Notes under the pieces: model-generated
Database searches by the model: none
Told to the model about the DNA's origin: nothing
What the model saw: only the letters and a program-made list of their open reading frames with translations
Program-made: the position numbers and the translations under genes
In this document: in pieces, positions 1 through 64,000 of the stretch
Layout of the letters: the number at the start of each line of letters is the position of its first letter
How positions within the stretch are numbered: the first letter of the stretch is position 1
Assembly: GCA_046116545.1 (NCBI GenBank)
Contig: CP175956.1
Coordinates: 160,276 to 224,275, forward strand
Direction: 5' to 3'
Source of the DNA: Candidatus Moraniibacteriota bacterium
GTDB lineage: Bacteria; Patescibacteriota; Minisyncoccia; Moranbacterales; GCA-2747515
Length of the DNA stretch: 64,000 bases

Positions 1-278
1 GATAAAGTCTCTCTTGAAACTACATCTCCATCATTGTAAATTCTATCTAACTTAGTCAATGTAACTACTACATTTTTTGCATGTGGCGATTTAAATCCAC
101 GATTTTTTTTCATTTTCTGTATTAAAGTAGTCCGTCCACCTTCAAATAATGGATTAACATTTCCACCACTTCTAGATTTTTGACCTTTCATACCTTTTCC
201 ACTGTATGTTCCGCGCTTTCCACCGCGACCTATACGCTTTTTTGCCTTTCTTGTTGTAGATATTTCGTGAATTTGCAT
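1..278 (-). CDS. rplO: 50S ribosomal protein L15 (partial; 3' end beyond window)
   Basis: Not in ORF track (runs off edge). Minus-strand translation from ATG at 278: MQIHEISTTRKAKKRIGRGGKRGTYSGKGMKGQKSRSGGNVNPLFEGG... matches L15 N-terminal G/R-rich signature; sits directly downstream of S5. Confidence 0.85.
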   Translation of the reverse strand, partial: MQIHEISTTRKAKKRIGRGGKRGTYSGKGMKGQKSRSGGNVNPLFEGGRTTLIQKMKKNRGFKSPHAKNVVVTLTKLDRIYNDGDVVSRETL

Positions 279-300
279 ATAATTCTTACTTTACTTGTGA

Positions 301-954
301 TTATTTAGTAGCTACCTTTGTTGTAGCTTTCTTAGTCGCTTTTTTTGTTGTTTTCTTTACTGCTTTTTTTGTAGCTTTCTTAGTCGCTTTTTTTGTTGTT
401 TTCTTTACTACTTTTTCATCTTTGTTAGCTACATTTTCAACAGTGCTCTTTTCTTCTTCAATAACCTCTTTTTTCATTGCTGGTCGAAGACTTTTCAATC
501 CCTCTATAGTCGCTCTAGCAACATTTAATTTATTTGAAGTTCCATATGACTTTGATACTATATCTTTTACACCAGCTAATTCAACAACTGTTCTCACAGC
601 TCCACCAGCAATAATTCCACGACCTTCTCTAGCTGGACGCATCATAACACGTGCACTTGCTAATTTTTGGTTTATCTCATGTGGTATTGTATTTCCATCA
701 AGATTCACATCTATCATTTTTTTCTTTGCATCTGCAACAGCTTTTTGAATTGCTCCTGAAACGTCATTACCTTTTGAAACACCTACACCAACTTTACCTT
801 TTCTGTTTCCAATAACCATAGTTGCACGGAAACGAAATCTTCGCCCACCTTTTACAACACGAGTAACACGAGCTAAATCTAATAATTGTTGATCAAACTC
901 TGATTTTTGTCGTTTGCGACCTCTTCCTTTTTTACGATCTTTTTTCATTGCCAT
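301..954 (-). CDS. rpsE: 30S ribosomal protein S5 with Lys-rich C-terminal tail
   Basis: VTRVVKGGRRFRFRATMVIGNRKGKVGVGVSK...GRGIIAGGAVRTVVELAGV are S5 signatures; the C-terminus KKTTKKATKKATKKAVKK is an extension. Confidence 0.92.
   Translation of the reverse strand: MAMKKDRKKGRGRKRQKSEFDQQLLDLARVTRVVKGGRRFRFRATMVIGNRKGKVGVGVSKGNDVSGAIQKAVADAKKKMIDVNLDGNTIPHEINQKLASARVMMRPAREGRGIIAGGAVRTVVELAGVKDIVSKSYGTSNKLNVARATIEGLKSLRPAMKKEVIEEEKSTVENVANKDEKVVKKTTKKATKKATKKAVKKTTKKATKKATTKVATK
313..420. repeat. 48-bp perfect tandem repeat (about 2.2 copies) inside the S5 C-terminal tail coding region
   Basis: The unit ttgtagctttcttagtcgctttttttgttgttttctttac plus an 8-nt spacer recurs at 321-360 and 369-408; it encodes repeated KKATKKA(T/V)KK. 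Confidence 0.85.
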
Positions 955-976
955 ATAAACTTAAATACAAAGTAAA

Positions 977-1324
977 TTAAAATTTTAGACCAGCTTTGCG
1001 AGCTCCCTCTGCAATAGCCTTAATCTTTCCATGATAAATATATCCGGCTCTATCAAATACAACCTCTGTAATTTTCTTATCAATTGCTTTTTTTGCTATC
1101 AACTCCCCAAGTTTACCAGCACCATCCACATCATTTTTAGCTCCTTTCACCTCAGCTAATTTTGCAGAAACTATTGTTTCACCTTTATTGTCATCTATAA
1201 GCTGTGCATTCATAGCTTTCAATGAACGAAAAACGTTCAATCTAGGCTTAGTAGCTGTTCCAGAAATCTTTGCACGAACTCTCTTAGCTCGATGTAATCT
1301 TTGATTATTTCTTGTTCTTTCCAT
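977..1324 (-). CDS. rplR: 50S ribosomal protein L18
   Basis: RLHRAKRVRAKISGTATKPRLNVFRS...KAIDKKITEVVFDRAGYIYHGKIKAIAEGARKAGLKF. Confidence 0.9.
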   Translation of the reverse strand: MERTRNNQRLHRAKRVRAKISGTATKPRLNVFRSLKAMNAQLIDDNKGETIVSAKLAEVKGAKNDVDGAGKLGELIAKKAIDKKITEVVFDRAGYIYHGKIKAIAEGARKAGLKF

Positions 1325-1346
1325 AAAATTAAGTTAAATTTGACTA

Positions 1347-1889
1347 TTATGCTGCTGTAGCAGCTTTTTTACCTTCCTTACGACGAACATGTTCGTCATC
1401 ATACTTAAATCCTTTTCCTTTATACGGTTCAACTGGTTTCAATGCTCTAATATTAGCAGTAAATTGACCAACTTCTTGTTTATTCATTCCTGATACTGTC
1501 ATATTTTGACCATCTATAGTAACCTCAAGACCTTCTGGAATATCTACTAAAACTGGGTGAGAAAAACCTAAAGCTAAATCAATTTGCTTTCCTTTTAGAG
1601 CCATACGGTAACCTACACCATTCAATTCTAATTTTCTTTCAAATCCCTTTGAGACACCTGTTATCATATTTTGTATTAAGCGAGCTGTTGTTCCCCACAT
1701 TGATTGTGCAATTTTTGCATTTCTTGCTTTTTCTACATGCACACCGTCCTCTTCAACAGTTACCTTTATAGCACTATGTAGCGTCATAACTAACTCACCT
1801 TTTGCGCCCTTAACTTTAACCTCTTGATTTGAGATTTCAACAGTAACGCCATTAGGGATTTCAATTGTCTTCTGACCAATACGACTCAT
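1347..1889 (-). CDS. rplF: 50S ribosomal protein L6
   Basis: MSRIGQKTIEIPNGVTVEI... is the L6 N-terminus; two-domain length; operon position. Confidence 0.9.
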   Translation of the reverse strand: MSRIGQKTIEIPNGVTVEISNQEVKVKGAKGELVMTLHSAIKVTVEEDGVHVEKARNAKIAQSMWGTTARLIQNMITGVSKGFERKLELNGVGYRMALKGKQIDLALGFSHPVLVDIPEGLEVTIDGQNMTVSGMNKQEVGQFTANIRALKPVEPYKGKGFKYDDEHVRRKEGKKAATAA

Positions 1890-1921
1890 ATATTTATTAC
1901 CTTAACTTTAAATTTATAACT

Positions 1922-2335
1922 TTACCACAATTCGCAAATCATTTCTCCACCAAGACCTTTTTTGCGAGCATCTTTACCACTCATTACTCCCTGTGATGTT
2001 GAAATTATAGAAATTCCATAACCATTTCTAACTTTGTGAATATCATCTTTTTTGATATATATTCTTTGACCTTGCTTACTAATCTGACGAATTGCTTCGA
2101 TAGCAGGATTTTTCTGTATACTAGAAATTTGATTATATTTCAATACAATATGAATATTCTCAAATTTTTCATTATTTTCATCTTTAACACGCTCAGCTTT
2201 TTCTATGTAACCTTCTTTTACTAACACATTCGCAATTGCAAACTTAATCTTAGACATAGGCATTGTAGCCTCGCTGTGTCCAGCTGCGTATGCATTTCGC
2301 AATCGTGTTAACATGTCACTAATTGAATCGATCAT
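1922..2335 (-). CDS. rpsH: 30S ribosomal protein S8
   Basis: DSISDMLTRLRNA...ISTSQGVMSGKDARKKGLGGEMICELW. Confidence 0.9.
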   Translation of the reverse strand: MIDSISDMLTRLRNAYAAGHSEATMPMSKIKFAIANVLVKEGYIEKAERVKDENNEKFENIHIVLKYNQISSIQKNPAIEAIRQISKQGQRIYIKKDDIHKVRNGYGISIISTSQGVMSGKDARKKGLGGEMICELW

Positions 2336-2382
2336 AATTACTTTTTCATTTAAATATCAAACTATTTTTCAAAATTTATATA

Positions 2383-2568
2383 TTACCAGCTACTTTTCTT
2401 CACACCAGGCAACTCACCTTTACTAGCTAATTCACGAAAACAGATACGACAGATACCAAAATATCTCATGTAGCCATGTTTACGACTACATTTCCAACAC
2501 CTATTCACTTTCCTTGTTGAAAACTTTGGTTTTTTAGCCGCTCGTGCTGTTACTGATGTCTTTGCCAT
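2383..2568 (-). CDS. rpsN: 30S ribosomal protein S14 type Z (zinc-binding)
   Basis: 61 aa with CWKC...CRIC zinc ribbon; sits between L5 and S8. Confidence 0.9.
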
Positions 2569-2590
2569 AATTTCTATAATATAAATTAAA

Positions 2591-3145
2591 TTATTCTTCG
2601 TCTTTTTGCAATGGGAAACCTAACAATTTGTATAACTTTTCAGCATCTTCTTTATTATCAGCAGTTGATACCAATGTTATTTGCATCCCAAATGGATTTT
2701 TTACTTGCTCTGCAACAATTTCTGGAAATATTGTATGTTCTTTAATTCCAATATTTAGATTTCCACTTCCATCAATTATCTTAGTCTCTAATCCATGAAA
2801 ATCACGAACACGAGGCAAAGCTGTTCCAACAAATCTATCCATAAACTCCCACATTCTCGTTCCGTGCAATGTAACTTTCATTCCTACATCTTGACCTTCA
2901 CGAATCTTGAAACCAGAAATTGATTTCTTTGCTTTTGTCTTGATAGGTTGTTGACCTGTAATATCCCTTAGACCTCTTTCAATTTCAGCAATAGCCTCCT
3001 TGTTTTTGTCGAACTTACCCGTACCTGTGTTTATAACTATTTTTTCAACACGAGGAACAAGCATTATATTCTCCAAACCAAGATCTTTTTGCAAATCTTT
3101 CAAAGAATCATTATATTGTTGTTTGATTGTTTTTACTGTACTCAT
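2591..3145 (-). CDS. rplE: 50S ribosomal protein L5
   Basis: [10 protein letters not shown]...[19 protein letters not shown]...[15 protein letters not shown]. Confidence 0.9.
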
Positions 3146-3154
3146 AAATATCTA

Positions 3155-3466
3155 TTAATCTATTTCTTTACCACTCTTTTTGGACACACGTACCTTTGAT
3201 CCTTCATTCACCTTGAATCCTACCCTTGTAGGTTTATCTGTATGTGGACAAACTAATGCAACATTCGATATATCCATAGGTGACTCTACTGTAACACGCT
3301 CACCTTTTTGACCCATTTGTTTAGGTTTTACATGTTTAGTGATCATATTCAATTTTTTTACGGTAACTTTTAGAGCTTTTGGATTAACCATGATAATTTC
3401 ACCACGCTTACCGCGATCTTTACCTGCCAAAATCTCAACTTTATCACCTTTCTTTATCTTTAACAT
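3155..3466 (-). CDS. rplX: 50S ribosomal protein L24
   Basis: MLKIKKGDKVEILAGKDRGKRGEI is a KOW motif; operon position. Confidence 0.88.
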   Translation of the reverse strand: MLKIKKGDKVEILAGKDRGKRGEIIMVNPKALKVTVKKLNMITKHVKPKQMGQKGERVTVESPMDISNVALVCPHTDKPTRVGFKVNEGSKVRVSKKSGKEID

Positions 3467-3490
3467 ATCTCTATAAAATTATCACATTCT

Positions 3491-3862
3491 TTATAAAACC
3501 TCTGGTGCCAATGACACAATCTTGCTATATCCTCTTTCTCTCAACTCCCTTGCTATTGGACCAAATATACGAGTTGCTTTTGGCTCCTTGTTATCTGGAT
3601 CAATTATAACAGCTGCATTTTCATCAAATCTGATATATGAACCATCCTTACGACGAACTGGATATTTCTGTCGGACAATCACAGCCTTTACAACATCACC
3701 TGCTTTTACATTACCTCGTGGTTCTGCTGTTTTTACAGATGCAATGATAATGTCACCAATATATGCATATCGACGTTTTGAACCACCAGGAACCTTGAAG
3801 CATTCAATCTCCTTTGCCCCTGAATTATCTGCAACTTTTAGCCATGTTTCTGCCTGAATCAT
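3491..3862 (-). CDS. rplN: 50S ribosomal protein L14
   Basis: [24 protein letters not shown]...AVIIDPDN. Confidence 0.92.
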
Positions 3863-3888
3863 ACATTTCTATTAAAAAATCTTTAAAA

Positions 3889-4125
3889 TTATTTTACACT
3901 AAATCTTTTATCTTTACTTATTGGTCGTGATTCGATTATTTCTACTACGTCACCAACCTTGCAAGTATTCTTCTCATCGTGAGCTTTATACTTTTTAGTA
4001 TCGATATACTTTTTCTTATACTTTTTGTGAGTTTTGAATGTATCTACTGCAACAACAATCGTTTTATCCATTGCATCAGAGACAACCTTGCCTTTCAAAA
4101 CTAATTGTCTACTATCTTTTGTCAT
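3889..4125 (-). CDS. rpsQ: 30S ribosomal protein S17
   Basis: GKVVSDAMDKTIVVAV...KYKAHDEKNTCKVGDVVEIIESRPISKDKRF. Confidence 0.9.
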   Translation of the reverse strand: MTKDSRQLVLKGKVVSDAMDKTIVVAVDTFKTHKKYKKKYIDTKKYKAHDEKNTCKVGDVVEIIESRPISKDKRFSVK

Positions 4126-4144
4126 AAAAATTCATTTATATAAA

Positions 4145-4339
4145 TTATTCGCTACAAGTCTTTTCTGCTACAACTGTCATAACTCGTGCCAAATCTTTTT
4201 TCGATTTACGGATATCACGATTATTTTGAGTCTTCTTCATCATTAGATCCATTTGTGTTTGATGAATGCTAGCTTTCAAATCGTCTGCTGTCTTGAGCAA
4301 TTCATCAATATTTTTTTCTCTAAGTTCTACAACTTTCAT
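4145..4339 (-). CDS. rpmC: 50S ribosomal protein L29
   Basis: 64 aa, LREKNIDELLKTADDLKASIHQTQMDL; position between L16 and S17. Confidence 0.85.
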   Translation of the reverse strand: MKVVELREKNIDELLKTADDLKASIHQTQMDLMMKKTQNNRDIRKSKKDLARVMTVVAEKTCSE

Positions 4340-4353
4340 ATTATCAATTTTAA

Positions 4354-4770
4354 TTACTCATTATTCTTTGAAACAAATTTTGTTCTAATTCCAAACTTAT
4401 GTCCTGCCAAACGAAATGCTTCACGAGCAGTTTCTTCATCTATCCCATCAACTTCAAACATTACTTTACCTGGTCTAACTTTAACAACATAGTGATCAAC
4501 AGTACCCTTACCTTTACCCATAGGTGTTTCATCACCTTTCTTTGTCATTGGATGATCTGGAAATATTCTTATCCAATATTTACCAGTTCTTTGCATGTAA
4601 CGAGTAATTGTACGACGAGCAGATTCAATCTGCCTTGCAGAAATACGTCCTTGAGTAGTAGCCTTCATACCATAACTTCCAAAACTAACTACTGTTCCTC
4701 GTGTTGCATTTCCTTTCAACTCGCCTCCGCGATGCATTTTTCTATGTTTTACTTTTCGTGGCATTAACAT
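4354..4770 (-). CDS. rplP: 50S ribosomal protein L16
   Basis: MLMPRKVKHRKMHRGG...ARQIESARRTITRYMQRTGKYWIRIFPD. Confidence 0.92.
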   Translation of the reverse strand: MLMPRKVKHRKMHRGGELKGNATRGTVVSFGSYGMKATTQGRISARQIESARRTITRYMQRTGKYWIRIFPDHPMTKKGDETPMGKGKGTVDHYVVKVRPGKVMFEVDGIDEETAREAFRLAGHKFGIRTKFVSKNNE

Positions 4771-4794
4771 AATCTTTTCCTAAAAACTTTCAAA

Positions 4795-5448
4795 TTATTT
4801 ATTCTTCTTGTCGAAAACTTCACCTTTATATACCCATACTTTCACACCAATTGCTCCATATGTTGTACGAGCTACATCTCTAGCAAAATCTATATCTGCT
4901 CTAAGTGTATGAAGTGGTATAGTTCCTTCACTTAACCATTCAACACGACTCATTTCTGCTCCATTCAAACGACCTGATAAAGAAATTTTCATTCCTTGAA
5001 TATTTCTATTTTTAATAGCCTGTTCCAATGTTGTTTTCATAACCCTTCTAAACGGCATTCTTTTTTCTAACTGTTCAGCAACATCCTGAGCAACTAATGC
5101 TGCACTCTCTTCAAACTGCTTAATCTCTCTAATGTCAACTTTCACATCAACTCTTTTTCCCGCAAAAAAATCTTTTTTAATATATGCAATCAAATCTTCA
5201 ATCCCACTACCTCCACGACCTATAATCATTCCAGGTCTAGATGTTTTGATGATGATTTTTACAGCCTTCTCATTTCTTTCAATTTCTACATCAGCAATAG
5301 CTGCATGTCGCCATTTTTTCATAATTGCACGACGAATAACTACATCCTGCTCTAATAACTCGGCATAATTATTTCCACCGAACCAACGAGAGCGCCATGT
5401 CGTTGTTATTCCTAGCCTAAGGCTTTTTGGATTTACTTTATTACCCAT
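4795..5448 (-). CDS. rpsC: 30S ribosomal protein S3
   Basis: MGNKVNPKSLRLGITTTWRSRWF...KH domain...IIGRGGSGIEDL. Confidence 0.92.
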   Translation of the reverse strand: MGNKVNPKSLRLGITTTWRSRWFGGNNYAELLEQDVVIRRAIMKKWRHAAIADVEIERNEKAVKIIIKTSRPGMIIGRGGSGIEDLIAYIKKDFFAGKRVDVKVDIREIKQFEESAALVAQDVAEQLEKRMPFRRVMKTTLEQAIKNRNIQGMKISLSGRLNGAEMSRVEWLSEGTIPLHTLRADIDFARDVARTTYGAIGVKVWVYKGEVFDKKNK

Positions 5449-5459
5449 ATTACAAAATA

Positions 5460-5852
5460 TTATTTAGTATCTTTTTGCGAATTACTCTTTTTTACCTCTT
5501 TTTTTTCAACCTTATCAGTGCCATCTGTCAAAACAATACTCACACGAGATGTTCTTTTCAAGATTTTTGCAGCTCTACCATAAGCTCTTGGTCGCCATCT
5601 TTTCAATGTTGGACCTTCTCCTACAATAATATCTGAAATATACAAATCCTTTTCATTCAACTTAAAGTTATTTTCAGCATTTGCAACAGCGCTTTTTAAC
5701 AATTTCTCCAAAGGCTCTGCAGTCTTACGTAAATCATATTTCATCAATCCGATAGCTTCACTAACTTGAACTCCTCTAACTCTATCAGCTACCAAACGCA
5801 CCTTCCTTGGTGAAATTCGCAAATTATTCAATTGTGCTGTTACTTTTGTCAT
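5460..5852 (-). CDS. rplV: 50S ribosomal protein L22
   Basis: [22 protein letters not shown]...[34 protein letters not shown]. Confidence 0.9.
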   Translation of the reverse strand: [130 protein letters not shown]

Positions 5853-5885
5853 AATTCTTTATTAATAAATCACTTCTTATACTAT

Positions 5886-6170
5886 TTATTTTCCGCTATC
5901 CAAATCCTTCTGCATTTTACCTCCATGTTTTGTAAATTTCCTTGTTGGTGAAAATTCACCTAACTTGTGTCCAACCATTTCATCAGAAATCAAAGCTTCT
6001 ATAAAGTCTTTTCCATTATGTATGGCGAATGTAAATCCAATCATATCTGGTGTAATTGTACAAGCTCTTGACCATGTCTTTATAACTCCTGTCTCTTTTG
6101 GAGTTTTACCCTCAACTTTTTTGATAACTCTCTCATCTACATATAACCCTTTTTTCAGTGATCTACTCAT
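5886..6170 (-). CDS. rpsS: 30S ribosomal protein S19
   Basis: [12 protein letters not shown]...[10 protein letters not shown]...[19 protein letters not shown]. Confidence 0.92.
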
Positions 6171-6182
6171 ATACTTACTATA

Positions 6183-7013
6183 TTATTTCTTATGTCTTGA
6201 TTGAACAATGTACTTACTACTTAATTTCTTTTTTCTTCTAGTACGAACTCCCAAAGCATGCTTACCCCATGGAGTTTTTGGATACTTCAACCCAATTGGT
6301 TGACAACCTTCACCACCTCCATGTGGATGATCTACCGGGTTCATAGCACTACCACGAACAGCAGGCCTCTTACCCATATGTCTTGCTCGTCCAGCCTTAC
6401 CAATCTTTACTGCATTATGTTCAAAATTGCTAACAGCTCCAATGGTTGCGTAACATTCCTTACTTATTAAACGTATTTCACCTGAAGGCATTTTAATTTG
6501 AGCATATTTTTCATCATGACTCATAATCAATGCACTACTTCCAGCACTCCTGATAATCTGTCCGCCTCCACCAACTTTCATTTCTACATTTGAAACTTCA
6601 GTTCCTGAAAGAATATTCTCTAATTTTGTACGATTTCCATCATCTAACGCTACTTTTTCTCCAGAAATAATTTTATCACCAACACGCATCTTCTCAGTTG
6701 CTAATACATATCTTTTTTCACCATCTGCATATACTACCAATGCTATTAAAGCGCTCCTATTTGGATCTTTTTCAATTGAAGTAATTGTTCCTGGTATATC
6801 AAACTTATCTTGTTTGAAATCAACCATTCTGTATAACTTCTTTGCGCCTCTTTGACGATGACGAATTGAAATTTTACCATTACTACGTCCACATTTTTGA
6901 TTCAAAGAAACACAAAGTGACTTTTCAGGCTTTCTATCTGTAACAGCATCAGGCTTCACAATAGACATATTGCGTCTCCCAGCGTTATTTCTTTTGTATA
7001 CTTTAATTGCCAT
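6183..7013 (-). CDS. rplB: 50S ribosomal protein L2
   Basis: MAIKVYKRNNAGRR...GRNNGKISIRHRQRGAKKLYR...PVDHPHGGGEG. Confidence 0.93.
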   Translation of the reverse strand: MAIKVYKRNNAGRRNMSIVKPDAVTDRKPEKSLCVSLNQKCGRSNGKISIRHRQRGAKKLYRMVDFKQDKFDIPGTITSIEKDPNRSALIALVVYADGEKRYVLATEKMRVGDKIISGEKVALDDGNRTKLENILSGTEVSNVEMKVGGGGQIIRSAGSSALIMSHDEKYAQIKMPSGEIRLISKECYATIGAVSNFEHNAVKIGKAGRARHMGKRPAVRGSAMNPVDHPHGGGEGCQPIGLKYPKTPWGKHALGVRTRRKKKLSSKYIVQSRHKK

Positions 7014-7036
7014 AATTCTTATTTATATACTTTTAC

Positions 7037-7438
7037 TTATACTCCTTCAAAAACTGCAATATGTTGTCCCTCTTTTACTGTTACAATTGCTTTTTTATAT
7101 AACTTTTGATAACCTCTATCATATTTTACAGTTCGCCTTTTTGGCTTCACAACTATCATATTCACATTTTCAACATCTACTTTGTACATTTCTTGTACAA
7201 CACGTTTCACATCCTTTTTTGTAGCAGTCTTTTCAACTCGAAATGTGTATTTACCTTCAGAAGCCATTGCATGCGACTTCTCAGTTACTATAGGAGCTAC
7301 AATAGTTCCATAAGCAGATGAGGTTGACGCAACATCTTTTGCAGATGATTTATCTTTCTTCTTAGACGTTTTTTCCACTTTTTTCTCAGTAGAAACACCC
7401 TCTTTTATATCTTCTTTTTTATTACCAAAAATTCCCAT
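7037..7438 (-). CDS. rplW: 50S ribosomal protein L23 with ~40-aa Lys/Ser-rich N-terminal extension
   Basis: Core IVAPIVTEKS...YKVDVENVNMIVVKPKRR matches L23; the preceding ~40 residues are an extension; the start lies 14 nt from the L4 stop. Confidence 0.85.
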   Translation of the reverse strand: MGIFGNKKEDIKEGVSTEKKVEKTSKKKDKSSAKDVASTSSAYGTIVAPIVTEKSHAMASEGKYTFRVEKTATKKDVKRVVQEMYKVDVENVNMIVVKPKRRTVKYDRGYQKLYKKAIVTVKEGQHIAVFEGV

Positions 7439-7452
7439 ATATTCTTTATTAA

Positions 7453-8100
7453 TTATGCAGTAAATTTACTAACCAACTGCTTAACTGAATCTTCACTTAC
7501 AATCAAATATTCTGAATTCAAAACATCATATACATTTAACTGATTTGTTTCTATAGTATTTAATCTATCAATGTTACGAGCTGCAATATGACTACCTTTT
7601 TCAGTAGCAGAGAATCCTATCATCATACTTTTATTCAAATCCAAGCCTTTTATCATTGTAGCAACTGTTTTAGTCTTGCCATCTTCAATTTTCAATGAAT
7701 CTATCACACGTAGCTTATCTGCTCTAACTTTTTCAGACAAGGCTATCAAAAGTGCTTTCTGTTTCATTTTTTCATTGATTAATTTTTTGAAATTTCGATT
7801 TTTTAATGGTCCAAAAGTTATACCACCACCACGCCAGATAGGATTACGTATTGATCCTGTACGAGCATTACCTGTTCCTTTTTGCTTCCAAGGTTTTTTA
7901 CCACCACCACGTCTATCTGATCGTGTTTTTGTATGTGCGCTACCGCTTCTTCTATTTGCAGATTGGGCAACAAAAACTTGGTGTACTAAAACATCATTCT
8001 TTTCGATTCCAAAAACAGCATCATCTAGCGAAATATCACCTGACTTCTCTCCTTTTATATTGTATACATCTATCTTTGTCATAATATTCTTTAAAATCAA
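7453..8100 (-). CDS. rplD: 50S ribosomal protein L4
   Basis: RRSGSAHTKTRSDRRGGGKKPWKQKGTGNARTGSIRNPIWRGGGITFGP. Confidence 0.9.
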   Translation of the reverse strand: MILKNIMTKIDVYNIKGEKSGDISLDDAVFGIEKNDVLVHQVFVAQSANRRSGSAHTKTRSDRRGGGKKPWKQKGTGNARTGSIRNPIWRGGGITFGPLKNRNFKKLINEKMKQKALLIALSEKVRADKLRVIDSLKIEDGKTKTVATMIKGLDLNKSMMIGFSATEKGSHIAARNIDRLNTIETNQLNVYDVLNSEYLIVSEDSVKQLVSKFTA

Positions 8101-8106
8101 ATTTAT

Positions 8107-8700
8107 CTATGCGCTTACTATTTCAACTATACGACCAGCAACACCAGGAACAGCTCCTTTTATTGCTATTGTATTTGTCTCTTTATCAACAGCAACAATT
8201 TTCAAACCTTGTGCTGTGGACAGATTACCTCCCATTCGTCCAGCCATTTTCTTTCCCTTTAATACATGTTGTGGATATGCACTACCAATTGATCCTCCAG
8301 AACGAAGTACATGTCTATGTCCATGAGTAGCAGGACCTCCTTTAAATCCATGTCTTTTCACAACACCTTGGAAACCTTTAGCTTTACTAATCGCAGATAC
8401 ACTTACTACATCGCCAACTTCAAACACATCAGCAGAAACAGTATCATTTTTTCTGTAATCATCTATATTGTTAACACGAAATTCTCTTGTATATTTAACG
8501 TTTTTTGTTTTATCAACAGAAAGTCTAACAGCGCTGTATCCATCACGCTCTTCATTCCTTATCAAGTCAATAGTGTTTGGAACAACATTAACAAGCGTCA
8601 CATTTTGAGCGCCATCTTCATTATATATTGTTGTCATCCCTGATTTCTTCCCTAAAACAAATTTCATAATATGTAAAATTATATATTCTAAATTTTTCAA
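8107..8700 (-). CDS. rplC: 50S ribosomal protein L3
   Basis: GKKSGMTTIYNEDG...FQGVVKRHGFKGGPATHGHRHVLRSGGSIG. Confidence 0.9.
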   Translation of the reverse strand: MKNLEYIILHIMKFVLGKKSGMTTIYNEDGAQNVTLVNVVPNTIDLIRNEERDGYSAVRLSVDKTKNVKYTREFRVNNIDDYRKNDTVSADVFEVGDVVSVSAISKAKGFQGVVKRHGFKGGPATHGHRHVLRSGGSIGSAYPQHVLKGKKMAGRMGGNLSTAQGLKIVAVDKETNTIAIKGAVPGVAGRIVEIVSA

Positions 8701-8937
8701 ATAAAAAATGGCCTTAAAACTAAGCCAGAATTATTTTAAATTCTTCTATACTATTGTACAGAAAAACTTTTTATTTGTCAAGACTCTTCTTGAAATGACT
8801 AAATAAAAACTATCTAGCTCGCTTAGTATCTTACATTTTTATATTAGTAAGACTTTAACGAAACACTATTTTAATACCAAAACTAATAAATAAATAAAAA
8901 CTATTTATATATTAATTTTAAATTACTAACATGAGAC

Positions 8938-8961
8938 ATAAACTAGATAATTCTAGTTTAT
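8938..8961 (-). promoter_or_regulatory. Perfect 10-bp-stem hairpin in the 270-bp S10-L3 spacer (possible attenuator or RNA-processing element)
   Basis: ATAAACTAGA-TAAT-TCTAGTTTAT lies immediately 3' of the S10 stop on the minus strand; it is not followed by a clean U-tract. Confidence 0.4.
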
Positions 8962-8971
8962 GCTAAACAAA

Positions 8972-9310
8972 CTACATTTTAACTTCAATACTTACACCAG
9001 CCGGTAAATCAAGATTTGTCAAATCCTCAATAGTTTTTGGTGAGGGATTGATAATATCGATCAAACGCTTATGTGTACGCATTTCGTATTGCTCGCGTGC
9101 AGTTTTATGCACAAAAGTAGACTTGTTTACAGTCATTTTTTTAATTTGTGTTGGTAACGGCACTGGACCAGAAATTTGAGCTCCTGTCCTTGCTGCTGTT
9201 TCAACAATTTGTTTTGCAGACTTATCAATAACCTTATTGTCGTACGCCTTTATTTTGATACGTACTCTAGTTGCTGCTTCTTCTTTCTTAGCCACCACGA
9301 AATAAAACAC
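8972..9310 (-). CDS. rpsJ: 30S ribosomal protein S10
   Basis: RIKIKAYDNKVIDKSAKQIVETAARTGAQISGPVPLPT...HKRLIDII. Confidence 0.9.
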   Translation of the reverse strand: MFYFVVAKKEEAATRVRIKIKAYDNKVIDKSAKQIVETAARTGAQISGPVPLPTQIKKMTVNKSTFVHKTAREQYEMRTHKRLIDIINPSPKTIEDLTNLDLPAGVSIEVKM

Positions 9311-9390
9311 TTAATAAATTACTTCCCACAAAAATGAGAGAAGGGATGACTTTAACAAGATGTTAAAGTCATCCACTTCTTTCTTTTTGA

Positions 9391-10608
9391 TTATTTTACG
9401 ATTTTTGTTGCTACACCAGCACCAACAGTTCGTCCACCTTCACGGATTGCAAATCGCATTCCTTCTTCCATAGCAACTTCAGAACCAAGTCGCACTGTCA
9501 AAGTGATTGTATCACCAGGCATTACCATCTCTGTTCCTTCTGGCAAAATAACTTCACCAGTTACGTCAGTTGTTCGGATATAAAATTGTGGTTTGTAACC
9601 TTTGAAAAATGGAGTATGTCGTCCACCTTCTTCTTTTGTAAGAATATATACTTCACATTCAAATTCTACATGTGGAGTAATACTTCCAGGCTTTGCAAGC
9701 ACTTGTCCTCGCTCTACATCTTCTTTCTTTGTTCCACGAAGCAAGATTCCAGCATTATCACCAGCCTCACCATGATCAAGATTTTTATTGAACATTTCGA
9801 TTCCAGTAACTGTAGTTACTTGAGTATCACGAAGTCCTATGATTTCAACTTCATCATTTAGATTTAGTTGTCCACGTTCGATTCGCCCTGTTACAACTGT
9901 TCCACGACCTTCGATTGAGAAAATATCTTCAATAGGCATTAGGAATGGTTTTTCTGTATCACGTTCTGGAGTAGGAATCTTATCATCAAGAGCATCTAAC
10001 AAATCAAGCATTGGTTTTGCATCAGCATCATCAGGACTAGTTGTTTCAAGAGCCTTAATTGCGCTACCACGAACGATTGTTGCATTTTCTCCATCAAATT
10101 CATATTTTGTAAGAAGTTCACGAACTTCCTCTTCTACCAACTCTACTAACTCTTCATCATCAACTTGGTCAGTTTTGTTAATAAATACAACGATTTCTGG
10201 TACACCAACTTGTCTAGCAAGTAGAATGTGCTCACGAGTCTGTGGCATAGGTCCATCAGTAGCACTTACTACCAAGATAGCACCATCCATTTGTGCAGCA
10301 CCTGTAATCATGTTTTTAATATAATCAGCATGTCCTGGACAGTCAACGTGCGCATAATGACGTTTTTCTGAATTGTACTCACAGTGAGCTGTAGCAATAG
10401 TTATACCACGCTCTCTTTCTTCTGGAGCATTATCAATTTCATCAACATTCTTTTTTTCTGCAAGACCTTTCATAGAAAGTACGTGCAATAGTGCAGCAGT
10501 TGTAGTTGTCTTACCATGATCAACGTGACCAATTGTTCCCACGTTTACATGCGGTTTACTACGATCAAAATCTTCAGCCATATCTTTTGTTTTGTGCTTT
10601 GTATGCAA
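9391..10608 (-). CDS. tuf: Elongation factor Tu
   Basis: [18 protein letters not shown]...DCPGHADY...NKTD; the true start may be the internal MAEDF (10581). Confidence 0.95.
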
Positions 10609-10865
10609 TTAACCACACATACAAGCAACTTAATTATTAATTTAAAAAATTTATAAACATAAAAAAACTAACACATTGTATTATAGATAATTTTTTTTAT
10701 CTATGCAAGTGTTTCTGTAATCACATCAAGTTCATCTTGAAGTTCAAAACAGTATAAACACATTATCATTATTTGATTTCAATGTCAAGAGCTTTTATTT
10801 ACAAATCATAAAGTTAAGAAATTACAGTCTTTTATTATTCTTAAACTTTACAAATTTTATCTTTT

Positions 10866-11471
10866 TTACTCTAAAATTCCATCCAAATTAACATCATATT
10901 GAATTTGTTCGCCTATCAAACGATAATCAATTAATTCACTTTTATCAAACCAAATTTTCGTCTCCCTTTCAGCTTCTTCTGGACAATCACTGCAATGGAT
11001 TAAGTTTCGTACTGCTCTTTCATCAACACCAGCTAAGTCATATGAATCGACTGTATAATCACCACGCACTGTTCCGACATCTGATGATAAAGGCTCTGTA
11101 GCTCCAACTAGCTTCGTCACAACTCCAACAGCCTTGTTACCTTCCAACACCATTGCAAGTACCGGACCAGATGTCATGAATGTCACTAATTGTTTTATAA
11201 TATCCTTTCCATAATCAATTTCATCCTTTTCAACTGGCACACCCGCCTCTTTACGAGCACTGGCAATATTTGCACCTTTTTCCAAAAACCAATCATCTGT
11301 TTTATTATAATGAGTCCAACATTGTTCTTCAGTGGGTACTAAAAATTTAAATCCTACAAATTTTAACCCAGTTCTCTCAAATCGTCCAACAATATCACCA
11401 ATCAATGCTCGTTGTACTCCATCAGGTTTAATTATTACAAAAGTTCTCTCTCTTCTTGATGTTTTGTCCAT
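10866..11471 (-). CDS. ndk: Nucleoside diphosphate kinase (long form with insertion)
   Basis: TFVIIKPDGVQRALIGDIVGRFERTGLKFVGFKF; 201 aa versus the typical ~140. Confidence 0.85.
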   Translation of the reverse strand: MDKTSRRERTFVIIKPDGVQRALIGDIVGRFERTGLKFVGFKFLVPTEEQCWTHYNKTDDWFLEKGANIASARKEAGVPVEKDEIDYGKDIIKQLVTFMTSGPVLAMVLEGNKAVGVVTKLVGATEPLSSDVGTVRGDYTVDSYDLAGVDERAVRNLIHCSDCPEEAERETKIWFDKSELIDYRLIGEQIQYDVNLDGILE

Positions 11472-11558
11472 ATGATTATTTATAATTATTTATAAAACAT
11501 TACAAAAAATTATAACATCAAAAATGCAACCTGTAAATAACTATTTTTCATACTTTAT

Positions 11559-12407
11559 TTATCTTACACTTATAGTGCAATCGTCATTGCAAATGTAAAC
11601 AATGTCACCTAATTTATCTGTGCGAAATATATGTGCACTAACATCTAATATCCTATTCAATACATCTTCATGTGGATGTCCATATCTATTTTCCCTTCCT
11701 GCTGATATTATTACATCTCTAGGATTAACTTTTTCCAAAAATGTTTCACTTGTGGATGATGCTGAACCATGATGACTAGCTTTGAGCACTGTAATTGTAT
11801 CGTCTATTGGCAAAATATCCTCAATATCACTTGATAAATCACCCCCTAAATAGAAAAATTCATCACTGATTTGTAAAATTAATGCAATACTCACATTATT
11901 TATGTCCTCAACATCTCCAACTCTTTCATTAAATGGATAGATTACACTCAGATTAACCCCTTCCATACTCATACCCAGCCCATTAAAAGCAGTTATATCT
12001 TTTAATTCTTTTTCTTTTTTTGCACTTTGAAATAATTTTGTACTTATAGATGTATCTTTACTTGCTTCAGTATGCCAAAATTGATCTACAGAATAATTTT
12101 CGAATATACTTATGAGTCCATCTATATGGTCACCATCAGGATGAGTTGCAATTACTATTTCAATATTTTTATCCCAAAATGGAATATATTTACCCAATCG
12201 CTCCATGAGAACTGTTCCATCTGGGCCACCATCAATTAAAATTTGTTGTGAACCTTTTGATATTAAAATTGCATCACCCTGTCCCACATCTAGAAATGCT
12301 ACAATTACTTCATCTTTATTATACATTTGGTAAATAATCATTCCACATATTATTCCGACAACTATAGCGGCAATCATAACTATGTATATTATTCTTCTAT
12401 GTTTCAT
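11559..12407 (-). CDS. ComEC C-terminal-type metallo-beta-lactamase domain protein with its own N-terminal TM anchor
   Basis: DVGQGDAILI...HPDGDHIDGL...HHGS are MBL motifs; the N-terminal hydrophobic helix is MKHRRIIYIVMIAAIVVGIICGMIIY; overlaps the upstream ComEC membrane ORF by 11 nt. Confidence 0.8.
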   Translation of the reverse strand: MKHRRIIYIVMIAAIVVGIICGMIIYQMYNKDEVIVAFLDVGQGDAILISKGSQQILIDGGPDGTVLMERLGKYIPFWDKNIEIVIATHPDGDHIDGLISIFENYSVDQFWHTEASKDTSISTKLFQSAKKEKELKDITAFNGLGMSMEGVNLSVIYPFNERVGDVEDINNVSIALILQISDEFFYLGGDLSSDIEDILPIDDTITVLKASHHGSASSTSETFLEKVNPRDVIISAGRENRYGHPHEDVLNRILDVSAHIFRTDKLGDIVYICNDDCTISVR

Positions 12408-13845
12408 ATAATATTTTTTTATTTACAAAATAAACAATACTTACAACTATCACATAATAAATTATAAACCACATTATGTTAACATCTTCCACAGCAATAC
12501 TGCTCCACGAAATTTTTGATAAAATATCTATTATAAATATTTCATAAGAAAGTAAAAAATACGCCATCCAACCAAACATCAATGCTATTGGATAAAAAAC
12601 AAAGCTACTTACTACAGTCATAAATACAAGCAGCATTGTCACTGGTATTATGGGCAATATCAAAATATTTGCCAATAACGAAACTACTGATATTGTGTGA
12701 AAATTATATGCAATAATTGGTAGTACAAGTATTTGAGCACTTACAGTCAATAATAATATATCCACAATTCCAAATGCTTTATTTTTAGAAACAAAATATT
12801 TTTCTAATATTGGATATACAGCAACTATTCCAAGTGTTGCTAAAAATGATAATTGAAACCCAACATCATACCTAAGTAGCAAAGGATTAAATGCTATCAT
12901 AATAGCCCCCGTGAAAAATATTGCTCCATATGCATGAGATACTCTTCCATATGATGCCGCTATCAAAATCATTGAACCCATGATAGCTGCTCGTACACCC
13001 GAAGATGGAAATCCTATAAGTGCCACAAAAAATATAACTGCTAGTATTGCAAATATCACAGAATGCCGTCTGTTTACTCCCATGAAAATAACGATTCCCA
13101 TAACAACTGCGACAATGACTGATACATTGTATCCAGATACCGCAACTATGTGAGTCATGCCTGTTGTTGAGAAATTATTTTGTAATTCATCAGATAGTCT
13201 ATCATCACCTCCAAAAAGAAGCCCATTTGCCAATGCTGCCTGAGGAGATGGAATTATATTATTCACAATACTTTCCATTTTATTTCTAAATACTGCCAAT
13301 CTACTCAAGATACTTTGTTCAAATCCTATGGTTTCGTATTCAAAATCATCACAAATATATTCAACTCCGTTCATAAATAAATATTTTTGATAATCAAAGT
13401 CATTATATTGCTCTGGTAATCCTGTTATGCATTTTAAATTCACAAGACTTCCCCATTTCAAATCTGTATACTTTTCATCTTTTATTAAAACAGTATTACC
13501 CTCAATATACGTCAATACAACATCAGATTTCCAACCTTTTTGTACAACATCTTTTTTGACTATAGCAACACCAAACAGTTTTTCTCCAACATTATTTTTT
13601 ACATTATCAATTTCGCTTAAAACTTCGTTCATTGTAACCATGCCCATGACCAAAAATAATACAGAAAGAACGAGACACCAAACCCACTCTTTTTTATAAA
13701 AAACAAAAATTAATATAATAATAAAAGTGCTAATAACAAAAATAGATGTATCTATAGATACATCCAAAAAAGAAAATAACCCTATCCCACAAATAAATCC
13801 CACAGATCCCCACAACACAAATTTTGATATGTGAGATAAGGACAT
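12397..13845 (-). CDS. comEC: ComEC/Rec2 competence membrane channel domain (DUF4131 plus competence domain)
   Basis: Polytopic membrane protein; GMTHIVAVSGYNVSVI is the competence-domain motif; adjacent to the MBL ORF. Confidence 0.8.
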   Translation of the reverse strand: MSLSHISKFVLWGSVGFICGIGLFSFLDVSIDTSIFVISTFIIILIFVFYKKEWVWCLVLSVLFLVMGMVTMNEVLSEIDNVKNNVGEKLFGVAIVKKDVVQKGWKSDVVLTYIEGNTVLIKDEKYTDLKWGSLVNLKCITGLPEQYNDFDYQKYLFMNGVEYICDDFEYETIGFEQSILSRLAVFRNKMESIVNNIIPSPQAALANGLLFGGDDRLSDELQNNFSTTGMTHIVAVSGYNVSVIVAVVMGIVIFMGVNRRHSVIFAILAVIFFVALIGFPSSGVRAAIMGSMILIAASYGRVSHAYGAIFFTGAIMIAFNPLLLRYDVGFQLSFLATLGIVAVYPILEKYFVSKNKAFGIVDILLLTVSAQILVLPIIAYNFHTISVVSLLANILILPIIPVTMLLVFMTVVSSFVFYPIALMFGWMAYFLLSYEIFIIDILSKISWSSIAVEDVNIMWFIIYYVIVVSIVYFVNKKILYET

Positions 13846-13872
13846 TATTTACCTAATTAAAAATTAGTAAGT

Positions 13873-14091
13873 TTACATTATTTCAATGATTTTATTTTTA
13901 CTTTTTTGTCCTTTTAGTATTTTTATATTAGATTTGGGTACTTTGAAATAATCAGCTAAAAGTTTTAAAATTGCTTTATTTGCTTTCCCATCAACTGGGA
14001 TAATTGTTGTACGTATTCTATAACTATTATCACTACATTTTTGGACAATATTTTTATGCGCCCTTGTAACTACTCGTACACTTATCTTCAT
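13873..14091 (-). CDS. DUF167 (YggU-like) small protein
   Basis: 72 aa, VRVVTRAHKNIV...IPVDGKANKAILKLLADYFKVPKSNIKILKGQKSKNKIIEI. Confidence 0.7.
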   Translation of the reverse strand: MKISVRVVTRAHKNIVQKCSDNSYRIRTTIIPVDGKANKAILKLLADYFKVPKSNIKILKGQKSKNKIIEIM

Positions 14092-14116
14092 GATATACTA
14101 TCCAATCTTTTATCGA

Positions 14117-14572
14117 TTAATCCTCCATTATCTCTTGAATAACTTTTCGAAAACTGTCCACAGAACCAACAGACTTATACACACTTGCAAATCGTATAAA
14201 TGCAACATCATCTACATCTCGCAACTTATTCATAATAATTTTACCTATTGCACGACTCTTCATTTCCCTCTTTTCTTTTGATTGAATTTCATATTCGATT
14301 TCTGAAATCAACTTTTCAATCTGTTCTTCCTTAACAGGCCGTTTTTTCAATGCCCTTCTAAGACCACTTTCAACTTTTTCTCTATTGTACTCTTCTTTTG
14401 TTCCATCACGCTTAACTACAGTTAACCTTAATAATTCGATTTCTTCATAAGTAGTAAATCTTTCACTACACTTTAAACATTCACGTCTACGACGAACAGC
14501 ACGACCTTTTTTTATACTTCTAGAATCAACAACTTTAGTTTGTTGAGGTTTTTTGCAAAATGGACATTTCAT
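14117..14572 (-). CDS. nrdR: Transcriptional repressor NrdR
   Basis: MKCPFCK...CLKC zinc ribbon, then an ATP-cone domain. Confidence 0.9.
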   Translation of the reverse strand: MKCPFCKKPQQTKVVDSRSIKKGRAVRRRRECLKCSERFTTYEEIELLRLTVVKRDGTKEEYNREKVESGLRRALKKRPVKEEQIEKLISEIEYEIQSKEKREMKSRAIGKIIMNKLRDVDDVAFIRFASVYKSVGSVDSFRKVIQEIMED

Positions 14573-14694
14573 AAACCAATACTCAGTAATTAATAACTAA
14601 AATTATACAACAACACTGTGTCAAAACAAAATATATGTACTATCTATTATATAAAAATAATTAATATTTAAAATGTTTATCACATTATTTATGT

Positions 14695-14731
14695 AAAAAA
14701 CCTCACGACAATATGTTGTCGTGAGGTTTTG
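14695..14731. terminator. Rho-independent terminator (bidirectional)
   Basis: AAAAAA-CCTCACGACA-ATATG-TTGTCGTGAGG-TTTTGG downstream of the 14760..14969 gene. Confidence 0.8.
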
Positions 14732-14759
14732 GTGCCTAGAGGAGGTTGATCTCTGCAGA

Positions 14760-14969
14760 TTAGACTCCTTTTTCGAGTTTAAAGGCTTTGAAAAATCTTT
14801 TACCGGCTGCAGTACGACGTTCTCGCACTTGGGCAAGATTTTTTGGTCTCCAAAGCGTGCCAGTAGTGTCACCATCTTTTGTTGGGTAGGTATCATGACA
14901 TGAGACAAGGATTGGGCATAAATTAATGCAAACTAGATTATCTAGTTGTAAGTCTGTATCTTGTGACAT
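14760..14969 (-). CDS. Small Cys/His-containing protein (69 aa), function unknown; weak L31-like pattern
   Basis: Strong SD AAGGAGAG upstream of the ATG; terminator downstream; MSQDTDLQLDNLVCINLCPILVSCHDTYPTKDGDTTGTLWRPKNLAQVRERRTAAGKRFFKAFKLEKGV. Confidence 0.6.
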   Translation of the reverse strand: MSQDTDLQLDNLVCINLCPILVSCHDTYPTKDGDTTGTLWRPKNLAQVRERRTAAGKRFFKAFKLEKGV

Positions 14970-15135
14970 TTCTTCTCTCCTTGTTTTTTAAAGCGTTAAT
15001 ATTGGATACTGTTAAAATAATACAATACTAATAAAAAGTCAAAGTATAAAAATAAAGTCATACATTGACAAGTGTACAAAAAGATGTAAACTAAATTCAT
15101 TATAAAAGTTGGTTCATTTAAAAAAGGAGATTTAC

Positions 15136-15768
15136 ATGTCTCATTCAATTGGAACAAATGCTATTGCAATAAGTTGTGTTGATGATTTGAATTCACTACG
15201 AAAAATCATCATGCCAGATGCACCTAAAGTTTCTTGGAATTATTGGGAAACAATTATGCGCTCAGGTGGTAAAATTATAACCTGCTTCAATGACAATACT
15301 AATCAAGTTGTTGGAATGTTGATTTTGATGCCTGACAAAAACTTGTCGGATATTCACATATGCGAAACATCCACATTAGAGCCAGGTCCAAATCCCATAT
15401 ATACAGCTTTAATTAGTGAGGCTTACCGAGAAATTAAAAAATCTGGACTTACTCTAATATTAAAGTATATCCAAAAGCATAATCCTGTGCATGATAATGC
15501 TATCATAGTTAAAAATGAATGCTGTTTACGAATCCTCGGCCAAGATTTTGAATCAATTTCTGATATTTCTGAGGCTGAAGATTTGGTTGTCGTAGTGGAG
15601 AGTTATTTTGAAAGACTCATCAAATCAATACAGATTGATTCTGTAGAGTTAGATACATTCGTTCAGATGATCGAAAAAACACTCACAGAACAAACTGCTT
15701 TCATCTACAACTTTCGAAAATGTGTTTACGGTCTCAATGACTTAACAATTATAACTAATAACCGTTAG
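15136..15768 (+). CDS. Hypothetical protein (210 aa from ATG 15136)
   Basis: AAGGAGAT SD sits 6 nt before ATG 15136 (the ORF track starts at 15109); no recognisable domain. Confidence 0.6.
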   Translation: MSHSIGTNAIAISCVDDLNSLRKIIMPDAPKVSWNYWETIMRSGGKIITCFNDNTNQVVGMLILMPDKNLSDIHICETSTLEPGPNPIYTALISEAYREIKKSGLTLILKYIQKHNPVHDNAIIVKNECCLRILGQDFESISDISEAEDLVVVVESYFERLIKSIQIDSVELDTFVQMIEKTLTEQTAFIYNFRKCVYGLNDLTIITNNR

Positions 15769-15780
15769 TTTATAAAAAAT

Positions 15781-15811
15781 GCTGTGAAATAATTTCACAG
15801 CATTTTTATTT
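15781..15811. terminator. Bidirectional rho-independent terminator shared by the convergent hypothetical gene and rarA
   Basis: GCTGTGAAAT-A-ATTTCACAGC followed by TTTTTATTTT. Confidence 0.8.
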
Positions 15812-17071
15812 TATATACTTTTTATCTTTTATCTTATCGGGTAAAAACTGCTGCGTTTCATTTTCTTCTTTTGTTGACATGGGTGTATATTTATAATCCT
15901 TACCATAATCCAAATCTTTCATCATTTTTGTAGGTGCATTCCGAAGGTGTAGTGGTACTGGTAAATTTCCCAAATCATTTACATCATCAAGTGCACTTTT
16001 ATATCCTTCATAAACTGAAATACTTTTTTTACTTTTGGCCATATATACAACAGCTTGAGCAAGATTCACACCACATTCAGGCATACCTATAAATCTGCAT
16101 GCATCATACGCTGCAACTGCCTGAGGTAATGCAAATGAATTTGCAAGTCCTATGTCTTCTGATGCAAATCTTACAATTCTTCTAGCTAAATATAATGGGT
16201 CTTCGCCACCTTTAAGCATTCTAGCTAAATAATAAATACTTGCATCCGCATCTCCTCCACGCATAGACTTATGTAGCGCTGAAATTAAATTATAATGTTC
16301 CTCCCCATTTTTATCATATAATAGATTTGAATTTTGAAGAGCTTGTTCTATATGTTTCTTTAACACTGTACAACTATCTTCTTCATTTTCTGAATTAGCA
16401 AATTCAACTGCAACTTCTAATGCATTTAGTGCCGTCCTCGCATCACCATTTGACATCAGCGCTAAATATTCTTTGACATTTTTCTTTATCTTTATTTTTT
16501 GAACTCCTAAATTTTCTTGTGAGTTTTTTAGTGTATTGTCCACAATCTGTACAATGTCTCCCTTTTCAAGTGACTTCAACACAAAAACTCTAGCACGAGA
16601 CAATAATGCACTATTCACTTCAAAGCTAGGATTTTCGGTTGTTGCTCCTATAAAAATGATTGTACCATCCTCAACGCTTGGCAAAAAAGCATCTTGTTGT
16701 GCTTTGTTAAATCTATGAACCTCATCTATGAATAATATTGACCTTGTTCCAAGTCTTGCATAGCTTTCAGCATCTGCAATAGCCGCTCGCACATCTTTCA
16801 CGCCAGCATTAATAGCTGACAACTGTACAAAGTGAGCAGATGTTTCACTAGCAATAATTCTTGCCAATGTGGTCTTACCAGTACCAGGAGGTCCCCACAA
16901 AATCATAGATGATATTTTATCATTATCAATCATTGTACGTAAAATTTGACCATCTCCGATGAGCTGCTCTTGACCATAAAAATCTGAAATTGTCTGAGGA
17001 CGCACACGTTCTGCAAGTGGTTTATTTATATTCATATATATCATTATTGCAAATGAATCTACAATTTGCAA
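15806..17071 (-). CDS. rarA: Replication-associated recombination protein A (AAA+ ATPase)
   Basis: [19 protein letters not shown] is a Walker A motif; the MgsA C-terminal domain follows. Confidence 0.9.
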
Positions 17072-17123
17072 TAAGCTCCTTAACCTTTCAACTTTTCAAG
17101 TTTTAGATTATACTAAAGTTATT

Positions 17124-18614
17124 ATGAAACAGACTGAAATTACAATTGATGAAGTTATAAAATCATTCAAAAATCCACCAAATCATGATGGTGAAAAACT
17201 TGTACGTAATGCTTTTGAATTTGCACATAAAGCTCATGGAGATCAGAAACGAGCTAGTGGTATGCCCTACATTCATCACCCATTATCAACTGCAAAAATA
17301 TTAGCAACAATCGGGATGGATGCCCGCACAGTTGCAGCAGGTCTTTTGCATGATGTTCCAGAGGATACTTCAGAAACATTATCTACTATTTCCAAAAAGT
17401 TTGGACCAGATATCTCTCAAATGGTAGAAGGTATAACTAAACTTGGTCGCATCAAATTGCGTGGCACAAAAGAAGAACATAAACTTGAAAATTGGAGAAG
17501 AATGTTTCTTGCTATGGGTGCTGATATTCGAACTGTTATCATCAAACTTGCTGATAGATTGCACAATATGCAAACACTAGAGCATTTGCGTCCAGATAAA
17601 AGAATTCGAATTGCGAATGAAACAATGGAAATATATGTACCTATTGCAAACAGATTAGGAATTGGAGAGATTCGTAGTGAACTTGCTGACTTGTCTTTTA
17701 TGTATTTGCAACCAGAGGAATATAAAAAAGCTAAACTCCTTAGCGAAGAAAAATTAAAAGAAAAAGAATTATATGTCGATAAGGCCATTATTGAAATAGA
17801 GCAATCACTCAAGAATGAAGGAATTCATGCCAAAGATATTCATGGTAGAGCTAAAAATATCCAGAGTCTTCATATGAAATTACAAAAACATGATATGGAT
17901 ATAAATAGAGTTTTTGATTTAATTGCTGTGCGAGTAATTGTCAAAGATGTTGCAGAATGCTATGAGACTCTTGGAATCGTACATAAAAAATACCGTCCAA
18001 TGATAGGACGTATCAAAGATTATATTTCACTACCAAAACCAAATGGATACCAATCAATACACACTACAGTATTCGGACCAGATGGTCGAGTTATGGAAAT
18101 ACAAATAAGAACACAGAAAATGCATGATGAAGCTGAGTTTGGAATTGCAGCTCATTGGCTATATGAAACAAAGAAGAAAAAAGGTTGGCGAAGTTACTTC
18201 CTGCCAAAAGAAACTGAAGTTGATAAAAAAGAAGTTGAGTGGGTTAAACAACTACAAGAATGGCAAGAAGACCTTGGTAATAATCCAGAAGAGTTTATGG
18301 AAGGTCTTAAGGTAGATTTCTTAAAAAATCATATCTTTGCATTTACTCCACTTGGAGATATTATAGAACTACCTGAAGGAGCTAGCGTCATTGATTTCGC
18401 ATATGCGATTCACACTGATGTTGGTCATACAGCAACTGGAGCAAAGATAGATGGTAAAATGTCCTCACTTGATTCTGTTGTGAGAAATGGACAAATTATA
18501 GAAATAATAAAAGATAAAAATAGACCTTCCCCAAATGCAGACTGGCTCAATTTTGTAAAAACTTCTCATGCAAAAAGCGCTATACGACGAGCTGTAAATA
18601 AAGAAAATACATAA
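17124..18614 (+). CDS. Short RelA/SpoT homolog (HD hydrolase, synthetase and TGS domains; lacks C-terminal regulatory domains)
   Basis: HDVPEDT is the HD motif; the synthetase region is RAKNIQSLHMKL...IAVRVIV; the TGS region is FAFTPLGDIIELPEGASVIDFAYAIHTDVGH; only 496 aa. Confidence 0.85.
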   Translation: MKQTEITIDEVIKSFKNPPNHDGEKLVRNAFEFAHKAHGDQKRASGMPYIHHPLSTAKILATIGMDARTVAAGLLHDVPEDTSETLSTISKKFGPDISQMVEGITKLGRIKLRGTKEEHKLENWRRMFLAMGADIRTVIIKLADRLHNMQTLEHLRPDKRIRIANETMEIYVPIANRLGIGEIRSELADLSFMYLQPEEYKKAKLLSEEKLKEKELYVDKAIIEIEQSLKNEGIHAKDIHGRAKNIQSLHMKLQKHDMDINRVFDLIAVRVIVKDVAECYETLGIVHKKYRPMIGRIKDYISLPKPNGYQSIHTTVFGPDGRVMEIQIRTQKMHDEAEFGIAAHWLYETKKKKGWRSYFLPKETEVDKKEVEWVKQLQEWQEDLGNNPEEFMEGLKVDFLKNHIFAFTPLGDIIELPEGASVIDFAYAIHTDVGHTATGAKIDGKMSSLDSVVRNGQIIEIIKDKNRPSPNADWLNFVKTSHAKSAIRRAVNKENT

Positions 18615-18617
18615 AAA

Positions 18618-18649
18618 AATAACACATCATGAGACGTGTTATTTTTTTA
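18618..18649. terminator. Rho-independent terminator
   Basis: AAAAAAATAACAC-loop-GTGTTATTTTTTTAT. Confidence 0.75.
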
Positions 18650-18691
18650 TAAATACTCTGAAGTTATTTTTGAGTTATTTGTAGATTATTT

Positions 18692-19039
18692 TTAGATTTC
18701 TTCTAATCTAATATTGACATTCACTTTTTCGTTTGGCAAATTAGTAGATTGTACAATTATTGCTTTACCGCTAACATGTCCATCAAACACCATACTTGAA
18801 ACACCTTCTTGACGCACTGTTAATAATTCTCTTTCCACCAATCCCTGATCAGTCAATGACTTTTTATAAAAATCAACTACCTCATCCATTGATAGACTGG
18901 TCTGAAAATTTATACTATCCACTGATCCTTGTTCCATGAAATTTTCTACTTTTTCTGGTAATGGAAATTGAGAGGAAACACCTCCACAACCAACAAATAT
19001 AAATAATACAACTGCTACAATTATCATTTTTTTCTTCAT
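18692..19039 (-). CDS. Lipoprotein, hypothetical
   Basis: Signal peptide with lipobox: MKKKMIIVAVVLFIFVGC. Confidence 0.7.
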   Translation of the reverse strand: MKKKMIIVAVVLFIFVGCGGVSSQFPLPEKVENFMEQGSVDSINFQTSLSMDEVVDFYKKSLTDQGLVERELLTVRQEGVSSMVFDGHVSGKAIIVQSTNLPNEKVNVNIRLEEI

Positions 19040-19058
19040 AGTTTTTTACTTTAAATAA

Positions 19059-20081
19059 TTAACTTAATTTTAATTTAGATAATACGCCCTTCAATTCTTC
19101 TTCAGAAAAATAAGATACTGTTATATTTCCACCACTAGCACTTTCTTTCACTCTAACTTTTGTACCAAAATATCTAGTTAGCTGATCCTCCAGTCTACGT
19201 GCTTGAGGCGTCCTTTCTGTTATCCTTCTAGCTCTTTTTTCACTACTAAATCCAAGTAACTTATTTTCAGCTTGTCTAACTGTTAAATTTTCGTCTGTTA
19301 TCAATTTATATAATGCTAGTTGTTTTTGTGGATTACTCATGCTCATTATAACCTTTGCATGACCCTCTGTAATCTTACTAGTCATTAGTCCTTTTTGAAT
19401 TTCAATTGGAAGTGATACGAGTCTCATACGATTTGCAACAGCTGAACGACTCTTTCCAGTTCTTACCGCTATTTCTTCTTGTGATAAATCAAATTCTTCA
19501 GCTAATTTTTTATATGATTTTGCTTCCTCTATTAAATTAAGATCGTGTCTCTGTACATTTTCTATAAGAGCTAGCTCCAATTTTTTCTGTTCACTAAAGT
19601 CTTCTCCTCTTTTCACAACCACTGGAACATTCTTAAGTCCAGCTTTTTTTGATGCTCTCAACCTCCTCTCACCAGCAATTAATTCGTAATGATCTCCTTT
19701 ATGAATTGCTATTAGTGGTTGCAGAATTCCATGCGTTTTTATAGAACTTGTTAACTCATCTAGCTTATCATCATCAAAATATATACGAGGCTGTTGTGAA
19801 TTAGCTCGCACCATACCAATCGCCACATCTTCAACAAAATCCCTATCTATTTTCTCCACATCTATATCATCACTAACAACCTTTTGCTCTTGGCTTTTTT
19901 CTTGAACCTTTTTGTCAACACTTACTTTTACTGGCTTTTTTGTAACTATGCGTTTAGTTGCACCATGCATAATTGATTGTTTTTTTGTAACTGGCCTCAT
20001 TTTTTCTACATCATCACTACTATTATTTTTTTGTGGAATCAGTGATGAAAGACCTCGACCTAATCCATGTTCTTGTGCCAT
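19059..20081 (-). CDS. parB: Chromosome partitioning protein ParB (N-terminally extended)
   Basis: GLGRGLSSLIP...LIENVQR...ParB HTH. Confidence 0.85.
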   Translation of the reverse strand: MAQEHGLGRGLSSLIPQKNNSSDDVEKMRPVTKKQSIMHGATKRIVTKKPVKVSVDKKVQEKSQEQKVVSDDIDVEKIDRDFVEDVAIGMVRANSQQPRIYFDDDKLDELTSSIKTHGILQPLIAIHKGDHYELIAGERRLRASKKAGLKNVPVVVKRGEDFSEQKKLELALIENVQRHDLNLIEEAKSYKKLAEEFDLSQEEIAVRTGKSRSAVANRMRLVSLPIEIQKGLMTSKITEGHAKVIMSMSNPQKQLALYKLITDENLTVRQAENKLLGFSSEKRARRITERTPQARRLEDQLTRYFGTKVRVKESASGGNITVSYFSEEELKGVLSKLKLS

Positions 20082-20096
20082 AAACTTTATTTATAA

Positions 20097-20867
20097 TTAA
20101 TTTTCATCCTCCAAAGCAATTATCTCTTTTGATAATGCCTTATATGCTCTAGCGCCTTTATTTAAATTATCAAACATTGATATTGATTTTCCATAACTTG
20201 GAGCTTCTGCAAGCCTAACACTTCTAGGTATAATACTCTCAAAAACTTTTCCAGGAAAATGTTGTCTCATTTCTCGTACAACTTGCTTTGCTAATCTATT
20301 TCTTCTATCAAAAAGAGTAATTACTGCACCCATTATATTTAATTCAGGCTGAAGATTATTTTGAACTAAATCAATGGTTTCTAATAATTGTCCAAGTCCT
20401 TCCAATGCGTAATATTCTGCTTGTACTGGTATGATAACATCATCCGAGGCTACAAGTCCATTTATTGTAAGTAACCCCAAGCTTGGTGGTGAATCAATAA
20501 TTATGTAATCATAATCAGTTCTAATCTGTCTCAAAGTATCATAAAGACGAAATTCTCTATTTTCAATATCGATTAATTCTACATTTGCACCTGCTAAATC
20601 AGCAGTTGCTGGGACTATGTGGAATCCCTCCATTTCAGTACCAAATATTGCATCCCTCAAATCACCCTTATTCATCATTGTAGAATACAAACTATGTTCT
20701 ACACTTCTAGGATCAATTCCTAATCCACTGGTAGCATTGCCCTGTGGATCCAAATCCACCAAAAGAACAAATTTACCAGCCTCAGCTAAATAGCTTGCTA
20801 CATTTACTGAAGTTGTTGTTTTACCAACGCCACCTTTTTGATTTATAAATGAAATAATTTTTGCCAT
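20097..20867 (-). CDS. parA: Chromosome partitioning ATPase ParA/Soj
   Basis: NQKGGVGKTTTSVN is a deviant Walker A motif. Confidence 0.9.
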   Translation of the reverse strand: MAKIISFINQKGGVGKTTTSVNVASYLAEAGKFVLLVDLDPQGNATSGLGIDPRSVEHSLYSTMMNKGDLRDAIFGTEMEGFHIVPATADLAGANVELIDIENREFRLYDTLRQIRTDYDYIIIDSPPSLGLLTINGLVASDDVIIPVQAEYYALEGLGQLLETIDLVQNNLQPELNIMGAVITLFDRRNRLAKQVVREMRQHFPGKVFESIIPRSVRLAEAPSYGKSISMFDNLNKGARAYKALSKEIIALEDEN

Positions 20868-20948
20868 CGTTCTATCACTTTAACTACTTACAATACTTGC
20901 TTATATAAAACAATTATACTATAATATCACGAGTACTACAAAGAATAT

Positions 20949-21032
20949 GCCTCGGTGGCGGAATTGGTAGACGCGTTGGACTCAAAATCCAATGTTCGCA
21001 AGGACGTGAGAGTTCAAGTCTCTCCCGAGGCA
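20949..21032 (+). tRNA. tRNA-Leu (anticodon CAA)
   Basis: Acceptor GCCTCGG/CCGAGGC; D-arm GCGGAATTGGTAGACGC; anticodon loop CTCAAAA; long variable arm; T-arm GAGAGTTCAAGTCTCTC; CCA is not encoded. Confidence 0.9.
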
Positions 21033-21065
21033 CACATAAAATTATAACTTAAGGAGGTATACGTT

Positions 21066-21539
21066 GTGGATATTAAAATTCGAATTGGTAAAACTCGTAT
21101 TGTTATTACTATTGGACCTTATGCCTTTAAAGTTATACGTATCCGTTTTTTTGACTTTACTTATAAGTTAATAAAACTACACTATGACAAAATTAAATTT
21201 GGAGATATTGTAGCTTATAAAACTCTACGTAGACACAGTCGAATACTATTGTTCAAAGATATGTTCATTGCATGTTTGTTAGCAAATTACCGAGAATATC
21301 AATATTGGAATAGTGCCACAATAAAAAAGGAGGATTATGTACCTACATTATTTACACTATTGTATATAATAAACGTGCAAGAGCGTGATGATGTTGCAGA
21401 TATAAATACTAAACTAATCGCACCTGCACATAATAGATGCTGTGGACGAACTAAACTATCTGATGAATTGAAATATTTAGACAATATATCAAAAACTGGT
21501 CGCATCTTGGACTATGGAAATAAACGTGTTACATCATAA
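21066..21539 (+). CDS. Hypothetical protein (157 aa), GTG start
   Basis: AGGAGGT SD lies 8 nt upstream of the GTG; a strong terminator overlaps the stop; no recognisable domain. Confidence 0.6.
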   Translation: MDIKIRIGKTRIVITIGPYAFKVIRIRFFDFTYKLIKLHYDKIKFGDIVAYKTLRRHSRILLFKDMFIACLLANYREYQYWNSATIKKEDYVPTLFTLLYIINVQERDDVADINTKLIAPAHNRCCGRTKLSDELKYLDNISKTGRILDYGNKRVTS

Positions 21540-21556
21540 TGTTGTAACACGTTTTT
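21523..21556 (+). terminator. Rho-independent terminator
   Basis: AACGTGTTACA-loop-TGTAACACGTT-TTTT. Confidence 0.8.
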
Positions 21557-21594
21557 ACTATATCTGTTTTCTAACTAAATATCCTAATTCTACA

Positions 21595-22443
21595 TTAAGA
21601 CGATTGCCTCTTTGTTAATTCAACTATATTTTCAAGTAAACATGCGATCGTCACCGGACCTACACCTCCAGGAACTGGTGAAATTATAATTTCTCTATCT
21701 TCACAATCTATTATATCCACATCTCCAACAGTCTTATCTCCATCTTTACTAATACCTCCATCAATAATTATTGTATTATCACTTATCAAATCACAAGAAA
21801 GCAAATTCTTTTTACCACAAGCAGTAACTACTACATCCGATTCATTTATAGAAAGCTGCTCAGATGTACTGAATTCATCTTTATTTATACAAGATATAAA
21901 CTTAACATTTGCGCCCTCAACTTTAAATGCATGTGTCATCACATTGTCAAATACATCACTTTTTCCGATTATAGTAACTTTTTTATTTTCCAGACTTTCT
22001 AATTCACTATCAACTAAGCTCATGATAGCATTCGGGAAAACTGGATATATACATTCTTTATTATTTAAAAACCTCTCCTGGTTTACTTTATGAAATCCAT
22101 CAACATCCTTTTCTGGGTCTATAAAACCAATAACCTCATCAACATCCAACTGCTCAGGGAGTGGTAGTTGAACTATAATTCCATTTGTATCAACATCTTT
22201 ATTTAAAAATTCAATAGCACTTTTAACCTCATCCATCGAAATGTCTGTGTTAAAAGTATATTTTCTAAGTTCCACACCAATTTTCTTCGCCGCTCTTTCT
22301 TTTAATTTAACATACAAATGCGAAGCAGGATCATCACCAATAAGAACAACTGCCAAAGCAGGCTCAGCATCTAACTGACTCGCAATATCCTTAACGCCAA
22401 CAAGTTTTTTGGCAGCTATTTTTTTTCCATCTATAAACTTCAT
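21595..22443 (-). CDS. folD: Bifunctional methylenetetrahydrofolate dehydrogenase/cyclohydrolase
   Basis: IDGKKIAAK...AVVLIGDDPASHLYVKLKERAAKKIG...GGVGP. Confidence 0.9.
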   Translation of the reverse strand: MKFIDGKKIAAKKLVGVKDIASQLDAEPALAVVLIGDDPASHLYVKLKERAAKKIGVELRKYTFNTDISMDEVKSAIEFLNKDVDTNGIIVQLPLPEQLDVDEVIGFIDPEKDVDGFHKVNQERFLNNKECIYPVFPNAIMSLVDSELESLENKKVTIIGKSDVFDNVMTHAFKVEGANVKFISCINKDEFSTSEQLSINESDVVVTACGKKNLLSCDLISDNTIIIDGGISKDGDKTVGDVDIIDCEDREIIISPVPGGVGPVTIACLLENIVELTKRQSS

Positions 22444-22447
22444 TTTT

Positions 22448-23233
22448 CTAGTTATTATAAAAAATAATACTCACAACAGCAAATAAAGCTAATGAGTAAT
22501 ACAAAAATATAGCGTAACTTATTTTTTTAATTAATGCAAGGAAATAATGAATAGTTAACATTGCAAAAATAAACGATATAATACAACCAATCCATGTATT
22601 TATATCCATACCACTAAAATATTTCAACTGCATAATCCCTGCACCTGCAATTATTGGTGTGGCAATTAAAAATGAAAATCTAGCAGCATCTTCACGAGTA
22701 AATCCACCAATTCTTGCTCCTGCTATTGTCATGCCACTTCTAGATACTCCTGGTATAAGTGCAACAATTTGTGCAAGTCCTATTAACAATGAATATTTAA
22801 ATGTCATTTTTTCCATTGACTTATCTGCTATAAATAATTTATCAGATGTAAATAAAATGAAACTTCCAAGTACTATAAGAAGTGAAATCATAATAGGTGA
22901 AAAAATAAGTGCCTCTGCTCTATCATTAAAAATGATACCAAAAAATACAGCTGGAATAGTAGCTACAATAATATACCAAAGTAATTCAGGATTTTTTTGA
23001 TATACTTCCATATCACTCCTAATCCAAAAAAGATTTAGCCAATCACGCCAGAAATAAATCACCACTGCTAAAAGTGAACTTATATGCAATGCAACAAAAA
23101 AACTAATCTGAGGCTTATCCATACCAAAAAGATATTCAAGTAAAACTAAGTGACCTGAACTAGAAATCGGCAAAAATTCAGTAATCCCTTGAACAATTCC
23201 AAAAATAATTGATTGTAATAAAGTTGTTTCCAT
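22448..23233 (-). CDS. uppP: Undecaprenyl-diphosphate phosphatase
   Basis: GITEFLPISSSGHLVLL...PGVSRSGMTI. Confidence 0.9.
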   Translation of the reverse strand: METTLLQSIIFGIVQGITEFLPISSSGHLVLLEYLFGMDKPQISFFVALHISSLLAVVIYFWRDWLNLFWIRSDMEVYQKNPELLWYIIVATIPAVFFGIIFNDRAEALIFSPIMISLLIVLGSFILFTSDKLFIADKSMEKMTFKYSLLIGLAQIVALIPGVSRSGMTIAGARIGGFTREDAARFSFLIATPIIAGAGIMQLKYFSGMDINTWIGCIISFIFAMLTIHYFLALIKKISYAIFLYYSLALFAVVSIIFYNN

Positions 23234-23353
23234 ATTTATTAGTATAAAGCAAAAAGTTTAAAGTGAAAAGAAAACTGCTAAATTTAATAACAAAAAAGGT
23301 AAGTGACATATTATGTCACTTACCTTAAATTTCTATACACCCTCTGTCAATGT

Positions 23354-24022
23354 TTATGCAGAATACAAAATAATGTCCTGAAGTGGGCCTGCCCCTAAAA
23401 GATCAACATCTTCATTCCCATTATTTCCCTTGATATACATCAAAACTTCCGGAACAATATCCCTAAGGTTAATATCTTTTTTTTGTAACCACTCTTTAGT
23501 CATATTAATACTGACCACAAGCTCTTCAAAATTCACTGAAATACTATTTTCACCACCATCAACTGATTTGACAGTAACTGTGCGATACCCTTTCTGTTCC
23601 ATAACACAATCACCTCTTATCACCGCTCTGTAATCACTCTGGATAGACAAAATTGCAGCAATTGATTCAATTTTTTTCTTATCACTGCATTTATTAAGAG
23701 TATCTCTAATCTGTCTTTTCAGTTTTTTAAAATGCAACTCTTTCTCAATTTTAGGGATACAATAATATCCCACATCTGCAAATATGGCTTTGGCAGCGTC
23801 TTCAGTCAATGGAGTAAAATCCGATGATTGAAAACATAATGTTTTTCCATTACGTATCATGCATACATGCCTACCGCCAGCACCTCTCATATTTACCATA
23901 TCCTTGAGTGCCCGCGATTCAGCTATAACATCATCTGATACTGTTGCATGAACCTCAAAACCATTAGTGATTTGAATCAATGCAAGACCATCAATTTCCA
24001 TTACTGCTTTTTTCTTACTCAT
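23354..24022 (-). CDS. Hypothetical protein (222 aa)
   Basis: AAGGAGAAAAA SD upstream; no confident domain assignment. Confidence 0.6.
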   Translation of the reverse strand: MSKKKAVMEIDGLALIQITNGFEVHATVSDDVIAESRALKDMVNMRGAGGRHVCMIRNGKTLCFQSSDFTPLTEDAAKAIFADVGYYCIPKIEKELHFKKLKRQIRDTLNKCSDKKKIESIAAILSIQSDYRAVIRGDCVMEQKGYRTVTVKSVDGGENSISVNFEELVVSINMTKEWLQKKDINLRDIVPEVLMYIKGNNGNEDVDLLGAGPLQDIILYSA

Positions 24023-24198
24023 TTTTTCTCCTTTGCTATGCCATTTTATTCCATATGGCGCTGCGATGAAGTTTGCGATTCACTTCCAATAAGTAAATCC
24101 ATTAACCTACATATTTATAATAAAGAACTAAAACATTTCATTATTACATAATCTCTTATATTTGTCAAGTAAGCTAGACTAATCTTACGTTTTCCTAA

Positions 24199-26025
24199 TT
24201 ACTCCACTGTTACACTTTTTGCAAGATTTCTAGGTCTATCTACATCAAATCCCTTTGACACTCCCGCATAATATGCCATTAATTGTAATGGCACTACACT
24301 TATAATTGGAGTTAATATCTCCAAAGTTTTTGGAATATAAATTGTGTCGTTGGCATATTTTTCTATTTCTTTCGTCCCACTTGTTGTTACTGCTACAATT
24401 TTTCCACCACGAGCTTTTATTTCTTCTATTGCTGAAAGTGTTTTTTCATATACACTATCCTTTGGTGCAAGTATGATTGACGGAAAATCTTTATCTATAA
24501 GAGCTATCGGACCATGTTTCATTTCTCCTGATGCATACCCCTCCGCATGAATATATGATATTTCTTTAATTTTCAAAGCTCCTTCCATAGCAATTGGGAA
24601 ATTATATTTTCTCCCCAAATAAAACATACTACTGTATTTGCTATATTTCTTTGCAATTCTTTTTATATTTTTTTCATCCTCAAAAACTTCATCCATTTTC
24701 TTTGGAATTTTTTTCAATTCTGATAAAATTCTTTTTCCCATAGTCAGAGACATATTTCGCTGTCTACCCAAGAAAACTGTTAGTAAAACTAGAATTGAAA
24801 GTTGTGAAGTAAATGCTTTAGTACTGGCAACACCAACCTCTACACCAGCGTGATTATAGATGCCTGCGTCAGTTTCTCTTGCTATTGTTGAGCCAACTGC
24901 ATTCACTATTCCCAAGGTCAAGCCACCTTTGTTCTTTGCTTCTCTTATTGCTGCTAATGTATCTGCTGTTTCTCCAGATTGAGAAATTGCTATTACTGCG
25001 GTTTTTTTATCTATAAGTGGTTTACGATATCTGAATTCACTTGCATACTCAACTTCAGTAGGTATTCCCGCATATTCTTCCAGCATATACTCACCGACCA
25101 ATCCAGCACAATATGACGTACCACATGACACTATAACAATCCTTTCTATATCTCTGAGCTTATCTTCTACGCTTGAAAGTCCACCAAGCCTAGCAAGTCC
25201 ATCTTTAGCAATAATTCTACCCCTCACAGCATCAGCTACAGCATTTGGCTGTTCAAAAATTTCTTTTAACATGAAATGATCATAACCTTCTTTTTGAGCC
25301 TGTTCATCATCCCAATCAAGTATTTGTTCTTTTTTCTTTTTGTTTCTACCTCCAAAAGTTTTCACGTTATATGTGTCAGGAGTAAATACTACTAATTCAC
25401 CATCATCTAAATAAATAACTTTATTTGTATGTTGAATAATTGCAGACGCATCTGAAGCAAGGATAAATCCATTATCAGCTACACCAATTACTAGCGGAGA
25501 ACTGTTCCTTACTGCTATCATTTTTTCTGGTTCATCCTCATGCAAAATCACCAATGCATATGCGCCTCGAATATCTCGCAAAGCATTACTTACAGAATCC
25601 TCAAAATTATTTTTATTATTATATTCATCTATCAAATGTGCCACCACCTCACTATCAGTTTCAGATTCAAATTTGTGTCCTTTTTTTATTAATCTGTCTT
25701 TTAATTCCTGATAGTTTTCTATAATTCCATTATGTACTAAATGAATTTTTCCACTACTATGAGGATGTGCATTTTTTACACTTGGCTTACCATGTGTTGC
25801 CCACCTAGTATGTGCTATCCCAATATTTGTATCAATACAACAATTTCCAATTTTCCTCTCCAATCCATCAACTTTTCCAATTGATCTAAATGTTTTTTGT
25901 TTGTTCTTATCAATAATACAAATTCCAGCACTATCATATCCACGATATTCCAATCTCTTAAGTCCCTCCAAAAGAACTTCTCCGGCCTTATTATCTTTTC
26001 CAATATAACCTACAATTCCACACAT
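24199..26025 (-). CDS. glmS: Glutamine--fructose-6-phosphate aminotransferase
   Basis: MCGIVGYIG; two SIS domains; 608 aa. Confidence 0.95.
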   Translation of the reverse strand: MCGIVGYIGKDNKAGEVLLEGLKRLEYRGYDSAGICIIDKNKQKTFRSIGKVDGLERKIGNCCIDTNIGIAHTRWATHGKPSVKNAHPHSSGKIHLVHNGIIENYQELKDRLIKKGHKFESETDSEVVAHLIDEYNNKNNFEDSVSNALRDIRGAYALVILHEDEPEKMIAVRNSSPLVIGVADNGFILASDASAIIQHTNKVIYLDDGELVVFTPDTYNVKTFGGRNKKKKEQILDWDDEQAQKEGYDHFMLKEIFEQPNAVADAVRGRIIAKDGLARLGGLSSVEDKLRDIERIVIVSCGTSYCAGLVGEYMLEEYAGIPTEVEYASEFRYRKPLIDKKTAVIAISQSGETADTLAAIREAKNKGGLTLGIVNAVGSTIARETDAGIYNHAGVEVGVASTKAFTSQLSILVLLTVFLGRQRNMSLTMGKRILSELKKIPKKMDEVFEDEKNIKRIAKKYSKYSSMFYLGRKYNFPIAMEGALKIKEISYIHAEGYASGEMKHGPIALIDKDFPSIILAPKDSVYEKTLSAIEEIKARGGKIVAVTTSGTKEIEKYANDTIYIPKTLEILTPIISVVPLQLMAYYAGVSKGFDVDRPRNLAKSVTVE

Positions 26026-26064
26026 AATTTTAGTATATTAGTAATTAATGCCTCACTCACGTTA

Positions 26065-26694
26065 TTAAATTATACCACCGATTTCTCTTAAATTACTAAT
26101 ATGCATATTACAATTTTTACTATTTTTACATTTACTATCACCCCTTACAATATGAACCGTTTTTATATTTATTTCGGACTGTTTTGCATTTTCAAAATAT
26201 CCTAATTTATCGTCAATAAGTACTACTAACTCATCTGGAAAATTTTGCATATATTTTTCAATTTCCACAGTTTTATCTTCTTGTGTAATAATTGTATCTG
26301 CAAAAAATTGTTCAATACCTGAACCTGCAATTTTCTGCTTTTGAAACTCATACTCACCATACGATAAAATAATTAAATCTTTTTTATTATATTGATTTGC
26401 AAAAGCATAGAAATCCTCAAACACAAATTCCTCTAGATTTTCCAAAAACTCACTTATTTCTTGTAAAAAAACTTTTTGATTTATATTCATTTCCATCGCA
26501 CCTGCTATTTTTACTATATGATTTTTTGGTGAATGTAGCTCTCCATTCTCGCCTATAGCTCTAGCAAAACTATCATATGTTTTTTGATATAATCCACGAT
26601 TAACTCCATGTAGATAAAAAATATTATACAGTCCTTCTGCAAAATCATGACGCGCGTCAAAAATTGTATTATCGAAATCTACAAATATTTTCAT
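26065..26694 (-). CDS. HAD-superfamily hydrolase
   Basis: FVDFDNTIF is motif I. Confidence 0.7.
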   Translation of the reverse strand: MKIFVDFDNTIFDARHDFAEGLYNIFYLHGVNRGLYQKTYDSFARAIGENGELHSPKNHIVKIAGAMEMNINQKVFLQEISEFLENLEEFVFEDFYAFANQYNKKDLIILSYGEYEFQKQKIAGSGIEQFFADTIITQEDKTVEIEKYMQNFPDELVVLIDDKLGYFENAKQSEINIKTVHIVRGDSKCKNSKNCNMHISNLREIGGII

Positions 26695-26867
26695 ATAATT
26701 TCATTAACTGATTTAATAATTTATTATTTAAATTTGTCATTCTAGAAATAACATTGTCCAGAATCTACACCATGAGATTAACGTTAATCTTTGTATTACA
26801 GAAAGATTTCTGCCTTCGCAGGAATAACACAGTTTTCAATTCTTAATTCCCAATTTTTCATTTTTAA

Positions 26868-28700
26868 TTATTGCAAAGCACCCGATTGATATTGCCACAA
26901 TTCAAAGTATTTTCCTTTCTTTTCAAGTAATTCTTCATGTGTACCATCTTCTACAATTTTACCACCATCAAATACAATAATTCTATCCATTTGTTTCAAT
27001 GTACTTAATCTATGTGCAATTACGATTGTTGTTCTTCCTTTCATTAATTCCTCAAGTGCTTCTTGGATAAGTTTTTCTGAATGTGAATCTAATGAACTCG
27101 TTGCTTCATCCAATACTAAAATTGGCGATTTCTTTAACATTGCACGTGCAATCATTACACGTTGCTTTTGTCCACCCGAAAGCTTCACACCACGCTCCCC
27201 AACCAATGTCTCAAACTCCTTGGGAAAACTATTAATAAACTCTAATGCATGTGCTCGTACAGAAGCCTCTATTATATCATTTTTACTTGCTTGTACATTA
27301 CTATATTTGATATTCTCTTCTAAAGTTCTATGAAATAACAATGCTTCTTGTGGCACATATGCAATAGCACTACGTAAATCATCTTGGCGAATATTCTTAA
27401 TATCATGCCCATCAATTATTATTTGTCCTGATTCCAAATCCATAAATCGTAACAATAAACTCACAAATGTAGATTTTCCCTCACCCGATTCACCCACAAG
27501 TCCAATTTTTTGTCCTGAAGAAATCTCTAATGACAATTGCTTAAAAACTGAGCGTTCCTTATCATCCTCATAATGAAAGTCTACATTATCAAAAATAATA
27601 TCACCTTTTTTAATTTCAACTTTCCCAGCATTAGCATTATCTACTATTTCATATGGTATGAATATTTCTTCTAATCCCTCTTTTAATTGTCCATATTGTT
27701 CCATAAATCTATTGAATGTTGCTCCCATAAAAACCAAATCACCCACTAACCGTGTCGACATCACAATTGACATGACCACAATGCCCAATCCTATTTGTTG
27801 CATCTCCCATAACCGCAACATACCAAATACCACCATAAATAACATAACTACAGACATAGCTGAGTTAATTGTTACTACTGTTTCAAAATACCACCATGTT
27901 TTCAAATGCCAAAATCTATGATTTTCAATATACTCTTTAATATTATTTATTTCAAAAGTAGTTTGCACATTCTGTTTAATTGCCATTACATTAGTGAGAT
28001 TGTCTACAATATTACCGCGTAATGAAGATGCTTTGTCTGCACGTTTTTTTGAATAATTAGCCATTTTTCGTGAAGCTGCAATATTGAAAATAAGAAATAT
28101 TACGATAAAACTTGCAAAGATAACACCAAGCCACACATTAAATATGAAAGCCAAAATGCAAAAAATTACAAATTTTGACGCCATTCGTAAAAAATCCCAA
28201 AACAACATCGGAAAAATTGCTTCTACGCTTCTGGCAATATTTGAAACTTTACTAGATAATTTTCCAACCAATCTACCAGAAAAATATGTATAGCTGTGTT
28301 TAATTAAATAATTAAATGTAATTTGAAAAGAATACGCTTCTAGACGTGTTGTCACATAACTACCCAAAAAACCACTAATGCGCCAAAATAGAAAACTAAT
28401 TGCAAACACACTTATCAATAATCCTGCAAAATGATATACGTCTGCCATATCATCGCCAACAGTCATTGTATTTAATGTATCTACCAATTGCCCCAAAAAA
28501 TAAATTACTCCACTGACAAAAACCTCTGATACTACGACCAATGCCATTATAATAATAATTTGCAATCGATATTTTTGTGCTACAAAAAATAAAAATCTGA
28601 ACGGCTTATATTGAAATTCTGAAAAATTAATTTTTTTTTCTTTTGTCTTCATACTAAAACTTTTTTTACTTCTATGAAATATTAAATGATCTGTATTCAC
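26868..28700 (-). CDS. ABC transporter, fused permease and ATPase (MsbA-like exporter)
   Basis: Six-TM N-terminal domain; GESGEGKST is Walker A; LSGGQKQR is the ABC signature; the true start may be the internal MKTKEKK (28652), which would avoid the overlap. Confidence 0.85.
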   Translation of the reverse strand: MNTDHLIFHRSKKSFSMKTKEKKINFSEFQYKPFRFLFFVAQKYRLQIIIIMALVVVSEVFVSGVIYFLGQLVDTLNTMTVGDDMADVYHFAGLLISVFAISFLFWRISGFLGSYVTTRLEAYSFQITFNYLIKHSYTYFSGRLVGKLSSKVSNIARSVEAIFPMLFWDFLRMASKFVIFCILAFIFNVWLGVIFASFIVIFLIFNIAASRKMANYSKKRADKASSLRGNIVDNLTNVMAIKQNVQTTFEINNIKEYIENHRFWHLKTWWYFETVVTINSAMSVVMLFMVVFGMLRLWEMQQIGLGIVVMSIVMSTRLVGDLVFMGATFNRFMEQYGQLKEGLEEIFIPYEIVDNANAGKVEIKKGDIIFDNVDFHYEDDKERSVFKQLSLEISSGQKIGLVGESGEGKSTFVSLLLRFMDLESGQIIIDGHDIKNIRQDDLRSAIAYVPQEALLFHRTLEENIKYSNVQASKNDIIEASVRAHALEFINSFPKEFETLVGERGVKLSGGQKQRVMIARAMLKKSPILVLDEATSSLDSHSEKLIQEALEELMKGRTTIVIAHRLSTLKQMDRIIVFDGGKIVEDGTHEELLEKKGKYFELWQYQSGALQ

Positions 28701-29694
28701 TATACTCTGTAATTAAACTTATTGCACGAGCTAGTTTATCACTATCATGACGGATAAATGCTCGTGTATGAGCAAGTGCATCTCCATTAGTGGCTTTTAT
28801 TTTTTCTTTTCTAAGTAAATCGCCTTCTACAATTCTATGGTTCTTATTGTCTTTATATTTACACAAAACCAATGAGTCTTTTCCTTCTTGCTTTTCATAT
28901 TTAGCAATCATACTTTTATGTGGTTTTTTAGAATTATAGACTACAAAATCAACTCTATTTTTGCCTATTAATTTCTCTATATTTTTCACATAATCAGCTA
29001 CTGTAAAATTATCAGTTTGACCATATTTATTTGTAAGAGGTGCTACAAAAATAACTTTTGATTTTGTTTTTTTGATTGCATTTTTTATTCCACTAACTAA
29101 TAAATTTGGCACAATACTTCCATAATGATCACCAGGTCCTATTATTATAAAATCAGCATCATTTATTGCCTTAACAGCCCGCTTATTTGCTCTTACAGTT
29201 TTTGATAATCGCACTTCATGTATACCTGTTTGCCTAACTTGTTCATTATCATCCAACTCTTTTTCGCCCACAATTATTCGTCCATCATTTAACTTTATAG
29301 TAAGACGCATATCATCTTCACTCACAGGAACAACAGAACCTTTCACATTTAATATTTCAATAGCCTCAATTATTCCATCAGAAAAACTTCCGTTGATTTT
29401 TTCTAAAGCTGACAGAAAAAGATTTCCAAAATTATGACCTTTTAAATCACCGTTATCAAAACGATAGTTCATAAGCTCTCGTAATTTATCACTTGAGTCC
29501 GACAAGGCCACAAGACATTGTCTTACATCTCCTGGAGGTAAAACTCCCAGTTCATCTCTAAGTTTTCCCGTGGATCCACCATCATCAGCCATAGTAACAA
29601 TTGCTGTAAGATCATATTGATAATTCTTTAATCCTGACAACAAAGTGAATGACCCCGTCCCACCACCAATTGTAACAATTTTTTTATTTTTCAT
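28672..29694 (-). CDS. YvcK/CofD-family (UPF0052) protein
   Basis: VTIGGGTGSFTLLSGLK...AIVTMADDGGSTGKLR. Confidence 0.85.
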   Translation of the reverse strand: MKNKKIVTIGGGTGSFTLLSGLKNYQYDLTAIVTMADDGGSTGKLRDELGVLPPGDVRQCLVALSDSSDKLRELMNYRFDNGDLKGHNFGNLFLSALEKINGSFSDGIIEAIEILNVKGSVVPVSEDDMRLTIKLNDGRIIVGEKELDDNEQVRQTGIHEVRLSKTVRANKRAVKAINDADFIIIGPGDHYGSIVPNLLVSGIKNAIKKTKSKVIFVAPLTNKYGQTDNFTVADYVKNIEKLIGKNRVDFVVYNSKKPHKSMIAKYEKQEGKDSLVLCKYKDNKNHRIVEGDLLRKEKIKATNGDALAHTRAFIRHDSDKLARAISLITEYSEYRSFNIS

Positions 29695-29859
29695 GATTTA
29701 GTTATTACATAATGCTTTATATTATTACACTACTCTAACATAAAATTTACTTTAATGCTTTTAGTTTGTTGACAAAAAACAAGTTTTATGTAATACTACT
29801 AATTCAGTTTTTTAAATAGGTACTAACTACCTAAATAACAATACAAGGAGAACAAGCTG

Positions 29860-30369
29860 ATGAAAAAGGGAAATGTACGTTTAAAAAAGAAGACTGCTAA
29901 AAAAATTGTTGATTTTGCCATTGCTATTGCAGATGCATTGGGCATTTCTGGATCTATTGCCGTTGTTGATACTGATAATAATTTCATTGATGGTATACTA
30001 TATGGTCATGCACGTCCTATGACATACGCCATTGCGACAAATAAAGCAGCTCTCTCAGGCTATACTGGTGCTCGCACTGGAACTACTGCCCAACAAATTG
30101 CTTCTGGTGAACGCACATTGGAACTGTATGGTATTGATCCAGAAATGAATGTTCCTTTTCCGGGAGGTTGTCCAATTTACACAAAAAAAGGCATCCTCAT
30201 TGGAGGAGCTGGATTTTCTGAACAAACTGGCATCACCGATGAAAGAATTATATCTGCAGCTATTGAAGCATGTGGTTTTCTTTCTGATACACCTGCAATG
30301 ACTGATATTTCTGAGAAGCTTATCCAAAAGGCTGTCAAGAAAGTAAAGAAAAAACTGAAGAAAAAATAA
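29860..30369 (+). CDS. GlcG/DUF336 (heme-binding HbpS-like) protein
   Basis: IAVVDTDNNFIDGILYGHARPMTYAIATNKAALSGYTG; SD AAGGAGAA upstream. Confidence 0.7.
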   Translation: MKKGNVRLKKKTAKKIVDFAIAIADALGISGSIAVVDTDNNFIDGILYGHARPMTYAIATNKAALSGYTGARTGTTAQQIASGERTLELYGIDPEMNVPFPGGCPIYTKKGILIGGAGFSEQTGITDERIISAAIEACGFLSDTPAMTDISEKLIQKAVKKVKKKLKKK

Positions 30370-30388
30370 TTTTCTTCTCAATATATAT

Positions 30389-30424
30389 CCCACACCGTCA
30401 ATGACGTGTGTGGGCTATTTTTTT
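30389..30424 (+). terminator. Rho-independent terminator
   Basis: CCCACACCGTCA-A-TGACGTGTGTGGG followed by a T-tract. Confidence 0.75.
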
Positions 30425-30457
30425 AAAAAATATCACATAGTGACTACCCCATAGATT

Positions 30458-31141
30458 TTAATTTAGAAATTCTTCAATTCTTGTCTGAGCAATTTCTAAA
30501 TCTTCTGGTGAACCTATTGATTGCCATTTTTTTGTTGTAACTACTTTTGTTTTGTATTTTGGATACATGGATACCAATGTTTGTGGTAATCCATATTCTC
30601 TTTCTGAAATTCTTACCATTGGTATATCAAGATATTTCTGTGATAACATGTATGCTCCAGTATTCACAAGTCCATCTTTCTTTCCATGTGGTCTTTCTAT
30701 CACATCTGTTAAATCACTGTTCGTATCAATGTCTACTAATCCAAATTGCTCCGCATCATTTGTTTCATATGCCAATAATGATTGTTCATATTTCATCAAT
30801 TTATTTAAATCTTTTTTATCATATAAATCATCTCCCATGATAACGAGAAAATTATTTTTTACAATATCTTTTGTTAAAGCTATTGCACCAGCTGTTCCAT
30901 TAAATTCCACTTGCTTAATATAATGAATTTTTCGATTATCAAACACATCTCCAAAATAATCAATTATTTGATTACTCAAATATCCAACCACTAAAACAAC
31001 ATCCGTTATTTCATCTGGTAATAGTTCAATGCTATATGCCAATTTTGGACTATCTTTAATTTTAAGCATTGGCTTTGGACAATTTTGGGTTAACTCCCCC
31101 ATCCTAGTTCCAAGTCCAGCCACGAGAATTACTGCATACAT
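30458..31141 (-). CDS. Sugar-phosphate nucleotidyltransferase
   Basis: AVILVAGLGTRMGELTQNCPKPML is an NTP-transferase motif. Confidence 0.8.
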   Translation of the reverse strand: MYAVILVAGLGTRMGELTQNCPKPMLKIKDSPKLAYSIELLPDEITDVVLVVGYLSNQIIDYFGDVFDNRKIHYIKQVEFNGTAGAIALTKDIVKNNFLVIMGDDLYDKKDLNKLMKYEQSLLAYETNDAEQFGLVDIDTNSDLTDVIERPHGKKDGLVNTGAYMLSQKYLDIPMVRISEREYGLPQTLVSMYPKYKTKVVTTKKWQSIGSPEDLEIAQTRIEEFLN

Positions 31142-31181
31142 ATAATATAGTTTTAAAATGTAATAAATATAATTATATCAT

Positions 31182-31209
31182 AAAAAAACAGGCTTTCACC
31201 TGTTTTTTT
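31182..31209. terminator. Bidirectional rho-independent terminator
   Basis: AAAAAAA-CAGGCTTTCACCTG-TTTTTTT. Confidence 0.8.
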
Positions 31210-31240
31210 ATGACTCCAGTTATAAAAATTGTAATCATGT

Positions 31241-32536
31241 TTATGGTCTTGTCTCAATAATCCTACCACTAGAACAATCTGCATTTGAATTACATGTACT
31301 TGAACATTGATTTAGATTTGATGCTGTCAGTGGAGTTGATTGACATGTCCCTTGAGCGTTACATTCTTTTTGTGAACACATTGTTGATATTGTCAGTGGT
31401 TTGTCAGTCTCACCTGGACATGGTGGAGTACTACTATCTTCACATCCAGGATCTGGATCTGGAGTCGGTTTTATATAACACTCTGCAGGATACGTATTAG
31501 TTCCTGATGCTACAAATATTTCTTTGTCTACATCACCTGTACAAACATGGGTTTTCACTATTGCATTTGTTGATGGATCTGTTGAATCTATATCACAACA
31601 TATCTCAGATGTAGTTGGATCATTACACACAACTGATACATTTGTTGTTTGATCATTTAAATTTTCTTTTAAATATACATTTGCACTGTATTTAATTAAA
31701 TTTCCTGTTAAGCAAGTTGGTGCTGAACAATCTACATAGTCACCCACAGTACTAGCTCTACCCAATAAATGAAAATAATCATGTGCACATGTCCAATTCC
31801 ACTTTCCAGTGTTTGTATTAAATGTCACTAACTCATTTACTGTATTACTTGCAGCACATTGATTACTTTCAACTTCTGCTTTAGTATTTATTTCATTTGT
31901 TTCACTATTACTACTTCCACATACTGAATCTGGCTTTAACTGTGATGCTGAACATAATCCTGAATCAGCTCCTCCATGTTGTCCACTACAAGTCCATGTT
32001 ACTGTTTGTTCTGGAGCTGGAAAACTTACATTTGATGGATCTCCCGCTGTGCATTGATCTGCTCCATATACAGATGCACCATATGGATATTCCTTACCAT
32101 TTACAGCTGAGTTGCATTCACCTGGAATTGCACATGATTGCGTGTTACAAGATGTACTATTTCCACATAAATCTTCTTTTGTACCACCTCCGCAAGTTTC
32201 ACTACAAGCACCATAACTTCCACAGCTTTTCACAAACTTAATGATTGGAGAATTAACACAAGACCAATAATAAGTACTTCCACTACCAGTCATATATGAC
32301 CAAGCAAGATTAGCTGAATGAGCATTGTAATAGTTTTCTAGTGTTTGTTTTGCACTATCAAAATCAACAGTAATAGTCTGATTCCAATTCGTCATTCCTA
32401 ATGCTGAGCAAAATCCTCCATGATTTGAACCTAAGCAAGTTGCTTGTGCTGATACTGCTGTCGCATCTGAGTTTTTTATAATAATTCCAACACTTAACAC
32501 AACTAAAATTAAACTTATTCTTATAATATTATTCAT
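31241..32536 (-). CDS. Secreted cysteine-rich protein (431 aa), TSP1-like motif
   Basis: Signal peptide; about 45 Cys; CSETCGGG motif; recurring YYWSC, VTWTC and WNWTC modules. Confidence 0.75.
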   Translation of the reverse strand: MNNIIRISLILVVLSVGIIIKNSDATAVSAQATCLGSNHGGFCSALGMTNWNQTITVDFDSAKQTLENYYNAHSANLAWSYMTGSGSTYYWSCVNSPIIKFVKSCGSYGACSETCGGGTKEDLCGNSTSCNTQSCAIPGECNSAVNGKEYPYGASVYGADQCTAGDPSNVSFPAPEQTVTWTCSGQHGGADSGLCSASQLKPDSVCGSSNSETNEINTKAEVESNQCAASNTVNELVTFNTNTGKWNWTCAHDYFHLLGRASTVGDYVDCSAPTCLTGNLIKYSANVYLKENLNDQTTNVSVVCNDPTTSEICCDIDSTDPSTNAIVKTHVCTGDVDKEIFVASGTNTYPAECYIKPTPDPDPGCEDSSTPPCPGETDKPLTISTMCSQKECNAQGTCQSTPLTASNLNQCSSTCNSNADCSSGRIIETRP

Positions 32537-32555
32537 ATAATCTAACTACTATTAA

Positions 32556-33776
32556 CTATTTATTTAACGAATTAATCATTTCAACAATATCTTTATCATG
32601 TATCATATTTTTATATGGACCATCTTTGCCTTTTTGTAAGGCAATAACTATCATTGCCATTGTAGTTTCATTCATGCCTTCCATGGCCTTTAATAGATGT
32701 TCTTTTGATTTTTCTGTCTGTCCATTCAATGCCTGTGATATTGATAAATAATAATTTAATCGTGAACGAATTATGATTCGTTGTTGCGGCATCAAAGTAA
32801 TATCTCCTTCTATTAATTCAATGGCTTTGTCAAAGGTTTTAATAGCATTATCAAATTCATTTATTTCCAAATACGCAAATCCCAACCATTCAACTGGAAA
32901 AACTTGTTTTGGATAATTTTTTGAAATTTTTATTAAATTAATAATTGCATCCTCCTTATCATTTGTAAATAAAATTTTATTTTTCTCTAACTCGACCTGA
33001 GATAGCATAAATGATGGATCTATTTTTAGAGCTTTCTCAAAACTGATTTTGGACTTATCTATATCTTGGTTTTCGAAATCAATAACGCCTAATGAATGAT
33101 AATCTCCAGCAACAGCACTGATATTATCCACAGGTAGCTTAATTATTTTTTCTAAGATTTTACGAGCATTAGCCATCCTGTCTGTATTCATATAAATCCT
33201 CGCCAGATTACGCATTACTGTTCTGTTGCTATCATCAATTTCATATGCTTTGTCATAAAACTCTTCCGCCACGTCTGTCTGTCCTTTCAAATCAAAAGTA
33301 TGCCCAATCCAATTATACGTATCTGCTGTTTCCTCAAAAGTTAGCGCTGTATTGTAATTCAGAAGAGCATCTTCAAACATATTCTGAATTTCATAAGAAT
33401 ATCCCATAAGTCTATAAGCTTTTGCATTTTCAGGATCTTTCTCCAACACAACGAGAAGAATTTCTTGAGCTTTCACAGCATTCTCTTCTTCTTCAAATTT
33501 ATGAGAGCCTTTAACCAATAAAACCTCTGCTTTTGCAAGTAATAAATCTATATTATCTGCATCATCTTCTAAAAGGTCTTTAATCTTCACAATAGCCTCA
33601 TCAAATTTATTATTTTTCAAATCATGTGAAATACTGTCATTTATTACAATATTACCCGTTCCTTGATTATTAAGATTTTTTTCTTTTGATTTATTCACAA
33701 AAGAAAAACCTACAATAATGCCAAATAATATGATTGCTATTCCTGAAATTATAATTGCCTTCTTTTTATCTTCCAT
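32556..33776 (-). CDS. Membrane-anchored TPR-repeat protein
   Basis: N-terminal TM helix, then multiple TPR-like repeats (AKAYRLMGYSYEIQNMFEDALLNYNTAL and similar). Confidence 0.75.
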   Translation of the reverse strand: MEDKKKAIIISGIAIILFGIIVGFSFVNKSKEKNLNNQGTGNIVINDSISHDLKNNKFDEAIVKIKDLLEDDADNIDLLLAKAEVLLVKGSHKFEEEENAVKAQEILLVVLEKDPENAKAYRLMGYSYEIQNMFEDALLNYNTALTFEETADTYNWIGHTFDLKGQTDVAEEFYDKAYEIDDSNRTVMRNLARIYMNTDRMANARKILEKIIKLPVDNISAVAGDYHSLGVIDFENQDIDKSKISFEKALKIDPSFMLSQVELEKNKILFTNDKEDAIINLIKISKNYPKQVFPVEWLGFAYLEINEFDNAIKTFDKAIELIEGDITLMPQQRIIIRSRLNYYLSISQALNGQTEKSKEHLLKAMEGMNETTMAMIVIALQKGKDGPYKNMIHDKDIVEMINSLNK

Positions 33777-33821
33777 ATTTTTATTAATTATTTATTTTAT
33801 CTTTTTATTATATCACAACGC

Positions 33822-33862
33822 AAAAAAAACAAAAACCTATCACAAAAATTATGATAGGTTTT
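33822..33862 (-). terminator. Rho-independent terminator after the KH gene
   Basis: On the minus strand: ACCTATCATAATTTTTGTGATAGGT followed by TTTTGTTTTTTTTG. Confidence 0.75.
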
Positions 33863-33899
33863 GCTGAAATTATTCTTATATAATTTCAAATAAAATTCT

Positions 33900-34223
33900 C
33901 TAGATTTCGATATCTCCGACAACTTCATCCAAAGTTTTCTGTTCGCTTTCTTCCTTTTTTGGAGCTGGGCGTTCAGAACCTTCTGGTTCGTTAATTTTTA
34001 GGTTTACTCGTGCATTGTTGCGTGCTCCTACAACTCTCAAAAGAGTTCGAAGTGCTTTTGCAGTAGAACCTTCGCGACCGATAACCATACCCATATCATC
34101 TTGATTTACATCAAGAGTTATAAGTACACCCATTTCGTCAACTTTACGATTAACTTTTACATCATCAGGATTGTCAACAAGCATTTTTACTACTTCTTCA
34201 ACAAATTGTGCATCACGTTCCAT
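33900..34223 (-). CDS. KH-domain RNA-binding protein (KhpA-like)
   Basis: VDNPDDVKV...GMVIGREGSTAKALRTLL. Confidence 0.85.
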   Translation of the reverse strand: MERDAQFVEEVVKMLVDNPDDVKVNRKVDEMGVLITLDVNQDDMGMVIGREGSTAKALRTLLRVVGARNNARVNLKINEPEGSERPAPKKEESEQKTLDEVVGDIEI

Positions 34224-34367
34224 AATGTATGACTGCTTAACTGATTTAATACGGACAGTTTGACTATCTTGGCGCTTACGACCTCGTCTTTTTAACGCTC
34301 ATTTTGTGATTGTCATTCCTCCTAATATAACTATACAATATTTCAAAATACTCTGCAACTACTATAA

Positions 34368-34748
34368 TTACATCTCCAATTTCCAAAGTCCATGCAAATT
34401 ACAGTATGCATATATTTTAACTTTTTCTACAGTACTTTCAAACATTGCTTCTGGACTATCACCTGGTACTAAAAATACTGTTTTACTCTTATTATCTGTC
34501 ACAAGTGTTATCCATTCTATATAATGTTCCTCACTCATTGGATGCAATACTGCACCTATTTGAACATGAATACCTTCTTCTGTACGATTTACAAACGGTA
34601 CATGCTTTTCTATAGATGCATCCTCTACACCAGCCTCAACTAACACCATAGATTTGCTACAACAAGATAATTCACCACCCGCTGCATGATTAACTGAAAC
34701 AATATTTCCGCATACATTGCATTTATACAATTGATTTCTTTTTGTCAT
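34368..34748 (-). CDS. dfx: Desulfoferrodoxin (2Fe superoxide reductase)
   Basis: YKCNVCGNIVSVNHAAGGELSCC is the desulforedoxin domain; HVPFV...H...CNLHGLWK is the SOR centre. Confidence 0.88.
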   Translation of the reverse strand: MTKRNQLYKCNVCGNIVSVNHAAGGELSCCSKSMVLVEAGVEDASIEKHVPFVNRTEEGIHVQIGAVLHPMSEEHYIEWITLVTDNKSKTVFLVPGDSPEAMFESTVEKVKIYAYCNLHGLWKLEM

Positions 34749-34774
34749 AATTATACTAATAATTAATTAATTTT

Positions 34775-34798
34775 AATGACCCTATTAAATAGGTCATT
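34775..34798. promoter_or_regulatory. Hairpin between the exonuclease gene stop and the dfx promoter (possible terminator or stabiliser)
   Basis: AATGACCCTATT-AAATAGGTCATT; on the minus strand it is followed by TTAATTAATTATTAGTATAATT ATG, so a TATAAT box sits 1 nt before the dfx ATG. Confidence 0.45.
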
Positions 34799-35331
34799 TA
34801 TTTTGAAAGTTTAATATATAAATCTCTCATAAGCTTAGCATCATCTAGTGCGTTGTGTACACGATAATCATCTAAATTAATATCAAACTGTGCATAGAAA
34901 TTCTTTTTTTCATCTCCTATTTCACGAGCAGGCGTTAACCCAATTGCAAAAAGCATTGATGCAAAATCTATTGGTATTCTATGTATTGGTTCCTTTTCTC
35001 CTGCAAATAATTTATGCCAAAAAGCCATGTCATACTGATTTACAGTTGCAACAAGATGTGGTTCACTATTTCCACAAAATTCTCTAATTTTTTGTCTTGC
35101 TTCTTCACGGGATATTTTTTTTCCATTTAAATATGGTACAACATTTTCAATAACCCAATCATTAACATGATTTTTATCATATTCCAATTCAAAATACATT
35201 TCACGACTTCCATCAAGTGAAACCATTCCAATGGCCATCAAATTATCATTAGCAATATCATGACCTGTAAATTCAGCATCAAAAAATACCACATCATCTG
35301 AAAACGGTTGTAAGAACTTTTCATTTTCCAT
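34798..35331 (-). CDS. DEDDh 3'-5' exonuclease (DnaQ/oligoribonuclease-like)
   Basis: FFDAEFTG is Exo I; HNALDDAKLM is Exo III. Confidence 0.8.
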   Translation of the reverse strand: MENEKFLQPFSDDVVFFDAEFTGHDIANDNLMAIGMVSLDGSREMYFELEYDKNHVNDWVIENVVPYLNGKKISREEARQKIREFCGNSEPHLVATVNQYDMAFWHKLFAGEKEPIHRIPIDFASMLFAIGLTPAREIGDEKKNFYAQFDINLDDYRVHNALDDAKLMRDLYIKLSK

Positions 35332-35380
35332 TATATGAAATATTTTTAACCAATTACAATGTCAGTATAACACAAAGACT

Positions 35381-35716
35381 CTACAAAATCTCAAATTTTA
35401 TAATTTTCACTGGACTATTTTTATCAACTTTACAATTATAGTATTTTTCGAAAGTCTGATACATTTCCTCATCTGAATCATATCTCTCATGTCCCTCCCA
35501 GTCATTTTCAGTCAAATCACAAAATTTAACTTCATTTGTTTCTAATATTTTTATACGAGCAAATTCTTGACCATCTTCCCAAATAACAAAAACTACTTCA
35601 TCATCTACTGAAAGATTTTTATTATCAAAAAGTCTCCACGTAGTTGTTTTTTTATTAACTAAGATTAATTCACTTAATTTTTGACGAAATTTTAAAGTTT
35701 TCATATTATCTAACAC
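35381..35716 (-). CDS. ASCH-domain protein
   Basis: TTTWRLFD...EDGQEFARIKILE is a PUA-like ASCH pattern. Confidence 0.65.
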   Translation of the reverse strand: MLDNMKTLKFRQKLSELILVNKKTTTWRLFDNKNLSVDDEVVFVIWEDGQEFARIKILETNEVKFCDLTENDWEGHERYDSDEEMYQTFEKYYNCKVDKNSPVKIIKFEIL

Positions 35717-36965
35717 TATGTTTCTCTCTTGTCCTTATCCAATCCTTTGATTCACTTATGCCTAAGTTTGGCTTATTAATAAGTTCATTTAAAATATGCC
35801 ATCTTCTTTTTTTCTCACTCCACTCGATTGTATCTGGCATTTCTTTTGATGCTACTGTACCAGGTCTTTCAGAGTAACAGCCTATGAAAGCCCTAACAAA
35901 GCCAACTTTTTTTAATAATTCTATACTTGCCTGAAAATCTTCTTCTGTCTCTCCAGGAAATCCAACTATTATATCTGTTACAAAATCGACACCTTCAACC
36001 TTATTTTTAATTTTATCTATTAATTTCAAAAAACTATCTGATGTATACCAACGATTCATCTTTTTAATAATCTTATCACTTCCTGATTGAACTGGTAGAT
36101 GAAGTAATCTATCAATATTTTTATTCTCTGCTATTACATCTATAAGTTCATCTGAAAAATCCCACGGATTTGAACTAGTAAATGTAACAGTTTTCACACC
36201 TTTTACCTTAGAAACTTCATCTAATAGATATGGAAATAATGTTGGTATACGAGTTCTTCCTAAATGATTTACCATGATAGGCTCCACCGTCTCACCACCG
36301 GGAAGTTCATAAAAGTTCTGTTCACTATCTTTTTTTGCCAAAACTAAGTCAGAGCCATATGAGTTAACATTTTGCCCAAGCAAAGTAATTGAATTAAAGC
36401 CATCTTTAACCAACTGATTAACTTCCTGCATAACATCGGCATATGGTCTTGAAATTTCTTTTCCTCTAGCAAAAGGCACTATACAAAATGCACAATGATT
36501 ATTACAACCATTCGAAATTACAACCCATGCATGTTTTTTATCTACTCTTTCTGGTATATATTCGAAACCGACTTCTTCTATTGGCATAAGTTCCACATCT
36601 GGAATTCTTTTTTCTAGTTTCTTTTTCATTTTACCACTTGGCTCACGAGCAGCAGCTCCCACAATACATCCAGTCAATATAATTTTCTGTTCTTTACCAT
36701 CCTTTTCAGCTTTCTTTTGTAAGTTTCTTATATATCCATATACACGCTCTTCTGCTTTGTCACGTATCATGCAAGTATTTATCACAATTAAGTCAGTCTC
36801 ATCTTCAGAATCAACCTGATTAAATCCTCGTGATTTATAATATCCAACTAATCGTTCAGAATCAGCAACATTTTGTTGACAGCCAAACGTTTTGACAAAA
36901 AAATTCTTCATAAATTTACTCTTTCTAAAACTGTTTATTACATGTTTATCCTTGACACTATACAA
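35706..36965 (-). CDS. MiaB-family radical-SAM tRNA methylthiotransferase
   Basis: FVKTFGCQQNVADSE...CNNHCAFC radical SAM...TRAM-like C-terminus; the likely true start is MKNFF (36911). Confidence 0.85.
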   Translation of the reverse strand: MYSVKDKHVINSFRKSKFMKNFFVKTFGCQQNVADSERLVGYYKSRGFNQVDSEDETDLIVINTCMIRDKAEERVYGYIRNLQKKAEKDGKEQKIILTGCIVGAAAREPSGKMKKKLEKRIPDVELMPIEEVGFEYIPERVDKKHAWVVISNGCNNHCAFCIVPFARGKEISRPYADVMQEVNQLVKDGFNSITLLGQNVNSYGSDLVLAKKDSEQNFYELPGGETVEPIMVNHLGRTRIPTLFPYLLDEVSKVKGVKTVTFTSSNPWDFSDELIDVIAENKNIDRLLHLPVQSGSDKIIKKMNRWYTSDSFLKLIDKIKNKVEGVDFVTDIIVGFPGETEEDFQASIELLKKVGFVRAFIGCYSERPGTVASKEMPDTIEWSEKKRRWHILNELINKPNLGISESKDWIRTREKHSVR

Positions 36966-37097
36966 TATATAGTGTAAAAAAGAAAGGTTATGAAATAAAA
37001 TAATTTATTATTCGTATTACTAAGTAGAAATTGTTTGTCAAATTATATTTTATACTATATACTATATGTATAAAATAAAAACAAATAAATAAAAATT

Positions 37098-38087
37098 ATG
37101 GCTGAAGCAAAAATCTTGTCAGATGATGACAAGGACCTAAAAATACAATCTCTGCGTGACATGATCACGACAGCAGAACAAACAATGCAAAGCGCAAAGG
37201 CTATGCTACTTCAACTTGAAGGAAAGAAAAAAGTTGGAAGGAGAAAGAAAGTTGAAGATGAAGGTGACGGAAATGTTGTACAAGGTACATTTGACGGTCA
37301 AATAATGATAGGGACTGATGGAAAACAATATCCAATCCCTGCAAATTATGCCTCTAAGTCAAAACTTGTAGAGGGAGATTTTTTGAAGTTGACTATTGTT
37401 GGAAATGGTCAATTTATTTATAAACAAATTGGTCCCGTACCTAGGCAAAATAAAATTGGTATCGTAGGACAAGATGCTAGTGGTAATTATTTTGTGGCAG
37501 TTGATGGAAAGCCTTACAAAGTTCTACTTGCTTCAATTACTTATTTTGATGTTCAACCTGGAGATCAAGTTGCAATTGTAACTTCTCCAGATGAAAATGC
37601 TCAATGGGCTTCAATTGAGGCTTTATTGCAACACAGTGATAACCAAGCTACTCCTGCAATTGAGTCACTTAATTATACACAACCTACACCTGATGAAGGA
37701 CCAAAAACTGCAAATGCTATATTAACTGGTAGTACTGAAACTACATCAGAGATGTTAGATGAAAAAGAATTATCAAATGCCACTGATTTAACAGATGATA
37801 CCGATTCAATAAATGAAAATGAGAATCTCATAACTATTGAGAATGATTCAGCTGAAGACACACCATCTGCAATAACGTTTATTGATGATAAAGGTAGCGA
37901 TATAATAGATGAAACAAATGATGATATAGCAGATGTATCAACTACTGAAGAACTTTCAACTGAGGAACCGACTAGTGAAGAACCTCCAACTGAGGAGCCA
38001 ACTAGTGATGATATTGTTGATGAATGGGTTCCTAATATTGATGCAATTGAAAAAGAAATTCGTGCAGAAATGCAAAAAACTGATTAA
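37098..38087 (+). CDS. Hypothetical protein with acidic low-complexity C-terminal tail
   Basis: 329 aa; the C-terminal 130 aa are D/E/T/S-rich with repeats EEPTSEEPPTEEPTSDD. Confidence 0.6.
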   Translation: MAEAKILSDDDKDLKIQSLRDMITTAEQTMQSAKAMLLQLEGKKKVGRRKKVEDEGDGNVVQGTFDGQIMIGTDGKQYPIPANYASKSKLVEGDFLKLTIVGNGQFIYKQIGPVPRQNKIGIVGQDASGNYFVAVDGKPYKVLLASITYFDVQPGDQVAIVTSPDENAQWASIEALLQHSDNQATPAIESLNYTQPTPDEGPKTANAILTGSTETTSEMLDEKELSNATDLTDDTDSINENENLITIENDSAEDTPSAITFIDDKGSDIIDETNDDIADVSTTEELSTEEPTSEEPPTEEPTSDDIVDEWVPNIDAIEKEIRAEMQKTD

Positions 38088-38104
38088 AAGTTTAACCATA
38101 TATT

Positions 38105-38737
38105 ATGACAGAAACTACAGAGCGATTGAATGTAAATCGTAAGGATTTTTATTTAGTATCATTTATAGGAGCATCTTTTGCACTTTTCGCAGTGCCCATA
38201 ATAATAAATTTGAATATATCTTTTATACCTATAAATATTTTCAATGTGTTATTGTTAGTTTTTTTCTTTACAATATTTGCAAATTTAGCGCTGGGCCTAG
38301 CGTATCTAATAGGTCAAAAAATTCCAATTGTATTTCAGCTTGCTAAATTTGGTGCCGTTGGCGCGTTTAATACTTTTTTAGATTGGGGTGTACTAAATTT
38401 GTTAATAGCAATGACAGGAATAGCTACTGGACTTGGATTCTCACTATTTAAAGGTATATCTTTTGCGATAGCTGCTGCAGGCGCATTTTTTTGGAATAAA
38501 TACTGGACATTTAATTCTAAAAAGAAATCAGATAAAGAAGAGGTTGGTAGATTTATCTTAATTAGTGCAAGTGGTTTCTTAATAAATGTAGGACTTGCTT
38601 CACTTATAATGTATCTATTCAAAAACTCAACACCCTTGACAATAGAACAACTAGCAAACATCTCCGCAGCAACTGCGACACTAGCATCACTCGTTTGGAA
38701 CTTTATTGGATACAAATTATTCGTCTTCAAAAAATAA
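38105..38737 (+). CDS. GtrA-family membrane protein (N-terminally extended)
   Basis: KFGAVGAFNTFLDWGVLNLL...WNFIGYKLFVFKK. Confidence 0.7.
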   Translation: MTETTERLNVNRKDFYLVSFIGASFALFAVPIIINLNISFIPINIFNVLLLVFFFTIFANLALGLAYLIGQKIPIVFQLAKFGAVGAFNTFLDWGVLNLLIAMTGIATGLGFSLFKGISFAIAAAGAFFWNKYWTFNSKKKSDKEEVGRFILISASGFLINVGLASLIMYLFKNSTPLTIEQLANISAATATLASLVWNFIGYKLFVFKK

Positions 38738-38750
38738 TTCATACAAAAAT

Positions 38751-38780
38751 AAAAAGCCTGAAATTTTTCAAGCTTTTTTT
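38751..38780. terminator. AT-rich bidirectional terminator hairpin
   Basis: AAAAAGC-loop-GCTTTTTTT. Confidence 0.6.
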
Positions 38781-38794
38781 ATTTTTAAATATAA

Positions 38795-39418
38795 TCAAGT
38801 TAATAAATTAACTATCTCATTTTCATATTTTTGAGATCTACTATTACTTAACCATACCTTTGCAAATTTTTTATCTTTTAACAAAAAATTATATTCCCAT
38901 TGTTTCATGATAGATGGACTATACGCTGAATACATTCCAAAATAACTATTATCTCTTTGCAAAAAATCATAACCATTTTTCACTTGCAGAAAAACAATAG
39001 TTTTTTCATCAACACTATCAATATTTGCGACATAACACTTAACAGGTACTCTAGTATTATCATCTTGCTTCACCATACAAATAATATCTTCTCCTCTTAA
39101 AAACCAATCTTCTGTTCTCATAAAAGAAATAATTGGCTTACAATGTGCACTTTCAAATACTTGTTTAATTCTTTGTATATCTTTACACATAGTTACTTGA
39201 TTTTGCAATGCTGTAAGCATTTCCCTTATAGTCATCAATCGCTCTTTAGCAATTAAAAAATTATCAAGATCTCTTGATTTATGTCTATACAAATCCAAAA
39301 AAAACAATATTGTATTTGTGCCTAAGTATTGCATATTATCAATACAACATGTAGCAGTTAGAAATGTTGCTATATTTTTTCCAATCATGTGACACCTCTC
39401 TACATTTATAAAGAACAT
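38795..39418 (-). CDS. Hypothetical protein (207 aa)
   Basis: ORF only; no domain recognised. Confidence 0.5.
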   Translation of the reverse strand: MFFINVERCHMIGKNIATFLTATCCIDNMQYLGTNTILFFLDLYRHKSRDLDNFLIAKERLMTIREMLTALQNQVTMCKDIQRIKQVFESAHCKPIISFMRTEDWFLRGEDIICMVKQDDNTRVPVKCYVANIDSVDEKTIVFLQVKNGYDFLQRDNSYFGMYSAYSPSIMKQWEYNFLLKDKKFAKVWLSNSRSQKYENEIVNLLT

Positions 39419-39500
39419 TTTAACATTGATTGTGATTTATTCAATGTTGCATTATAATCATATTATAGACTACTTATATATTTACATAACATTACTATTT

Positions 39501-41087
39501 ATGTCAAAAACTCTATACAGAACCTACAGGCCTCAGAAATTTAGTGATGTACTTGGTCAGGATCATATAGTTACAACGCTACAAAATGCCATAACTCAAA
39601 ATCGCATAGGACATGCATATTTATTTACTGGTCCACGTGGCACAGGGAAAACCACTGTTGCTCGTATTTTTGCTACAGCAGTTAACACAATGGAACGGAG
39701 TGATTTTGAACCAGTTTCTTCAGAAGTTACTGAGAGACTGCAGAGCGGAAAATCGATGGACATTATTGAAATTGATGCTGCATCTAATACTGGTGTTGAT
39801 GATATACGTGCACTCAAAGAAACAGTTGGGATGTCTCCTACCGAATCAAAATATAAGGTATACATAATAGATGAAGTTCACATGCTTTCAACAAACGCTT
39901 TCAACGCTCTTCTGAAAACTCTTGAAGAACCTCCTGAGCATGTAATTTTCATATTAGCTACTACAGAAATTCACAAAGTACCTGAAACAATTCTATCCAG
40001 ATGTCAAAGATTTGATTTCTCAAGATTTAGCGTAGAAAATATAACAAAAAAATTAAGTTCAATAGCTAAAAGTGAAGATGTTAAAATAGATTCTGAAGCA
40101 CTTGAATTAATAGCCATATCAGCTCAAGGAGGTATGCGTGATGCAGAAAGCTTACTAGCTCAAATATTTGCATCAACTGATACTGATATAACAGCAGAAA
40201 CTGTATCCAAAGCACTTGGTACAACAACACCAGAAGATATTTTCAATCTACTACAATCATTTGTAACAGCTAATACTGAAGGAGCTATTGTAACAATAAA
40301 TGACGTTGTTTCTGGTGGTTATAATATGGATGCTTTTATAAAAAATGTAATCGAAAAATTACGTATTTTATTATTACTTACACTGAATAATGATGATACT
40401 GATTTACAAAAACTAATTACACTTCCAAAATCAGAGTTAGATGCATTGACCAAAATATCAAATTCAACTACTGCCAAAGCTGTTATCTATATGCTAGAAG
40501 AATGCGTAACAGCTCTACAAAAAACAAAAATGACTACAATAATACAATTGCCAATGGAAGTTGCCTCTGTGAATATTTGTAGCCAATCAAGTGCTGTACC
40601 TGAGAAAATCATAACATCACCCAAGCAACCAATAACAAAAAAAGAAAAACTATCCAAAATACATCCTGAATCAGAAAAAACTCAGGTAGAAAAGACACAA
40701 ACAATACACAAAGACTCAATGGAACAATCTAAGAAAGTACCTGTAACCGCAATTCCCCAACCATCCTTGTCTGAGGAAGACTCTAAATTATTCAATGAAT
40801 GCTTGATATTAATAGAAAAAGAAAATAAATCAATTTCAAACATGTTGCAACAATGTGATATTGAAGAATTAACAAATTCTTCGATTACTTTTACTACCAC
40901 ATTTTCTTTCTATGAAGAAAAACTAATGGATGGTGAAATACGGACAATGATTGAACAAATATTGACAGAAAATTTTAATAAGAAACTATCCATCAAAGTT
41001 ATTACAAAAAGTGAAAAAGAAAAAGCAAACTCTTCTGAATTATTAAATTATGCCTCTCAACTTATGGGTGGAACTGTTACTGAATAA
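39501..41087 (+). CDS. dnaX: DNA polymerase III subunit gamma/tau
   Basis: MSKTLYRTYRPQKFSDVLGQDHIV...FTGPRGTGKTT; start set at ATG 39501 (the track ORF begins at 39426). Confidence 0.9.
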   Translation: MSKTLYRTYRPQKFSDVLGQDHIVTTLQNAITQNRIGHAYLFTGPRGTGKTTVARIFATAVNTMERSDFEPVSSEVTERLQSGKSMDIIEIDAASNTGVDDIRALKETVGMSPTESKYKVYIIDEVHMLSTNAFNALLKTLEEPPEHVIFILATTEIHKVPETILSRCQRFDFSRFSVENITKKLSSIAKSEDVKIDSEALELIAISAQGGMRDAESLLAQIFASTDTDITAETVSKALGTTTPEDIFNLLQSFVTANTEGAIVTINDVVSGGYNMDAFIKNVIEKLRILLLLTLNNDDTDLQKLITLPKSELDALTKISNSTTAKAVIYMLEECVTALQKTKMTTIIQLPMEVASVNICSQSSAVPEKIITSPKQPITKKEKLSKIHPESEKTQVEKTQTIHKDSMEQSKKVPVTAIPQPSLSEEDSKLFNECLILIEKENKSISNMLQQCDIEELTNSSITFTTTFSFYEEKLMDGEIRTMIEQILTENFNKKLSIKVITKSEKEKANSSELLNYASQLMGGTVTE

Positions 41088-41179
41088 AAGATTGCATAAT
41101 AGTGGATGGACATGTCTGTCCACTATACTTGAAAAAAAATTAAAACTAGTATATTATAAGAATTACGTGCTACCAATGC

Positions 41180-41251
41180 TGCCCGGTAGCCAAGCGGTAA
41201 GGCAACGGGTTTTGATCCCGTTATGCGTAGGTTCGATCCCTACCCGGGCAA
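41180..41251 (+). tRNA. tRNA-Gln (anticodon UUG)
   Basis: U1-A72 acceptor TGCCCGG/CCGGGCA; anticodon stem ACGGG/CCCGT with loop TTTTGAT; T-arm GTAGGTTCGATCCCTAC. Confidence 0.88.
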
Positions 41252-41263
41252 CAAATTAAAAAT

Positions 41264-41292
41264 GACTTAGATATTTATCTAAGTCGTTTTTT
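41264..41292 (+). terminator. Rho-independent terminator after tRNA-Gln
   Basis: GACTTAGATA-TT-TATCTAAGTC-GTTTTTT. Confidence 0.8.
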
Positions 41293-41296
41293 GTTA

Positions 41297-41446
41297 TTAT
41301 TTTACAATTACTTTTCGTAGTAACATTCCGAATATTACTGATAAAAATGTAAATACTGGAATTGCAATAAATATAGTTTCTCTTAGTAATTTCACTTCAT
41401 TTTGAACTCTTGGAAAATTTACTATAAAAATAACCACATTACCCAT
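41297..41446 (-). CDS. Possible small membrane protein (49 aa)
   Basis: MGNVVIFIVNFPRVQNEVKLLRETIFIAIPVFTFLSVIFGMLLRKVIVK; no clear SD; speculative. Confidence 0.25.
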   Translation of the reverse strand: MGNVVIFIVNFPRVQNEVKLLRETIFIAIPVFTFLSVIFGMLLRKVIVK

Positions 41447-41592
41447 TTGCAAGCAGATTTGGCAATTCCATAATTCCCCCTCTTTTGTATTTTATTGTAA
41501 AAGCTTAACAAATGTATATTTATACATATCAAAAAATATTATAACTATTGCATAACATTGTTAATGGCTATACCATTATAACGTAAGAAATT

Positions 41593-42444
41593 ATGAAAAA
41601 AATTATGAAAAAATATTGTTATATTAATGGAAGAATTATAGAAGAAAAAAATGCTTGTATAAGTCCCCATGATCTAGGAGTACTGCGAGGCTATGGTGTA
41701 TTTGATTTTATGTGTACAGCTACTGAAAATAAACCCTTCCTGTTAACTGATCACTGGAATAGACTTGGTAGAAGTGCAAAATCATTAGGACTATTACTCC
41801 CTATTTCAAAAACTGAATATGAAAAAATAATAAATAAATTACTTACAAAAAACGGTTACAAAAATTCTGCAATTCGTACAGTTCTTACTGCTGGTGTCAG
41901 CAATAACGGTATCACGCTTCCCCAAAAACCAACTTTTTATATACTGATTCATAATATAACTAAAATGCTTCCTGAAAAAAAACTATATGAAAATGGTGCA
42001 AAAATAATAACACATGATTTTGCAAGAGATAATTATGCAAGTAAAACAACAAACTACATCGAAGCAATAAAAAATCAAAAAGAAAAAAATCGCCGTGGCG
42101 CAATAGAAATATTATATATAGATAAAAGTAATGTACTTGAATGTACAACTAGTAATATTTTTATTATCAAAAATAATAAACTGATGACACCATCTGAAGG
42201 TATTTTACCCGGAATAACTCGTAAATTAATATTAAAACTTGCTGAGAAAAATAAAATCAATGTTATCAAAGAGAAAATAACTAAAAAACAATTACTGAAT
42301 GCTGATGAAATCTTTTTAACAGGATCGGCTAAACACATTTTACCAATCACAAAAATAGACTCTCAAAAGATTGGTAATGGAAATGTCGGTAAATTAACGA
42401 AAGAAATTTCAACTCTATATTCTGATTATTTCAATAACTATTAA
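41593..42444 (+). CDS. Class IV (D-amino acid/branched-chain) aminotransferase family protein
   Basis: Fold-type IV PLP pattern: GVLRGYGVFDF...EIFLTGSA. Confidence 0.75.
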   Translation: MKKIMKKYCYINGRIIEEKNACISPHDLGVLRGYGVFDFMCTATENKPFLLTDHWNRLGRSAKSLGLLLPISKTEYEKIINKLLTKNGYKNSAIRTVLTAGVSNNGITLPQKPTFYILIHNITKMLPEKKLYENGAKIITHDFARDNYASKTTNYIEAIKNQKEKNRRGAIEILYIDKSNVLECTTSNIFIIKNNKLMTPSEGILPGITRKLILKLAEKNKINVIKEKITKKQLLNADEIFLTGSAKHILPITKIDSQKIGNGNVGKLTKEISTLYSDYFNNY

Positions 42445-42454
42445 ATACGCTAAT

Positions 42455-42952
42455 ATGAAAATAGGCATTATATCAGATATACATGATCAAATAGAAAATT
42501 TGAATTGGGCAATGAATGAATTAAAGGTTAAAGATATTTCACACATTTTTGCGTTAGGCGATTATTCATCGGCATATACAGTTGAAAGACTACAAGTAAA
42601 TAATATTCCTGTACATGCAGTATGGGGAAATTGTGATGGAGACAAGCAATCTATGCTACAAGCCTCAACTAATGAAAATAAAAATATATCTTTTGCAAAT
42701 GGTGAATTCGATACAGTTGAAATAGCAAATAAAAAATATTTTATAACTCACTTCCCAGATTTAGCTGAACATGCTGCCACAACATTAGAATATGATGCTG
42801 TATTTCATGGACATACTCATCACAAACGAAATGAAAAAATAGGCAATACACCCATAATAAATCCTGGAAAATTAGCAATATATCCGCATAATGAAATATC
42901 AATTGCAGTTTTTGACACAGAAGAACTTACCACTGAGTTTATTGTAAAATAA
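42455..42952 (+). CDS. Metallophosphoesterase (YfcE/MJ0936 family)
   Basis: IGIISDIHD...GD...GNCD...GHTHH. Confidence 0.8.
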   Translation: MKIGIISDIHDQIENLNWAMNELKVKDISHIFALGDYSSAYTVERLQVNNIPVHAVWGNCDGDKQSMLQASTNENKNISFANGEFDTVEIANKKYFITHFPDLAEHAATTLEYDAVFHGHTHHKRNEKIGNTPIINPGKLAIYPHNEISIAVFDTEELTTEFIVK

Positions 42953-42969
42953 TATCACAACAGAGTACT

Positions 42970-43875
42970 CTATTTACATATACTAAACCACTCCTTTGTA
43001 TCTATACTATTTTCTGAAATAACCTCAGAGAATATGTCTTTTAATTCTTTCACACTTTTTGTATCAAATAGTATTTCCTGACCATCCTCTAAAACTATTT
43101 TTTTGATAGGTGTTATTTCAGAAGCAGTTCCTGTAAAAAAAGCTCCTTTAAATTTCTTTATATCCTTTGGAAATATCTCTATTTCACTAATTTCATAATT
43201 CAAATCTATACCTAACTCAATAACAGACTGTCTTGTTATACCTGCTAAGATCTTTCCTTTACGTGGAGTTATAATTTTTTTACCATCAACAAAAAATATA
43301 TTAGCTACAGATCCTTCTGCTATTGCGCCGTTATGATCCAATAGCAATGGCTCATCAAAGTTATTTTTCTTTGCGTCAGCAGATGCCATAAATGAATTAA
43401 TATAATGACCAGAAATTTTTGCATCACAGACAGTGCTTTTTTCTGATATTCTGGCAAATGGGGATATTTTGACATTTACCTCATCAGCTAAATATTTTGG
43501 CCAAGGAAATGCAGTTATGAAAATATTTGTTTTATTCATACCAATCCTCATGCCGAGTGCAGAGTCGTCAAAATAAATAAGTGGTCGTATGTACGCCGAT
43601 TCTAAATTATTTTTTTGCATTAAAACTTTACAAATTTCATTAATTTCATCCTTAGTTTCACTAATTTCTAATCCCAATTTATCAGCAGAATAAAATAATC
43701 TATTAGTATGCTCCTGCAATCTAAATATACCTGTTCCTTTTTTTATTTTATAAGCTCTAATTCCTTCAAAAACACCTGTTCCATAATGAAGTCCATGCGT
43801 CATAGGTGAGATATTAGCATCTTCTAATTTTAAATATTCACCATTTAAATAAACTATTAATTTTTTATCAAACAT
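42970..43875 (-). CDS. ilvE: Branched-chain-amino-acid aminotransferase-like (class IV)
   Basis: LNGEYLKLEDANISPMTHGLHYGTGVFEGIRAY. Confidence 0.8.
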   Translation of the reverse strand: MFDKKLIVYLNGEYLKLEDANISPMTHGLHYGTGVFEGIRAYKIKKGTGIFRLQEHTNRLFYSADKLGLEISETKDEINEICKVLMQKNNLESAYIRPLIYFDDSALGMRIGMNKTNIFITAFPWPKYLADEVNVKISPFARISEKSTVCDAKISGHYINSFMASADAKKNNFDEPLLLDHNGAIAEGSVANIFFVDGKKIITPRKGKILAGITRQSVIELGIDLNYEISEIEIFPKDIKKFKGAFFTGTASEITPIKKIVLEDGQEILFDTKSVKELKDIFSEVISENSIDTKEWFSICK

Positions 43876-43880
43876 ATTTA

Positions 43881-44678
43881 TTATCTAACAATATTATAAC
43901 TACCTAAAATTGTAACATCTACAAAAGTATTTAGAAATTCAAAAGCGTCTTTCATGTTTTCATCTTCCATGCATCCATCCAAATCCAAATAAAAAATATA
44001 ATCATTCATTTTTTCGCCTGTCGGAATTGATTCTATCTTTGTAAGGTTTAGATTCTTTATTTTAAAAACAGAAAGTATTTCAAATAAAAGACCTGATCTA
44101 TCCGTAGTTGGTTTTATAATTACAGAAGTTTTTTCTCCACTTGTTTTTTTAACTTTTTTAGATATTTCTATAAATCTAGTTACATTTTTATCTTTATTAC
44201 TTATATTTTGCTCTATTACACTTAATTTGTAATAATTTGCCGCATCATTACTGCCTATTGCTGCAATAGATGCATCGGCTGATGCTATTTCCATTGCTTT
44301 TGATGTTGAAGATGCTTCAATGACACTAATCCCCTGCTTACGCATTTCATCAACATATTCATTACATTGCACAAGTGCTTGTGCATGTGACATTATAGTT
44401 GTAAATTCATCTCCTTGAGAAGCTAATACATGCTCTATAGAATAATCAAAAGCATTTACTATACTTACCTCATTTTGCTGCAATGCCAAAAATGTTTCTC
44501 GCACAGAACCATTTATCATATTTTCTATAGGCACTATCCCATGACTAGTGTCTGATAAATTATCAAATACTGCACTTATTGTATCAACTGGTTCAATATC
44601 TAATTTTTCATAATTTACCAGTGCTACATTATAAGAATAACTAAATTTTGGACCAAGTGTAATTATTTTATCTATCAT
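43881..44678 (-). CDS. pheA: Prephenate dehydratase
   Basis: PDT domain plus C-terminal ACT domain (ESIPTGEK...YIFYLDLDG). Confidence 0.8.
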   Translation of the reverse strand: MIDKIITLGPKFSYSYNVALVNYEKLDIEPVDTISAVFDNLSDTSHGIVPIENMINGSVRETFLALQQNEVSIVNAFDYSIEHVLASQGDEFTTIMSHAQALVQCNEYVDEMRKQGISVIEASSTSKAMEIASADASIAAIGSNDAANYYKLSVIEQNISNKDKNVTRFIEISKKVKKTSGEKTSVIIKPTTDRSGLLFEILSVFKIKNLNLTKIESIPTGEKMNDYIFYLDLDGCMEDENMKDAFEFLNTFVDVTILGSYNIVR

Positions 44679-45505
44679 GATAATGTTTTTATTAATTTAT
44701 CTGTAATTTCCATTGAGCGCGTTGCCATATTTCCAAAATATTTTTTACTCTTACTGAAAATTTTATTAAACTTATTTTCATCAGATATATCAACTGATTG
44801 AAATAGCTCATCTACTGACTCTTTATATTTTATTGCAACCTCTTTTGCAAATGGATTATACATTTGCATATCAGTATAAAGATCTGCATCCTGTGCCAAT
44901 ATTCTACCAACTCCATACAATCTCATCAAATATACAGGAGTAGCTATTGATTCACCCACCTCTAAATTATAATGTAATTTTTCAAGAGTTGATCCAAGTG
45001 ATAATGCTGAAAAATGAGTAAGACATTGAATCACTGCCATATTTTTATCATGTTCTTCTTTTGTCATCTCCAAAACATTCAACCCAAGTGATTTCAAAAA
45101 ATTAATATACCAATCAGTATAACTTCCACCTTGCTCATTACAAATAATAAAGTTTTGTTTTTTGAAATCTGTTGTTGGACCAAATAATGGATGTCCTCCT
45201 ATGATTTCAATATCATCCCTTACTTCCTGTATCATTGCATCCATTGGCTTTATTTTAACAGATGTAAAATCTGTAACCATACTTCCCTTTTTCACAACTG
45301 GCATTATACTTTTAATAACTGCTTCAGTATCTCTAATCGGTACAGTAACTATTATAACATCACCGATTCTAGCAACTTCTTCATTTGTTAATTTAGTATC
45401 AGCATCCGCAATCAAAACTTCAAAGCCTCGCTTATGAAACTCATGGGCAAATTTACTACCCATTTTCCCATTACCTCCTATAATTGATATAATTTTTGGT
45501 TTCAT
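44675..45505 (-). CDS. tyrA: Prephenate dehydrogenase
   Basis: KIISIIGGNGKMGSKFA Rossmann motif; the 4-nt ATGA overlap with pheA points to an operon. Confidence 0.8.
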   Translation of the reverse strand: MKPKIISIIGGNGKMGSKFAHEFHKRGFEVLIADADTKLTNEEVARIGDVIIVTVPIRDTEAVIKSIMPVVKKGSMVTDFTSVKIKPMDAMIQEVRDDIEIIGGHPLFGPTTDFKKQNFIICNEQGGSYTDWYINFLKSLGLNVLEMTKEEHDKNMAVIQCLTHFSALSLGSTLEKLHYNLEVGESIATPVYLMRLYGVGRILAQDADLYTDMQMYNPFAKEVAIKYKESVDELFQSVDISDENKFNKIFSKSKKYFGNMATRSMEITDKLIKTLS

Positions 45506-45537
45506 ATTTTTTACTTTTTTATCTAAAATTTTAAATT

Positions 45538-45576
45538 ATTTATCATACGAGCAACATTGTGCTCGTATGATAAATT
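45538..45576 (-). terminator. Strong rho-independent terminator after the small acidic protein gene
   Basis: 15-bp stem TTTATCATACGAGCA-ACATTG-TGCTCGTATGATAAA. Confidence 0.8.
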
Positions 45577-45586
45577 TATGTTTATA

Positions 45587-45739
45587 CTACCAATGACCAG
45601 TAATGCCGGATTTTTCCTTGAGCGTTTCTGGTTCGGGACCAAATCCAGCATCGTCTGACACATTTTCTTCACGATTTTCAACATCAACACTTAACTCAAT
45701 ACTTCTTTCATCTTTTTCTTCTACTTTACTGTCTGACAT
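45587..45739 (-). CDS. Small acidic protein (50 aa), unknown family
   Basis: Not in the ORF track (<60 aa). AGGAGA SD lies 6 nt before the ATG; MSDSKVEEKDERSIELSVDVENREENVSDDAGFGPEPETLKEKSGITGHW; flanked by the leader element and a terminator. Confidence 0.65.
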   Translation of the reverse strand: MSDSKVEEKDERSIELSVDVENREENVSDDAGFGPEPETLKEKSGITGHW

Positions 45740-45763
45740 TTTTAATCTCCTATTTTGTATAAT

Positions 45764-45860
45764 ATAAACAAAAAACCCATCTCACTATTGAGATCGGCTT
45801 ACTTTTGCTAACAATACTATCTTATCTACATCACATTACGAGCAAAAACAAACTGATCTC
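45764..45860 (-). promoter_or_regulatory. Conserved ~97-nt 5'-leader RNA element, copy 1 (terminator/antiterminator; candidate riboswitch or attenuator)
   Basis: About 97% identical to 46651..46747; contains the hairpin CCGATCTCA-ATAG-TGAGATGGG plus a U-tract 37 nt upstream of the start codon; the 5' GAGATC can pair with the terminator's 5' arm. Confidence 0.7.
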
Positions 45861-45954
45861 TTTTAATAAAGAAACCTATAAACCAAAAATACCAATATTG
45901 ATTTGTTGTTACTTGTTTTTGCATTTCACAAAAATAATATTTAACATATTTATA

Positions 45955-45982
45955 ATTATACATACCAAATTTATTTTGTCAA
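45955..45982 (-). promoter_or_regulatory. Sigma70-type promoter TTGACA-N16-TATAAT driving the leader and small acidic protein gene
   Basis: Minus strand: TTGACAAAATAAATTTGGTATGTATAAT. Confidence 0.7.
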
Positions 45983-46024
45983 AAAAATAAATCCCACCAA
46001 TCTATCAATGTAGATTGGTGGGAT
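45983..46024 (-). terminator. Rho-independent terminator after the 84-aa gene
   Basis: TCCCACCAATCTA-CATTGA-TAGATTGGTGGGA followed by TTTATTTTTTT. Confidence 0.85.
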
Positions 46025-46031
46025 AACTGTT

Positions 46032-46286
46032 TTATAACAACATTACTTTTTCATGAACTGTGCTACATCTTTGATTAACTATCAAAACACAAGAAGCAAA
46101 GGGACATTTTTTACCCTCAATTTTTTCTAAACAAAACGCACTACCAGCCAAGACAATATCACACTTCAATCCTGTCTGAATAGCCCTAGGTCTACTTACG
46201 GTACATTTTTTACCAGCCAAATTCTGACCTGCTAATCCTTCTGCTCTTAAAACTTGTTTTTCACCTACTGCTCCTGCTCCAGCCAT
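46032..46286 (-). CDS. Small Cys-containing protein (84 aa), unknown family, with two GKKC motifs
   Basis: GAGGAG SD; MAGAGAVGEKQVLRAEGLAGQNLAGKKCTVS...EGKKCPFASC; second gene downstream of leader copy 2. Confidence 0.65.
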   Translation of the reverse strand: MAGAGAVGEKQVLRAEGLAGQNLAGKKCTVSRPRAIQTGLKCDIVLAGSAFCLEKIEGKKCPFASCVLIVNQRCSTVHEKVMLL

Positions 46287-46312
46287 TTTAAGCTCCTCTT
46301 TTTTTAAAAAAC

Positions 46313-46621
46313 TTACATTTTAATTGGTGAATCATAATCTTCAAATGGAAATGCCTCAGTACACTCAACGCCTTTAATGATATTTACATTGCCATTAGCA
46401 TTAAAAGCAATGTAAACAGCGTCTCCAAAACATTTCTTAGCTCCAATACATCTATGTTGCAGAGCTTTTCGTGAACCTGTAATTCCAATTGCAGTAATAG
46501 TATCGCCATAATTAGTAACAGAATCAGTAACACATACAACTTGCGCTTCATCATCACTAAGTTGCTGTACGCTATTATTATCCATAATCTTATTTTTAAC
46601 AACATTAGGAATGCACATCAT
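46313..46621 (-). CDS. Small Cys-containing protein (103 aa from the second in-frame ATG), unknown family, with a GAKKC motif
   Basis: AAGGAGAAA SD directly before ATGATG (the track ORF starts 27 nt upstream at 46648); first gene downstream of leader copy 2. Confidence 0.65.
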   Translation of the reverse strand: MMCIPNVVKNKIMDNNSVQQLSDDEAQVVCVTDSVTNYGDTITAIGITGSRKALQHRCIGAKKCFGDAVYIAFNANGNVNIIKGVECTEAFPFEDYDSPIKM

Positions 46622-46650
46622 TTTCTCCTTTTTTTTAAGTAACTGCATTT

Positions 46651-46747
46651 ATAAAACAAAAACCCATCTCACTATTGAGACCGGCTTACTTTTGCTAACA
46701 ATATTATCTTATCTACATCACATTACGAGCAAAAACAAACTGATCTC
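46651..46747 (-). promoter_or_regulatory. Conserved ~97-nt 5'-leader RNA element, copy 2
   Basis: Same element as 45764..45860; hairpin CCGGTCTCA-ATAG-TGAGATGGG plus a U-tract 42 nt upstream of the ATG; a TGTATAAT box lies upstream at about 46775-46790. Confidence 0.7.
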
Positions 46748-46928
46748 TCTGACTAATCAGCAGGACCAACAACAAAATCATTTCCAGAATGTTTGTTATT
46801 TGTTTACTCACAAATTCAATATTATTGATTAACAATTTGATTATACAAAATCATAATATTTTGTCAAATCATTATATGTTGTAATGCACTGGAATTTTTT
46901 AAAATTACTTGATATAATATATCTACAT

Positions 46929-48230
46929 ATGAATAAAAAAAATACATACAAAAATATTTCAAACTTACTCGCAATTTTAACTATTTGTCTATCTTTTTTA
47001 GTATTACAAAATTCATTGCTAGTATTTGCAGCTGATGATGTAGATGAAGAAGAAAAAGAAGAAATACTTGATGATAAAGAAGATGAATTAGAAAAATTAG
47101 AAAAGAAAGAAAAAAAGTACCGTGATATCATAAATTTAAAACAAAAAGAACAAGATATCATAAATGCTCAAATTAGAAAATTAGAAAATGAAAATTCAAA
47201 AATAAAAGATACGATTGAAGATAATGAAAGTGATATAGAAGAACTATCTCAAGAAATCTCAAGAACGAAAAGTGAAATTGAGCAAAAAGAAAATCACATT
47301 TCTATTCAAAAAAAGATCCTTCGACAATTTATACGTGAGAAATATCAAAATTATTCAGAAGATTCTAAACATTTTGCACTATTGAATGTTGCTAATAAAT
47401 ATAATAATTCACATAGAGACAATATTTCATATGCAACTGAAAAAGTTGGTGAATTTGTAAAAACAATACACACTGAACAACAATCTTTGCAAAAAGATAG
47501 AGAAGAATTTGAAGAAAAATCTAAAAAAATTGAGGACGAAAAATATAAACTTGAACAACGTAGTGAGTATCTCAATAGTTCAAAAGACTACAAAAGAGTT
47601 CTTGCTAGTCAAGTAAATGTTGAAGAAGATAAATATCAGACAAAATTATCAAAAGTTTTAGAAAAACAACGGAATATACAACAAGAATTAGATGAGCTAC
47701 GTATTGGTAATATTTCAAAATTAGACCTAAGTTCATTACCTGATAGAAAGCATGGCTTATTTGCATATCCTGTGAAAAAAGTATTCATTACACAAAACTA
47801 CGGAAACACAGCTTTTGCTAATAGCTCAACTTTTTATAATTTTCATACAGGTGTAGATTTTGGGGTATCAGCTGGAACATCTGTTTACTCAGTTGCAAAA
47901 GGTAAAGTTGTTGATACTAATTTCACAGACTACGCTTATGGTGGATGGGTTGCAATTGAACATGAACTTGATGATAAAAAAATTATAACTTTCTATGGAC
48001 ACTTAAGTAAATTGTCAGTGAAAAAGGGTGAGAAAGTGAAAAAGGGTGAGAAAATAGGTAATTCAGGAGGTATTCCAGGAACACCTGGATCTGGAAATAC
48101 AACTGGAGCACATTTACATTTTGGCGCATATCAAGCAAAAGGTTTTTATATAAAATATTCAAAATACAGCAGCAATGTTAAATTACCACCTGATGGACTT
48201 GATATAAATCCATCATGGTACCTTCCATAG
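46929..48230 (+). CDS. EnvC-like coiled-coil M23 (LytM) metallopeptidase
   Basis: Signal peptide MNKKNTYKNISNLLAILTICLSFLVL; long coiled-coil; HTGVDFGVSAGTSVYSVAKGKV...GHLS...GNSG...TGAHLHFG. The track ORF starts at 46884. Confidence 0.8.
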   Translation: MNKKNTYKNISNLLAILTICLSFLVLQNSLLVFAADDVDEEEKEEILDDKEDELEKLEKKEKKYRDIINLKQKEQDIINAQIRKLENENSKIKDTIEDNESDIEELSQEISRTKSEIEQKENHISIQKKILRQFIREKYQNYSEDSKHFALLNVANKYNNSHRDNISYATEKVGEFVKTIHTEQQSLQKDREEFEEKSKKIEDEKYKLEQRSEYLNSSKDYKRVLASQVNVEEDKYQTKLSKVLEKQRNIQQELDELRIGNISKLDLSSLPDRKHGLFAYPVKKVFITQNYGNTAFANSSTFYNFHTGVDFGVSAGTSVYSVAKGKVVDTNFTDYAYGGWVAIEHELDDKKIITFYGHLSKLSVKKGEKVKKGEKIGNSGGIPGTPGSGNTTGAHLHFGAYQAKGFYIKYSKYSSNVKLPPDGLDINPSWYLP

Positions 48231-48326
48231 TGTCTACTACATTTCACCTAATTCCATAAAAAATGAAAACCACCAGCAATACTGGTGGTTTTTGAAGGTA
48301 ATGAAAAAATCTAGCTTTTCTACCTT

Positions 48327-49682
48327 TTATTTCATCACAATATCATGTTCACCACGCCGCACATCAAAACGATTTGGTTCATCATCTTGATGCAAGACAA
48401 GTCCATTATCACCAAATAACTTCTTCATACTTTCTATCATCAACAACATTTGCGATACAAGTGTCGGATGCACAAATCTTGTTGAACGTAGTTCTACTAA
48501 ATACACAAGAGCTTTTAAATCACCAATTATTCTACATGGTACTCTATACCCCATTGCAGTATAATATTGAGATTCTTCCTTTGTCAGTTTTAATACATCA
48601 ATATCTTTTTCTTGCTGCAAAATGAATTCATCTGCTTTCTCTCGTAAATCTTTTGGTAATGCCTCTAAATACCACTTTTCAAAGCCATGCTCCCGCGTAA
48701 GGAGTGGCAACCTCTGCACAACAGCTCTATGTCTTTGCAAATCACGAAATGATCCAAAATCAAGTAGCAACTCATATCCTAATACACCACACTCAGCAAT
48801 AGTTGGCGGTAACTCTGTTTTCATTGGCCTATTTTGAATCTGACTTTCATGGTCTTTTAACATGTCACGATCCACATTATCAAAAAGCAATGTGAATTCA
48901 TTAATGTCAGAATTTGTATAATAATATTCATCTTGCATCCATTGTTTATTATAATTCTCCGTATTTTCAAATCGCTCATGACCAAAAGAACTTGAATACA
49001 TTTTTTCAAGAGCTTTTTCAGTTTTTTCTGCAATATCACGAACTTCTTCAAGTGGATGATGACGAAGGAGCATTAGCTCATCTGCAAACTGTCGAAAATT
49101 CATACGCCACGCAACATTAGTTGTTGCTCCAGCTGGCAAAAATGCTCTGGTTATATCAAATGCTCGTGCTGCAATTGCCTTGTCGTAAATCTTTTCTTTT
49201 TCACTATCTTTACACGGAAATTGTTTTTTAAGATGTTCTTGTATTGGCTTTTGTGCCTCCAAATAAAATGTACGCCAATTTTCCATTATTTTATCACCTT
49301 CATCACTCCCAGCAGGATTAAGAAATACTTGATCAGAAAAATCAACATATCTTGTTGATGCCTCTTGTCCAGAATATAACCGCCAATCTTGAATTGCTTT
49401 TGCAGCAAGCATTGAAATTCCTTCAACAAAGACAGTTGTACTTCCACAATCTCCAATTGATTTATGCCCATAGCCAACATAAAATTGCTCCATAAAGTTT
49501 TCAGCACCTCGTTCTTCCAATGTCTTAAGATGGTGATGAATACCCCCAGTTGAACGTGAATGTAATGCCTGCAACATCGCCTCTGCTTGAGCATCTATTT
49601 TTGCTTCATTATTAAGAACAAGTACAAATCCTCCTTTTTGTTCAAGATTTTCAATTGCATGTATTGATTTATCTTCTACCAT
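48327..49682 (-). CDS. thyX: Flavin-dependent thymidylate synthase ThyX-like, double-domain
   Basis: N-domain GHKSIGDCGSTTVFVEGIS...WRLYSGQEASTRY (S-x-RY present, RHR degenerate); C-domain FRDLQRHRAVVQRLP (RHR present, S-x-RY absent); next to tmk. Confidence 0.55.
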   Translation of the reverse strand: MVEDKSIHAIENLEQKGGFVLVLNNEAKIDAQAEAMLQALHSRSTGGIHHHLKTLEERGAENFMEQFYVGYGHKSIGDCGSTTVFVEGISMLAAKAIQDWRLYSGQEASTRYVDFSDQVFLNPAGSDEGDKIMENWRTFYLEAQKPIQEHLKKQFPCKDSEKEKIYDKAIAARAFDITRAFLPAGATTNVAWRMNFRQFADELMLLRHHPLEEVRDIAEKTEKALEKMYSSSFGHERFENTENYNKQWMQDEYYYTNSDINEFTLLFDNVDRDMLKDHESQIQNRPMKTELPPTIAECGVLGYELLLDFGSFRDLQRHRAVVQRLPLLTREHGFEKWYLEALPKDLREKADEFILQQEKDIDVLKLTKEESQYYTAMGYRVPCRIIGDLKALVYLVELRSTRFVHPTLVSQMLLMIESMKKLFGDNGLVLHQDDEPNRFDVRRGEHDIVMK

Positions 49683-49718
49683 ATAATTTTCCTTATATTA
49701 TTTAATATTTTATTAAAT

Positions 49719-50402
49719 TTAACATTTACAACATTCAACTACTTCTTCATGTATATCATCTATTGAACGTAATTCCTCATTTTTAACACATTGTATACGT
49801 ATCCAATTTTTATTCTCTCTAGAAAGCCATAAGGCACTTCTACGTGCATTCTCTAGATAGTCGATGCTTTGTTCAACTAAATCTTTTTTACCCTCTTTCT
49901 GATATTGTTTTTTTTGTTGTGATTGTCTCAATAATCCAATTGATGTTTTAATTGGAACATCTAAATAAATAACTTTATCTGGCTTAGGTAATTTAAAAAC
50001 TCCATATTCCATATTGTCTAACCATTTCAAGAATTCCTTTCGTTTATTTGAATCAAATATTTTTCCTCCTTGGTGAATTTGATTTGCACTTACATATCTA
50101 TCAAGTATAACCACACATCCTTCTTCCATCCATTTCTTCAATTTCTCAGATGATTCAAATCTGTCAGCAGCATAGATAATTGATGTAATATGTGGATCAA
50201 GCGTTAAAAAGTCTCCATAATCACCAGTAATACAACCACCAATAAATTCTCCAAAAAAATTATCTTCATATCTCGGAAAATCCATTGTCCTCACATTAAC
50301 ACCATCTTTTTTTAATTTTTTAACAATCAATTTAGTCTGCGTCGCTTTACCTGAACCATCAGAACCATCTATCACGATTAATCGTCCCTTACGTTTTTTC
50401 AT
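49719..50402 (-). CDS. tmk: Thymidylate kinase
   Basis: LIVIDGSDGSGKATQ is a P-loop; 227 aa. Confidence 0.8.
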   Translation of the reverse strand: MKKRKGRLIVIDGSDGSGKATQTKLIVKKLKKDGVNVRTMDFPRYEDNFFGEFIGGCITGDYGDFLTLDPHITSIIYAADRFESSEKLKKWMEEGCVVILDRYVSANQIHQGGKIFDSNKRKEFLKWLDNMEYGVFKLPKPDKVIYLDVPIKTSIGLLRQSQQKKQYQKEGKKDLVEQSIDYLENARRSALWLSRENKNWIRIQCVKNEELRSIDDIHEEVVECCKC

Positions 50403-50467
50403 CAGTAATTATTTAGACAAATAAAGACGGCTTTTCCAATTTCGAAACCGTCCCCCACTACAAAATA

Positions 50468-51103
50468 TTATAGCATACTACTTTTTATATTTTCAACTAT
50501 TTCTGGAAATTCTTCTTGCAAAAAATGATTTCTATCTTCAAATTCTACAAATACTGCGTTTGGTAATGCAACTTGATACTTTTTACCATCATCAAAACTC
50601 ACAACAAAATCATCTAGTGAATGATAAATATAAATATTATCACACTGATTCTCTACATTTTTCAAAGACTCTTGTAAATCAAAATCACCTTTAGCACCAT
50701 AACAACCAGCTACTAAATGCACTTGATTTATATCCACATCTAACATATTTTCTGCCAAATATTTTGCCAAAAAATTAGCACCTAGTGAATGTCCCACAAG
50801 AATAGCACCATCTACTACATACGGAAGTAATTTTTCAAACCAAATTAACCATTCATTATATTTTGCATTACGAGATGATGGCATTCCTGGTTTTATAACT
50901 TGAAAATTATCCCCAAGACTCTCTTGTAAGCTATCTTTCCATCGTCTTGATGTCACTTTATCAAATTTTTCTTGTGTAAAATCATAATTTTTTAAATACT
51001 CTATGTATTCATCATGTGTATCCCATGCGTCTCCACCATGAATTACTATTACTTGTTTTTTATTTCGTCCACTATAATCTTTGACACGGATTTGATTATT
51101 CAT
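50468..51103 (-). CDS. Alpha/beta serine hydrolase (YdeN/RBBP9-like)
   Basis: VIVIHGGDAW...ILVGHSLGANFLAKYL (GHSLG nucleophile elbow). Confidence 0.7.
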   Translation of the reverse strand: MNNQIRVKDYSGRNKKQVIVIHGGDAWDTHDEYIEYLKNYDFTQEKFDKVTSRRWKDSLQESLGDNFQVIKPGMPSSRNAKYNEWLIWFEKLLPYVVDGAILVGHSLGANFLAKYLAENMLDVDINQVHLVAGCYGAKGDFDLQESLKNVENQCDNIYIYHSLDDFVVSFDDGKKYQVALPNAVFVEFEDRNHFLQEEFPEIVENIKSSML

Positions 51104-51202
51104 AACAATTATTTAAAATATTTTACTTATATCAATTCTATACTAAAAATAAAAAGACACAAAACTTTTGTGTCTTTTTGAAATTGCATTTAAAATCTAT
51201 AA

Positions 51203-52477
51203 TTATATTTGTTCGTAATCACGCATGACTAATTGTGCATCGATTTGCTTCACCATCTCAATAACAACTGAAACAATAATTAATATACTTGCTCCACCTA
51301 CAGTAAACATAGCTGAATTAGTTAAAAATCCTTGTACAATAATTGGCAATACAGCAATAAGTCCTAGAAATAATGAACCTGTTAATGTAATTCTATTAAC
51401 AATTTTACCTAAATAATCAGCAGTTTCTTTTCCTGGTCGCATACCTTCTACATACCCACCTTGTCTTTGTAAATTTTCTGCAATCTTTTCTGGATCAAAT
51501 ACCACTGCTGTATAAAAATATGTAAATGCAACTACAAGTGAGAAATATACTACTCCATAAATCCACTGATTTGCAAAAAGATTTGTAAGTGTAGTTCCAA
51601 ATGATACCAAAGTCTCATTACTCATTTGCATAAGAACACCTCCTACCATACTAGGGAAAAGCACTAAAGAAACAGCAAAGATAATCGGTATAACTCCAGC
51701 TTGATTGACTCTTAATGGTAAATGAGTTTTTACTCCACCATATTGACCTCCACCACGCATTCTCTTTGCATACGAAATAGGAATAATTCGCTTGCCTTCC
51801 GTTATAAATACAACACCTATAACTGTAGCAATCGCTACTGCAACAAATGCAATGTATGTAAATATTTGAGTTGAATCAAATACAGTTTTGAATTGCATAA
51901 TAGTAGTAGGCAAACTAGCCACGATACCTGCAAAAATCATAATGGAAATACCATTCCCAAGCTTTTTTTCTGTAATTAATTCTCCTAACCACATAAGGAA
52001 TATTGTACCTGCAACAGCTGTCATTACCATAATAACAAAATTATACGGTGGTAAATCGCCGATTACACCTTGTGATTTTAATAATGTTATCATTCCAACT
52101 GTTTGCAAGATTGCTAGTGGTACAGTAAGAATTCTCGTTATCATATTAAATTTTTGTCTTCCAGCCTCACCGTCTTCCTTATACATTTGTTCTACACTTG
52201 GAACAATCATTGTAAGTAATTGCATGATAATTGATGCTGTAATGTAAGGACCAACACCTAGTAATACAATTGAAATATTTGACAATCCACCACCAGAAAA
52301 CATATTTAGCATTCCTAATAATTGATTTGATTCAAATAACTCCTGCAATCTATCAACACTTACTCCAGGCAATGGAATATTTGCTGCAAATCGAAAAACA
52401 ACTAAAACGAATAAAATAAATAATATTTTATTACGCAAATCTTTTACTGCGAAAATATTTTTAAACTTACCGAGCAT
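51203..52477 (-). CDS. secY: Protein translocase subunit SecY
   Basis: RNKILFILFVLVVFRFAANIPLPGV...; 10-TM, 424 aa. Confidence 0.92.
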   Translation of the reverse strand: MLGKFKNIFAVKDLRNKILFILFVLVVFRFAANIPLPGVSVDRLQELFESNQLLGMLNMFSGGGLSNISIVLLGVGPYITASIIMQLLTMIVPSVEQMYKEDGEAGRQKFNMITRILTVPLAILQTVGMITLLKSQGVIGDLPPYNFVIMVMTAVAGTIFLMWLGELITEKKLGNGISIMIFAGIVASLPTTIMQFKTVFDSTQIFTYIAFVAVAIATVIGVVFITEGKRIIPISYAKRMRGGGQYGGVKTHLPLRVNQAGVIPIIFAVSLVLFPSMVGGVLMQMSNETLVSFGTTLTNLFANQWIYGVVYFSLVVAFTYFYTAVVFDPEKIAENLQRQGGYVEGMRPGKETADYLGKIVNRITLTGSLFLGLIAVLPIIVQGFLTNSAMFTVGGASILIIVSVVIEMVKQIDAQLVMRDYEQI

Positions 52478-52568
52478 ATATTTTATTTCTACTAAACTAA
52501 ATTAAAATCAAACTTTCTACAACAATACAACATTTATCACTTTTTATCAAGATTGCTCTCGTAATGTT

Positions 52569-53189
52569 CTATATACCTTCCATGAAATCATCATAGATAT
52601 TTTGCAAAATTTCAACTGGAGGCTTACCATCCTTTGCCATCACATTCATCTTAATCTTAATTGATGCTGCCTTCACTTCATCTAATTCATCAAAACTACT
52701 ATTTCCACTCAATGTTTTTTGAAACATAAGCAATGATTCCTTTACATACATTATGAATTTCCTACAATCCTCACACTCAAAACAATCTTCAACTGCTTCA
52801 TACTTTTTCATTAATTCATTTGCGATTTCCTGTATTTTTGAAACATTATTATTAGTTGCCTTGAATTCTTCATAAATACTATTAAATATTTCTTCATCAA
52901 TTCCTGTTGTCTGAGACATGATGTATATTTCACCCTTGATCATTTCATCTTGAGTTCTTTCTACACTCCAGTTTTCTTTTTCAGATCTAGAAAATATGCG
53001 TTCAATAGAACTGAGATATTCTACAAATGCCTCTGTCGCATCATATTCCTCATATTTGCTCTTTAATTTTTCTGCTACAATATTGACTCGCTCCATTGCA
53101 TTTTGATTAGATGCAACTCTTTCATTATACACCTCATCAAAAGTCTTTTCTTTTCTCTCCATGTTATTTTCATCTGTTTTTTGTGTCAT
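52569..53189 (-). CDS. Hypothetical acidic protein with a CFECEDC cluster
   Basis: 206 aa; no domain recognised. Confidence 0.5.
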   Translation of the reverse strand: MTQKTDENNMERKEKTFDEVYNERVASNQNAMERVNIVAEKLKSKYEEYDATEAFVEYLSSIERIFSRSEKENWSVERTQDEMIKGEIYIMSQTTGIDEEIFNSIYEEFKATNNNVSKIQEIANELMKKYEAVEDCFECEDCRKFIMYVKESLLMFQKTLSGNSSFDELDEVKAASIKIKMNVMAKDGKPPVEILQNIYDDFMEGI

Positions 53190-53211
53190 ATTTTTATTCT
53201 ACTAATAAAAA

Positions 53212-55597
<2,386 letters not shown>

Positions 55598-55861
55598 AAA
55601 TTGTATTTTTTTTGTAATGTTCCTCTTTTATAATTATACTCTTTAACCCATATTTTGACAAGGATTTGATTGACTTCTTTATAGAATTACATGTATACTA
55701 TAAGTGAAAAGTCTTCAGAATAGATTGCTGAATAACCCACTTTTGTGGGATCATGAAACCCACCTGGATTTCAGGGAAAGAATTTATTTTTTCCGATATC
55801 TTTTTTAAAGGGATTCATATGCTCTCTTGCATTGAGGACTTTTCATTTACAAAAAATTACA

Positions 55862-55898
55862 CAAATTCAAAAGGCAATCAACATTATATTGATTGCCT
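55862..55898 (-). terminator. Rho-independent terminator within the gene-free region
   Basis: Minus strand: GGCAATCAA-TATAATG-TTGATTGCC followed by TTTTGAATTT. Confidence 0.7.
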
Positions 55899-55941
55899 TT
55901 ATATATCTTGTTCCACGTCTCACGGACGTTTACTTTATTTA

Positions 55942-55992
55942 TCAGTCGCCACCATTACCACTATTCAAAAGAATGAACTCTTTTTTCAACAT
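55942..55992 (-). CDS. 16-codon mini-ORF with strong SD (possible leader peptide or small protein)
   Basis: AAGGAGGA lies 8 nt before the ATG; MLKKEFILLNSGNGGD; followed about 45 nt later by the terminator at 55862..55898. Confidence 0.3.
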   Translation of the reverse strand: MLKKEFILLNSGNGGD

Positions 55993-56403
55993 AATTACAT
56001 CCTCCTTATTGTAGAATCGTTACAATGAAACAGTCAAATATACAATATACCGACTGCGTTAATTACACATATGATACAACATTAATTTAAATAACGCAAC
56101 TCAAACAACAATAAGTCCTCACACATCTAAGCAAAACACACAACTAGTCTTTGCGAACAGAAGTGATGATTGCTGTGTTATGTGAAAGCAATCTCAAAAG
56201 TTTATAAATAATCTGACAGAGGTTGCTTCGTCGTGCCTCCTCCACCCAGGTGGTCCCTCTACTACGCTTTAAATTTAGAATAGTCGCTATACAGCTCCTT
56301 TCTTCATTTATCTTGAACAGAGTTCAATTTATTATGCCCTTGTGGTACACCTTGACGCAATGACACACTTTTATGGAGGCTTGTTTGAGGGTGTGAGGAA
56401 TTA

Positions 56404-56440
56404 CAAACAACAAAAAGATGACTTGTAAAGTCATCTTTTA
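56404..56440 (-). terminator. Rho-independent terminator after dnaJ
   Basis: AAAGATGACTT-GTAA-AGTCATCTTT with a flanking U-tract on the minus strand. Confidence 0.8.
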
Positions 56441-56444
56441 ATAT

Positions 56445-57521
56445 TTATAAATGTTTCAATTGTTCAATTATTTTCTTTTCTGTGCGAGAAAGCTTTGTTG
56501 GCACATCTACAATAATTTCAACTAAATGATCGCCTCTGCCAATTCCTCGTAACTTTGGGATTCCTTTACCTCTTATTTTATAAATTTCACCTGATTGAGT
56601 TCCTGCTGGTACTTTCATTTTCACATCTCCATCAACTGTTTCAATATTTATTTTATCTCCTAGTGATGCTTGAGCAAAATTAATGTGAGTAGTTGTGCGT
56701 ATATTATAACCATCTCGTACAAATCTATTATCATGTCTTACATGCACAGTGATTATAAGATCTCCTGCAGGTGCCCCATTAGCTCCAACCTCACCTCTTC
56801 CTCCGATAGCAATTGATTGCCCATCATTTATCCCAGCTGGTATATCTACACTTTCCTTTACTTCTTCACGATAATGTCCAACACCCTTACACTTAGAACA
56901 TTTTTTATCATAAGTCTTACCTTTTCCCATACAATCATCACAAACAGCTTGTTGTGCTATAGTTCCCAAGATTGTTTGCATTGTTTTTTGGACTTGTCCA
57001 CTTCCACTACATGTTTTACAAGTTTCTTCTTTTGCACCAGGTTCACCACCATTTCCATCACAATGACTACAACTAACTGCTTTATATACAGAAATTTCTT
57101 TTATTGCGCCTTTTATTACTTCTGAAAAATCTATTTCAATATCTACCTGAACATCACGACCTCTTCCTTCACCCTGACCTCCACCAAACATATCACTGAA
57201 CATATCACCCATTCCGCCTCCACCAAAATTAAATTCAAAACCTTGCCCACCGCCAGATTGTTGAAAATCAGAAAAATCAAAACCACCTCCAGCTCCACTG
57301 GGTCCACCACCTTCAAAAGTTTGACCAAATTGATCATACTGTGATCTCTTATTTTTATCAGAAAGTGTTTGATAAGCTTCATTAGCTTCTTTGAATTTTG
57401 CCTCATCACCACCAGCCTTATCTGGATGATGTTTATGAGCCATTTTACGATATGCTTTTTTTATATCAGCATCAGATGCATCCTTTGACACACCAAGTAT
57501 TTCATAAAAATCTTTTGACAT
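56445..57521 (-). CDS. dnaJ: Chaperone DnaJ
   Basis: J-domain DFYEILGV...HPDK; Gly-rich region; four CxxCxGxG zinc fingers. Confidence 0.92.
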   Translation of the reverse strand: MSKDFYEILGVSKDASDADIKKAYRKMAHKHHPDKAGGDEAKFKEANEAYQTLSDKNKRSQYDQFGQTFEGGGPSGAGGGFDFSDFQQSGGGQGFEFNFGGGGMGDMFSDMFGGGQGEGRGRDVQVDIEIDFSEVIKGAIKEISVYKAVSCSHCDGNGGEPGAKEETCKTCSGSGQVQKTMQTILGTIAQQAVCDDCMGKGKTYDKKCSKCKGVGHYREEVKESVDIPAGINDGQSIAIGGRGEVGANGAPAGDLIITVHVRHDNRFVRDGYNIRTTTHINFAQASLGDKINIETVDGDVKMKVPAGTQSGEIYKIRGKGIPKLRGIGRGDHLVEIIVDVPTKLSRTEKKIIEQLKHL

Positions 57522-57622
57522 ATTTTTTATAACTTTAATTAGTAATACTCATATTATCATAGAAAATAAAAATTAGCAATCTACTCCTTAGAGTGCTAAT
57601 TTAATATTTAATATTCCTTATA

Positions 57623-58765
57623 CTACCTCAATACAATGTTTTTATTTACAATTTCATTTCGTACATTAACACTATCTTTAATTTCTTTTTTATCTCCTCC
57701 AACTGGTTGACCGACTACTTTCATATTATAACTTCCATTATCTACAAGCATATAATACCTACCTATTACATCAGTTACCGCAAAAGCTTTTTTTATATGA
57801 TTTTCATCATACAAATTAACAACGGCAAAAGGCACTGGACTTCTACCTTTAGTTTCCACAGTTCCATAGCTTTTTTTCTTTATAAAAAATATAATTATAA
57901 AAAATATTATATTTATTCCAAGTAATATGATATTAAATATTGATGGATAGAAATATGTAATTAATCCAGTTATAATAAATCCTATGAAATATAGTGTTGT
58001 AAATAAGTATTTTTTCACTAATGACCAAGTACCTGAATATTGCTTATTTTTCTCACTAGCATATTCGCTCCAATTTATAGTTATTGATTCCAATGCTATA
58101 TTCACACTTAAGACATCATCACCTCCCACAACAAGATCTTTACCTATATATAATTTTCCATATAAATCATCATTTACTGATTCAGTGAATGTTTGATAAT
58201 CCTTTTTTTCTATACCTAACTTATAGACACCTTCTTTTGCCAAGAAACCAAATCTTCCATCTTTATCTGAATAAGTGGTTTCAAGCTCTTTCATATCAGA
58301 ATCAAATAAAGTAATTTTTACAGCAGGTATTGGAGCTTTTGTTTCAATATCGAAAGTTATACCCCATCTATTTTTATTTTTACGCTTAACTAAAAAACCA
58401 AACATATTCAAAAACATCACATCTTGAACCATTGTTGGAGTTGTCGCAAAAAACGGAATTGCAGTTGAAGCTACTACAAGAGTGGCTCCAGAAACAGTAC
58501 CTACTATACCCGCTAACATAATTTTAGTCCTATTCTCAGTTATTGTGTCAGTAACAGTTGTATCTATTGTTTCTGTTTCAGTTATGATATCTCTCTCTTT
58601 TTCTTCAATTTCCCTAGTCCCCGCTGAAACAACTTCAACCATTTCAGGTCTAAGTCCATCATCTCCAGTATTTGGAATATTTTCTATAATATAATGTTGT
58701 GCAAATACAAAACAAGGAATAGTTAAAAATGTAAATAATATTAAGATTAGACTTTTTTTATTCAT
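57623..58765 (-). CDS. Membrane protein with carboxypeptidase-regulatory-like (Cna B-type) beta-sandwich domains
   Basis: Signal peptide; DKDGRFGFLAKEGVYKLGI and VTDVIGRYYMLVDNGSYNMKVVG motifs; C-terminal TM helices. Confidence 0.6.
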   Translation of the reverse strand: MNKKSLILILFTFLTIPCFVFAQHYIIENIPNTGDDGLRPEMVEVVSAGTREIEEKERDIITETETIDTTVTDTITENRTKIMLAGIVGTVSGATLVVASTAIPFFATTPTMVQDVMFLNMFGFLVKRKNKNRWGITFDIETKAPIPAVKITLFDSDMKELETTYSDKDGRFGFLAKEGVYKLGIEKKDYQTFTESVNDDLYGKLYIGKDLVVGGDDVLSVNIALESITINWSEYASEKNKQYSGTWSLVKKYLFTTLYFIGFIITGLITYFYPSIFNIILLGINIIFFIIIFFIKKKSYGTVETKGRSPVPFAVVNLYDENHIKKAFAVTDVIGRYYMLVDNGSYNMKVVGQPVGGDKKEIKDSVNVRNEIVNKNIVLR

Positions 58766-58944
58766 AGATTTTTGAAAAATTATAATTATTCACTGCTTTA
58801 TCATTTTGGAAAATACTATTTATAGCGAAGTATTTAGTGATGTTCTATGGATAAATTTGTCCAAAATATATTCAAAAAATTAGACAAAGATTTTATATTA
58901 CACAAAAATTCTCACCTACTTCATTTATCATAATACCACAAAAC

Positions 58945-61900
58945 CTATCTCATCTTTATATCGCCTTTTAATTTTATATCTCCTTTCAATTTCACTTGTC
59001 GAGGATCTGATATTGTAGTTACTGTTGTAGTAAAATTTGTTTCATTCCCATATCCTGTTCCTCCACTATTTATTGCTTTTGCTCTTATGAAATATGTTGT
59101 ATTTGGAGATAGTCCTACTAGTACACATGAATAAGTTCCTTCTGAATCAATTCCTGCACTACATTCGTTTGTATATGTTCCACTTATAATTCCCCATTCC
59201 ATAAATCTTTGTGGATTTTCAGATCCATCATCTATCACATTTCCATTTCCTGTTGCTGTTGTTGAATTTATGGATGTTGTATTTTGTGTTGATATAGTTG
59301 GTGCACTCAGCGGACAGTCAAGTCCTGCATCATTTATTGTCCAGCTATATGTTGATATGATATTTGATCGCTCTGTTGCACTATTACAATAATTTGCTGA
59401 TGAATCTAGTTGCACATTATTTTGAAGTGTTTGTGATTCCCATCCTATTAGTGTGGCATCATAGATTGTTGTTGAGAGTCCTGAATTTACAAACATCCCA
59501 AGCATATCAGTAACACTTCCTATTTGCCATGAGCCCATATTTTGATTAAATGCGGATGCACCATAAAACACATATGACATATTTGTAACAGATGATGTAT
59601 CCCATGAACTTAGATTTTGATTAAATGCATCTGTAAAAGAAAATAATTCAGACATATTTATCACACTACCTACATCCCAAGAGCTTATGTCTTGATTAAA
59701 TACGTCTGCATTAGTAAACATCCTATTCATATTTGTTACACTATTTACATCCCAAGAACCTATATTTTGATCAAATGCTCCTGCATTAGAAAACATCTCA
59801 TACATGCTTGTAACATTGCTTATATCCCAAGAACTTATATCTTGATTGAACATATTAGTACCTGTAAATAGTCTATCCATATTTATTACATTACTCGTGT
59901 TCCAAGAGCTTATGTCTTGATTAAATGAATTTGCACCATAAAACATTCCTGATATATCTGTAACATTACTTATATCCCAAGAGCTTATGTCTTGGTTGAA
60001 TGTATTAGTAATTGCAAACATGTGTGACATGTTTATTACTGATGAAGTATCCCATAAACTTATATCTCCATTAAATGCTGGTGTATAGTAAAACATATAT
60101 GACATATTTGTAACAGAGGATGTATTCCAAGAACTTAAATTACCGTTAAACGAAAATGCTTCTCTAAAAGCTTCCCACAATGACGTCACCGAAGATAGAT
60201 CAGGAGTATCTGTAAAAGTACCTATCATATTAATACATCCTAAAAAAGACCTTTCCATCGAAGTCCAAATTCCTATTCCCCATTGATTGATATCTAAAAG
60301 CTTTTCTCTATCTCCTGTGTTATTGAAGTAAATTCTAGGAAATCCAGTTTTTAATCCTGTATTATCTTTTATTCTTATAGTATAAGTTCCTGCAGCTCCA
60401 TAGTTACATGTATAATTTCCTGTTTGAGCTGTTGCGTCATCTGAACCATCATTATCACAATCTATATTATAGTTATAGCCGCCTCCTGTTGTTGGTATAG
60501 TAAATTGTGTATCTGATGAGCTTCCTGTGTTATCTGTTTTTACTGTTATTACAAAATCATTTTCTGGTGGTGTTGAACAATCCAACCCGGCATCGTTTAT
60601 CGTCCAACTATATGTTGATATAATATTAGCTCTTTCTGTTGCACTATTACAATAATTTGCTGATGAACCTAGAGTTACTCCATTTTGTAATACTTGTGAT
60701 TCCCAACCTATTAATGTTGCATCATAATTTGCTGTTGATAAATTTGTCGACAAAAATATATTTGTCATATTTGTTACATTGGCAACATTCCAGGTACTTA
60801 AATCTTGATTAAATGATGTTGAACGAAATACATTACTCATATCCATCACAGATGAAGTATCCCAAGAACTAACATTTCCATCAAATGCAGATACAACAAA
60901 CATGCTATTCATATCTGTTATAGATGAGGTATTCCAAAGACTTAGATTTTGATTAAAATTAGGTGCATTATAAAACATATACCTTGTACTCGTTACACTT
61001 GATGTGTCCCAAGAACTTATATCTCGATTAAATACAGATGTTCCATAAAACATACCACTCATATTTGTTACATTTGATGTGTCCCATGAGTTTACATCCC
61101 CATTAAATACTATTGCATTCCAAAACATAGAATTCATATCCGTTACTAACGACGTATTCCAGGAATCTAAGTCTTGATTAAATACAGAGTTATCAAAAAA
61201 CATATAACTCATATTAGTTACATTTGATGTATCCCATAAACCTATATCTTGATTAAAGATGGATGACATACCCGAAAACATCTGACTCATATTGGTTACA
61301 TTTGATGTGTCCCATGAAGTTATATCTTGATTAAATGAACTAGCATGTCTAAACATAGCCCTCATATCTGTTACTGCTGATATATCCAATGTACTTATAT
61401 CTTGATTAAATAAATCTGTATAGCTAAACATGGAGCTCATATCAGTTACTGCTGCAGTATTCCACGCAATTATATTATAATTAAATGCGTCTGCACCATA
61501 AAACATACTTGCCATATTTGTTACATTTGATGTGTCCCATGAAGTTATATCTTGATTAAATGCGATTGTGTCTGCAAACATGACGGACATATTTGTAACT
61601 GCAGATGTGTCCCAAGAACTTATATCTTGATTGAAAACTGGAGCATATCTAAACATATTATTCATATTGGTTACATTTGATGTGTCCCATGAAGTTATAT
61701 CTTGATTAAATGAAGTAGCTTCATAAAACATGTAACTCATATTTGTTATTGAAGACATATCCCAGTTATTTATATCCTGATTGAAAGAGTCTGTACCTCT
61801 AAACATTTGTGATAAATCCGTCACATTCGAAAGATTAGGTATATCTATAAAATTACCAACCATGTTGTTACACCCTGTAAAAGCTCTAAACATTGATATC

Positions 61901-63669
61901 CAAATTCCTGTTCCCCATTGATCTATTGATAAAAGTTTTTCTTTATCTCCTGCATCACTAAAATAAATCCTAGGAAATCCAGTACTAGCTCCTGAGTTAT
62001 CTTTTATTCTTACAGTATAAGTTCCTGCACTTCCGTAATTACATGTATAGTTCCCGGTTTGTCCTGTTGCCTCATCGCTTCCATCATTATCACAATCCAC
62101 ATTGTAATCATAGCCTACTCCAAATGTTGGTATTGTAAATTGTGTATCTGATGAGCTTCCTGTGTTATCTGTTTTTACTGTTATTACAAAATCATCTGTA
62201 GCTAGTGCTGGCATTACACATTGTTGATCTACTATTCCTCCGCTACTTATACTTCCACCGATTGAAATTGTTCCACCGCTGCCTAAACTTCCACCGTTTG
62301 AAATTGTTCCACCGTTTGAAATTGTTCCACCGCTGCCTAACTGAGGATTTGCACAACCTGTTGCAAAAGTTCCATCTGATTGAAGTTTTACTATATACAT
62401 ATCAAAACCACCTACGCCACCAGCATTTGTATATCCTGCAATTACATACCCCCCATCTAAAGTTTGAACTGCTGAATATGCTACTTCAGCATCAGCTCCA
62501 CCAATAGTCCTTGTTCCTCCTGAGCCAAATGTTGCATCTAATGCTCCTGTGCTTGTAAGTTTTGTTATATACATATCATAACTACCTGCACCAAAAGAAG
62601 TTGTATATCCTGCGATTACATATCCTCCATCTGAAGATTGAACTACCGAGTATGCATACTCGGTACCAGTGCCACCAATAGTTCTTGTTCCACCTGAACC
62701 AAATGTTGCATCTAATGCTCCTGTGCTTGTAAGTTTTGTTATATACATATCATAACCACCTGCACCAAAAGAATCTGTGATTCCTGCAATTACATATCCT
62801 CCATCTGAAGTTTGTATTATAGAAATTCCTGAATCAAAACCAGTGCCACCAATAGTTCTTGTTCCACCTGAACCAAATGTTGCATCTAATGCTCCTGTGC
62901 TTGTAAGTTTTGTTATATACATATCATAACCACCTGCACCAAAAGAACTTGTATATCCTACAATCATATACCCGCCATCTGAAACTTGTATTACAGAACT
63001 TGCTGAATCAGAACCTGTGCCACCAATAGTTCTTGTTCCTCCTGAGCCAAATGTTGTATCTAATGCTCCCGTACTTGTAAGTTTTGTTATATACATATCA
63101 TAACCACCTGCACCAAAAGAACTTGTATATCCTACAATCATATACCCGCCATCTGAAACTTGTATCACAGAACTTGCTAAATCAGAACCTGTCCCACCAA
63201 TAGTTTTTGTTCCTCCTGAGCCAAATGTTGTATCCAATGCTCCCGTGCTTGTAAGTTTTGCTATATACATATTACCGATACCATCACCAAAAGAACTTGT
63301 AAATCCTGCAATTATATACCCTCCATCTGAAGTTTGAGCTGCTGAATATGCATATTCAGCATCAGCTCCACCAATAGTTCTTGTTCCTCCTGAGCCAAAT
63401 GTTGTATCCAATGCTCCCGTGCTTGTGAGTTTTGTTATATACATATCATAACCACCTGCACCAAAAGAGTCTGTTCTTCCTACAACTACATGCCCACCAT
63501 CTGAAGATTCTATTACAAAAGATGCTAATTCAGCATCGGCTCCACCAATAGTCTGTGCAATAAACTCACCTGCCGCAGATACTTTTTGTGTTATAAAAAA
63601 GCTTAAAAATATCATCACCAAAAAAGATGCCGTTTTTTTATATAAATGCTTTTTGAAAAGATTATTCAT
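58945..63669 (-). CDS. Giant secreted/surface protein (1574 aa): delta-60 beta-propeller repeats, two tandem DUF285/BspA-type repeat modules, FN3
   Basis: Signal peptide; about 8 repeats of [12 protein letters not shown]...[31 protein letters not shown] (delta-60-like); Gly-rich linker; two modules each with an Ig-like prelude ([21 protein letters not shown]...DCDNDG) plus about 20 [20 protein letters not shown] repeats; C-terminal FN3-like domain. Confidence 0.85.
59290..62215. repeat. Nucleotide-level tandem duplication (~1.63-kb unit, two copies) inside the giant gene
   Basis: For example, 60340-60570 versus 61975-62205 are nearly identical, including a perfect 60-nt stretch gtaaattgtgtatctgatgagcttcctgtgttatctgtttttactgttattacaaaatcat. 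Confidence 0.8.
62380..63565. repeat. About 175-bp tandem repeats (delta-60 blade coding units) with long near-identical stretches
   Basis: Recurring ccaccaatagttcttgttcctcctgagccaaatgttg(c/t)atc(t/c)aatgctcc(t/c)gtgcttgtaagttttgttatatacatatcataac. Confidence 0.8.
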
Positions 63670-63802
63670 TGTTTATTACTTATACAATAACAGGTTAGTA
63701 ATCCTATTTTCACACTTAATAAACATGTGCAAAAAATTCGACATACCGACTATATAAATTATTTATTCTTTGTTTTTATAAAATTTAACTTTGAATCATT
63801 TT

Positions 63803-64000
63803 TTAATTATCTTCCTCATTTTTTACAATATTGTCCTCCACAATAAACCAATCAAATTTCAATGGTTCTGTTACTGGCTCTGCTACTGTTACATGAAATC
63901 CACTATTTTCATCAATCTTTGATACTGACATTGTTTGAATTACTACACTGCCTTTTGGAGTTACAAATATTCTACTATTTTCTTGCACTGCTTCAGTTGA
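63803..64000 (-). CDS. Hypothetical protein, partial (5' end beyond window)
   Basis: The ORF continues in-frame to the window edge (..STEAVQENSRIFVTPKG..). Confidence 0.4.
   Translation of the reverse strand, partial: STEAVQENSRIFVTPKGSVVIQTMSVSKIDENSGFHVTVAEPVTEPLKFDWFIVEDNIVKNEEDN

What the first reader, a model, noticed from the sequence alone, without database searches (positions are those of the whole stretch)
45538..46800. Duplicated ~97-nt leader RNA with terminator/antiterminator architecture upstream of two small-protein transcription units
Two direct copies (45764..45860 and 46651..46747, minus strand) share about 97% identity; the flanks are unrelated. Each copy ends in a terminator-like hairpin (CCGATCTCA-ATAG-TGAGATGGG followed by a U-tract) 37-42 nt before an SD and ATG. 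Copy 2 is not downstream of any co-oriented gene, so that hairpin cannot be a plain end-of-gene terminator. The 5' end of the element (GAGAUC) is complementary to the terminator's 5' arm. A 13-bp internal stem (GUUUGUUUUUGCU/AGCAAAAGUAAGC) would extend this into a ~19-bp antiterminator helix that closes a conserved 31-nt apical loop (CGUAAUGUGAUGUAGAUAAGAUAAUAUUGUU). This is the classic geometry of a riboswitch or protein/RNA-mediated attenuator. Copy 1 sits in a ~220-nt 5' UTR behind a canonical TTGACA-N16-TATAAT promoter. The sequence does not resemble the common riboswitch classes I can recall (TPP, SAM, FMN, glycine, fluoride, guanidine, Mn).
Basis: seen in the sequence. Interest (0 to 1): 0.85.

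Follow-up and report, generated by a model that had tools for sequence, protein, structure and literature searches.

The report
Duplicated leader-peptide attenuator in a CPR bacterium
The duplicated 97-nt element is most likely the switch part of two related leader-peptide attenuators, a classic amino-acid-sensing mechanism that I found no report of in candidate-phyla-radiation bacteria; one copy has an aromatic-rich leader ahead of Tyr/Phe synthesis genes and the other a leucine-rich leader ahead of orphan small proteins.

Summary
The repeat is real: two copies on the minus strand, 45764-45860 and 46651-46747, with none expected by chance. The terminator/antiterminator geometry is also real. 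Each copy lies behind its own perfect TTGACA-N16-TATAAT promoter, and a 32-codon ORF runs into the 5' arm and stops in the apical loop.

- Copy 1 encodes MQKQVTTNQYWYFWFIGFFIKRDQFVFARNVM and precedes a small ORF plus tyrA-pheA-aminotransferase.
- Copy 2 encodes (M)SKQITNILEMILLLVLLISQRDQFVFARNVM and precedes two orphan Cys-rich ORFs.

Thirteen further homologous leaders came from relatives of this Candidatus Moraniibacteriota genome, giving 15 in all.

- Only this frame stays open, indels are multiples of three, and pN/pS is about 0.1-0.4.
- The aromatic or Leu identity of the central codons persists through synonymous changes.
- The antiterminator is 96.9% paired and the terminator 97.9%; both show compensatory changes.
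- The loop after the stop codon varies in sequence and length, which argues against an aptamer.
- There is no Rfam match.

Verdict: classical ribosome-mediated transcription attenuation, a new family of a known kind. It is not a riboswitch and not a mobile repeat. What the Leu-type copy controls is unknown. No transcript data were available.

The parts
46840..46867 (-). Copy-2 promoter, TTGACA-N16-TATAAT (12/12 match)
   Evidence: A consensus-like promoter lies 27-30 nt upstream of the leader start codon in 14 of the 15 homologous leaders, and 7 nt upstream in L013_c2.
46713..46811 (-). Copy-2 leader ORF: GTG start, 32 codons, (M)SKQITNILEMILLLVLLISQRDQFVFARNVM, TAG stop in the apical loop
   Evidence: It is the only frame open in all homologues. 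The start position is kept as ATG or GTG. pN/pS is well below 1.
46755..46790 (-). Copy-2 putative regulatory codon block (codons 8-19, ILEMILLLVLLI: 6 Leu, 3 Ile, 1 Val)
   Evidence: Leu identity is kept through synonymous switches among TTG, TTA, CTG, CTA and CTT in L004, L009 and L008, and in the diverged L013_c2 and L017.
46798..46809 (-). Copy-2 segment 1 (start-codon region), partly complementary to segment 2
   Evidence: the 1:2 helix is 92% paired over 13 leaders. The c2 type has two mismatches.
46720..46747 (-). Copy-2 segment 2: 5' arm of the antiterminator (GAGAUC, GUUUGUUUUUGCU, GUAAUGU). It also encodes R-D-Q-F-V-F-A-R-N-V.
46677..46704 (-). Copy-2 segment 3: 3' arm of the antiterminator. 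Its last 10 nt are also the 5' arm of the terminator.
46657..46686 (-). Copy-2 intrinsic terminator (segments 3:4) with U-tract
46313..46621 (-). First gene controlled by copy 2: orphan 101/102-aa Cys-containing protein with a strong AAGGAG Shine-Dalgarno (SD) sequence
   Evidence: No Pfam, NCBIfam or PDB match. Nine representatives in 1.84 billion proteins.
46032..46286 (-). Second gene controlled by copy 2: orphan 84-aa protein with six Cys
45991..46024 (.). Terminator hairpin that closes the copy-2 unit, immediately upstream of the copy-1 promoter
   Evidence: The sub-threshold PyrG_leader hit is this hairpin.
45955..45982 (-). Copy-1 promoter, TTGACA-N16-TATAAT (12/12 match)
45826..45924 (-). 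Copy-1 leader ORF: ATG start, 32 codons, MQKQVTTNQYWYFWFIGFFIKRDQFVFARNVM, TAG stop in the apical loop
45868..45897 (-). Copy-1 putative regulatory codon block (codons 10-19, YWYFWFIGFF: 8 of 10 aromatic)
   Evidence: Conserved in 8 species with synonymous TAT/TAC and TTT/TTC changes. Position confirmed.
45911..45922 (-). Copy-1 segment 1: GCAAAAACAAGU (start codon G plus codons 2-5), complementary to GUUUGUUUUUGC of segment 2
   Evidence: The full-leader minimum-free-energy (MFE) fold is 1:2 plus 3:4.
45833..45860 (-). Copy-1 segment 2: 5' arm of the antiterminator
45790..45817 (-). Copy-1 segment 3: 3' arm of the antiterminator, overlapping the terminator 5' arm
45770..45799 (-). Copy-1 intrinsic terminator (3:4) with U6 tract
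45587..45739 (-). SD-led 50-aa ORF downstream of copy 1. In relatives it always ends in G-x-W or GW.
45538..45575 (-). Conserved 16-bp hairpin between the small ORF and tyrA; role unknown
   Evidence: The base is conserved and the top covaries in 8 relatives.
42970..45505 (-). tyrA (44675-45505), pheA (43881-44678) and class IV aminotransferase (42970-43875): the presumed biosynthetic cargo of copy 1
   Evidence: Pfam. The same synteny occurs in all relatives that carry the leader. No minus-strand promoter-like site lies between 45740 and 45505.

Best explanation
Each copy is a classical ribosome-mediated (leader-peptide) transcription attenuator.

Anatomy. Transcription starts about 22 nt upstream of a 32-codon leader ORF. 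Four RNA segments can pair in alternative ways:
- Segment 1 is the start-codon region.
- Segment 2 is the end of the ORF.
- Segment 3 lies after the stop codon.
- Segment 4 is followed by a U-tract.

Proposed mechanism.
1. With ample charged tRNA, the ribosome runs to the stop codon in the apical loop. It then covers the 3' part of segment 2. Segment 3 pairs with segment 4, and RNA polymerase terminates before the SD-led genes.
2. When the cognate charged tRNAs are scarce, the ribosome stalls in the central codon block. That block is Tyr/Trp/Phe codons in copy 1 and Leu/Ile/Val codons in copy 2. Segment 2 is then free and pairs with segment 3 in a roughly 26-bp antiterminator, and polymerase reads through.
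3. Without any translation, 1:2 plus 3:4 form and the transcript terminates.

Cargo. Copy 1 would couple aromatic amino-acid supply to a small ORF and, probably, to tyrA-pheA-aminotransferase. Copy 2 uses the same switch with a Leu-rich sensor block to control two orphan small proteins.

Shown versus inferred. Shown: the ORF, its coding-type conservation, the three helices and their covariation, and the promoters. Inferred: ribosome stalling, premature termination, and co-transcription with tyrA.
For: 1. ORF. In 13 leaders only one frame is open; the other two frames carry 1-5 stops each. Peptides are 29-33 aa, and alignment gaps within the ORF are multiples of 3.
2. Coding signature outside the helices (codons 2-22). 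pS is 0.70 against pN 0.07 for W_c1 versus L004_c1. pS is 0.38 against pN 0.06 for W_c2 versus L004_c2. All 11 pairs have pN below pS. Third positions vary most: 17 against 10 and 10 in c1, 13 against 9 and 8 in c2.
3. Codon blocks.
   - c1 type: YWYFWFIGFF, YLYFWFMSFF, WYFWFLF and WYYFWFYF are kept ahead of tyrA-pheA in 8 species.
   - c2 type: the Leu runs ILLLVLL, ILLLILLL, TLLLILL, ELLLALL and ELLLLLLTLSALL persist although the codons change.
4. Segment 2 shows almost no synonymous variation, as expected for a stretch constrained both as RNA and as coding sequence.
5. Antiterminator.
   - 97.6% of cells are paired in 13 sequences, against 39-62% when partners are slid.
   - RNAalifold independently gives the same helix.
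   - With 15 sequences, 96.9% are paired, 7 pairs change on both sides, and 0 of 500 shuffles reach this.
   - The outer helix was not part of the model used to build that alignment.
6. Terminator.
   - 100% and 90.9% paired in MAFFT sub-alignments, with compensatory CCG/CGG to CUG/CAG and AUCUC/GAGAU to AUUUC/GAAAU changes.
   - With 15 sequences, 97.9% are paired, 6 of 10 pairs change on both sides, and 0 of 500 shuffles reach this.
7. The same segment-3 nucleotides covary with partners in both segment 2 and segment 4 (L010_c2, L013_c2, L017).
8. The 1:2 helix is 92% paired against 44-59% slid. The full-leader MFE is 1:2 plus 3:4 in 6 of the 8 c1 leaders, including a shortened 1:2 in L010_c1, and also in L013_c2 and L017.
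9. Masked folding in which no pair may span the ribosome. With a ribosome at the stop codon, the terminator forms in 15 of 15. With a ribosome stalled at codon 13, the full antiterminator forms without the terminator in 11 of 15.
10. The loop after the stop codon varies in sequence and length.
11. A consensus-like promoter precedes all 15 leaders.
12. SD-less starts appear normal in this genome: 5 of 50 long ORFs have an SD-like motif.
Against: - There are no transcript, Term-seq or ribosome-profiling data. Stalling and premature termination are inferred.
- The leader ORFs have no Shine-Dalgarno sequence, and most c2-type ORFs start with GTG.
- In this AT-rich DNA, codon composition alone is weak evidence. 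Five loci in the window reach at least 8 of 10 aromatic codons in some frame, and 248 windows reach at least 5 of 8 Leu. The argument rests on conservation, not on composition.
- The genes behind the Leu-type leader have no known link to Leu or branched-chain amino acids. They also differ between relatives: 101 aa plus 84 aa; 370 aa plus an FGase-family protein; 65 aa.
- Trp codons are conserved in copy 1 although no trp gene is in the operon.
- A strong conserved hairpin (45538-45575) lies between the small ORF and tyrA, so co-transcription of tyrA-pheA is not proven.
- In 4 of 15 leaders, equilibrium folding keeps the terminator next to the inner helix even with a stalled ribosome.
- If pairs may span the ribosome, W_c1 stays in the 1:2 plus 3:4 state.
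Confidence: 0.8

Rival explanations
1. Riboswitch or protein- or RNA-mediated attenuator. A ligand or factor binds the apical part of the long helix and shifts the terminator/antiterminator balance. The ORF is incidental.
For: The mutually exclusive helices are real and conserved. There is no Rfam match, so a new class cannot be excluded by homology. AAUAUUGUU on the 3' side of the apical region is invariant.
Against: - The frame is open in every homologue, indels come in threes, and pN is far below pS. A riboswitch predicts none of this.
- The invariant AAUAUUGUU is explained by pairing with GUAAUGU.
- The only unpaired stretch varies in length and sequence.
- There is no multi-stem junction or pseudoknot.
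- The two paralogues differ exactly in the codon block, not in the structured part.
Confidence: 0.06
2. The 32-aa ORFs encode functional hydrophobic micro-proteins. The hairpin is simply their terminator, and downstream genes are expressed by leaky read-through.
For: Purifying selection acts on the whole peptide. The peptide has a conserved N-terminus, MQKQ-type (MQKQ, MSKQ, MNKQ; MKKQ in L013_c2), and a conserved C-terminus, FVFARN-type. Its core is hydrophobic.
Against: - The hydrophobic core is only 11-13 residues.
- The conserved N- and C-terminal codons show almost no synonymous change. This points to RNA-level constraint from helices 1:2 and 2:3.
- A plain terminator does not need a covarying antiterminator that pairs the coding region with the terminator arm.
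- The downstream SD-led genes have no promoter of their own.
- The aromatic version sits ahead of tyrA-pheA in all 8 species that have it.
Confidence: 0.06
3. Translation-arrest leader that senses something other than amino-acid supply, such as an antibiotic or another ribosome stress, as in ermCL, bmrB or msrDL. The conserved C-terminal RDQFVFARNV would act as the arrest peptide.
For: The C-terminal motif is shared by both paralogues and by all species. Ribosome-mediated attenuators of this kind exist in Firmicutes (PMC4191407 and PMC10314930, listed). The cargo of copy 2 is unknown.
Against: - A stall at the C-terminal codons would cover segment 2 and favour termination, not induction.
- The motif's nucleotides are invariant even at synonymous sites, which fits RNA pairing.
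- The paralogue-specific aromatic and Leu blocks, and the tyrA-pheA cargo, fit amino-acid sensing.
Confidence: 0.05
4. Mobile or selfish repeat (MITE or REP), or a pair of trans-acting small-RNA genes that end at the terminator.
For: The window holds two near-identical copies. One metagenome contig (L007) joins the two copies, which shows they can recombine or mis-assemble. The terminated leader would be a roughly 175-nt RNA.
Against: - There are only two copies in 64 kb, in the same orientation. Each lies between a promoter and an SD-led gene.
- The same positions are occupied in relatives: both sites in five further species and the tyrA site in seven.
- There are no terminal inverted repeats or target-site duplications.
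- The translated ORF is conserved.
Confidence: 0.02

Closest known systems
E. coli pheA attenuator (pheL leader peptide; Rfam Phe_leader)
   Same: - A short leader ORF with a run of aromatic codons lies ahead of a prephenate dehydratase gene.
- It uses 1:2, 2:3 and 3:4 alternative pairings and an intrinsic terminator.
- A stalled ribosome frees segment 2 (mechanism as described in PMC3082878).
   Different: - There is no sequence or covariance-model similarity.
- The sensor block mixes Tyr, Trp and Phe codons instead of a pure Phe run.
- The operon holds tyrA, pheA and an aminotransferase, preceded by an extra small ORF and a hairpin.
- Segment 1 includes the start codon, and there is no SD.
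- The host is a CPR bacterium. pheL is reported mainly in gamma-proteobacteria, with a few cases elsewhere (PMC3082878).
E. coli and Salmonella leu and ilv attenuators (leuL, ilvL, ivbL leader peptides)
   Same: Copy 2 has a leader peptide rich in Leu, Ile and Val, followed by the same terminator/antiterminator logic (my own knowledge of these systems).
   Different: The downstream genes are not leu or ilv genes. They are orphan small Cys-rich proteins, or other unknown genes in relatives. There is no homology to the Rfam Leu_leader family.
Predicted classical attenuators of Actinobacteria (trp, leuS, ilv; Seliverstov et al. 2005, PMC1262725)
   Same: These are comparative-genomics predictions of leader peptides with regulatory codons overlapping terminator and antiterminator helices, outside Proteobacteria. 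Nucleotides involved in several pairings are conserved.
   Different: The phylum and the sequences differ. The same paper warns that some actinobacterial leader peptides did not behave as classical attenuators when mutated. That warning applies here too, above all to copy 2.
Riboswitches with terminator/antiterminator expression platforms
   Same: Both have a 5' leader with an intrinsic terminator and a competing helix.
   Different: Here there is no conserved ligand-binding aptamer. The conserved parts are explained by coding and by helices, and a translated ORF occupies the 5' arm.

Membership tests
Classical ribosome-mediated (leader-peptide) transcription attenuator | A short translated ORF lies between the promoter and the first structural gene | tested here: met
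   The leader ORFs have 29-41 codons: 29-33 in 14 of them, and 41 or 43 in L017 depending on which ATG is used. Each starts 27-30 nt after the -10 hexamer (7 nt in L013_c2). Only this frame is open in the 13 leaders tested (other frames not checked for L013_c2 and L017), indels come in threes, and pN is far below pS. Translation itself was not observed.
Classical ribosome-mediated (leader-peptide) transcription attenuator | The leader ORF is enriched in codons for the amino acid(s) made by the controlled operon | tested here: met
   Copy 1 has 8 of 10 aromatic codons ahead of tyrA-pheA, conserved in 8 species with synonymous changes. For copy 2 the Leu run is conserved, but the cargo has no known link to Leu, so that half is inconclusive.
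Classical ribosome-mediated (leader-peptide) transcription attenuator | An intrinsic terminator (hairpin plus U-tract) lies upstream of the structural genes | tested here: met
   A 10-bp hairpin with a U5-U8 tract. It is 97.9% paired in 15 sequences, and 6 pairs show compensatory change.
Classical ribosome-mediated (leader-peptide) transcription attenuator | An antiterminator helix (2:3) is mutually exclusive with the terminator and overlaps the end of the leader ORF | tested here: met
   A 26-bp helix, 96.9-97.6% paired, with 7 pairs changed on both sides. It shares about 10 nt with the terminator 5' arm.
Classical ribosome-mediated (leader-peptide) transcription attenuator | An anti-antiterminator or pause helix (1:2) involves the leader coding region | tested here: inconclusive
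   The start-codon region pairs with segment 2. This helix is 92% paired against 44-59% slid, and it is the MFE state in most c1 leaders. Segment 2 is invariant, so no covariation is possible. The c2 type and L010 have mismatches.
Classical ribosome-mediated (leader-peptide) transcription attenuator | The stop codon is placed so that a terminating ribosome masks segment 2, while one stalled at the regulatory codons leaves it free | tested here: met
   The stop codon lies 10-25 nt after the inner 5' arm in all leaders. The regulatory block ends 7 nt before segment 2 in the window copies. In masked folding the terminator forms in 15 of 15 with a ribosome at the stop codon, and the antiterminator forms in 11 of 15 with a stall at codon 13.
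Classical ribosome-mediated (leader-peptide) transcription attenuator | Premature termination is relieved by shortage of the cognate charged tRNA | not testable with these tools
   This needs Term-seq, reporter assays or coupled in vitro transcription-translation.
Rfam leader families (Phe_leader, Leu_leader, Trp_leader, His_leader, Thr_leader) and T-box | A match to the family covariance model | tested here: not met
   No such family appears even at E-value up to 10 over 45400-47000. At gathering scores the window matches only two tRNAs.
Riboswitch | A conserved ligand-binding aptamer with conserved unpaired or junction nucleotides, independent of translation | tested here: not met
   The structure is a single long helix. 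The terminal loop after the stop codon varies in sequence and length. The conserved positions are explained by codons and pairs.
MITE or REP-type repeat | Many copies, in both orientations, with no fixed relation to genes | tested here: not met
   The window holds two copies, both on the sense strand between a promoter and an SD-led gene, at syntenic positions in relatives. Only 64 kb of the 1.29 Mb genome could be scanned.

The most novel reading that the evidence does not exclude
The element may be a modular attenuator cassette. One terminator/antiterminator platform would be kept similar between paralogues by gene conversion. Its central codon block could be swapped to retarget the switch from aromatic amino acids to leucine. 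In the Leu-type copy, amino-acid starvation would induce orphan Cys-rich small proteins instead of biosynthetic enzymes. In an amino-acid-dependent CPR symbiont, such proteins might act on the host or on nutrient acquisition.
Probability: 0.15. Interest if true: 0.7.

Novelty: new member of a known kind. Interest (0 to 1): 0.45.

Why it matters
- Almost nothing is known about gene regulation in candidate-phyla-radiation bacteria. Full-text searches found no paper that links attenuators or leader peptides with Patescibacteria.
- A classical attenuator implies tight transcription-translation coupling and sensing of tRNA charging in these tiny-genome organisms.
- It also marks tyrA-pheA-aminotransferase as a regulated, and therefore used, pathway in a lineage usually described as auxotrophic.
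- The paralogous pair shows how an attenuator can be retargeted by changing only its codon block.
- The Leu-type copy flags orphan small proteins as starvation-induced candidates.
- It is a practical warning that 'orphan riboswitch' candidates should be checked for leader ORFs.

Tried and rejected
- Rfam at gathering scores and at E-value up to 10 found no family for the element. A sub-threshold PyrG_leader hit at 45981-46060 is only the upstream terminator.
- A viral-contig scan for the loop sequence found nothing.
- The homologue search with the 102-aa protein found only itself. The three contigs that carry it are identical strains and gave no variation.
- The metagenome scan with a wobble-degenerate pattern found one contig, L007. 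It is a c2/c1 chimera and was not used for statistics.
The extended profile found one close and one distant member.
- Cargo of copy 2:
  - Pfam, NCBIfam and PDB gave nothing.
  - The single-sequence AlphaFold model had pLDDT 42 and was unusable, so no fold search was run.
  - The exhaustive HMMER search gave 9 representatives. One of them, a eukaryotic plectin-like protein, is judged spurious.
- Composition statistics for the aromatic and Leu runs in the window alone are not compelling in this AT-rich DNA.
- Equilibrium folding with a masked ribosome, allowing pairs to span the ribosome, gave an ambiguous switch. Forbidding such pairs gave the expected result in most leaders.
- A TRAP-like (G/U)AG repeat reading of the loop was considered. 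It was dropped because the loop is not conserved.
Full report
**Observation**

On the minus strand the window carries two copies of a 97-nt element, at 45764-45860 and 46651-46747. They differ at 2 of the first 90 positions and 4 of 97. A 42-nt core pattern with up to three mismatches occurs exactly twice in 64 kb, and shuffles give none. nhmmer and a covariance model find no other sense-strand copy in the window.

Each copy folds into a long helix of 6 bp, a 1-nt gap, and 13 bp. Its 3' arm overlaps the 5' arm of a hairpin followed by a U-tract. Three points need correcting.

- Both copies, not only copy 1, lie 93-95 nt downstream of a perfect TTGACA-N16-TATAAT promoter, at 46867-46840 and 45982-45955.
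- The sequence between promoter and core is related in the two copies.
- The '31-nt apical loop' is partly helix and partly coding, as shown below.

**Organism and relatives**

The three small proteins downstream are recorded for a Candidatus Moraniibacteriota MAG with a 1.286 Mb contig. This is a member of the CPR, also called Patescibacteria.

Contigs that carry the identical 101-aa protein were identical in the element, so I looked for diverged relatives through tyrA.

- Relatives with 66-75% TyrA identity share the synteny M23 peptidase, (copy-2 unit), copy 1, small ORF, tyrA, pheA, class IV aminotransferase.
- All of them carry the element: L004, L008, L009, L010 and L013 have two copies each, L011 and L014 have one, and L012 has a partial copy at a contig end.
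- TyrA relatives at 58-62% identity have a different synteny and no element (L015, L016, L018, L019).
- A profile of the leader peptides found one more distant member, L017, on a short Logan contig. nhmmer (E = 7e-8) and the covariance model (E = 6e-6) also recognised it.

**The missed feature: a leader ORF**

In both window copies an ORF starts about 22 nt after the predicted transcription start. It runs through the 5' arm of the long helix and stops at UAG in the apical region.

- Copy 1: MQKQVTTNQYWYFWFIGFFIKRDQFVFARNVM (45924-45826).
- Copy 2: GTG start, (M)SKQITNILEMILLLVLLISQRDQFVFARNVM (46811-46713).

Evidence that it is a real coding frame:

- In the 13 leaders first collected, this is the only frame without stops. 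The other frames have 1-5 stops each.
- The peptides are 29-33 aa long, gaps within the ORF are multiples of three, and the start position is kept as ATG or GTG.
- In codons 2-22, outside the long helix, substitutions look like coding sequence. For W_c1 versus L004_c1, pS is 0.70 and pN 0.07. For W_c2 versus L004_c2, pS is 0.38 and pN 0.06. In all 11 pairs pN is below pS, and third positions vary most.
- The codons that form the 5' arm (CAG TTT GTT TTT GCT CGT AAT) show almost no synonymous change. That is expected if they are constrained both as RNA and as codons.

**Sensor blocks**

The two paralogue types differ mainly in the central block.

- c1 type, always ahead of the small ORF and tyrA-pheA: YWYFWFIGFF, YLYFWFMSFF, WYFWFLF, WYYFWFYF. 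Synonymous TAT/TAC and TTT/TTC changes occur.
- c2 type: ILEMILLLVLLI, ILEIILLLILLL, ILDITLLLILLGI. The diverged members have IELLLALLI (L013_c2) and ELLLLLLTLSALL (L017). Leu codons switch among TTG, TTA, CTG, CTA and CTT.

Composition alone is weak evidence in this AT-rich DNA. Five loci in the window reach at least 8 of 10 aromatic codons in some frame, and Leu-rich windows are common. The weight comes from conservation across species and from position.

**RNA structures**

- Antiterminator (2:3). The full helix has 26 pairs. These include seven apical pairs that explain the invariant AAUAUUGUU.
  - It is 97.6% paired in the MAFFT alignment of 13 leaders, against 39-62% when partners are slid.
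  - RNAalifold predicts the same helix on its own.
- Terminator (3:4). In two MAFFT sub-alignments it is 90.9% and 100% paired. Compensatory changes include CCG/CGG to CUG/CAG and AUCUC/GAGAU to AUUUC/GAAAU.
- Covariance-model alignment of 15 leaders. The model contained only the inner and apical helix and the terminator.
  - The antiterminator is 96.9% paired, with 7 pairs changed on both sides.
  - The terminator is 97.9% paired, with 6 of 10 pairs changed on both sides.
  - For both, 0 of 500 shuffles reach the observed values.
  - Caveat: this alignment is fitted to the model. The outer antiterminator helix was not in the model, so it is the more independent test.
- Segment-3 positions covary with partners in both segment 2 and segment 4. 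Examples are GAAAUU/GAUUUC/GAAAU in L010_c2, GAGGUC/GACCUC/AGGUCGA in L013_c2, and GGUCGG/CCGGCC/GGUCGG in L017.
- Anti-antiterminator (1:2). The start-codon region GCAAAAACAAGU is complementary to GUUUGUUUUUGC of segment 2.
  - It is 92% paired against 44-59% slid. No covariation is possible because segment 2 is invariant.
  - For most c1 leaders, and for L013_c2 and L017, the MFE of the whole leader is 1:2 plus 3:4.
- Local hairpin. In nearly all leaders a further hairpin pairs the last regulatory codons with the start of segment 2, using different sequences in the two types.
- Terminal loop. The loop after the stop codon differs in sequence and length between relatives.

**Mechanism**

These parts are the four segments of a classical attenuator.

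- With the ribosome at the stop codon, and no pair allowed to span it, the terminator is the predicted fold in 15 of 15 leaders.
- With a ribosome stalled at codon 13, the full antiterminator forms without the terminator in 11 of 15. In the other four the inner helix and the terminator coexist.
- If pairs may span the ribosome, the result is ambiguous.
- The missing Shine-Dalgarno sequence is not a strong objection. Only 5 of 50 long ORFs in the window have an SD-like motif upstream (a crude count). One relative, L013_c2, looks leaderless.

I conclude that limitation for aromatic amino acids (copy 1) or for Leu and other branched-chain amino acids (copy 2) stalls the ribosome and allows read-through. 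Translation to the stop codon, or no translation at all, gives termination. Stalling, termination and co-transcription of tyrA are inferred, not shown.

**Comparison with known systems**

- The logic is that of the E. coli pheA/pheL attenuator (PMC3082878) and of the leu and ilv attenuators.
- Predicted attenuators outside Proteobacteria exist in Actinobacteria. The authors warn that some candidate leader peptides failed mutational tests (PMC1262725).
- There is no covariance-model match to any Rfam leader family or to T-box.
- Full-text searches found no paper on attenuators or leader peptides in Patescibacteria.
- I file it as a new family of a known kind.

Unusual points are:

- the mixed Tyr/Trp/Phe block for a joint tyrA-pheA operon;
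- segment 1 including the start codon;
- two paralogous cassettes 887 nt apart that share one expression platform but differ in the codon block;
- hints of gene conversion: core identity between the two copies is 95% in the window genome, against 88-93% to orthologues.

**Open points**

- The cargo of the Leu-type copy is unknown and variable. In the window it is a 101-aa and an 84-aa Cys-rich protein. In L010 it is a 370-aa protein plus an FGase-family protein. In L013 it is a 65-aa protein.
- For the 101-aa protein there is no family or PDB match, the AlphaFold model is unusable, and only 9 representatives exist in 1.84 billion proteins.
- A conserved covarying hairpin lies between the small ORF and tyrA. 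It could be a second control point.

Noticed in passing
window 45538-45575 (minus strand); also L004, L008-L014: A 14-16 bp hairpin lies between the small SD-led ORF and tyrA in every relative. Its base (AUCAUrc/gyAUGAU) is conserved and its top covaries. The window has no clean U-tract; L004 and L009 have U7 a few nt downstream. It may be a partial terminator, a processing site or a second control point.
   Followed up: partly
window 45587-45739 (minus strand): The 44-57-aa ORF between the copy-1 leader and tyrA has a strong SD and is poorly conserved. It always ends in G-x-W or GW followed by stop, and often contains DAGFGPEP. It has no family match.
   Followed up: partly
L007 1-1383 (Ga0164318_10315564): This metagenome contig joins the copy-2 promoter and Leu-type leader directly to the copy-1 loop, small ORF and tyrA. 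The two Cys-rich genes and the aromatic leader are missing. It is either a natural recombination between the repeats or an assembly collapse.
   Followed up: no
window 45764-45860 versus 46651-46747; L008 1773-1869 versus 2654-2744: Core identity between the two copies within one genome is 95% in the window and 89% in L008. This equals or exceeds identity to orthologous copies in other genomes, which suggests gene conversion. It is not seen in L010 or L013.
   Followed up: partly
window, whole: Only 5 of 50 long ORFs have an SD-like 4-mer upstream of their first ATG. The three small ORFs downstream of the leaders all have a strong AGGAG-type SD (a crude count).
   Followed up: no
window 46313-46621 and 46032-46286 (minus strand): The 101-aa and 84-aa Cys-rich proteins form tiny orphan families. 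The 101-aa protein has 9 representatives in 1.84 billion proteins and an AlphaFold pLDDT of 42. In L004 the second protein is shortened to 55 aa.
   Followed up: partly
L017 840-1035: Downstream of the distant Leu-type leader lie a possible 23-codon ORF and a second long hairpin (AAGACCGACUUU...AAAGUCGGUCUU) before the next SD-led gene. That gene is cut off by the contig end.
   Followed up: no
window 41593-42444 (+) and 42970-43875 (-): Two class IV (branched-chain-type) aminotransferase genes flank the tyrA-pheA operon in this genome and in most relatives that carry the leader. This may matter for what the Leu-type leader senses.
   Followed up: no

What the first reader, a model, noticed from the sequence alone, without database searches (positions are those of the whole stretch)
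45587..46621. Co-regulated family of unannotatable small proteins with recurring G(A)KKC motifs
The leader elements control a 50-aa highly acidic protein ending GITGHW, and a two-gene operon encoding a 103-aa and an 84-aa protein. All have good SDs and dedicated terminators. The 103-aa protein carries IGAKKCFG; the 84-aa protein carries AGKKCTVS and EGKKCPFASC, together with a GAGAVGEKQVL stretch. I cannot assign any of them to a known family. The shared cis-element implies a common physiological signal. The Cys spacing suggests metal or redox chemistry, and desulfoferrodoxin sits 11 kb away in the same strand block.
Basis: partly seen in the sequence, partly recalled or inferred. Interest (0 to 1): 0.6.

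Follow-up and report, generated by a model that had tools for sequence, protein, structure and literature searches.

The report
Amino-acid attenuators controlling orphan small proteins
The three small genes are real but lineage-restricted. The "shared leader" in front of them is a classical ribosome-stalling attenuator present in two versions, one tuned to aromatic amino acids and one to leucine, so this is a familiar mechanism in an unusual bacterium (a Candidate Phyla Radiation lineage), not a new metal or redox protein family.

Summary
The window comes from a Candidatus Moraniibacteriota (CPR) genome. The three ORFs exist as described, but the G(A)KKC motif is not conserved in their homologues.

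Each ~95-nt "leader element" carries a 32-codon leader ORF, an anti-antiterminator, an antiterminator and a terminator with a U-run.
- Leader 1 encodes MQKQVTTNQYWYFWFIGFF… (8 aromatic codons of 11). It precedes the 50-aa ORF, which has no terminator of its own and heads the tyrA-pheA-aminotransferase operon.
- Leader 2 encodes (V)SKQITNILEMILLLVLLIS… It has six Leu positions conserved in four genomes with synonymous codon changes, and it precedes the 102-aa and 84-aa genes.

So the two transcription units probably read different signals (Phe/Tyr/Trp versus Leu), not one common signal.

The 102-aa protein belongs to a family of about 10 members, all in this clade and always beside the Phe/Tyr operon. 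In some genomes it is the last gene of that operon. Its AlphaFold model is confident (pLDDT 87), a ββαββα sandwich with no significant PDB match and no Pfam match.

Only the C-terminal 45 residues of the 84-aa protein (four invariant Cys) are shared by all four homologues, and a short N-terminal motif by one. Biochemical function remains unknown. The link to desulfoferrodoxin is unsupported.

The parts
46840..46867 (-). Promoter of the Leu-type leader (TTGACA, 16-nt spacer, TATAAT; 12/12 match)
46713..46811 (-). Leu-type leader ORF with a GTG start, 32 codons: (V)SKQITNILEMILLLVLLISQRDQFVFARNVM*. The control codons lie at 46755-46790. The stop codon lies in the apical loop of the antiterminator.
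   Evidence: The GTG start and six Leu positions are conserved in L004, L108 and L109, with synonymous codon changes.
46656..46753 (-). Leader 2 RNA core: antiterminator hairpin (about 46680-46752) overlapping the terminator stem (46663-46684) and U-run (46653-46662)
   Evidence: covariance-model hit of 108.9 bits
46313..46621 (-). Gene for the 101/102-aa protein, a clade-restricted family with a predicted ββαββα fold, an invariant C57-x-G-A, and a conserved C-terminal Y-x-S-P-I tail
46032..46286 (-). Gene for the 84-aa protein. The N-terminal MAGAGxxGEKQVL motif is shared with L108. A variable linker follows, then a conserved C-terminal domain of about 45 aa with four invariant Cys (C-x9-C-x8-C-x12-C).
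45991..46024 (-). Intrinsic terminator of the 102-aa/84-aa operon (14-bp stem followed by a U-run)
45955..45982 (-). Promoter of the aromatic-type leader (12/12 consensus match)
45826..45924 (-). Aromatic-type leader ORF with an ATG start, 32 codons: MQKQVTTNQYWYFWFIGFFIKRDQFVFARNVM*. The control codons lie at 45868-45897.
   Evidence: Homologous aromatic runs occur in L004, L006, L007, L010, L016, L022, L026 and L108.
45769..45866 (-). Leader 1 RNA core: antiterminator overlapping the terminator stem (45776-45797) and U-run (45770-45775)
   Evidence: covariance-model hit of 111.2 bits
45587..45739 (-). 50-aa ORF, the first ORF of the Phe/Tyr operon. Only the motifs D-A-G-F/W and the C-terminal G-x-W-stop are conserved.
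45538..45575 (-). Conserved 12-16-bp hairpin between the 50-aa ORF and tyrA. It has no U-run on the coding strand, so it is not a canonical terminator.
   Evidence: Equivalent hairpins appear in L004, L006, L010, L016, L022 and L108.
42970..45505 (-). tyrA (prephenate dehydrogenase, 44675-45505), pheA (prephenate dehydratase + ACT, 43881-44678) and a class IV aminotransferase (42970-43875). These are the cargo of the aromatic leader.

Best explanation
The locus holds two paralogous ribosome-mediated (leader-peptide) transcription attenuators in a Candidatus Moraniibacteriota genome.

Anatomy of each leader:
- a consensus promoter;
- a leader ORF of about 32 codons;
- region 1, the first codons (AUGCAAAAACAAG), which can pair with region 2 (UUUGUUUUUGC);
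- region 2, which alternatively pairs with region 3 to form a long antiterminator hairpin;
- region 3, whose 3' end alternatively pairs with region 4 to form an intrinsic terminator with a U-run.

Proposed mechanism (inferred, not shown):
- A ribosome that stalls on the control codons just 5' of region 2 leaves region 2 free. The antiterminator forms and transcription reads through.
- A ribosome that reaches the stop codon, which lies in the antiterminator's apical loop, covers region 2. The terminator forms.
- With no translation at all, the 1:2 pairing also favours termination.

What each leader controls:
- Leader 1 carries a Tyr/Trp/Phe codon run. It controls a conserved small ORF (the 50-aa protein) followed by tyrA, pheA and an aminotransferase.
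- Leader 2 carries a Leu/Ile codon run. It controls the 102-aa and 84-aa proteins.

The small proteins are therefore predicted to be induced by amino-acid limitation: leucine for the pair, aromatic amino acids for the 50-aa ORF.

The 102-aa protein is a soluble α/β protein restricted to this clade and genetically tied to the terminal Phe/Tyr pathway. Most likely it is an accessory or regulatory partner rather than a core enzyme (inferred, low confidence). The 84-aa protein is its lineage-specific partner and may bind metal through four Cys (speculative).
For: Organism: the NCBI names of identical proteins give Candidatus Moraniibacteriota.

Leader anatomy:
- Both promoters match the consensus 12/12.
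- In-frame leader ORFs are present in 14 distinct leader copies from about 9 related genomes.
- Eight of 11 codons are aromatic in leader 1 (P about 4e-7 against window composition). Six of 13 are Leu in leader 2 (P about 2e-4), and three of those use CTG, which makes up 3% of Leu codons in the window.

Selection on codon identity:
- The six Leu positions are kept in four genomes (window, L004, L108, L109) with synonymous changes among CTG, TTG, CTC, TTA, CTT and CTA. The cargo proteins of those genomes are only 28-49% identical.
- In L010 a 1-nt indel shifts the frame after the control codons. The aromatic run stays in frame with the ATG while the peptide's C-terminus changes. Selection therefore acts on the RNA and the control codons, not on the peptide tail.

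RNA structure:
- The 10 leader copies folded individually all show a terminator with a U-run, an antiterminator of -15 to -26 kcal/mol, and a 1:2 pairing.
- The antiterminator is 96.5% paired across 12 sequences.
- Terminator stems differ in sequence but keep their pairing.

Operon context:
- tyrA, pheA and the aminotransferase lie directly downstream of leader 1 and the 50-aa ORF.
- There is no terminator or promoter between the 50-aa ORF and tyrA.

The 102-aa family:
- An exhaustive HMMER search found about 8 homologues.
- Every homologue with recoverable context sits next to tyrA-pheA-aminotransferase. In L006-L011 it is the last gene of that operon.
- The AlphaFold model has pLDDT 87.
Against: - There is no experimental evidence of any kind.
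- The leader ORFs lack clear Shine-Dalgarno sites, while the cargo genes have strong ones.
- Covariation in the antiterminator is weak. Only 2 pairs change on both sides, which is not beyond the shuffle controls, because the stem is almost invariant. That invariance would also fit a binding site for a protein or a ligand.
- A Leu-codon attenuator in front of genes with no recognisable role in leucine metabolism is atypical.
- In L022 the homologous leader has a mixed Ile/Leu/Phe/Trp run and controls different genes.
- L016 and L022 have the Phe/Tyr operon without a 102-aa gene at the locus. The protein is therefore not an obligatory pathway component.
Confidence: 0.7

Rival explanations
1. One reading: the three small proteins form a co-regulated family of Cys-based metal or redox proteins. 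They are defined by G(A)KKC motifs, respond to one common signal, and are perhaps linked to oxidative-stress defence (desulfoferrodoxin).
For: - KKC occurs 3 times in these 186 aa, against once in 16.6 kaa elsewhere in the window.
- The 84-aa protein has four Cys that are invariant in 4 homologues.
- The 102-aa family has one invariant Cys.
- Both units carry the same leader backbone.
Against: - KKC is not conserved in homologues.
- There are no CxxC pairs and no hits to metalloprotein families.
- The three proteins show no detectable sequence similarity to one another (each region of the concatenated query found separate hits).
- The control codons differ between the leaders.
- Desulfoferrodoxin sits in a different gene block, among KH-domain, RNase T-like, ASCH and radical-SAM genes.
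- The genomic association is with Phe/Tyr biosynthesis.
Confidence: 0.1
2. The leader is a riboswitch or a protein-binding attenuator RNA. It would sense a metabolite or regulator directly, and the overlapping small ORFs would be incidental.
For: - GUUUGUUUUUGCUYGUAAU and AUAUUGUUAGCAAAA are nearly invariant across genomes whose proteins are 30-50% identical.
- There is little covariation.
- The leader ORFs have no obvious SD.
Against: - No Rfam family matches, even at E<=10.
- The variable segment is exactly the one that keeps amino-acid class (aromatic or Leu) with synonymous changes.
- The start codon is conserved: ATG in all aromatic-type copies and GTG in all four Leu-type copies.
- The apical loop, where a ligand pocket might lie, varies in length and sequence.
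- The invariance is explained by a triple constraint. Region 2 must pair with both region 1 and region 3, and region 1 also encodes the start of the peptide.
Confidence: 0.12
3. The 102-aa protein is a missing enzyme of the pathway, for example a non-orthologous chorismate mutase. It would supply prephenate to TyrA and PheA, which here lack fused mutase domains.
For: - tyrA (PDH only) and pheA (PDT + ACT only) have no chorismate mutase domain.
- The 102-aa gene is co-operonic with them in L006-L011.
- Its size is similar to known small mutases (own knowledge).
Against: - No CM_1 or CM_2 Pfam match for any of the 8 members.
- In four genomes it is under a Leu-codon leader, not an aromatic one.
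- L016 and L022 have the operon without it.
Confidence: 0.06
4. The leader ORFs encode functional hydrophobic micro-peptides (membrane peptides or type I toxin-like) rather than regulatory codon runs.
For: Both peptides have a polar N-terminus followed by a hydrophobic stretch of 11-13 residues.
Against: - The stretch is too short for a membrane helix.
- The composition switches cleanly between aromatic and Leu/Ile according to the operon.
- The peptide C-terminus is not maintained in L010.
- The ORF is embedded in a terminator/antiterminator switch.
Confidence: 0.04

Closest known systems
pheL-pheA leader-peptide attenuator of Gammaproteobacteria (Rfam Phe_leader; PMC3082878)
   Same: A short leader ORF with a run of aromatic (Phe) codons sits upstream of pheA. 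A terminator and an antiterminator are mutually exclusive, and translation of the leader decides read-through.
   Different: - No sequence or covariance-model similarity.
- The run mixes Tyr, Trp and Phe codons.
- The stop codon lies inside the antiterminator loop.
- Region 1 includes the start codon.
- A further conserved small ORF plus a hairpin lies between the attenuator and tyrA.
- The host is a CPR bacterium. A full-text search for leader peptide, attenuation and Candidate Phyla Radiation together returned no paper.
leu operon leader (leuL; Rfam Leu_leader) and the Lactococcus leu/phe leader motif
   Same: A run of Leu codons, including rare ones, lies in a short ORF in front of a terminator.
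   Different: The cargo is not leuABCD or any recognisable branched-chain amino-acid gene. It is two orphan small proteins. There is no Rfam match.
Attenuators of amino-acid operons predicted by comparative genomics in Actinobacteria (PMC1262725)
   Same: The logic of identification is the same: leader ORFs with regulatory codon runs and alternative hairpins, outside Proteobacteria.
   Different: The phylum and sequence family differ. Here two paralogous copies sit side by side with swapped codon specificity.
Small ACT-type protein PheB encoded next to pheA in Bacillus (own knowledge; a lead only, not tested)
   Same: A small soluble protein of unclear role is genetically coupled to pheA.
   Different: No sequence or fold similarity was found. 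The predicted topology is ββαββα, not the βαββαβ of ACT domains.

Membership tests
Leader-peptide (ribosome-mediated) transcription attenuator | Short translatable ORF in the 5' leader with a conserved start codon | tested here: met
   The start is ATG in all aromatic-type copies and GTG in all four Leu-type copies. The ORFs are 28-33 codons long. A clear SD is missing.
Leader-peptide (ribosome-mediated) transcription attenuator | Run of codons for the amino acid(s) made by the controlled operon | tested here: met
   For leader 1: 8 of 11 codons are Tyr, Trp or Phe upstream of tyrA-pheA. For leader 2 a Leu run is present and conserved, but how the cargo relates to Leu is unknown.
Leader-peptide (ribosome-mediated) transcription attenuator | Intrinsic terminator between the leader ORF and the first structural gene | tested here: met
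   The 10 leader copies folded individually all have a hairpin plus a U-run of at least 5.
Leader-peptide (ribosome-mediated) transcription attenuator | Mutually exclusive antiterminator, plus an upstream 1:2 pairing, placed so that ribosome position selects the fold | tested here: met
   RNAfold and RNAalifold structures and 96.5% pairing. This is computational only, and covariation is weak.
Leader-peptide (ribosome-mediated) transcription attenuator | Read-through depends on translation and on the supply of charged tRNA | not testable with these tools
   Needs reporter assays, in vitro assays or Term-seq.
Rfam Phe_leader / Leu_leader / leu-phe leader / T-box / any Rfam family | Covariance-model match | tested here: not met
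   No such match at the gathering threshold in the window, or at E<=10 in 45400-47000. The only weak hit, PyrG_leader at 34.9 bits against a threshold of 65, is the terminator of the 84-aa gene.
Chorismate mutase (AroQ or AroH) | CM_1 or CM_2 sequence profile, or an AroQ helical or AroH trimeric α/β fold | tested here: not met
Cys-based metalloproteins (rubredoxin/desulfoferrodoxin-like, zinc ribbons) | Paired CxxC-type ligand motifs, or a profile match | tested here: not met
   No CxxC pairs and no Pfam or NCBIfam hit. The four invariant Cys are spaced x9/x8/x12, so an unconventional metal site is still possible. The AF2 model of the 84-aa protein is unusable (pLDDT 45).
HypC/HupF (considered because of the N-terminal MC) | N-terminal Met-Cys and the HypC profile | tested here: not met
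   No Pfam hit. The N-terminal Cys is absent from all homologues.
Phage or anti-phage defence proteins | PHROG or PADLOC profile match | tested here: not met

The most novel reading that the evidence does not exclude
In these reduced CPR genomes, leader-peptide attenuators may have been duplicated and re-coded (aromatic to Leu) to act as general sensors of charged-tRNA supply. They would switch on non-biosynthetic, lineage-specific proteins. The 102-aa ββαββα protein, with its four-Cys partner, would be a new-fold regulator or enzyme that adjusts the terminal aromatic and branched-chain amino-acid (keto-acid transamination) pathway during starvation.
Probability: 0.12. Interest if true: 0.7.

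Novelty: new member of a known kind. Interest (0 to 1): 0.42.

Why it matters
- CPR bacteria are thought to have minimal biosynthesis and regulation. A clean, conserved pair of leader-peptide attenuators here shows that classical translation-coupled control operates in this radiation. One controls a Phe/Tyr terminal pathway. The other, re-coded for leucine, controls orphan proteins.
- The locus is a natural example of an attenuator changing specificity after duplication.
- It gives a testable handle on two orphan protein families: induction by Leu limitation.
- It turns an "unannotatable Cys-motif family" into a concrete hypothesis linked to amino-acid supply.

Tried and rejected
- Rfam scans found nothing. 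This covers the gathering-threshold scan of the whole window and the scan at E<=10 of the locus.
- Pfam, NCBIfam, PHROGs and PADLOC gave no hit for the three proteins.
- Word-indexed homology searches returned only self hits. An exhaustive phmmer run on the three proteins concatenated was needed to find relatives.
- PDB sequence-profile searches found nothing significant for the 102-aa family (best E=1.2) and nothing for the 84-aa family.
- AF2 on the 84-aa protein with 3 sequences gave pLDDT 45, so no fold search was attempted.
- Ideas considered and dropped:
  - HypC-like N-terminus. The Cys is not conserved.
  - AroH-like "GLKKC" resemblance. This was memory only, and the fold does not match.
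  - TRAP-like repeated UAG triplets in the loop. The loop is not conserved.
  - T-box. No match.
- The 370-aa protein behind the homologous leader in L022 is unrelated to the 102-aa family.
- Most of the 96 loci returned by the two 19-nt pattern scans were chance matches. The regex and the covariance model kept only loci of the Moraniibacteriota type.
Full report
**What is at the coordinates.**

All the genes lie on the minus strand:
- a 101/102-aa ORF at 46313-46621;
- an 84-aa ORF at 46032-46286;
- a 50-aa ORF at 45587-45739.

Exact-sequence look-ups place them in a Candidatus Moraniibacteriota MAG, a Candidate Phyla Radiation lineage, with a 1.29-Mb contig. There they are annotated as hypothetical proteins ACKUBY_01075, 01080 and 01085.

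No Pfam, NCBIfam, PHROG or PADLOC family matches them.

Two direct repeats of about 107 nt, 93% identical, precede the 50-aa ORF and the 102-aa ORF. A covariance model built later finds only these two copies in the 64 kb.

**Are the ORFs conserved?**

Word-based searches of 5.8 billion proteins returned only self hits. I then ran an exhaustive phmmer search with the three proteins concatenated.

- **The 102-aa protein.** It has about eight relatives of 99-107 aa at 28-49% identity. A profile search and hhalign added two more.
- **The 84-aa protein.**
  - Two of its homologues are only 55 and 58 aa long and cover just its C-terminal half.
  - A full-length 84-aa homologue in L108 also shares the N-terminal MAGAGxxGEKQVL motif.
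  - Four Cys are invariant, spaced x9/x8/x12.
- **The 50-aa protein.**
  - It has no detectable sequence homologue.
  - A positional equivalent exists in eight related genomes. It keeps only D-A-G-F/W and a C-terminal G-x-W-stop.

**The G(A)KKC motif.**

Within this genome the motif is statistically odd. KKC occurs three times in 186 aa, against once in 16,597 aa elsewhere. It is not conserved in homologues:
- In the 102-aa family only the G-A is invariant, together with C57 two residues upstream.
- AGKKC lies in the variable linker of the 84-aa protein.
- In EGKKCPF only K..C.F is kept.

The motif does not define a family.

**Genomic context.**

Directly downstream of the 50-aa ORF are three genes:
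- prephenate dehydrogenase (tyrA);
- prephenate dehydratase with an ACT domain (pheA);
- a class IV aminotransferase.

The hairpin after the 50-aa ORF has no U-run on the coding strand, and no promoter follows it. The 50-aa ORF is therefore the first ORF of the Phe/Tyr operon, not a stand-alone gene.

Every homologue of the 102-aa protein with recoverable context lies beside this same operon:
- In L004, L108 and L109 the arrangement matches the window: a divergent M23 peptidase, then leader, 102-aa gene, Cys-rich gene, leader, small ORF and tyrA-pheA-aminotransferase. L109 ends before the second leader.
- In L006-L011 the 102-aa gene is the last gene of the tyrA-pheA-aminotransferase operon, and there is no Cys-rich partner.
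- L016 and L022 have the operon without a 102-aa gene at the locus.

Desulfoferrodoxin at 34368-34748 sits in a different block, among unrelated genes.

**What the leader elements are.**

Read on the minus strand, each leader starts with a perfect TTGACA-16-TATAAT promoter. About 25-30 nt further on is a 32-codon ORF:
- Leader 1: MQKQVTTNQYWYFWFIGFFIKRDQFVFARNVM*
- Leader 2: (V)SKQITNILEMILLLVLLISQRDQFVFARNVM*

Collecting related leaders:
- I gathered leader copies from the protein-derived loci.
- I ran one 19-nt pattern scan each of the genome and metagenome collections.
- I filtered the results with a regex and covariance model R1.
- This gave 14 distinct leader copies from about nine genomes.

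All copies upstream of the small ORF and tyrA/pheA carry a Tyr/Trp/Phe run, for example NWYFLFLFIG, NNWYYFWFYF and RYYYFWF.

All four copies upstream of the 102-aa gene carry N-I-L-x-I-x-L-L-L-x-L-L:
- The six Leu positions are conserved.
- Their codons vary synonymously among CTG, TTG, CTC, TTA, CTT and CTA.
- In the window three of the six are CTG, which is 3% of Leu codons here.

Against window composition, 8 aromatic codons of 11 has P about 4e-7, and 6 Leu of 13 has P about 2e-4.

In L010 a 1-nt indel after the control codons changes the downstream frame. The aromatic run stays in frame with the ATG, while the peptide tail changes from FVFACN.. to PVCFCL. The conserved 3' part is therefore selected as RNA, and the variable 5' part as codons.

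**RNA architecture.**

I folded 10 leader copies individually. All show the following:
- a hairpin plus U-run terminator (regions 3:4);
- a long antiterminator of -15 to -26 kcal/mol (regions 2:3), whose 3' arm overlaps the terminator's 5' arm;
- a pairing of the first codons (AUGCAAAAACAAG) with the antiterminator's 5' arm (UUUGUUUUUGC) (regions 1:2).

The stop codon lies in the antiterminator's apical loop, which varies in sequence and length. The antiterminator is 96.5% paired over 12 sequences. Only two pairs show changes on both sides, which is not beyond the shuffle controls. The terminator stems differ more between genomes while keeping their pairing.

The near-invariance of region 2 is what a triple constraint would produce. 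It must pair with both region 1 and region 3, and region 1 also encodes the start of the peptide.

No Rfam family matches, including Phe_leader, Leu_leader and T-box.

**Most likely mechanism (inferred).**

This is classical ribosome-mediated attenuation, as described for pheL-pheA (PMC3082878) and for other phyla (PMC1262725):
- Stalling at the control codons just 5' of region 2 allows 2:3 to form, and transcription reads through.
- Unhindered translation to the stop codon covers region 2, 3:4 forms, and transcription terminates.
- Without translation, 1:2 likewise leaves 3:4 free to form.

Leader 1 would report Phe/Tyr(/Trp)-tRNA charging and leader 2 Leu(/Ile)-tRNA charging. The two units therefore probably do not share one signal.

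Weak points:
- The leader ORFs have no clear SD.
- Covariation is weak.
- There is no experiment.
- The Leu-controlled genes have no known role in Leu metabolism.
- In L022 a homologous leader with a mixed Ile/Leu/Phe/Trp run precedes a 370-aa orphan gene and an FGase-family gene instead.

**The proteins.**

- **102-aa protein.**
  - With the 8-sequence alignment, AlphaFold2 gives a confident model (pLDDT 87, pTM 0.77).
  - The fold is two short helices, then ββαββα, with a disordered tail that is nevertheless conserved in sequence (Y-x-S-P-I-x-x).
  - Foldseek finds nothing below E 0.2.
  - PDB and Pfam profile searches find nothing significant.
  - It is not an AroQ or AroH chorismate mutase, an ACT domain or a PCD by these tests.
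- **84-aa protein.** Its model is unusable (pLDDT 45).

My best reading, at low confidence:
- The 102-aa protein is an accessory or regulatory partner of the terminal aromatic (and perhaps branched-chain) amino-acid pathway.
- It is induced by amino-acid limitation.
- The four-Cys protein is a lineage-specific partner that may bind a metal.

**Verdict.**

The ORFs, the motifs and the shared leader are real, and the proteins cannot be annotated by homology.
- The KKC motif is not conserved.
- The common cis-element is a known kind of device, a leader-peptide attenuator, present in two codon specificities.
- The 50-aa ORF belongs to the tyrA-pheA operon.
- The desulfoferrodoxin link is unsupported.

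What is new is modest but real:
- an attenuator family absent from Rfam, in a CPR lineage;
- duplication of that attenuator with re-coding from aromatic to leucine codons;
- two clade-restricted small-protein families placed under amino-acid-limitation control.

Noticed in passing
L102 (Ga0164318_10315564), 545-945: This is a chimeric leader. The Leu-type 5' half is fused to the aromatic-type 3' half and is followed directly by the 51-aa ORF and tyrA. The 101-aa and 55-aa genes are missing. The cause is either recombination between the two ~95-nt leader repeats or assembly collapse.
   Followed up: partly
L022 (JALVPE010000002.1) 5045-7287: In another Moraniibacteriota genome the slot of the 102-aa/84-aa pair is occupied differently. 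A homologous leader (MNKQIINIFSMILWFRLLIV…) is followed by a 370-aa orphan protein and an N-formylglutamate-amidohydrolase-family gene.
   Followed up: partly
window 45538-45739 (-) and equivalents in L004, L006, L010, L016, L022, L026, L108: The small ORF before tyrA always ends in G-x-W-stop and carries D-A-G-F/W. In most of these loci a 12-16-bp hairpin follows 13-27 nt later. The hairpin has no U-run, and tyrA itself has no SD. This may be a second regulatory or translational-coupling device. It remains unexplained.
   Followed up: partly
L016 (CAZHQB010000006.1, labelled uncultured Micavibrio): This contig has the Moraniibacteriota-type synteny: M23 peptidase, aromatic leader, small ORF and hairpin. 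It lacks tyrA, however, so pheA follows directly. The taxonomic label may reflect mis-binning.
   Followed up: no
window 46884-48230 (+): A divergently transcribed M23 peptidase with a coiled-coil N-terminal region is the conserved upstream neighbour of the leader in the loci where the upstream flank was recovered (window, L004, L006, L016, L022, L108, L109).
   Followed up: no
window 58945-63669 (-): A 1574-aa protein is made of DUF285 and DUF5122 repeats. The underlying DNA repeats have periods of 75 nt and 174 nt.
   Followed up: no
window 17124-18614 (+): A RelA/SpoT homologue (HD + RelA_SpoT + TGS domains) is present. The organism therefore also appears to have a stringent-response enzyme alongside the attenuators.
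   Followed up: no
window 41593-42444 (+) and 42970-43875 (-): Two class IV (branched-chain-type) aminotransferase genes flank a metallophosphoesterase gene next to the Phe/Tyr operon. This arrangement is conserved in the related loci.
   Followed up: no

What the first reader, a model, noticed from the sequence alone, without database searches (positions are those of the whole stretch)
48327..50402. Double-length ThyX-like protein with complementary degenerate active-site motifs, adjacent to tmk
The 451-aa protein contains two ThyX-like halves. The N-terminal half keeps the S-x-RY part of the ThyX signature (WRLYSGQEASTRY), but the RHR triad is replaced by RLY. The C-terminal half keeps RHR (LQRHRAVVQ) but lacks S-x-RY. 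In canonical ThyX the active site is assembled from residues contributed by different subunits. A fused pseudo-dimer with complementary motif loss would be a neat single-chain solution. Placement beside thymidylate kinase supports a dTMP-synthesis role.
Basis: partly seen in the sequence, partly recalled or inferred. Interest (0 to 1): 0.55.

Follow-up and report, generated by a model that had tools for sequence, protein, structure and literature searches.

The report
Tandem ThyX thymidylate synthase, split active-site motifs
This gene encodes a double-length version of the flavin-dependent thymidylate synthase ThyX in which each half has kept only part of the catalytic residues, so the enzyme should have half the usual number of active sites; the form is common in tiny CPR bacteria and large phages and I found no published description of it.

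Summary
ORF 48327-49682(-) encodes 451 aa, 36 nt downstream of tmk. Pfam detects only one Thy1 domain (residues 46-227). However, an AlphaFold model of the C-terminal part on its own matches only ThyX structures, so both halves have the ThyX fold.

Across 130 diverse relatives the catalytic residues are divided cleanly between the halves:
- The N-half has lost RHR (D-x-P; DWR here, not "RLY") and Arg174. It keeps His53, the GHxS Ser, Glu86, Ser88, Arg90, Tyr91, Glu144, Arg147 and Arg165.
- The C-half keeps RHR and Arg174 (100%) and has lost the others.

In canonical ThyX these groups come from three different subunits. A complete site here therefore needs one C-half and two N-halves. This implies a homodimer acting as a pseudo-tetramer, with two live and two dead sites (inferred, not shown).

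Gene neighbourhoods in 80 CPR genomes support dTMP synthesis: Tmk, dCMP deaminase, dUTPase, Dcd and SHMT recur, and one genome has a thyA remnant beside the gene.

The family is large: at least 587 CPR species and at least 106 large viral contigs, including Vibrio phage BONAISHI and Microcystis phage Ma-LMM01. No solved structure and no paper on the tandem form were found. I class it as a new variant of a known kind, of moderate interest.

The parts
48327..49682 (-). Tandem (double-length) ThyX gene, 451 aa plus stop
   Evidence: ORF list. Identical to an NCBI/JGI protein from a Ca. Moraniibacteriota contig of 1.29 Mb. AF2 model has pLDDT 94.9 and pTM 0.91.
48969..49682 (-). N-terminal ThyX half (residues 1-238). 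It carries the residues that canonical ThyX supplies from its second and third subunits.
   Evidence: Pfam Thy1 E 4.7e-19 over residues 46-227. hhalign against T. maritima ThyX E 3e-4 over 198 columns.
48327..48968 (-). C-terminal ThyX half (residues 239-451). It carries RHR and the Arg174 equivalent.
   Evidence: No Pfam or PDB sequence hit. The AF2 model of residues 280-451 matches ThyX chains only. hhalign against T. maritima ThyX E 2.9e-3 over 169 columns.
49458..49466 (-). H73-K74-S75. Equivalent to T. maritima H53 and to the GHxS serine (M. tuberculosis S71), which contact the flavin and the FAD phosphate.
   Evidence: Alignment. H73 is kept in 126/130 and S75 in 130/130 relatives. Codons checked.
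49380..49388 (-). D99-W100-R101: the degenerate position of the canonical RHR triad in the N-half
   Evidence: Alignments. The family has D, variable, P at these positions.
49347..49364 (-). E107-A-S109-T-R111-Y112: the retained E..S-x-R-Y part of the ThyX signature (T. maritima E86, S88, R90, Y91)
   Evidence: E107 127/130, S109 130/130, R111 130/130, Y112 126/130.
49146..49157 (-). D176-I-T-R179: equivalents of T. maritima E144 and R147
   Evidence: hhalign. D176 130/130 and R179 120/130.
48726..48746 (-). R313-D-L-Q-R317-H318-R319: the retained RHR triad and preceding Arg in the C-half
   Evidence: R313, D314, R317 and R319 are each 130/130; H318 is 113/130. The stretch aligns to T. maritima R74..R78-H79-R80.
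48468..48494 (-). E397-L398-R399 ... H405: equivalents of T. maritima L173-R174 (the dUMP-activating Arg) and H178
   Evidence: R399 and H405 are each 130/130. hhalign matches ELR to NLR174.
49719..50402 (-). tmk (dTMP kinase), 227 aa, immediately upstream on the same strand
   Evidence: Pfam Thymidylate_kin 1.5e-20 and NCBIfam dTMP kinase models.
50467..50496 (-). Promoter-like site upstream of tmk (TTGAAA, 18 nt spacer, TG, TATAAT)
   Evidence: Consensus scan, 11 of 12 matches. This is only a pattern match.
49690..49694 (-). AAGGA ribosome-binding-like site, 7 nt before the ATG of the tandem ThyX gene, in the 36-nt gap after tmk
   Evidence: Sequence read.
48266..48292 (-). Terminator-like hairpin (12-bp stem followed by a T run) 35 nt after the stop codon
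   Evidence: Consensus scan.

Best explanation
The gene encodes a flavin-dependent thymidylate synthase (ThyX/FDTS) made of two tandem, highly diverged ThyX domains in one chain.

Each canonical ThyX active site is built by three subunits:
- One supplies RHR and Arg174, which bind FAD and activate dUMP.
- A second supplies the GHxS serine and Arg165, which bind the FAD phosphates.
- A third supplies Ser88, Arg90 and Tyr91, which bind dUMP and support catalysis.

In this family the C-terminal domain keeps only the first set. The N-terminal domain keeps only the second and third sets.

A complete site therefore needs one C-domain and two different N-domains. Two chains should pair into a pseudo-222 'tetramer' of four domains, with two complete and two extinct active sites. 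The true two-fold axis would relate like domains.

The enzyme would methylate dUMP with CH2-THF, FAD and NAD(P)H. It would hand dTMP to the co-transcribed Tmk and then to Ndk.

What is shown: the two ThyX folds, the residue partition and the pathway context. What is inferred: the dimeric assembly, the number of sites and the activity.
For: Fold:
- Full model pLDDT 94.9 and pTM 0.91.
- PDB Foldseek gives only ThyX above E 0.001 (23 matches), and rows 24-50 of the list shown are ThyX too.
- The C-half modelled alone matches only ThyX.
- hhalign of the C-half profile to T. maritima ThyX places FRDLQRHR on ARQWFRHR and ELR399 on NLR174. The T. maritima sequence was verified against PDB 1kq4.

Residue partition in 130 relatives down to 34% identity:
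- N-half: H73 126, S75 130, E107 127, S109 130, R111 130, Y112 126, D176 130, R179 120, R197 108. The RHR position is D/x/P, and the R174 position is gapped in the alignment to T. maritima ThyX; the neighbouring R207 is Arg in only 36/130.
- C-half: R317 130, H318 113, R319 130, R399 130, H405 130. It has no equivalents of H53, S88, R90, Y91, R147 or R165.

Subunit roles come from the review of the M. tuberculosis and H. pylori structures (PMC6514825 section 3.1). Roles of S88, R90, Y91, R174 and H53 come from PMC8316439 and PMC11940539.

Context:
- The window shows a tmk-thyX bicistron-like layout, with FolD, Ndk and NrdR elsewhere in the window.
- In 80 CPR loci, within 3.5 kb: Tmk in 58, dCMP deaminase in 30, dUTPase in 23, Dcd in 20, SHMT in 18 and MazG in 16.
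- In L065 the gene is followed by a thyA remnant (only the last 62 profile positions) and a DHFR-like gene. This looks like in-situ displacement of thyA.
Against: - No coordinates of the model were available, so I could not check that the intrachain N-C packing reproduces a ThyX dimer interface. I also could not check that S109/R111 approach R317/R399.
- No multimer prediction or biochemistry was possible.
- Pfam and PDB sequence searches do not detect the C-half.
- The N-versus-C profile comparison is weak (E 0.005).
- TIGR02170 scores 39 bits against a cutoff of 87.9.
- Several invariant C-half residues have no canonical counterpart and no assigned role: R285, W337, Y338, Q372, Y373, Y394, R443.
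- Whether the genome lacks thyA or another thyX outside the 64-kb window was not testable.
- The subunit assignment rests on one review's description of the M. tuberculosis and H. pylori structures.
Confidence: 0.7

Rival explanations
1. This is a neofunctionalised ThyX paralogue that uses the same chemistry on another substrate or gives another product. Examples would be UMP or dCMP methylation, or a modified pyrimidine nucleotide for phage DNA. It would not be a housekeeping dTMP synthase.
For: - A ThyX paralogue with altered specificity exists: PolB, which methylates UMP and dUMP (PMC5954106).
- The family is frequent in jumbo phages and giant-virus bins.
- tmk linkage is rare there, at 2 of 80 viral loci.
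- The protein falls far below the TIGR02170 equivalog cutoff.
- There are invariant C-half residues without a canonical role.
Against: - All canonical dUMP, FAD and folate-site residues are kept once per chain.
- In CPR genomes the gene sits with Tmk, the dUMP-producing enzymes (dCMP deaminase, dUTPase, Dcd) and SHMT.
- A thyA remnant lies next to it in L065.
- No other thymidylate synthase was seen in the window or in 80 CPR loci.
Confidence: 0.12
2. The chain works as a self-contained monomeric pseudo-dimer with one active site formed only by its own N- and C-halves. No chain-chain pairing would be needed.
For: - The fusion places one RHR/R174 domain and one S-x-R-Y domain in one chain.
- The model is a compact two-domain body (pTM 0.91).
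Against: - Canonical sites need three subunits.
- The residues of the second subunit (S75, R197) and of the third (S109, R111, Y112) both lie in the N-half. In the canonical geometry they come from two different subunits. One N-half cannot fill both roles for the same site.
Confidence: 0.12
3. Only one half is functional. The other is a decayed, purely structural appendage or a pseudo-enzyme domain, and the protein does not need a composite site.
For: The C-half is invisible to sequence HMMs, which could be read as decay.
Against: - Neither half has a full residue set.
- The C-half carries invariant RHR and R399, which are absent from the N-half.
- Both halves are equally conserved (83-71% identity within Moranbacteria).
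- The 16 invariant columns found among 104 diverse sequences are spread over both halves.
Confidence: 0.04

Closest known systems
Canonical ThyX / FDTS (T. maritima TM0449, M. tuberculosis Rv2754c, H. pylori, PBCV-1 A674R; EC 2.1.1.148; Pfam PF02511)
   Same: - Same fold in both halves.
- Same catalytic residue inventory: H53, R78-H79-R80, E86, S88, R90, Y91, E144, R147, R165, R174 and H178 equivalents.
- Same pathway context with Tmk, dUMP suppliers and SHMT.
   Different: - Canonical enzymes are chains of about 190-320 aa that form homotetramers with four identical sites. Each chain carries the whole RHRx7SxRY signature.
- Here two domains are fused in one 451-aa chain and the signature is split between them.
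- The prediction is two live and two dead sites per four-domain particle.
- The protein is below the TIGR02170 cutoff, and the second domain is undetectable by Pfam.
Phage members of the same tandem family: Vibrio phage BONAISHI ORF269 ('thymidilate synthase-like protein', 480 aa), Vibrio phages vB_VmeM-Yong, Microcystis phage Ma-LMM01 gp020 ('thymidylate synthase', 491 aa)
   Same: - Full-length relatives: 33% identity over 93-94% of the query for the Vibrio phages.
- Structural match TM 0.88 over 452 columns for a BFVD protein with no name at hand (A0A6B7EUB9), and TM 0.70 over 477 columns for the Ma-LMM01 protein.
- Same split motif pattern.
   Different: - They are viral and only 18-33% identical.
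- They are rarely next to tmk.
- They carry an annotation by similarity only. I found no experimental work or description of the tandem architecture.
PolB, the ThyX paralogue of polyoxin biosynthesis (Streptomyces)
   Same: It is a diverged ThyX homologue that shows the fold can change specificity (PMC5954106).
   Different: It is described in the review as a second thyX gene of some Streptomyces. From my own recollection it is a single-domain protein that keeps the full motif in one chain. It sits in an antibiotic gene cluster, not with tmk, dcd, dut or glyA.
ThyA (classical thymidylate synthase)
   Same: It makes the same predicted product. One Dojkabacteria genome shows the tandem thyX sitting where most of a thyA gene has been lost.
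   Different: The fold and chemistry are unrelated. ThyA is a homodimer and produces DHF, so it needs DHFR.
Long (~530 aa) chlamydial ThyX (recalled from memory only)
   Same: It is about twice the canonical length, so it may also contain two ThyX-like domains.
   Different: Not tested. I could not retrieve a chlamydial sequence or the 2005 JBC paper. No chlamydial protein appeared among the named hits of either homology search.

Membership tests
ThyX / flavin-dependent thymidylate synthase (Pfam PF02511 Thy1) | ThyX fold | tested here: met
   The N-half gives Pfam Thy1 at 69.3 bits against a cutoff of 24.8. Foldseek of the full model and of the C-half model returns ThyX chains only.
ThyX / flavin-dependent thymidylate synthase | ThyX signature RHRx7S(xRY) contained in one domain | tested here: not met
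   No domain has the whole signature. The N-half has DWR...STRY and the C-half has RHR with no following S-x-R-Y. The signature is complete only across the two halves.
ThyX / flavin-dependent thymidylate synthase | Full set of catalytic and ligand-binding residues (T. maritima H53, R78, H79, R80, E86, S88, R90, Y91, E144, R147, R165, R174, H178) | tested here: met
   Each is present once per chain and conserved at 83-100% across 130 relatives, divided between the halves.
ThyX / flavin-dependent thymidylate synthase | Curated equivalog model TIGR02170 (thyX) above its trusted cutoff | tested here: not met
   39.3 bits against a cutoff of 87.9, covering the N-half only.
ThyX / flavin-dependent thymidylate synthase | [quoted passage not shown] | not testable with these tools
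The residue partition predicts a dimer of two-domain chains with two complete sites (inference).
ThyX / flavin-dependent thymidylate synthase | FAD-bound enzyme converting dUMP, CH2-THF and NAD(P)H to dTMP | not testable with these tools
   This needs biochemistry or genetic complementation.
ThyX / flavin-dependent thymidylate synthase | Genomic association with the dTMP pathway | tested here: met
   tmk is adjacent in the window. In 80 CPR loci: Tmk in 58, dCMP deaminase in 30, dUTPase in 23, Dcd in 20 and SHMT in 18. A thyA remnant lies beside the gene in L065.
PolB-type ThyX paralogue (nucleoside-antibiotic UMP methylase) | Location in a nucleoside-antibiotic biosynthetic cluster alongside a housekeeping thymidylate synthase | tested here: not met
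   The neighbours are housekeeping nucleotide and translation genes. No second thymidylate synthase was found in the window or in 80 loci.

The most novel reading that the evidence does not exclude
The two 'extinct' sites of the pseudo-tetramer may not be dead. They may have been rebuilt into a new pocket, for example a dedicated NAD(P)H or regulatory nucleotide site. In that case the enzyme would separate its reductive and methylating half-reactions, or gain allosteric control, in a way no homotetrameric ThyX can. The idea is prompted by family-invariant C-half residues with no canonical counterpart: R285, W337, Y338, Q372, Y373, Y394, R409 and R443-G444.
Probability: 0.12. Interest if true: 0.75.

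Novelty: new variant of a known kind. Interest (0 to 1): 0.5.

Why it matters
- **Enzymology.** ThyX is described, up to a 2023 paper from the laboratory that discovered it, as an obligate homotetramer with four three-subunit active sites. A natural single-chain hetero-pair with a clean division of catalytic residues would show that two sites per particle suffice. It would provide an intrinsically asymmetric scaffold for studying cross-subunit catalysis and half-site behaviour. It would also test the published subunit assignments of residues independently.
- **Annotation.** The second domain is invisible to Pfam, and the protein fails the TIGRFAM equivalog cutoff. Strict pipelines could therefore report CPR bacteria as unable to make thymidylate. 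Here the protein sits in a dcd/dut/dCMP-deaminase-thyX-tmk-glyA context that argues for de novo dTMP synthesis in these reduced genomes.
- **Evolution.** The shared presence in Patescibacteria, jumbo phages, a cyanophage and giant-virus bins points to gene exchange between these groups.

Tried and rejected
**Sequence detection of the second domain**
- BLASTP of the N-half against the C-half found nothing.
- hhalign with a shallow alignment found nothing. With 130 diverse sequences it gave only E 0.005.
- Pfam on the C-half alone found nothing at E<=10.
- A PDB profile search with a C-half alignment was not significant; PBCV-1 ThyX appeared at E 0.56.

**Structure libraries**
- The afdb50 fold library was not available.
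- Model coordinates are not exposed, so no distances or superpositions on a ThyX tetramer could be made.

**Literature**
- Searches for two-domain, tandem or fused ThyX, for ThyX in CPR/Patescibacteria and for the chlamydial enzyme gave nothing relevant.
- Leduc 2004 (PNAS), a PMC id I took for the folate-binding-site paper (Koehn 2012) and Griffin 2005 (JBC) are not held.

**Names and wider relatives**
- Cluster look-up of ten distant representatives returned no names.
- A second homology search seeded with the phage protein returned only CPR names and no characterised protein.

**Hypothesis of natural two-gene (unfused) forms**
- Rejected on the one case examined. The short representative P0247 in L164 is a frameshifted copy: in L164 the conserved linker 'SFTHKRYADTEDYNAFWM' continues in another frame.
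- P0143 (L165) shows overlapping gene calls that suggest the same, but its sequence could not be read.

**Second thymidylate synthase nearby**
- tblastn with E. coli ThyA and T. maritima ThyX found none in the window. In 81 CPR loci the only hit was the thyA remnant in L065.
Full report
**What is there**

The window is low-GC (about 32%) and carries housekeeping genes of a Patescibacteria (CPR) bacterium. The 451-aa product of ORF 48327..49682(-) is identical to a protein recorded from a 1.29-Mb Candidatus Moraniibacteriota contig.

Upstream on the same strand, 36 nt away, lies a 227-aa dTMP kinase at 49719..50402 (Pfam Thymidylate_kin 1.5e-20). Several pattern matches frame the two genes like a bicistronic unit. 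These are pattern matches only.
- A promoter-like site with an extended -10 at 50496-50467.
- An AAGGA site 7 nt before the ATG.
- A 12-bp hairpin with a T-run at 48292-48266.

**Checking the observation**

Pfam finds one Thy1 domain, at residues 46-227 (E 4.7e-19). TIGR02170 (thyX equivalog) scores only 39 bits against a cutoff of 87.9. PDB sequence search finds ThyX chains weakly, for the N-half only.

The C-half (residues 239-451) gives no Pfam hit even at E<=10. A profile of it finds nothing significant in the PDB.

Structure prediction changes this picture.
- With an alignment of 104 diverse relatives, the full chain models at pLDDT 94.9 and pTM 0.91.
- The secondary-structure order of the two halves is parallel. 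In the N-half it runs strand 81-90, helix 91-98, [RHR position], strand 104-107 ... strand 186-195, helix 196-206, helix 212-228. In the C-half it runs strand 300-308, helix 309-315, [RHR]... strand 379-388, helix 389-399, helix 406-426.
- Residues 280-451 modelled alone (pLDDT 91.6) match ThyX chains and nothing else at the top of the PDB list. There are 128 hits at E<=0.001, the best E is 2e-5, TM is about 0.6 and 135-162 columns align.
- A family profile of the C-half aligns to T. maritima ThyX over 169 columns (E 2.9e-3). It places FRDLQRHR on ARQWFRHR and ELR399 on NLR174. I recalled the T. maritima sequence from memory and verified it as identical to PDB 1kq4_A.

Both halves are therefore ThyX domains.

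The quoted motifs are present. The RHR-equivalent triplet of the N-half is D99-W100-R101, fixed by the 10-residue spacing to S109 and by the alignments. It is not 'RLY'.

**The family**

The protein belongs to a large, old family of proteins of about 430-500 aa.
- About 4000 close homologues, more than 70% identical within Moranbacteria.
- 472 representatives of 50%-identity clusters at E<=1e-30, reaching down to 34% identity.
- At least 587 species-level genomes. The best 80 are nearly all labelled as Patescibacteria lineages (Moran-, Pacei-, Kaiser-, Uhr-, Dojka-, Komeilibacteria and others); a minority carry other, probably wrong, labels.

It is also viral.
- Vibrio jumbo phages BONAISHI and Yong carry relatives at 33% identity over 93-94% of the query.
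- At least 106 IMG/VR contigs carry it, mostly longer than 100 kb, including giant-virus bins.
- A BFVD protein matches at TM 0.88 over 452 columns.
- Microcystis phage Ma-LMM01 gp020 (491 aa) matches at TM 0.70 over 477 columns.

Sources name these proteins 'FAD-dependent thymidylate synthase', 'ThyX' or 'hypothetical'. No PDB chain aligns over more than about 260 columns, so this architecture has no solved structure.

**The residue partition**

I mapped canonical functional residues (T. maritima numbering) onto both halves and counted them in 130 diverse relatives.

| T. maritima residue | N-half | C-half |
|---|---|---|
| H53 | H73, 126/130 | lost |
| GHxS Ser (M. tuberculosis S71) | S75, 130 | lost |
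| R78-H79-R80 | D / variable / P | R317 130, H318 113 (+16 Q), R319 130 |
| E86 | E107, 127 | not assessed |
| S88 | S109, 130 | lost (P326) |
| R90 | R111, 130 | lost (L328) |
| Y91 | Y112, 126 | lost (T329) |
| E144 | D176, 130 | not assessed |
| R147 | R179, 120 | lost (Y373) |
| R165 | R197, 108 | lost (L389) |
| R174 | gapped in the alignment to T. maritima; neighbouring R207 is Arg in only 36/130 | R399, 130 |
| H178 | H209, 121 | H405, 130 |

The C-half also has R313 and D314 invariant just before its RHR. The phage proteins show the same pattern.

**How it most likely works**

A review of the M. tuberculosis and H. pylori structures (PMC6514825) describes each ThyX site as built from three subunits.
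- Subunit A gives RHR to FAD and dUMP, plus R199 (T. maritima R174) to dUMP.
- Subunit B gives S71 and R190 (T. maritima R165) to the FAD phosphates.
- Subunit C gives S105, R107 and Y108 (T. maritima S88, R90, Y91) to dUMP.

R174 activates dUMP. S88, R90 and Y91 drive consumption of the flavin carbinolamine. H53 stacks on the flavin (PMC8316439 and PMC11940539).

In the tandem family every A-role residue is in the C-half. Every B- and C-role residue is in the N-half. In a 222 particle the B and C partners of a given A subunit are two different subunits. A live site therefore needs one C-half and two N-halves, which means two chains.

The symmetry works out if the true two-fold axis relates like halves. 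The two sites seeded by C-halves are then complete. The two seeded by N-halves have lost all three residue sets at once. This explains why the losses are complementary: selection kept two of the four sites and released the other two.

This assembly is inferred. I could not obtain model coordinates or run a multimer prediction.

**Function**

The context argues for genuine dTMP synthesis. The window holds tmk next door, and also FolD at 21595-22443, Ndk at 10866-11471 and NrdR at 14117-14572.

In 80 CPR loci, the genes within 3.5 kb include the following:

| Neighbour | Loci (of 80) |
|---|---|
| Tmk | 58 |
| P-loop (d)NMP-kinase-like protein | 35 |
| dCMP deaminase | 30 |
| dUTPase | 23 |
| dCTP-deaminase-like | 20 |
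| SHMT | 18 |
| MazG | 16 |

By the less sensitive tblastn check, Tmk is directly adjacent in 24 loci, in several orders and orientations. These neighbours are the suppliers of dUMP and CH2-THF and the consumer of dTMP.

In a Dojkabacteria genome (L065) the gene is followed 10 bp later by a thyA remnant and then by a DHFR-like gene. The remnant retains only Pfam positions 205-266 of 266. This is a footprint of thyA being displaced in place.

No thyA or second thyX occurs in the window or in the other 80 CPR loci held.

**Rivals**

- Neofunctionalisation, as in PolB, cannot be excluded for the viral members, where tmk linkage is rare. It is unlikely for CPR.
- A self-sufficient monomer conflicts with the three-subunit geometry.
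- A 'one live half plus decayed appendage' model conflicts with the invariance of RHR and R399 in the C-half and their absence from the N-half.

**Comparison with what is known, and novelty**

The protein works like ThyX and is a diverged member of the Thy1 superfamily. It fails two formal marks of the family as usually defined: the whole ThyX signature in one domain, and the TIGR02170 cutoff.

Reviews, and a 2023 paper from the laboratory that discovered ThyX, describe ThyX only as a homotetramer. My searches of the held literature found no account of a tandem or fused ThyX. From memory, chlamydial ThyX proteins are also about twice the normal length. I could not test whether they are related, and none appeared among named hits.

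I rate the finding a new variant of a known kind. The annotation 'thymidylate synthase' stands. The architecture, the split signature and the predicted half-complement of sites appear undescribed.

**Limits**

- No biochemistry was possible.
- No quaternary model could be built.
- The subunit assignment comes from one review.
- Genome-wide absence of other thymidylate synthases was not checked.

Noticed in passing
L065:4950-8055 (JAYRWD010000044.1, Ca. Dojkabacteria MAG): The tandem thyX is followed 10 bp later by a 92-aa ORF that holds only the last 62 positions of the ThyA profile (Pfam Thymidylat_synt E 4e-20, positions 205-266 of 266). A DHFR/RibD_C-like gene lies 1 kb further on. This looks like an in-situ displacement of thyA.
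   Followed up: partly
window:21595-22443(-), 10866-11471(-), 14117-14572(-): FolD (methylene-THF dehydrogenase/cyclohydrolase), nucleoside diphosphate kinase and NrdR lie in the same window. The genome therefore has a source of CH2-THF, the last kinase step to dTTP and a regulator of ribonucleotide reductase.
   Followed up: partly
window:48456-48476 (residues 402-409 of the tandem ThyX): Position 409 is Arg in 121/130 diverse relatives but Val in the query, and it is invariant Val in the aligned close relatives (71-83% identical). Those close relatives instead have an invariant Arg at 402, which is K/Q/P elsewhere. This may be a lineage-specific relocation of a conserved Arg on the helix after H405.
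   Followed up: no
L164:3001-4370 and L165:29-1337: Two short 'half-length' representatives of the family turned out to be one gene broken into two overlapping gene calls. In L164 the conserved linker continues in another frame, which shows a frameshift (assembly error or pseudogene). L165's sequence could not be read. In L165 a thymidine kinase and a Tmk follow the gene.
   Followed up: partly
window:58945-63669(-): A 1574-aa ORF made of 11 DUF285 repeats (Pfam bit score 1087) plus DUF5122 beta-propeller repeats. It is probably a large repeat protein.
   Followed up: no
L034:4425-4973 and 34 other CPR loci; L065:4015-4611: A small P-loop kinase recurs next to the tandem thyX in 35 of 80 CPR loci. 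It gives weak Pfam hits to AAA_17/AAA_18, CoaE and deoxynucleotide monophosphate kinase. It may be a second (d)NMP kinase of the same pathway.
   Followed up: no
window:41593-45505: Two class-IV aminotransferase genes (41593-42444 +, 42970-43875 -) flank a phosphoesterase gene and lie next to prephenate dehydratase (43881-44678) and prephenate dehydrogenase (44675-45505). This aromatic amino-acid branch is somewhat unexpected in a reduced CPR genome.
   Followed up: no
BFVD hit A0A127AWA5 (Bacillus phage SP-15, 413 aa) and other 370-510-aa phage 'ThyX-like' proteins: Several other phage ThyX-like proteins are much longer than canonical ThyX and align over 380-450 columns at low TM (0.25-0.45). 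Other extended or duplicated ThyX architectures may exist in phages.
   Followed up: no

What the first reader, a model, noticed from the sequence alone, without database searches (positions are those of the whole stretch)
55598..56444. About 840-bp gene-free, structure-rich region between a membrane-protein gene and dnaJ: candidate ncRNA locus
The rest of the window is tightly packed, with intergenic spacers mostly under 150 bp. This stretch has no convincing ORF; the 91-aa plus-strand ORF lacks an RBS. It does contain a 16-codon mini-ORF with a perfect AAGGAGGA SD followed by a clean intrinsic terminator. It also contains a long-range complementarity, GAAAAGTCTTC (about 55705) with GAGGACTTTTC (about 55837), and several short hairpins (CCCACAAAAGTGGG, GAAATCCAGGTGGGTTTC). 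One or more structured RNAs on the minus strand are plausible, for example SRP RNA, 6S, a reduced RNase P RNA, or tmRNA. A peptide-leader attenuator is also possible.
Basis: seen in the sequence. Interest (0 to 1): 0.6.

Follow-up and report, generated by a model that had tools for sequence, protein, structure and literature searches.

The report
New structured small RNA plus micro-ORF
The long "empty" spacer in this Candidate Phyla Radiation (Moraniibacteriota) genome holds a previously undescribed, evolutionarily conserved 147-nt folded RNA gene and a conserved 16-codon mini-gene, while the remaining ~400 bp looks like rearrangement filler.

Summary
The 847-bp spacer is real and is the longest in the window. 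It has three parts.

It recurs in 11 distinct Moraniibacteriota sequences at about 80-88% identity, while the adjacent membrane protein is only 63-75% identical. Six helices are 96% paired. Fourteen pairs show compensatory changes (0 of 500 shuffles reach this). G·U pairs fit only the plus sense. A TTGAC-N16-18-TATAAT promoter ends 6 nt before the closing stem. No Rfam 15 family matches, including 6S, SRP, RNase P and tmRNA.

2. **A convergent 16-codon ORF at 55992-55942 on the minus strand**, with a strong Shine-Dalgarno sequence. It is conserved in 7 lineages with a coding-type substitution pattern. Its first stop is always the rare UGA. In four lineages that UGA is followed in frame by a Gly-rich tail and a second stop. 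A covarying hairpin with a CGUGA loop and a bidirectional terminator follow.

3. **Positions 56085-56407.** These occur only in near-identical strains, show no fold or coding signal, and lie at a synteny breakpoint.

Verdict: a genuine new sRNA family of unknown function, probably protein-binding, plus an odd micro-ORF. Interest is moderate.

The parts
55704..55850 (+). Novel structured sRNA of 147 nt. Helices: P1 55706-55718/55832-55844; P2 55722-55728/55821-55827; P3 (variable) 55736-55740/55745-55749; P4 55753-55761/55810-55818; P5 55763-55766/55772-55775; P6 55776-55782/55787-55793.
   Evidence: The covariance model R1 scores 172 bits here, and this is the only copy in the window. There are 11 distinct homologues. 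Cells are 96.3% paired, 14 pairs change on both sides, and 0 of 500 shuffles reach this. RNAalifold recovers the same helices. The single-sequence fold has z -5.0.
55670..55699 (+). Sigma-70-type promoter of the sRNA (TTGACT, 18 nt, TATACT). It ends 6 nt before P1.
   Evidence: Found by the promoter scan. TTGAC[TAG]-N16-18-TATAAT/TATACT/TATTGT/TATTAA is seen at the same place in all ten homologues examined (sequences).
55633..55661 (-). Promoter of mem122-gyrB (TTGTCA, 17 nt, TATAAT). It lies back-to-back with the sRNA promoter, with 8 bp between the two -35 boxes.
   Evidence: Scores 11 of 12 in the scan. CTTGTCAAAA and GGTATAAT are conserved in all aligned loci.
55870..55900 (.). Bidirectional intrinsic-terminator hairpin shared by the convergent sRNA and mini-ORF.
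   Evidence: Found by the terminator scan. A 14-bp consensus stem has many compensatory changes across 7 loci. U-rich runs follow on both strands.
55915..55929 (-). Small conserved hairpin after the mini-ORF: ACGUC-CGUGA-GACGU.
   Evidence: Four different fully complementary stems surround a conserved CGUGA/CGUGU loop. Four of the 5 pairs covary.
55942..55992 (-). Conserved mini-ORF, MLKKEFILLNSGNGGD*, ending in UGA.
   Evidence: Seven distinct homologues exist. Differences by codon position are 24/23/59, with 44 synonymous and 27 non-synonymous codon differences. The first stop is UGA in 7 of 7, against 4 of 64 long ORFs in the window.
56000..56007 (-). Shine-Dalgarno sequence AAGGAGGA, 7 nt before the mini-ORF ATG.
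   Evidence: Seen. GGAGG or GGGGA is conserved at the same place in all 7 loci.
56008..56084 (-). Mini-ORF 5' leader shared with L038, including the hairpin CAGUCGG...UUUGACUG (56031-56056).
   Evidence: blastn similarity with L038 extends to window 56084. The sequences are compared.
56085..56407 (.). Lineage-specific filler at a synteny breakpoint, with no detectable feature.
   Evidence: Found only in near-identical strains L028 and L030. Fold z is -0.5 and -1.6. There is no Pfam hit, no phage or plasmid hit, and no remnant of neighbouring genes.
56413..56439 (-). Terminator hairpin of dnaJ. It is palindromic and reads as a terminator on both strands.
   Evidence: Found by the terminator scan. 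It lies directly after the dnaJ stop codon.

Best explanation
The spacer contains two small conserved genes and some filler.

**(1) The sRNA (shown).** Window 55704-55850 on the plus strand encodes a 147-nt RNA. Its architecture is:
- a 13-bp closing stem P1 and a 7-bp P2
- a three-way junction carrying a variable-length hairpin P3
- a conserved helix P4 that encloses two hairpins (P5, P6) and a 16-nt conserved single-stranded stretch

It is transcribed from its own sigma-70-type promoter, back-to-back with the mem122-gyrB promoter. It ends either at the U-rich run after P1 or at the bidirectional terminator about 50 nt further on.

**How the sRNA works (inferred).** The junction and loop nucleotides are almost invariant and only a peripheral stem varies. 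I found no convincing antisense target. So it most likely works through its three-dimensional fold as a stable trans-acting RNA that binds a protein or ligand, rather than as a simple base-pairing sRNA. I put about 0.4 on that mode of action.

**(2) The mini-ORF (shown).** A convergent 13-16-codon ORF on the minus strand is translated. It has a strong Shine-Dalgarno sequence and a third-position substitution bias. It always stops first at UGA, and a covarying hairpin and the shared terminator follow.

**How the mini-ORF works (inferred).** It is a micropeptide or termination-sensing ORF in which UGA, read by RF2, matters. In four lineages UGA readthrough would add the conserved xGGG tail.

**(3) The filler (shown).** Positions 56085-56407 are unconserved DNA left at a rearrangement junction.
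For: **Conservation.** The proximal ~250 nt are 81-88% identical in relatives whose mem122 protein is 63-75% identical.

**Structure.**
- 96.3% of cells are paired.
- 14 of 44 pairs change on both sides; 0 of 500 shuffles reach this.
- Slid registers give 33-58% paired.
- RNAalifold independently finds the same helices.
- P3 ranges from 5 bp to 16-17 bp.

**Strand.**
- P1 has 105 Watson-Crick and 25 G·U pairs with 0 mismatches in plus sense, against 25 mismatches in minus sense.
- A plus-sense promoter ends 6 nt before P1 in every homologue.
- The four lineages without the mini-ORF and shared terminator (L031, L035, L047, L051) have U6-7 directly after P1.

**Not coding.** No frame stays open across homologues.

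**No known family.**

**Mini-ORF.**

**Filler.**
Against: - No expression data could be consulted, so transcription, the ends and the strand are inferred from sequence only.
- Twenty of the 25 strand-diagnostic G·U pairs come from two invariant columns.
- P4 and P6 barely vary, so they are supported mainly by conservation and energy.
- All homologues were found through the neighbouring mem122 gene, so the linkage to mem122 and the narrow distribution may reflect how I sampled.
- A long-range stem such as P1 is not a canonical terminator hairpin.
- The protein-binding mode of action has no direct evidence.
Confidence: 0.78

Rival explanations
1. The structured element is a minus-strand RNA. It would be a riboswitch-like or leader element in a long 5' UTR of mem122-gyrB, transcribed from the mini-ORF promoter through the terminator.
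For: It has the same orientation as all flanking genes and lies upstream of mem122. The minus-sense sequence also folds better than shuffles (z -3.7). Most helices are symmetric Watson-Crick pairs that fit either strand.
Against: In minus sense P1 gets 25 mismatches and P6 gets 2, against none in plus sense. A conserved -35/-10 promoter for mem122 lies between the element and the gene. The plus-sense promoter and U-tracts would have no explanation. Four lineages have the element with no upstream mini-ORF transcription unit.
Confidence: 0.06
2. It is a known housekeeping RNA, with 6S the most plausible, then SRP, RNase P or tmRNA, too diverged in CPR bacteria for the Rfam models to detect.
For: It resembles 6S in size (about 150-200 nt), in being a stand-alone gene, in its long closing stem and in its strong conservation. 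CPR lineages are poorly represented in Rfam seed alignments (my own background knowledge).
Against: None of these families hits at E<=10 in the window or E<=1 in six homologous loci, and ARAGORN finds no tmRNA. The supported fold is a three-way junction with only 2 nt on the 3' side of the junction. That is not a 6S rod with a large two-sided central bubble, nor an SRP hairpin with a GNRA-capped domain IV. At 147 nt it is far too small for RNase P RNA or tmRNA.
Confidence: 0.05
3. The mini-ORF, hairpin and terminator form a leader-peptide transcription attenuator. It would control read-through into mem122-gyrB, and the structured element would be part of that leader.
For: A short ORF with a strong Shine-Dalgarno sequence is directly followed by an intrinsic terminator on the same strand as mem122-gyrB. 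The ORF has a run of Gly codons and an invariant UGA stop.
Against: RNAalifold finds no conserved alternative (antiterminator) pairing, only the hairpin and the terminator. In four lineages the Gly codons lie after the stop. mem122 has its own conserved promoter. The module is absent in 4 of 11 lineages that keep the sRNA and mem122-gyrB.
Confidence: 0.07
4. The sRNA and mini-ORF form a type I toxin-antitoxin-like pair. They are convergent genes whose 3' ends overlap at the shared terminator, and the RNA would repress the peptide mRNA.
For: The two are convergent and share a bidirectional terminator in 7 of 11 lineages. The module is never found without the sRNA in the sequence examined.
Against: The peptide is 13-16 residues, basic, and too short for a membrane-spanning toxin. 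The sRNA persists without the ORF in four lineages. Any overlap is limited to the terminator hairpin. A duplex test between sRNA and mini-ORF mRNA gave 9 of 300 shuffles as good or better, which I judged uninformative.
Confidence: 0.04
5. The whole spacer is a non-functional AT-rich remnant of a rearrangement.
For: The spacer sits at a synteny breakpoint. In L001 dnaJ is followed by argS, in L003 gene order is mem122-gyrB-p206-dnaJ, and neither argS nor the glycosyltransferase gene is in this window. The distal 320 bp has no signal of any kind.
Against: The proximal 480 bp is conserved, covaries and shows a coding signature across lineages.
Confidence: 0.02

Closest known systems
Orphan structured bacterial ncRNAs found by comparative genomics (for example the raiA motif RNA and other large orphan motifs from intergenic-region surveys)
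   Same: A stand-alone gene with its own promoter and terminator. A multi-helix junction with near-invariant junction and loop nucleotides and a variable peripheral stem. Function unknown. Recognised by covariation.
   Different: No sequence or structure match to any of the 4227 Rfam 15 families. So far seen only in one Moraniibacteriota subclade, always next to mem122-gyrB.
6S RNA (Rfam RF00013)
   Same: Similar size class, a long closing stem formed by the 5' and 3' ends, a stand-alone gene, and high conservation.
   Different: No large two-sided central bubble. The fold is a three-way junction with 2 nt on the 3' side. No Rfam hit even at E<=10.
PepNL and TnaC termination-arrest leader peptides of E. 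coli (PMC11890864, PMC8450073)
   Same: A very short ORF (PepNL has 14 residues) whose stop codon is specifically UGA. In PepNL, readthrough of UGA15 carries ribosomes to a downstream in-frame stop. Here there are 13-18 codons, UGA in 7 of 7, and in 4 lineages a short in-frame extension ending at a second stop.
   Different: I saw no resemblance between the peptide sequences and ran no formal comparison. No arrest has been demonstrated. There is no obvious regulated gene downstream before the terminator. Two lineages have a sense codon in place of the UGA.
Type I toxin-antitoxin loci with convergent, 3'-overlapping genes (for example bsrG/SR4 of B. subtilis; from my own background knowledge)
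   Same: A small ORF and an sRNA transcribed convergently, sharing a bidirectional terminator.
   Different: The peptide is basic and too short to span a membrane. The sRNA is far more structured and conserved than a typical antitoxin, and it occurs without the ORF.

Membership tests
6S RNA | Match to the Rfam 6S covariance model | tested here: not met
   No 6S hit at the gathering score, at E<=10 on 55400-56700, or at E<=1 on six homologous loci.
6S RNA | Rod-like fold with a large central bubble, unpaired on both strands, between the closing and terminal stems | tested here: not met
   The covariation-supported fold is a three-way junction. The 3' side of the junction is 2 nt.
6S RNA | Binds the sigma-70 RNA polymerase holoenzyme and templates product RNA (pRNA) | not testable with these tools
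   Needs biochemistry.
Bacterial SRP RNA (4.5S) | Match to the Rfam small or large SRP models; a domain IV hairpin with a GNRA tetraloop and conserved internal loops | tested here: not met
   No hit. The conserved loops are GAUUU and UUUA, not GNRA.
RNase P RNA (types A and B) | Match to the Rfam RNase P models; a length of about 330-400 nt with a P4 pseudoknot and conserved regions CR-I and CR-V | tested here: not met
   No hit. The conserved element is 147 nt.
tmRNA | A tRNA-like domain plus a tag reading frame, detected by ARAGORN or Rfam | tested here: not met
   ARAGORN finds only two tRNAs in the window. There is no Rfam tmRNA hit.
Leader-peptide transcription attenuator | A leader ORF followed by a terminator on the same strand | tested here: met
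   The mini-ORF at 55992-55942 is followed by the hairpin at 55870-55900 with a U-rich tail.
Leader-peptide transcription attenuator | A conserved antiterminator structure that competes with the terminator | tested here: not met
   RNAalifold on 7 homologues predicts only the small hairpin and the terminator.
Leader-peptide transcription attenuator | The regulated gene lies directly downstream and depends on read-through | tested here: inconclusive
   The next gene on that strand is mem122, about 270 nt away, and it has its own conserved promoter. Read-through cannot be measured here.
PepNL/TnaC-type termination-arrest peptide | A short ORF whose stop codon is specifically UGA (read by RF2) | tested here: met
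   The first stop is UGA in 7 of 7 homologues, against 4 of 64 long ORFs in the window.
PepNL/TnaC-type termination-arrest peptide | The nascent peptide stalls the ribosome at the stop codon | not testable with these tools
   Needs toeprinting or a peptidyl-tRNA assay. I saw no resemblance to PepNL or TnaC and ran no formal comparison.
Bacterial selenocysteine recoding (UGA plus SECIS) | A hairpin at a fixed short distance 3' of the in-frame UGA | tested here: not met
   The distance from UGA to the conserved hairpin is 20, 20, 35 and 39 nt in the four lineages. The hairpin is kept in three lineages that have no internal UGA.
Bacterial selenocysteine recoding (UGA plus SECIS) | selA, selB, selD and tRNA-Sec present in the genome | not tested
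   Only a 64-kb window and short contigs were available. The nearby tRNAs are Met, Met and Asp.
Type I toxin-antitoxin | A hydrophobic membrane-active toxin peptide, typically 20-60 aa | tested here: not met
   The peptides are 13-16 aa (up to 24 aa if read through), basic and Gly-rich.

The most novel reading that the evidence does not exclude
The 147-nt RNA is the RNA subunit or ligand of a machine specific to Candidate Phyla Radiation bacteria. It would be a new RNP, a new self-cleaving or other catalytic RNA, or a new aptamer class. Its convergent partner is a micropeptide gene that uses programmed UGA readthrough or recoding to append a Gly-rich tail. That would be the first such recoding signal described in Parcubacteria-type CPR bacteria, which otherwise use the standard code.
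Probability: 0.15. Interest if true: 0.75.

Novelty: new member of a known kind. Interest (0 to 1): 0.5.

Why it matters
CPR/Patescibacteria have tiny genomes and are almost uncultured. My literature searches found essentially nothing on their regulatory RNAs.

This RNA is more conserved than the protein gene next to it, has a complex fold supported by covariation, and matches no Rfam family. It therefore gives a concrete, testable handle on RNA-based biology in this group. It could also seed a new family model for genome annotation.

The micro-ORF has an invariant rare UGA stop and, in four lineages, an in-frame Gly tail maintained beyond that stop. It is a small but clean candidate for studying RF2-dependent termination control or stop-codon readthrough outside model organisms.

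The result also shows that only about half of the "empty" spacer is functional. The rest is a rearrangement scar.

Tried and rejected
**Approaches that produced nothing useful**
- Anchoring the comparison on dnaJ gave no conserved spacer. Gene order differs among relatives, and the element travels with mem122, not dnaJ.
- A search for decayed remnants of neighbouring genes (argS, the MFS gene and others) found only noise.
- Distant blastn of the spacer against phage and plasmid collections found no match. The conserved core was absent from viral contigs.
- Duplex prediction between the sRNA and the mem122 leader was no better than shuffles (58 of 300 as good). Against the mini-ORF mRNA it gave 9 of 300, which I judged uninformative. 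By eye, only a U6:A8 run could pair with the mem122 leader.
- Five literature searches for a described CPR, Patescibacteria or Moranbacteria RNA of this kind found none.

**Interpretations considered and rejected**
- My first RNAalifold models used local hairpins (AUGC...GCAU, UUCAG...CUGAA, GAAAUCC...GGGUUUC). I rejected them for the P2/P4/P5 model, which carries the compensatory changes.
- A rod extension UGAAU/AUUCA was rejected because L047's change breaks it but preserves P4.
- The promoter-like TTGACT-18-TACAAT at 56037-56008 was rejected as the mini-ORF promoter. Its -10 box abuts the Shine-Dalgarno sequence and is not conserved in L038.
- A suppressor tRNA next to the L033 mini-ORF was ruled out. 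The three tRNAs are Met, Met and Asp.
- An alternative genetic code (UGA = Gly) is unlikely. gyrB and its neighbours are called full length under code 11 in the same contigs.
- The 34-codon GTG ORF at the sRNA's 5' end and the 91-aa ORF are not conserved as open frames.
- An origin of replication (oriC) was considered because gyrB is adjacent. Cumulative GC skew does not turn here, and long-range compensatory changes indicate RNA.
Full report
**1. The observation**

The window comes from a Candidatus Moraniibacteriota (CPR/Patescibacteria) genome. Its DnaJ is 79-80% identical to DnaJ in Moraniibacteriota metagenome-assembled genomes (MAGs). One source names its 122-aa membrane protein as a hypothetical protein of that phylum.

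Positions 55598-56444 lie between dnaJ (56445-57521, minus) and a 122-aa hydrophobic ORF that I call mem122 (55229-55597, minus). gyrB follows mem122. With ORFs of at least 100 aa as a crude gene map, this is the longest spacer in the window: 847 bp against a median of 57 bp.

None of the small ORFs in the spacer matches Pfam. The whole spacer folds better than shuffled sequence on both strands (z -4.1 and -5.8).

**2. Known RNA families**

cmscan against all 4227 Rfam 15 families finds only two tRNAs in the 64-kb window at gathering thresholds. A permissive scan of 55400-56700 at E<=10 lists only chance-level matches, such as PyrD leader at 21 bits against a cut-off of 47. It finds nothing for 6S, SRP, RNase P or tmRNA. 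ARAGORN finds no tmRNA. Six homologous loci scanned at E<=1 give only tRNAs in L033 and one chance-level microRNA match (mir-H11, 25.8 bits against a cut-off of 70) in L036.

**3. Synteny**

Loci anchored on dnaJ show no DNA similarity to the spacer, because gene order differs:
- In L001 and L002, dnaJ is followed after about 90 bp by argS and a glycosyltransferase gene.
- In L003 the order is mem122-gyrB-p206-dnaJ.
- In L041 it is argS-glycosyltransferase-[569-bp gap]-mem122-gyrB.
- Neither argS nor the glycosyltransferase gene is anywhere in this window.

A near-identical strain, L028, shares the window sequence from 56407 leftwards at 99.8%. Upstream of that point it has a different gene and a palindromic element. 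The few differences between the strains fall within about 45 nt of the junction.

So the spacer sits at a rearrangement breakpoint, and its content travels with mem122-gyrB. No remnants of neighbouring genes are detectable.

**4. A conserved structured RNA**

Loci anchored on mem122 show that the roughly 250 nt next to mem122 are 81-88% identical in lineages whose mem122 protein is only 63-75% identical.

A covariance model built from ten sequences finds exactly one copy in the window, at 55704-55850 on the plus strand (172 bits). It finds eleven distinct homologues in all and nothing else in 419 kb of related loci.

The structure is:
- P1, 13 bp: GAAAAGUCUUCAG/UUGAGGACUUUUC.
- An internal loop.
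- P2, 7 bp: AGNNNGC/GCNNNCU.
- Junction strand UGAAUAA.
- P4: AUGAA-A-CCC/GGG-A-UUCAU.
- Inside P4: P5 (CCUG/CAGG), P6 (GAAAAAA/UUUUUUC) and a conserved 16-nt single strand, CGAUAUCUUUUUUAAA.

On the 11-sequence alignment:
- 96.3% of cells form standard pairs.
- 14 of 44 pairs have changes on both sides.
- No shuffle out of 500 reaches these values.
- Sliding the 3' partners by 1-3 columns drops pairing to 33-58% (the 10-sequence hand alignment gives the same picture).

RNAalifold run without my structure recovers the same six helices. The window sequence alone folds that way with z -5.0.

P1, P2, P3 and P5 carry the covariation. P4 has a single compensatory event, in L047. P6 shows only G·U changes.

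No reading frame is open across the homologues, and the sequences differ in length by numbers of bases that are not multiples of three.

**5. Strand and transcription signals**

In plus sense P1 has 105 Watson-Crick and 25 G·U pairs and no mismatch. In minus sense those 25 become C·A or A·C mismatches. P6 behaves the same way. Twenty of the 25 come from two invariant columns. The other one-sided changes also favour the plus sense.

A TTGAC[T/A/G]-N16-18-TATAAT-like promoter ends 6 nt before the first P1 nucleotide in every homologue (sequences; window 55670-55699).

The four lineages that lack the downstream shared terminator (L031, L035, L047, L051) have U6-7 immediately after the 3' strand of P1. 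The others have UUUUCAUUU and then a bidirectional terminator 25-60 nt further on.

The mem122 promoter (TTGTCA-17-TATAAT, 55661..55633) is conserved in all loci. It lies between the element and mem122, back-to-back with the sRNA promoter.

I therefore read the element as an independent plus-strand sRNA gene, divergent from mem122-gyrB. No expression data could be consulted, so this remains an inference from sequence.

**6. What the RNA does**

Nothing I could test identifies a function. Duplex predictions against the two neighbouring transcripts are not better than shuffled controls. No viral, phage or plasmid copies exist. The searchable literature holds no description of such an RNA in CPR bacteria.

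Three features are typical of RNAs that act through their fold: near-invariant junctions and loops, a variable peripheral stem, and a multi-helix junction. Such RNAs bind a protein or ligand, or are catalytic. These features are less typical of simple antisense sRNAs. I commit to a trans-acting, fold-dependent RNA, most likely protein-binding, at about 0.4. I give a base-pairing role through the U-rich single strand about 0.25.

**7. The mini-ORF module**

On the minus strand, a strong Shine-Dalgarno sequence (56007..56000) precedes ATG 55992. The ORF encodes MLKKEFILLNSGNGGD and ends at TGA 55944..55942.

Seven distinct lineages carry a homologue:

| Locus | Peptide |
|---|---|
| window | MLKKEFILLNSGNGGD* |
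| L038 | MMKKSFMLLARVGDGG* |
| L033 | MLRKRWMLRPVAL*NGGG* |
| L036 | MLQKRFMLPRVAL*KGGG* |
| L041 | MMLIRKRFMVPRVAHCGG*GGGGG* |
| L046 | MITRKRFMLPRVAN*GNGG* |
| L040 | MLRKRYMLRPVASRPCGAKNKDS* |

Among the five RKRF-type sequences, differences by codon position are 24, 23 and 59. Synonymous codon differences (44) outnumber non-synonymous ones (27), and include CGC/AGG/AGA Arg swaps. The ORF is therefore very probably translated.

The first stop is TGA in all seven, although only 4 of 64 long ORFs in the window end in TGA.

In four lineages the TGA is followed, in frame, by 4-5 codons that are mostly GGN and vary only at the third position. An in-frame stop comes immediately after. The window has AGT (Ser) where L046 has TGA. 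That pattern is hard to explain unless the tail is translated at some frequency.

The closest documented analogue is E. coli PepNL. It is a 14-residue arrest peptide whose UGA15 is read through by Trp-tRNA to a downstream in-frame stop (PMC11890864). This is an analogy of layout only. I saw no sequence resemblance, and arrest is untested.

After the ORF comes a 5-bp hairpin with four different fully complementary stems and a conserved CGUGA/CGUGU loop, then the long terminator hairpin, which also covaries. No conserved antiterminator is predicted. A SECIS role for the hairpin is unlikely, because its distance from the UGA varies from 20 to 39 nt and it is kept where there is no internal UGA.

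In the sequence held, the module occurs only next to the sRNA. The sRNA occurs without it in four lineages.

**8. The rest of the spacer**

Similarity to L038 stops at 56084. Positions 56085-56407 are found only in near-identical strains. They fold no better than shuffles (z -0.5 and -1.6) and have no protein-family, phage or plasmid match. I treat them as filler at the breakpoint. The hairpin at 56413-56439 is the dnaJ terminator.

**9. Verdict**

There is a structured-RNA locus, but on the other strand. It is none of the named families, and it occupies 147 nt of the 847.

The RNA is a new family of the familiar kind "stand-alone structured bacterial sRNA of unknown function". Its distribution, as sampled, is narrow.

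The micro-ORF with an invariant UGA stop and a maintained post-stop Gly tail is the oddest feature and remains unexplained.

Noticed in passing
L028:1879-2021: A strain variant replaces dnaJ upstream of the shared spacer with another gene. That gene is followed by an element of about 140 bp bounded by perfect inverted repeats of about 27 nt (GGTAGGGACAGTGCCTTGTGCCTGTCC...). It may be a MITE-like insertion at the junction.
   Followed up: partly
window 45506-46312: This is the second-longest spacer in the window (807 bp). It contains an 84-aa minus-strand ORF (46032-46286) rich in Gly, Ala and Cys, which may be a real small gene. No Rfam hit at the gathering score.
   Followed up: no
window 14573-15108, 3863-4353 and 5853-6182: Further unusually long spacers (536, 491 and 330 bp) in an otherwise compact window. 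Not examined.
   Followed up: no
L001:8200-8370: Downstream of the glycosyltransferase gene, and upstream of an ORF that looks like an isoleucyl-tRNA synthetase, lies ...AAGGTGGTACCACG.... This resembles the T-box consensus and suggests a T-box leader in this CPR relative.
   Followed up: no
window 58945-63669: A 1574-aa minus-strand ORF built of two kinds of tandem repeat: [15 protein letters not shown] units and many [16 protein letters not shown]-type units. It looks like a large repeat-rich surface protein.
   Followed up: no
L051:10-61: Two near-identical direct repeats (aaactggtt...cctgtgataag) lie just beyond the 3' end of the sRNA homologue, at the contig end.
   Followed up: no
L033:418-739: A cluster of tRNA-Met, tRNA-Met and tRNA-Asp lies directly upstream of the mini-ORF module in this relative. 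L035 also has a tRNA-Asp in its locus, at 279-354.
   Followed up: partly
window 55598-55632 and the homologous loci: The mem122 5' leader (ACAAAAAAAAUACAAUUUAUG) is highly conserved and A-rich. Most relatives have no recognisable Shine-Dalgarno sequence there; the window has AAAGAGGAA. The last 66 nt before the ATG are conserved even in lineages that lack the sRNA.
   Followed up: partly
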